Positions 1 through 7,998 of a stretch of 7,998 nucleotides of DNA are shown here, piece by piece. The notes beneath the pieces were generated by a model. That model saw nothing but the letters and a program-made list of their open reading frames with translations, was not told the DNA's origin and searched no databases. The translations under genes were made by a program, and so were the position numbers. Each line of letters starts with the position of its first letter. Positions within the stretch are counted from its first letter, which is position 1. The DNA lies in contig JAEOSI010000094.1 of the NCBI GenBank assembly GCA_016840425.1, positions 1 to 7,998 of the forward strand, written 5' to 3'. The stretch is from Candidatus Wukongarchaeum yapensis. Lineage in GTDB: Archaea > Asgardarchaeota > Wukongarchaeia > Wukongarchaeales > Wukongarchaeaceae.

Positions 1-1771
1 TTTTTATTTCTGCGTATTGATATTTCTCAAAGTTTTTTTCAAGTTCTGGCTTATTGGGTTTAAAAATAGCTAGAGCTTCCTTGTTTTCCTTTAAAGTGAA
101 ATAGGCCGTCTTTCTAACTCGGCGGTTTTGATCCTTTAAAAGGTCAAAGAAGATTCTTAATATCTCTTTTCTGTATTGTGGGTCTATTCTTATGATCTCT
201 CGAAGCGTGGAGACACTAGCAGCCCTGACGGACCAGTCAACATCCTCTGTAAATCTAAGAGCTATGCTTAAGACTTCTTTTATGAAGCTAGAATCTGCTT
301 TAGTGACCTCAAGTAACGCTAAAACGCTTGCAGATCTTACTAAAGCGTTTTCATCTTCTGATAAAGAAACAAAAATGGGTAAGAACATTTTTGCAACTTT
401 CGGCTTACACCTAACTGCTTCGCTTAAAGCTTTTGTCGCCGCTCTTCGCGTAAAAATATTTGGATCTTTTGACAAAGAAATTAAGATGCTGGAGATCTCT
501 TCAAATTTTGTTCCTGATTTAAGGAGCTCACAGAGGGCGGAAATAGCGTTTTTCTGAACCTTTGGATCGAGATCATCTGATAGATTTATTATGGTTGACA
601 AAACTTCTCCCGCCAAAGAAGAATCTGCTTGTAAAACACTCTGCAAAGCTTTAGCACCTATAGCCCTAACTTCAGCCATTTTATCCTTAGAACTCTCGAT
701 AACTAGAGGTAAAATTTCCTCTATCAAGGTGGGATCTACTTTTATTGCCTTCCCCAAAACATTTAGGGCCACTGCTCTTAGGGCAGATCTCTCATCTTTC
801 ACAAGCTCGATCAAGAAAGGTAACACAGATTTCGCAAAGTCGGGGTCAAATATTCCGGCATCTAAAGTGTTCTCCACGATATCGATAAAGGTTTGTCCCC
901 CCTCCTTTCTCACAGAGGTATCAGAATCCTTAATAAGAGCCTTAATCGTCTCAAAAACCTCTTTTTTCCCTGCAAGAGGATTAAACGTAATAGCAAGCTT
1001 TAAGGCTTGAGCGCTAGCGATTCTCACCGAACTATCATCATGTTTCGCTAGTTGAATAATGAGAGGCAACGAAGCCGCAGCAGCACTAGGATTCAACCTT
1101 AAATTGTTAATGAGAGTGCAAAGGGCAAAAACCCACTTTTCAGGCTCCCATCCCCCTTCAACTATAGAAGCAACTACGGAGGGTAAACTCTCCTCAAGAA
1201 CTCCCGGAATAGACTCGCCCAACTCTATAAATATACGAACAGAAATATTCCGCATATACTCCGCCCCTTCCCCCATATGCTTTATTAAAACTGGTAATAT
1301 TTCCTTTGCAACAAGGGGGTTACTTGTAGAAATATCACCTAACGTGCGAATAGCCCCAGAACAAATATACAAATCATAACTATCAGCCAACTCCTTTAAA
1401 AGAGGTAAAGCTTCCAAAGCAACTTCTGGATCTATTGTCGCCACCGATTCAAAAAGCAGATAAATTGCCCTATTCTGCACGTCCTGAACATCATCCCTTG
1501 CCAAATCTATAATGGAAGAAAAAACAGCTTCAGCTGATTTAGAATCAATGGCAACAATCTCCTCCAACGCAAAAAGTATAGCACGCCTTACCCCCTCCTT
1601 CTCATCCCTTACAAGCTCAAAAACTATAGAAAAAAGATCTTCACCCACAAGATCAGGACGAGAAACCACTAACTCCTTAATACTATTAGCAGTGTCTCTC
1701 CTTTGAAACCAATCATCAGCCTTAGCCATCACTCTAATTTTCTCAAACCGCTGTTTCTGTTCACCAGTCAT
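1..1771 (-). CDS. HEAT-repeat (alpha-solenoid) protein, about 15 repeats of ~37 aa, 3'-partial (>=590 aa, no stop before window edge)
   Basis: Manual translation of the minus strand from ATG at 1771 is open to position 2: MTGEQKQRFEKIRVMAKADDWFQRRDTANSIKELV...ILRIFFDLLKDQNRRVRKTAYFTLKENKEALAIFKPNKPELEKNFEKYQYAEIK. Recurrent HEAT consensus (V/I)LPxIxxLxxDxxxxVRxxAxxxLxxIxxxDP, e.g. VLPFLIELVKDERSALRAVALNVLGKAIKVDP and FLPIFVSLSEDENALVRSASVLALLEVTKADS. An in-frame TAG at 1787-1789 bounds the start. Absent from the ORF track because it has no stop in the window. Confidence 0.92.
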   Translation of the reverse strand, partial: MTGEQKQRFEKIRVMAKADDWFQRRDTANSIKELVVSRPDLVGEDLFSIVFELVRDEKEGVRRAILFALEEIVAIDSKSAEAVFSSIIDLARDDVQDVQNRAIYLLFESVATIDPEVALEALPLLKELADSYDLYICSGAIRTLGDISTSNPLVAKEILPVLIKHMGEGAEYMRNISVRIFIELGESIPGVLEESLPSVVASIVEGGWEPEKWVFALCTLINNLRLNPSAAAASLPLIIQLAKHDDSSVRIASAQALKLAITFNPLAGKKEVFETIKALIKDSDTSVRKEGGQTFIDIVENTLDAGIFDPDFAKSVLPFLIELVKDERSALRAVALNVLGKAIKVDPTLIEEILPLVIESSKDKMAEVRAIGAKALQSVLQADSSLAGEVLSTIINLSDDLDPKVQKNAISALCELLKSGTKFEEISSILISLSKDPNIFTRRAATKALSEAVRCKPKVAKMFLPIFVSLSEDENALVRSASVLALLEVTKADSSFIKEVLSIALRFTEDVDWSVRAASVSTLREIIRIDPQYRKEILRIFFDLLKDQNRRVRKTAYFTLKENKEALAIFKPNKPELEKNFEKYQYAEIK

Positions 1772-1779
1772 ACACAAAA

Positions 1780-1785
1780 CACCAC
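1780..1785 (-). promoter_or_regulatory. Putative Shine-Dalgarno (GTGGTG) for the HEAT gene
   Basis: Minus strand GTGGTG lies 8 nt upstream of the ATG at 1771. The region is G/T-rich, so a chance match is possible. Confidence 0.4.
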
Positions 1786-1878
1786 ACTACAACAAAAAAA
1801 CAAGACCAATAATAAACAAAAATAAAGTAAAAAACTAACACCATATTAACCTGACCCAAAAAAACAATACACGAAACA

Positions 1879-1898
1879 CCCTACTATATCCCTACTAT
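1879..1898. repeat. 9-bp direct repeat CCCTACTAT x2 with 11-bp period
   Basis: CCCTACTAT at 1879-1887 and 1890-1898, in the spacer upstream of the HEAT gene. Confidence 0.6.
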
Positions 1899-1991
1899 GA
1901 TTAAAATAATTCTAAAAACAAGTTTCACACAAAATATATGCACGATCTTAAAAAAAGAAAAAAAAGGAAATGATACAAACAAAAAACGATT

Positions 1992-2179
1992 TTATCTGCA
2001 TTTTCCAAGAAATGCTACTGTAGCTAGGACAAGTATTGCCATAATGGCGATAATACTAAAGGATTCATAAAGTTGTCCGTGCCCTCGCTTAGAAAGTTTC
2101 CACTCACCACTTCAGTAAATACGCCTACAGAGGGGTAGCGTTCTAACTCGTCGCCATCAGAGAAAAATACCTTTTCATT
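1992..2179 (-). pseudogene. Possible eroded gene fragment ending in a CTERM-like membrane anchor
   Basis: Minus 2069-1992 reads YESFSIIAIMAILVLATVAFLGKCR-stop (hydrophobic helix plus basic tail). That frame has no start upstream of the helix. A neighbouring frame (2179 onward) reads NEKVFFSDGDELERYPSVGVFTEVVSGNFLSEGTDN and joins it with a one-base shift at a T run near 2070. Confidence 0.3.
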
Positions 2180-2233
2180 TTAAGCAATTCAACCCAAAGA
2201 TAGACACAAAAAAGTACAATTATCTGATACTTA

Positions 2234-2617
2234 CTAAGTTCCTAAAGAGATACCCGTAGCTAGAGCCGTACCTGCCCAAGCGAGTACAAAGGCTAGAATT
2301 ATTAATCCTGTGAGGATTAATAGACCCGTTCTTACGGTTTCGCTTTCAATCAATCGAGGGTTTAGTGCTAGGAATAGAGCTAGAAGCGCGATTACGAGGC
2401 CTCCTATTATGTAGAATATGCTACCAACGAAACGTAATATTACGCCCATTTCTCTCTGATCGTAGTAGTCTTGCCCAAGCCCGGGGTTAGAGTAGGGAGC
2501 GGCATCATACATGGTTGTACCTAGATGGGAAAATAAACCACCGATTAAGAGCAAAATAAAGCCTATAACAAAACCTATTTTGTATGAGGTAGGAAGTTTT
2601 CTTTCTTTTTCGCCCAA
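2234..2617 (-). CDS. Hypothetical membrane protein, 3 predicted TM helices (~127 aa)
   Basis: ORF 2234-2638 in the track; the start is more likely TTG at 2617 because AGGAGGT lies 6 nt upstream. Hydrophobic segments: IGFVIGFILLLIGGLFSHLG, VILRFVGSIFYIIGGLVIALLALFLAL and GLLILTGLIILAFVLAWAG. Confidence 0.8.
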   Translation of the reverse strand: MGEKERKLPTSYKIGFVIGFILLLIGGLFSHLGTTMYDAAPYSNPGLGQDYYDQREMGVILRFVGSIFYIIGGLVIALLALFLALNPRLIESETVRTGLLILTGLIILAFVLAWAGTALATGISLGT

Positions 2618-2623
2618 AGTATT

Positions 2624-2630
2624 ACCTCCT
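2624..2630 (-). promoter_or_regulatory. Shine-Dalgarno AGGAGGT
   Basis: Strong SD match 6 nt before TTG at 2617. Confidence 0.7.
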
Positions 2631-2647
2631 TTATTCATCTTTTTATA

Positions 2648-2661
2648 CCCAATTTTTTGGG
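2648..2661. repeat. Short inverted repeat CCCAA-TTTT-TTGGG
   Basis: 5-bp arms with a 4-nt spacer, adjacent to a minus-strand TATAAAAA (2647-2640) upstream of the 3-TM gene. Function unknown. Confidence 0.3.
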
Positions 2662-2870
2662 AAATGTTTTTTGAGGAAGTCGGTTCTGGAAGCTTTTTTT
2701 AAGTCATACTATATTTTTTCTTCTAAAGCCAGGTCTGTTGATCCTTCGTGATTTAGGTATAAAAGATTAGTGCCCGTGAAGGGGCTATTAAGGGGCAGGG
2801 AAGGAGGAGTCTTATAGATTCTCGACTTAAAGGATTACAAAATCTGGGCAATAACTAAAGTGGAGGCATG

Positions 2871-3902
2871 TCAAACTATCTGTAACCATGTTCCAATCTT
2901 GTTTCTTCTTGCCTTTTGGTATATTACCCAGCCGGTTGAAACGTCTTGGATGGCTAGACCTGTGCTATCAAATATTGTTATTTCATCATCATTCTCTCTG
3001 CCCAGCTTTTTGCCCACTATAATATCGCCAAGCTCCGCATAAATCGCGTTTTCCTTAATTATTCCCTTTAAGAGAGGAACATTTACTTCGCCACTGTGGA
3101 TCGCTTGTTCCCAATCATCAATCACTATTTTTGCCCGTTTCAATAATGTTGATTCCAGTTCTTGTTTCCCCGGAGCATCGGCCCCTATCGCGTTAATGTG
3201 GGTTCCCTTGCCAATCCACTCGTCTTTCACTACTGGCGATCTAGCAGGAGTTACTGTCGCTAAAACATCAACCTTTTCCACCGCTTTTCGCGGCTCATCC
3301 ACTACAACTATCTCCACTTCAAGCTTTTTCTCCATCTTTTCTTTGAAAGATTCCGCAGCAGCTTTCACTATATCATAAACGAAACATTTTCTAAGATGCA
3401 TCGCGTGAAAAGCAGCTTCAAGCTGAGTTCTCGCCTGTATACCTGCTCCGACGAGCCCCATAATTTCGCTGTTCTTACGCGCTAAATATTTTATAGCGAT
3501 ACCGCCTGATGCCCCTGTTCTAAGAGCGGTTAAATGCGTACCATTCATTATGCTATAAATAAGCCCGTTCCTTGGGTCCATCATGAGTACGACAGCCATC
3601 ACAGAGGGAAGCTTGAAAAGTTCGCGGTTTTTCGGGTGAACATTAACAATTTTAACACCAGCCATATCAGTCTCTTCCAAATAAGCAGGCATAACACGAA
3701 AGTCTCCATCATATTTATCAAAAAAAACATAGTTCTTTGCAGGCATCTGAACACTCCCCTTCCCCTTCTGCGCGAATGCCCACTCAACAGCCTCCATCAC
3801 CTCCCACATCTCAACACAGCTTTCAGTCTGCTCCTTCGTCAAAAAAAGTACCTTATCAAGAGGAATTAAGAGTTCCCGAACCACTTCCTTTTTTTCAACC
3901 AT
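2871..3902 (-). CDS. ala: Alanine dehydrogenase, archaeal ornithine cyclodeaminase/mu-crystallin family
   Basis: 343 aa with motifs matching Archaeoglobus-type AlaDH throughout: QMPAK, DFRVMPA, GVKIVNVHP, TALRTGASGG, Rossmann GLVGAGIQA, GTHINAIGADAPGKQEL, DDWEQAIHSGEVN, ITIFDSTGLAIQD. Substrate specificity within the OCD/CRYM family is inferred from similarity. Confidence 0.88.
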   Translation of the reverse strand: MVEKKEVVRELLIPLDKVLFLTKEQTESCVEMWEVMEAVEWAFAQKGKGSVQMPAKNYVFFDKYDGDFRVMPAYLEETDMAGVKIVNVHPKNRELFKLPSVMAVVLMMDPRNGLIYSIMNGTHLTALRTGASGGIAIKYLARKNSEIMGLVGAGIQARTQLEAAFHAMHLRKCFVYDIVKAAAESFKEKMEKKLEVEIVVVDEPRKAVEKVDVLATVTPARSPVVKDEWIGKGTHINAIGADAPGKQELESTLLKRAKIVIDDWEQAIHSGEVNVPLLKGIIKENAIYAELGDIIVGKKLGRENDDEITIFDSTGLAIQDVSTGWVIYQKARRNKIGTWLQIV

Positions 3903-4100
3903 TCATCACACCTTCTTTCACAACAAATACAACAAAAAGTTAGACCAAGAACGTTTTTAGATTTCCGGTTTATCACTCTTAAATCATCGCCTTCATAACC
4001 ATTTTTTCCAACCTGTGTGGGGATTATTCGCTCGCTACCCACTATACTTTTGTTCATGTCAACAGGGTTCCCCTATACTTCGACCTTCATTGCCCGTTCT

Positions 4101-4592
4101 TCAGCGGTTTTCCAGCTTATCGAGTTTTTCTGCCGCTTTTTTGATTTGGGATAAGGCTCTTCTTCTCTTAGCATTATTATGGATCAATCGATCATATTTT
4201 GAGAAGTCTTCCTTTGTCATGTCTAATTTTTTGCAAACCTGTTCTATGAACTCTTTTTTAGAAGAAGATACTGGTGTCTCCAAAATGACTTTTGAGACGT
4301 CCATCAAAGAAGGACCTATTTTTCTTGAATGAGTTGGTTTTCCAAGGGTTTTTTGGACGATATCTTCGAGTTCCGGTGTTTTAACCAGAGCAGATACTAC
4401 GATTACTTCTTCTTTAGATTCTGTGAACATTGAACTCACATGGATCGTTAGTGTCCTATCTTTGTTTTTGATCATCATTCCTCCTTCGTCATCAATTCGG
4501 GAAGACAGTCCTAATTTACTTTCTAACTTTTCTAAACGGTCCTTAACTTTTTCATAAGAAGGAAAACGATACTCAAGTTCTTTAGCCAACAT
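4101..4592 (-). CDS. Hypothetical soluble protein (~163 aa)
   Basis: ORF 4101-4649 in the track. AGGTGA at 4600-4595 places the real start at ATG 4592 or TTG 4589 (MLAKELEYRFPSYEK...). Charged, K/E-rich composition typical of a real globular protein; no family recognised. Confidence 0.78.
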   Translation of the reverse strand: MLAKELEYRFPSYEKVKDRLEKLESKLGLSSRIDDEGGMMIKNKDRTLTIHVSSMFTESKEEVIVVSALVKTPELEDIVQKTLGKPTHSRKIGPSLMDVSKVILETPVSSSKKEFIEQVCKKLDMTKEDFSKYDRLIHNNAKRRRALSQIKKAAEKLDKLENR

Positions 4593-4594
4593 AT

Positions 4595-4600
4595 TCACCT
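4595..4600 (-). promoter_or_regulatory. Shine-Dalgarno AGGTGA
   Basis: Archaeal-type SD 5 nt before TTG 4589 (2 nt before ATG 4592). Confidence 0.55.
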
Positions 4601-4633
4601 GCCTCAACATCGAAACGATAAGTAAAAAAACAT

Positions 4634-4651
4634 TTTTGCCAATGGGCAAAA
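4634..4651. promoter_or_regulatory. Perfect inverted repeat TTTTGCC-N4-GGCAAAA in the divergent spacer; candidate operator
   Basis: TTTTGCC 4634-4640, spacer AATG, GGCAAAA 4645-4651, between the divergently oriented hypothetical and PLD genes. Confidence 0.45.
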
Positions 4652-4731
4652 GGTAATTTTAACTCCTTCAACTGGTCTTTTTTGCAAGAGAAAGGCTTTT
4701 TATTGGGTTAGATATATTATATGAAAACTAT

Positions 4732-4736
4732 GGAGG
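4732..4736 (+). promoter_or_regulatory. Shine-Dalgarno GGAGG
   Basis: 7 nt before TTG at 4744. Confidence 0.65.
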
Positions 4737-4743
4737 AATTAGT

Positions 4744-4809
4744 TTGAAGAAAAAAATCTTACTCCTAGTCCTATTAACTTTACTACTTATCCCAGCAACT
4801 GTAATGGCA
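4744..4809 (+). other. Sec-type signal peptide of the PLD protein
   Basis: MKKK basic n-region, ILLLVLLTLLLI h-region, P-A-T-V-M-A c-region; likely cleavage after VMA (about aa 22, judged by eye). Confidence 0.75.
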
Positions 4810-6087
4810 AATACCGAAGAAAAAACTAGCCGATCTAACGACGCTCCATCTATCCAAATAGGCGCTGAATTAGAGCCGAGAACTGACACCACCTTCCCAG
4901 CAGGTGACTTTACAGGGGGTATGAACGTTACAGCATATTCATCACCTGATTCTTCCTTCGATGTCACACTTTCTTACTTACGCTCTGCTAAAAACTCGAT
5001 AGATATCGAAATCTACGCCATAAGTAACGGCTTCCTCCTCCACGAGTTAAACCAAGCTTACCAAAGAAATAACAACATCAAGATAAAAGTCGTAGCTTCT
5101 TGGATATCCTCCGGCTTTGAAAAGTCCGATACAAGGGCAGCACTCTATAACATATCACAGATTCCCCTCGACTATGAAAGCCAAACCAACATACAGTTAT
5201 ACTGGACTGATGACAGCCCCTACGAACGTACCCACGCAAAATTCATAATCATCGACGAAGAAGTCGTACTTATTCAGAGCGCTAACTGGGCAAAAACAGG
5301 CATACCACCAAGCCCTACTACAGGCAATAGAGAATGGGGAGTCGCTGTAAAAAACCAAAACGTAGTAGATTACTACCTTGAAATTTTTGGATACGATTTA
5401 ATTAATTCAAAACTATATACACCAAATCCTGACGATTTTAAAGATTTTTCCGCCAGCATATCTACAGGATCCTATACACATCCTTTCTCGGAAGAAACTT
5501 TCATCGGGACTATGAGGATTAGAACCATAGTTACACCTGATAACGCTATACCAACCATAATAGAACTTCTTGAATCAGCAAGCGACACACTAGACGTTCA
5601 ACAAATGTATATTAGAATAGATTGGCATGAGGGATATGAGGACCTTTTCATGGAAGAACTCGTGGACGCAGCTCAAAGAGGAGTAGATGTTAGGGTGATT
5701 TTGGACCAAAAGTATAACAAGGAGGAAAACCTCGAAACTGCAAATTATCTTGACTCTTTCGGTATCGAGGTCAAGTTTGGCGATACTACTAAACTAGATG
5801 CCATTCACAACAAAGGAGTGATCGTGGACGAAAAAGCCGTCCTAGTCTCAAGCATAAACTGGTCCAACGAGTCGGTCACAGAAAACAGGGAAACAGGAAT
5901 AATAATCTACGATTCTGATGTCGCTAATTACTTCACTAATATTTTTGAGTGGGATTGGGCAGCAGGAGAAATACCCGAAGGGCTCCCTGAGTTCACTGGC
6001 CTGCAAATTATGTTCCCTCTAATAGCCCTAACAATAGCACTATTAACCACAATAAAACTGAGAAAAAAACAGGTTAAAACGGGTTAA
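4744..6087 (+). CDS. Secreted, C-terminally anchored phospholipase D-superfamily protein (two HKD motifs)
   Basis: 447 aa. HAKFIIID followed by QSANW (HKD1, 5233-5256); HNKGVIVD followed by SSINW and ENRETG (HKD2, 5806-5829). N-terminal signal peptide and C-terminal PEF + TM + basic tail. Confidence 0.9.
   Translation: MKKKILLLVLLTLLLIPATVMANTEEKTSRSNDAPSIQIGAELEPRTDTTFPAGDFTGGMNVTAYSSPDSSFDVTLSYLRSAKNSIDIEIYAISNGFLLHELNQAYQRNNNIKIKVVASWISSGFEKSDTRAALYNISQIPLDYESQTNIQLYWTDDSPYERTHAKFIIIDEEVVLIQSANWAKTGIPPSPTTGNREWGVAVKNQNVVDYYLEIFGYDLINSKLYTPNPDDFKDFSASISTGSYTHPFSEETFIGTMRIRTIVTPDNAIPTIIELLESASDTLDVQQMYIRIDWHEGYEDLFMEELVDAAQRGVDVRVILDQKYNKEENLETANYLDSFGIEVKFGDTTKLDAIHNKGVIVDEKAVLVSSINWSNESVTENRETGIIIYDSDVANYFTNIFEWDWAAGEIPEGLPEFTGLQIMFPLIALTIALLTTIKLRKKQVKTG
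5986..6087 (+). other. PEF-CTERM-like sorting/anchoring signal
   Basis: PEF (5986-5994), then the hydrophobic helix TGLQIMFPLIALTIALLTTI and the basic cluster KLRKKQVKTG-stop; the tripartite layout of archaeosortase-type signals. Confidence 0.7.
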
Positions 6088-6145
6088 AAACAAAGGCAAA
6101 AACGTTCCAAAAATCAACAAAAAACAGTTTTTATCAACCCCTATA

Positions 6146-6158
6146 TTTTCCTTTTTTT
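6146..6158 (+). terminator. Possible archaeal oligo-T terminator after the PLD gene
   Basis: TTTTCCTTTTTTT about 60 nt after the PLD stop. T runs are common in this spacer, so support is weak. Confidence 0.25.
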
Positions 6159-6225
6159 AAGATTATACAAACTCTAGTTTTTCCAACAAGTTTAACAAAC
6201 AGTTTTTCGTGTTTTTTAGTCTGTT

Positions 6226-6230
6226 GGTGG
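6226..6230 (+). promoter_or_regulatory. Shine-Dalgarno GGTGG
   Basis: 7 nt before TTG at 6238. Confidence 0.5.
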
Positions 6231-6237
6231 GTAAATT

Positions 6238-7320
6238 TTGAGCGTTGAAGAGATGTTGTTAGAATACGGAGAACTTATAGAGAAAGAGACTATAAAATTT
6301 TTGAAAGATAACATCGCCGAAGCGGAAAAATATCATCCTTTCATTAAGGAGACTTTTGAGCTTCTTAAGGATTACATCTTTAGACCGGGGAAAAGGTTAG
6401 CCTCAATAAGCACCTTGTTAATCTATAAAGGATATAAGGGGAAGGTCGATGATCAGATTTTGAAGGTTTGTGCCGGTATTGAAATTTATCGCCATTCCAT
6501 TTTGATCCATGATGATCTAGTTGATTTGGACGGTATGCGGAGAGGAGAACTATCGATTCATAAACTGTTTGAGAACTTAATGGAAGAGAGGTGTGTTAGA
6601 GGTTTGGACGCTGGTAGAGGATTTCCGAGTTTTGGAGAAAGTATGGCAGTTTTTACGGGGAACATACTACTTTCTCTTGCTTTTAAGTCAATCAATAAAG
6701 CAGGGTTCGATAGAGATCTTACCACGAGAGTTATTGGTGCCATCAATAAAGATTTTCAATTTGTAAATGAGAGCCAAATTTTAGACCTTTTATTCGAGTT
6801 TTCACCTCCGAATAAAAATGAGTGGGAAATAATGGCTTCCAAACGTGCTTCACAGCTTTTCAAAACCACATTGACTATAGGGGCAATCCTTGCCGAGGTA
6901 CCGGAAGAAGAGCTGAAAATGGTTGAAGAGTGTGGATCTCACATAGGGTTTGCTTTCGATATCATAGACGACATCATAGGGGCGTTCACTACAGAAGAAG
7001 TTTACGGCAGACCTTCTACTGGTGATATAATTCTTGGGAAAAAGCCTCTTCATGTAACCATAGCTTTGGAAAAAGCAACACCAAATAAAAAACAAAAACT
7101 TTTAGAAATTCTAAAAAACAAAACTAAAACGGATGAAGAGATCCTAGAAGCAAAAGATATTATGCGTGAATACGGGCTAACGGAAGCAAAAAAAGCAGCT
7201 AGAAATCATGCAACAGAGGCTATAAAAATCCTAGAGAAACTAAAAATTGACGAAAAAACAAAACAATCACTCAAACAATTCATAGAATATGTAGCCGAAA
7301 ATCTTAACTGGTATACCTAG
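6238..7320 (+). CDS. Trans-polyprenyl diphosphate synthase family protein (GGPPS/IdsA fold), divergent active site
   Basis: 360 aa with GKR (aa 51-53), FARM IHDDLVD plus RRG (aa 90-103), GNILL, xQxLD (ESQILD), SARM region GFAFDIIDDIIG and D-x3-GKK. Several otherwise conserved residues are substituted (see findings), so no gene symbol is assigned. Confidence 0.9.
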   Translation: MSVEEMLLEYGELIEKETIKFLKDNIAEAEKYHPFIKETFELLKDYIFRPGKRLASISTLLIYKGYKGKVDDQILKVCAGIEIYRHSILIHDDLVDLDGMRRGELSIHKLFENLMEERCVRGLDAGRGFPSFGESMAVFTGNILLSLAFKSINKAGFDRDLTTRVIGAINKDFQFVNESQILDLLFEFSPPNKNEWEIMASKRASQLFKTTLTIGAILAEVPEEELKMVEECGSHIGFAFDIIDDIIGAFTTEEVYGRPSTGDIILGKKPLHVTIALEKATPNKKQKLLEILKNKTKTDEEILEAKDIMREYGLTEAKKAARNHATEAIKILEKLKIDEKTKQSLKQFIEYVAENLNWYT

Positions 7321-7380
7321 ACCTCCACCCCCCCATAATCCTCACGCTATAACAATAAATAACCACTTTTCTGAGCATTC

Positions 7381-7392
7381 TTTTTATAAAAA
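7381..7392 (+). promoter_or_regulatory. Candidate TATA box (TTTTTATAAAAA, palindromic) upstream of cysS
   Basis: Contains TTTATAAA, about 80 nt before ATG 7472. No transcription start data; AT-rich context. Confidence 0.35.
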
Positions 7393-7471
7393 AAATACAA
7401 ATATACAAATATTTAACATATTGCTCTTCATACAAGCATTAATTTTAGTTGGTTTGGTTGGTGTTTAACCT

Positions 7472-7998
7472 ATGGAAGCAAAGAATGAGGAGAATAGGAT
7501 TAAGAAATATGGGGGAAGATTGAAGCTTTACAACACTTTGTCGCGTAGCGAGGAGGTTTTCGTGCCTCTGGAGGAAGGAAAGGTAACGCTTTATGTATGC
7601 GGCACTACCGAATATGATTATGTGCATTTGGGACACGGTCGCACTTACGCGTTTTATGACGTTTTAGTGCGTTTTTTAGAATGGCTCGGCTACGACGTTT
7701 TCTATATACAAAACATTACAGATGTTGGTCATTTGGAAGAAGATGCGGATTTTGGAGAGGACAAAGTGGTGAAAAGGGCAAGGAGAGAGAGAAAGCACCC
7801 GATGGAACTTGTTGAATTTTTCATGCGTAAACATTTTGAAGCCGTAGACGGGCTTAAGATTAAACGTCCTAACGTAATGCCGAGGGCTAGCGCCCACATA
7901 CCCGAGATAATCGAGTTGGCTCAGACTTTGGTCAAAAAAGGTTATGCTTATGTTGCCAAAGGGTCTGTGTATTTCAGCGTTAAAAAATTCCCAGAATA
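7472..7998 (+). CDS. cysS: Cysteine--tRNA ligase, 5' part (3'-partial, 175 codons in window)
   Basis: Manual translation: MEAKNEENRIKKYGGRLKLYNTLSRSEEVFVPLEEGKVTLYVCGTTEYDYVHLGHGRTYAFYDVLVRFLEWLGYDVFYIQNITDVGHLEEDADFGEDKVVKRA...RPNVMPRASAHIPEIIELAQTLVKKGYAYVAKGSVYFSVKKFPE. Shows the LYNTL start, Zn-ligand CG, HIGH-like HLGH, NITD, PRAS-H and GxVYF. GGTG lies 8 nt before ATG 7472; TTG 7520 is an alternative start. Confidence 0.96.
   Translation, partial: MEAKNEENRIKKYGGRLKLYNTLSRSEEVFVPLEEGKVTLYVCGTTEYDYVHLGHGRTYAFYDVLVRFLEWLGYDVFYIQNITDVGHLEEDADFGEDKVVKRARRERKHPMELVEFFMRKHFEAVDGLKIKRPNVMPRASAHIPEIIELAQTLVKKGYAYVAKGSVYFSVKKFPE

What the first reader, a model, noticed from the sequence alone, without database searches (positions are those of the whole stretch)
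6238..7320. Prenyl diphosphate synthase homologue with intact metal motif but a rebuilt IPP site and carbocation pocket: possible new chemistry
Seen versus the trans-IDS consensus: (1) GKRxRP is GKRLAS (aa 51-56), losing the IPP-binding Arg; (2) ExxH is EIYR (R85), with His replaced by Arg; (3) position -5 before the FARM is Ser87 rather than the Phe of archaeal GGPPS; (4) GQxxD is SQILD (aa 179-183); (5) the KT motif aligns to R203-A204; (6) FQxxDD is FDIIDD (D241); (7) the post-SARM GK..D..EGKxT is GRPSTGDIILGKKP; (8) the C-terminus ends AENLNWYT with no basic tail. FARM DDLVD (92-96) and RRG (101-103) are intact. Established: the -5 residue sets chain length (Phe77 in Sulfolobus GGPPS; small residues allow longer products); Lys200/Thr201/Gln240 of human FPPS line the allylic carbocation pocket; the RxR Arg, the ExxH His and the basic C-terminus help bind IPP. 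Inference: the enzyme probably still ionises an allylic diphosphate but may use a non-IPP acceptor, make >=C25 chains, or act as an IDS-fold terpene synthase/cyclase or irregular-coupling enzyme. The His-to-Arg change might partly compensate for the lost Arg. Alignments were done by eye.
Basis: partly seen in the sequence, partly recalled or inferred. Interest (0 to 1): 0.72.

Follow-up and report, generated by a model that had tools for sequence, protein, structure and literature searches.

The report
Conserved archaeal prenyl synthase variant
This gene belongs to a conserved, uncharacterised archaeal branch of the prenyl-chain-building enzymes in which several normally invariant active-site residues are replaced, always in the same way. 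It most likely still elongates isoprenoid chains, and a sister branch has lost the second-substrate site altogether.

Summary

These substitutions are not decay:
- They are invariant in about 129 homologues from at least eight archaeal lineages.
- dN/dS against the nearest orthologue is 0.13.
- The protein is always a third PF00348 paralogue, beside canonical ones, in 8 of 8 genomes checked.

The "new chemistry" reading is only partly supported:
- Positions matching human-FPPS IPP contacts are mostly kept. The two tail contacts (L89, F240) and two basic diphosphate contacts (K52, R102) are invariant.
- The lost Arg (A55) is matched by an invariant new Arg (R85).
- Most family members end in W-Y-K/R.

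A sister group shares the rebuilt carbocation pocket (S179, R203-A204, D241, P270). It has lost all IPP-diphosphate basic residues and sits beside B12-type radical-SAM genes. This shows what real loss of IPP binding looks like in this clade.

Best reading (about 0.55): a working trans-IDS with a relocated IPP-binding arginine and an Arg/Asp pocket, whose product and role are unknown. No characterised member, solved structure, curated equivalog or conserved gene neighbourhood was found. I class it as a new variant of a known kind, of moderate interest.

The parts
6238..7320 (+). Gene for a 360-aa trans-isoprenyl diphosphate synthase homologue of 'family A'. It has a TTG start, and the stop codon is included.
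   Evidence: ORF. PF00348 scores 134 bits against a cut-off of 27. It falls below every NCBIfam equivalog cut-off, the best being 148 against 468. The AF2 model has pLDDT 91.4 and TM 0.79-0.88 to GGPPS/FPPS structures.
6388..6405 (+). G51-K-R-L-A55-S56, which replaces the canonical GKRxRP. The Lys is kept, the second Arg is replaced by Ala, and Pro by Ser.
   Evidence: A55 is found in 127/129 family members, against R in 119/119 canonical sequences. K52 is found in 125/129.
6481..6525 (+). E82-I-Y84-R85-H86-S87-I88-L89-I-H-D92-D93-L-V-D96. This is the ExxH-type motif with Arg in place of His/Gln, followed by an intact FARM.
   Evidence: R85 128/129, Y84 93%, I88 99%, L89 128/129, and D92/D93/D96 invariant.
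6538..6546 (+). The R101-R102-G103 motif, intact.
   Evidence: R101 and R102 are each found in 129/129 family members.
6595..6624 (+). A 10-residue loop insert (V120-F129) found only in this sequence and its two closest relatives.
   Evidence: Alignment. The pLDDT block for residues 121-130 averages 51.
6772..6786 (+). S179-Q-I-L-D183, which replaces the canonical GQxxD.
   Evidence: S179 is found in 129/129 family members, against G in 114/119 canonical sequences. It is shared with group B.
6844..6849 (+). R203-A204, which replaces the canonical K-T. This corresponds to hFPPS K200/T201, the allylic diphosphate and carbocation site.
   Evidence: 129/129 in the family, against K 119/119 and T/S 119/119 in canonical sequences. 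It is shared with group B in 7/7. Residue roles come from PMC7815940.
6955..6981 (+). F240-D241-I-I-D244-D245-I-I-G248. Asp stands in place of the Gln of FQ, followed by a SARM whose third position is Gly.
   Evidence: D241 is found in 129/129 family members, against Q in 119/119 canonical sequences. F240 is found in 128/129. G248 occurs in 25/120 family members and D in 95/120.
7006..7047 (+). G257-R258-P-S-T-G-D263-I-I-L-G-K268-K269-P270, the post-SARM loop. Lys is replaced by Arg and Thr by Pro.
   Evidence: R258 128/129, K268 and K269 120/120, P270 98%.
7300..7317 (+). The C-terminal tail N-L-N-W358-Y359-T360. The family consensus is S-L-D-W-Y-K.
   Evidence: The tail reads WYK in 102 and WYR in 11 of 129 members, and WYT only in the Hodarchaeota trio. 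Canonical sequences have R at -3 in 110/119.

Best explanation
The gene encodes a catalytically competent member of a conserved, uncharacterised archaeal subfamily of trans-isoprenyl diphosphate synthases, here called family A. The organism is probably a Hodarchaeales (Asgard) archaeon from anoxic sediment.

Shown:
- The protein has the IDS fold, with both Asp-rich motifs and the basic residues that hold the allylic diphosphate.
- It is under purifying selection.
- It is always an extra paralogue beside more canonical IDSs.

Inferred mechanism:
- It binds an allylic diphosphate through three Mg2+ ions on D92/D93/D96 and D244/D245, together with R101, R203 and R258, and ionises it.
- It still binds IPP in the homoallylic site. 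The isopentenyl tail lies against L89 and F240. The diphosphate is held by K52, R102 and the family-specific R85, which takes over the charge of the lost GKRxR arginine (A55). In most members a W-Y-K/R tail replaces the canonical C-terminal Arg.
- In the cation pocket the usual Lys-Thr/Gln trio is replaced by Arg203-Ala204/Asp241, plausibly an Arg-Asp pair.

The product and its cellular use are unknown. It is probably not the housekeeping lipid GGPP synthase. In Methanothrix it is probably not the methanophenazine-type GFPP synthase either, because better candidates for both roles are present in the same genomes.
For: Fold and core:
- PF00348 scores 134 bits.
- The AF2 model has pLDDT 91.4.
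- The best structural matches are all chain-elongating IDSs, at TM 0.79-0.88.

Conservation:
- 120 homologues at 43-89% identity carry the invariant signature.
- There are about 12 full-length 50%-identity clusters, and the signature is absent from 119 canonical representatives.
- 179 GTDB species genomes gave confirmed matches. The organism titles of the 80 shown name Bathyarchaeia, Hadarchaeota, Hydrothermarchaeota, Brockarchaeota, Altiarchaeales, Methanothrix, Methanocellales, Methanomassiliicoccales and Hodarchaeota.
- dN/dS is 0.13 against the 90%-identical orthologue.

IPP site:
- By motif register, K57/R113/L100/F239 correspond to K52/R102/L89/F240. All are at least 97% conserved in the family.
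- R60 corresponds to A55 and Q96/His to R85, and the two always occur together.

Contrast with group B:
- Group B shares S179, W196, A200, R203, A204, D241 and P270 but has lost K52, R85, R102 and R258.
- It forms a 100% SH-aLRT clade with family A.
- So in family A these basic residues are being actively retained.

Paralogue status:
- Exactly three PF00348 genes were found in 8 of 8 family-A genomes examined.
- These include IdsA-like enzymes in the seven genomes other than the window's own, and GFPS_Meth-like enzymes in Methanothrix.

Weak hint of expression: two contigs of at least 99% likeness inside the gene in one metatranscriptome library. DNA carry-over in that library is not excluded.
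Against: - No member has been assayed.
- Three residues that are invariant in all 119 canonical representatives are replaced: the R of GKRxR, the K of KT and the Q of FQ. So is the Thr of KT (T/S in all 119). Two of these four line the carbocation pocket.
- Under the IPP-binding-motif rule set proposed for insect enzymes (PMC10108439), changes at R74, Q110, T215 and Q254 would count as warning signs for loss of condensation.
- The residue mapping to hFPPS rests on motif register, not on a structural superposition.
- The nearest sister group has evidently left IPP chemistry, so this pocket type may predispose to other reactions.
- This particular sequence lacks the basic C-terminal residue of the family.
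Confidence: 0.55

Rival explanations
1. New chemistry on the IDS fold. The enzyme ionises an allylic diphosphate, but the Arg203-Ala204/Asp241 pocket and the altered homoallylic site divert the cation. It might go to a non-IPP acceptor, for example a modified C5/C6 diphosphate or a monophosphate. It might undergo irregular coupling. Or it might be lost by elimination or quenching, as in IDS-like terpene synthases.
For: - Three positions invariant in 119/119 canonical representatives are replaced (the R of GKRxR, the K of KT, the Q of FQ), plus the Thr of KT (T/S in all 119). The Thr and Gln line the carbocation pocket.
- An acidic residue (D241) now sits where Gln stabilises the cation.
- The protein scores far below every functional equivalog model.
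- It is always a supernumerary paralogue.
- Its sister group B has the same pocket, no IPP-diphosphate site, and lies in radical-SAM clusters. This shows that the scaffold does support non-canonical roles.
- Substitutions at equivalent IPP-binding positions accompany terpene-synthase activity in insect IDS-like enzymes.
Against: - The two residues that hold the isopentenyl tail of IPP (L89, F240) and three basic residues around its diphosphate (K52, R85, R102) are invariant in family A. They are lost or changed in group B. This argues that a diphosphate-bearing C5-like acceptor is still bound.
- There is no terpene-tailoring or acceptor-supplying neighbour in 81 loci.
- The structural neighbours are all elongating IDSs.
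Confidence: 0.27
2. A non-catalytic or regulatory subunit that forms a heteromer with one of the two other IDS paralogues and tunes its chain length, in the way small subunits of heteromeric GPP, hexaprenyl or heptaprenyl synthases do.
For: - It always co-occurs with two other PF00348 genes.
- One paralogue in this genome (contig C72) itself has odd motifs, RWG and G-I in place of G-Q.
Against: - From established knowledge, known regulatory subunits have lost the Asp-rich motifs. Here FARM, SARM and all allylic-diphosphate ligands are invariant.
- The gene is never adjacent to another IDS gene in 81 loci.
- No binding test was run.
Confidence: 0.07
3. A decaying gene or an assembly or sequencing artefact of an ordinary GGPP synthase.
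For: Only the low PF00348 and NCBIfam scores relative to canonical paralogues.
Against: - The frame is open and the model is confident.
- The signature is invariant across about 129 sequences from many phyla.
- dN/dS is 0.13.
- Near-identical copies occur in metagenomes of 12 studies.
Confidence: 0.01

Closest known systems
Archaeal short-chain trans-IDS / type-I GGPP synthases (IdsA). Examples are Pyrococcus horikoshii 1WY0, M. jannaschii Q58270 and S. acidocaldarius P39464.
   Same: - Same all-helical fold (TM 0.79-0.83 by query).
- FARM, SARM, RRG, the K of GKR, the Leu and Phe that hold the IPP tail, and the GKK loop lysines are all present.
- Similar length.
   Different: - Only 24-28% identity.
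- Scores 148 and 145 bits against equivalog cut-offs of 468 and 500.
- The R of GKRxR, the K-T pair, the Q of FQ, the G of GQ, the T of GKxT and the C-terminal Arg are all replaced, in a fixed way.
- No aromatic residue at -5.
IDS-like terpene synthases of insects and fungi (PMC10108439, PMC7484799)
   Same: - They derive from trans-IDS by duplication.
- They keep the Asp-rich motifs.
- They carry substitutions in the IPP-binding motifs.
   Different: - In those enzymes the basic IPP-diphosphate residues are ablated or replaced by aromatic or acidic residues.
- Family A keeps K52 and R102 and gains R85.
- The pattern of ablation is seen instead in sister group B.
- Activity was not tested here.
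Geranylfarnesyl diphosphate synthases of archaea (Methanosarcina type NF040627; Aeropyrum/Natronomonas type NF040789)
   Same: - They are additional archaeal IDS paralogues that make a chain other than C20 for a special purpose.
- They have a small residue at the chain-length position.
   Different: - P0001 scores 35 and 68 bits against cut-offs of 600 and 560.
- Methanothrix genomes with family A also hold a separate GFPS_Meth-like gene.
Group B, named here: uncharacterised PF00348 proteins such as the one from Nitrosopumilus sp. b2, an Aminicenantes MAG and a Thorarchaeota MAG
   Same: - They share the derived pocket S179, W196, A200, R203, A204, D241 and P270.
- They form a 100%-supported clade with family A.
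   Different: - They have lost K52, R85, R102, R258 and the WYK tail.
- They lie next to two or three radical-SAM genes, some with weak or faint B12-binding-domain hits.
- Family A has no such neighbours.

Membership tests
trans-isoprenyl diphosphate synthase superfamily (Pfam PF00348) | Profile score above the curated cut-off | tested here: met
   134.2 bits against a cut-off of 27, covering profile positions 7-250 of 251.
trans-isoprenyl diphosphate synthase superfamily (Pfam PF00348) | All-alpha IDS fold | tested here: met
   AF2 pLDDT 91.4 and pTM 0.89. Foldseek probability 1.00 and TM 0.79-0.88 to 1wy0, 3qqv and 8f8k.
trans-isoprenyl diphosphate synthase superfamily (Pfam PF00348) | Two Asp-rich motifs (FARM DDxxD, SARM DDxxD/N/G) | tested here: met
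   D92-D93-x-x-D96 and D244-D245-x-x-G248. The third SARM position is Gly in the canonical paralogues of the same genome too.
IPP-condensing (chain-elongating) IDS | Basic residues contacting the IPP diphosphate (hFPPS K57, R60, R113; Q96/His H-bond; C-terminal Arg/Lys) | tested here: inconclusive
   K52 and R102 are kept. R60 corresponds to A55, Q96/His to R85, and the canonical C-terminal Arg to a W-Y-K/R tail (T in this sequence). The net charge is roughly kept but in different positions. The geometry could not be measured.
IPP-condensing (chain-elongating) IDS | Residues holding the isopentenyl tail of IPP (hFPPS L100, F239) | tested here: met
   L89 128/129 and F240 128/129.
IPP-condensing (chain-elongating) IDS | Carbocation pocket Lys-Thr ... 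Phe-Gln (hFPPS K200, T201, Q240) | tested here: not met
   R203-A204 and D241 are invariant in the family. Canonical sequences have K 119/119, T/S 119/119 and Q 119/119.
IPP-condensing (chain-elongating) IDS | Incorporation of IPP into an allylic primer | not testable with these tools
   This needs an enzyme assay.
Archaeal GGPP synthase / IdsA (NCBIfam NF041003, NF040698) | Equivalog score above the cut-off | tested here: not met
   144.7 against 500 and 148.5 against 468. Canonical paralogues of other family-A genomes score 297-394 on NF040698.
Archaeal GGPP synthase / IdsA (NCBIfam NF041003, NF040698) | Bulky aromatic residue at position -5 from the FARM, which stops the chain at C20 (established knowledge, Sulfolobus F77) | tested here: not met
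   S87 here, and S/C/A/G across the family.
IDS-like terpene synthase | Ablation of the IPP-diphosphate-binding basic residues (rule set of PMC10108439) | tested here: not met
   K52, R85, R101, R102 and R258 are conserved in family A. They are ablated only in group B.
IDS-like terpene synthase | Release of a terpene hydrocarbon or alcohol from a prenyl diphosphate | not testable with these tools
   This needs a GC-MS assay.
Regulatory small subunit of a heteromeric IDS | Loss of the Asp-rich motifs, and a partner gene adjacent | tested here: not met
   Both motifs are invariant. No IDS neighbour was found in 81 loci.

The most novel reading that the evidence does not exclude
Family A, including this gene, makes a so far unknown archaeal isoprenoid. 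The invariant Arg203-Ala204/Asp241 pocket and the relocated arginine change what the allylic cation reacts with or how the reaction ends: a non-IPP or modified acceptor, irregular coupling, or an altered deprotonation. Together with sister group B, which has lost the IPP site and is coupled to B12-type radical-SAM enzymes, it would mark an independent prokaryotic route by which the IDS fold left ordinary chain elongation.
Probability: 0.25. Interest if true: 0.8.

Novelty: new variant of a known kind. Interest (0 to 1): 0.55.

Why it matters
Trans-IDSs set the chain lengths of all archaeal lipids, quinone tails and carriers. Their catalytic residues are among the most conserved in isoprenoid biochemistry.

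This clade is kept under selection in many uncultured anaerobic archaea and in cultivable methanogen groups (Methanothrix, Methanocellales, Methanomassiliicoccales). It replaces the GKRxR arginine, the K-T pair and the F-Q glutamine in one fixed way. That outcome is informative whichever way it resolves:
- If the enzyme still elongates with IPP, these "essential" residues can be replaced by a relocated Arg and an Arg-Asp pair. That matters for rules that predict IDS versus terpene-synthase function from motifs.
- If it does not, the enzyme points to an unknown archaeal isoprenoid.

The pair of family A and group B also offers a natural before-and-after series for loss of IPP binding. Annotation pipelines currently label all of these proteins "polyprenyl synthetase family protein" or "GGPP synthase". 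For this clade the second label is unsupported.

Tried and rejected
1. Gene neighbourhood as a clue to function. I called ORFs and clustered them over 81 loci and examined three long contigs. Only lineage-level synteny appeared (IleRS and histidine genes in Bathyarchaeia; CysRS here). No neighbour is conserved across phyla.

2. TrpB2 (TrpB-like PLP enzyme) lies near the gene in 8 loci of Altiarchaeales, Hadarchaeota, Hydrothermarchaeum and one Bathyarchaeon. It is directly adjacent in one locus and one gene away in another, and kilobases away or on the other strand elsewhere. I treated this as chance or residual synteny.

3. Co-distribution with the genome's MenA-like UbiA prenyltransferase. 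MenA-like genes were found in 77 of 151 Asgard genomes sampled. They were not found in the other family-A-bearing genus (0 of 3), so there is no link.

4. A methyltransferase lies downstream of one family-A gene (L007) and of one group-B gene (L095). The two share only the generic SAM-binding region, at 23% identity over 100 aa.

5. Literal use of the published IPP-binding-motif regular expressions (PMC10108439). They also fail on most canonical archaeal controls, so I used only the key residue positions.

6. The archaeal terpene synthases reported in bioRxiv 2024.01.29.577750 have no Pfam domain, so they are not this family.

7. Six literature searches found no description of this subfamily or of the group-B radical-SAM cluster.

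8. Squalene/phytoene synthase (PF00494) was not found in the 92%-complete genome.

9. The earlier scan note on this window, about strand asymmetry of spacers, does not bear on the gene.

10. The RNA-library contigs cover only parts of the gene, and none cover the upstream PLD-like gene. Absence of cover is not evidence of anything.

11. No complex prediction was run, because I make no binding claim.
Full report
**What is in the window**

The window holds seven plausible genes:
- a HEAT-repeat protein (2-1777, minus strand);
- a small membrane-like ORF (2234-2638, minus strand);
- an archaeal-type alanine dehydrogenase (2871-3902, minus strand);
- an unassigned 182-aa ORF (4101-4649, minus strand);
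- a two-HKD phospholipase-D-superfamily protein (4744-6087, plus strand);
- the gene in question (6238-7320, plus strand);
- the start of cysteinyl-tRNA synthetase (7472 onwards, plus strand).

The nearest relatives of the gene and its flanks are labelled Candidatus Hodarchaeota. The window's assembly is a 2.16-Mb, 92%-complete MAG. The same DNA recurs nearly unchanged in marine-sediment, marsh and mangrove metagenomes of 12 studies.

**Check of the observation**

The ORF translates to 360 residues with a TTG start. The two closest orthologues begin with Met at the same position and have no Met at residue 6, so the TTG start stands.

Each aligns to the canonical motif as claimed. This holds in HMMER alignments to solved GGPP and FPP synthases and in a MAFFT alignment with the other IDS genes of this and two other genomes.

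Four details need correction:
- The third Asp of the SARM is Gly in this protein.
- There is a 10-residue loop insert (V120-F129), private to this sequence and its two close relatives and modelled at low confidence.
- The absence of a basic tail is private to the same trio. The family as a whole ends W-Y-K or W-Y-R.

**Is it decay or a clade?**

It is a clade.
- A word-indexed search returned 120 homologues at 43-89% identity.
- An exhaustive HMMER search of 50%-identity representatives returned about a dozen full-length family clusters before the score steps down.
- A pattern scan of one genome per GTDB species confirmed 179 loci.
- Across 129 family sequences the odd residues are essentially invariant: A55, R85, S179, R203, A204, D241, R258, P270 and the W-Y tail. 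In 119 canonical representatives, R, K and Q at positions 55, 203 and 241 are each 119 of 119.
- Against the 90%-identical orthologue, dN/dS is 0.13.
- Two short contigs of one metatranscriptome library match the gene at 99% or better. This is only a weak hint of transcription.

**Is it the only IDS?**

No.
- The genome has three PF00348 genes. The other two carry the canonical GGKRLRP, ExxH, KT, FQ and GKKT motifs, although one has RWG and G-I.
- The same count of three was found in all seven other family-A genomes examined. These were two complete or near-complete Bathyarchaeia-type genomes, two Methanothrix, one Methanocellaceae, one Methanomassiliicoccales and one Hydrothermarchaeum.
- In those seven genomes one paralogue is clearly IdsA-like, at 297-394 bits on NF040698. 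In Methanothrix a second paralogue is nearest to the Methanosarcina geranylfarnesyl diphosphate synthase model.
- Family A is therefore a supernumerary enzyme. It is not the obvious lipid GGPP synthase, and not the obvious methanophenazine-tail synthase either.

**Distribution**

- Among 151 sampled Asgard genomes, only four, from two genera, have a true family-A gene (above 520 bits). The remaining hits at 205-255 bits are the canonical type.
- Among 251 sampled genomes of the phylum containing Bathyarchaeum, 22 have it.
- The family is thus widespread across archaeal phyla but patchy within them.

**What the substitutions mean**

Two reviews of human FPPS structures assign roles:
- K57, R60 and R113 form salt bridges to the IPP diphosphate.
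- Q96 hydrogen-bonds to the IPP diphosphate.
- R351 of the C-terminal tail acts through water.
- L100 and F239 hold the isopentenyl tail.
- R112, K200 and K257 bind the allylic diphosphate.
- The K200 carbonyl, T201 and Q240 stabilise the allylic cation.

A third paper formalises the same positions as IPP-binding motifs. It shows that insect IDS-like terpene synthases have ablated them.

By motif register the equivalents here are as follows. The offset is a constant -11 across E93, Q96, L100, D103, R112 and R113, and a constant +1 across F239, Q240, D243 and K257.

| hFPPS residue | This protein |
|---|---|
| K57 | K52 |
| R60 | A55 |
| Q96 | R85 |
| L100 | L89 |
| R112 | R101 |
| R113 | R102 |
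| K200 | R203 |
| T201 | A204 |
| F239 | F240 |
| Q240 | D241 |
| K257 | R258 |

Three points follow:
- The IPP tail contacts and two of the three IPP salt-bridge residues are invariant in the family.
- The third salt-bridge residue is lost, but an invariant Arg appears at the neighbouring His/Gln position.
- All three allylic-diphosphate ligands are kept as basic residues.

What is truly different is the cation pocket (Thr to Ala, Gln to Asp) and the C-terminal closure. This mapping is an inference from alignment. I had no access to model coordinates to measure distances.

**The sister group**

Among the first non-family hits of the exhaustive search are seven proteins that I call group B. 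They share S179, W196, A200, R203, A204, D241 and P270 with family A. In them K52, R85, R102 and R258 are replaced by small, hydrophobic or aromatic residues, and the W-Y-K tail is absent.

- In a maximum-likelihood tree, A plus B form a clade with 100% SH-aLRT support. B is monophyletic (99%) and placed inside A. This was a quick search, so the nesting is provisional.
- Named members come from Nitrosopumilus sp. b2, an Aminicenantes MAG and a Thorarchaeota MAG.
- In all four contexts I could read, the group-B gene lies beside two or three radical-SAM genes of about 460, 520 and 600 residues. In three of the four, some of these show weak or faint B12-binding-domain hits.

Group B matters here for two reasons:
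- The rebuilt cation pocket arose before the split, and it is compatible with an enzyme that no longer binds IPP.
- When IPP binding is given up in this clade, the basic residues disappear quickly. Their invariance in family A therefore argues that family A still binds a diphosphate in the homoallylic site.

**Context**

No neighbour is conserved beyond lineage-level synteny. The recurrent TrpB2 neighbour, a MenA-like prenyltransferase and a downstream methyltransferase were followed and dropped. The own genome shows no squalene/phytoene synthase, one cis-prenyltransferase and three UbiA-family genes.

**Comparison with what is known**

- The fold and closest structures are ordinary elongating IDSs at 20-28% identity.
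- No solved structure, Swiss-Prot entry or NCBIfam equivalog covers the family.
- Sources name it only "polyprenyl synthetase family protein" or, by transfer, "GGPP synthase".
- Six literature searches found no description of it.
- The recently reported archaeal terpene synthases are unrelated proteins without a Pfam domain.

**Verdict**

- Most likely (0.55): a working trans-IDS with a relocated IPP-binding arginine and an Arg/Asp cation pocket, serving an unknown third isoprenoid need.
- Less likely (0.27): an enzyme whose altered pocket gives other chemistry.
- Unlikely: a regulatory-subunit role (0.07).
- Excluded: decay or artefact (0.01).

It is a new variant of a known kind. It is of moderate interest in itself and of higher interest when paired with group B.

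Noticed in passing
L094:7001-8047, L095:5496-6584, L096:3570-4643 (and a JGI contig without DNA): Group B proteins are PF00348 proteins that share the window protein's S179/R203-A204/D241/P270 pocket but lack all IPP-diphosphate basic residues. Each lies next to two or three radical-SAM genes of about 460, 520 and 600 aa, some with weak or faint B12-binding-domain hits (none in L094). This holds in Nitrosopumilus sp. b2, an Aminicenantes MAG and two metagenome contigs. It looks like an undescribed isoprenoid-modifying gene cluster.
   Followed up: partly
window:4101-6087: A two-HKD phospholipase-D-superfamily gene (447 aa) and an unassigned 182-aa ORF fill the gap between alanine dehydrogenase and the IDS gene. 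The best NCBIfam match of the PLD-like gene is DISARM DrmC, at 76 bits and below the cut-off. In the otherwise syntenic locus of the closest relative (L014) this segment holds different genes, so it is a variable island.
   Followed up: partly
G000:C72:3599-4675 (L002:1339-2439, minus strand): One of the two more canonical IDS paralogues of the same genome has RWG instead of RRG and G-I instead of G-Q. These are departures at positions that are otherwise well conserved.
   Followed up: no
L016:2565-7035; L015:3803-7041: In an Altiarchaeales MAG the family-A gene follows trpB-trpA-trpB2 on the same strand, with an 8-bp gap after trpB2. TrpB2 is also within a few kilobases in Hadarchaeota, Hydrothermarchaeum and one Bathyarchaeon (8 of 81 loci).
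   Followed up: partly
window:6595-6624: A 10-residue insert (V120-F129) sits in the already long loop after the FARM. It is present only in this sequence and its two closest relatives and is modelled with low confidence.
   Followed up: partly
window:2-1777 (minus strand): A long HEAT-repeat protein (at least 592 aa, running off the window) with many eukaryote-type HEAT/ARM family hits. It is conserved in synteny in the closest Hodarchaeota relative.
   Followed up: no
G000:C12:1582-2556: The genome encodes a MenA-like 1,4-dihydroxy-2-naphthoate polyprenyltransferase homologue (153 bits, below the cut-off). Similar genes were found in 77 of 151 sampled Asgard genomes, which suggests a widespread prenylated quinone-like product in this phylum.
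   Followed up: partly
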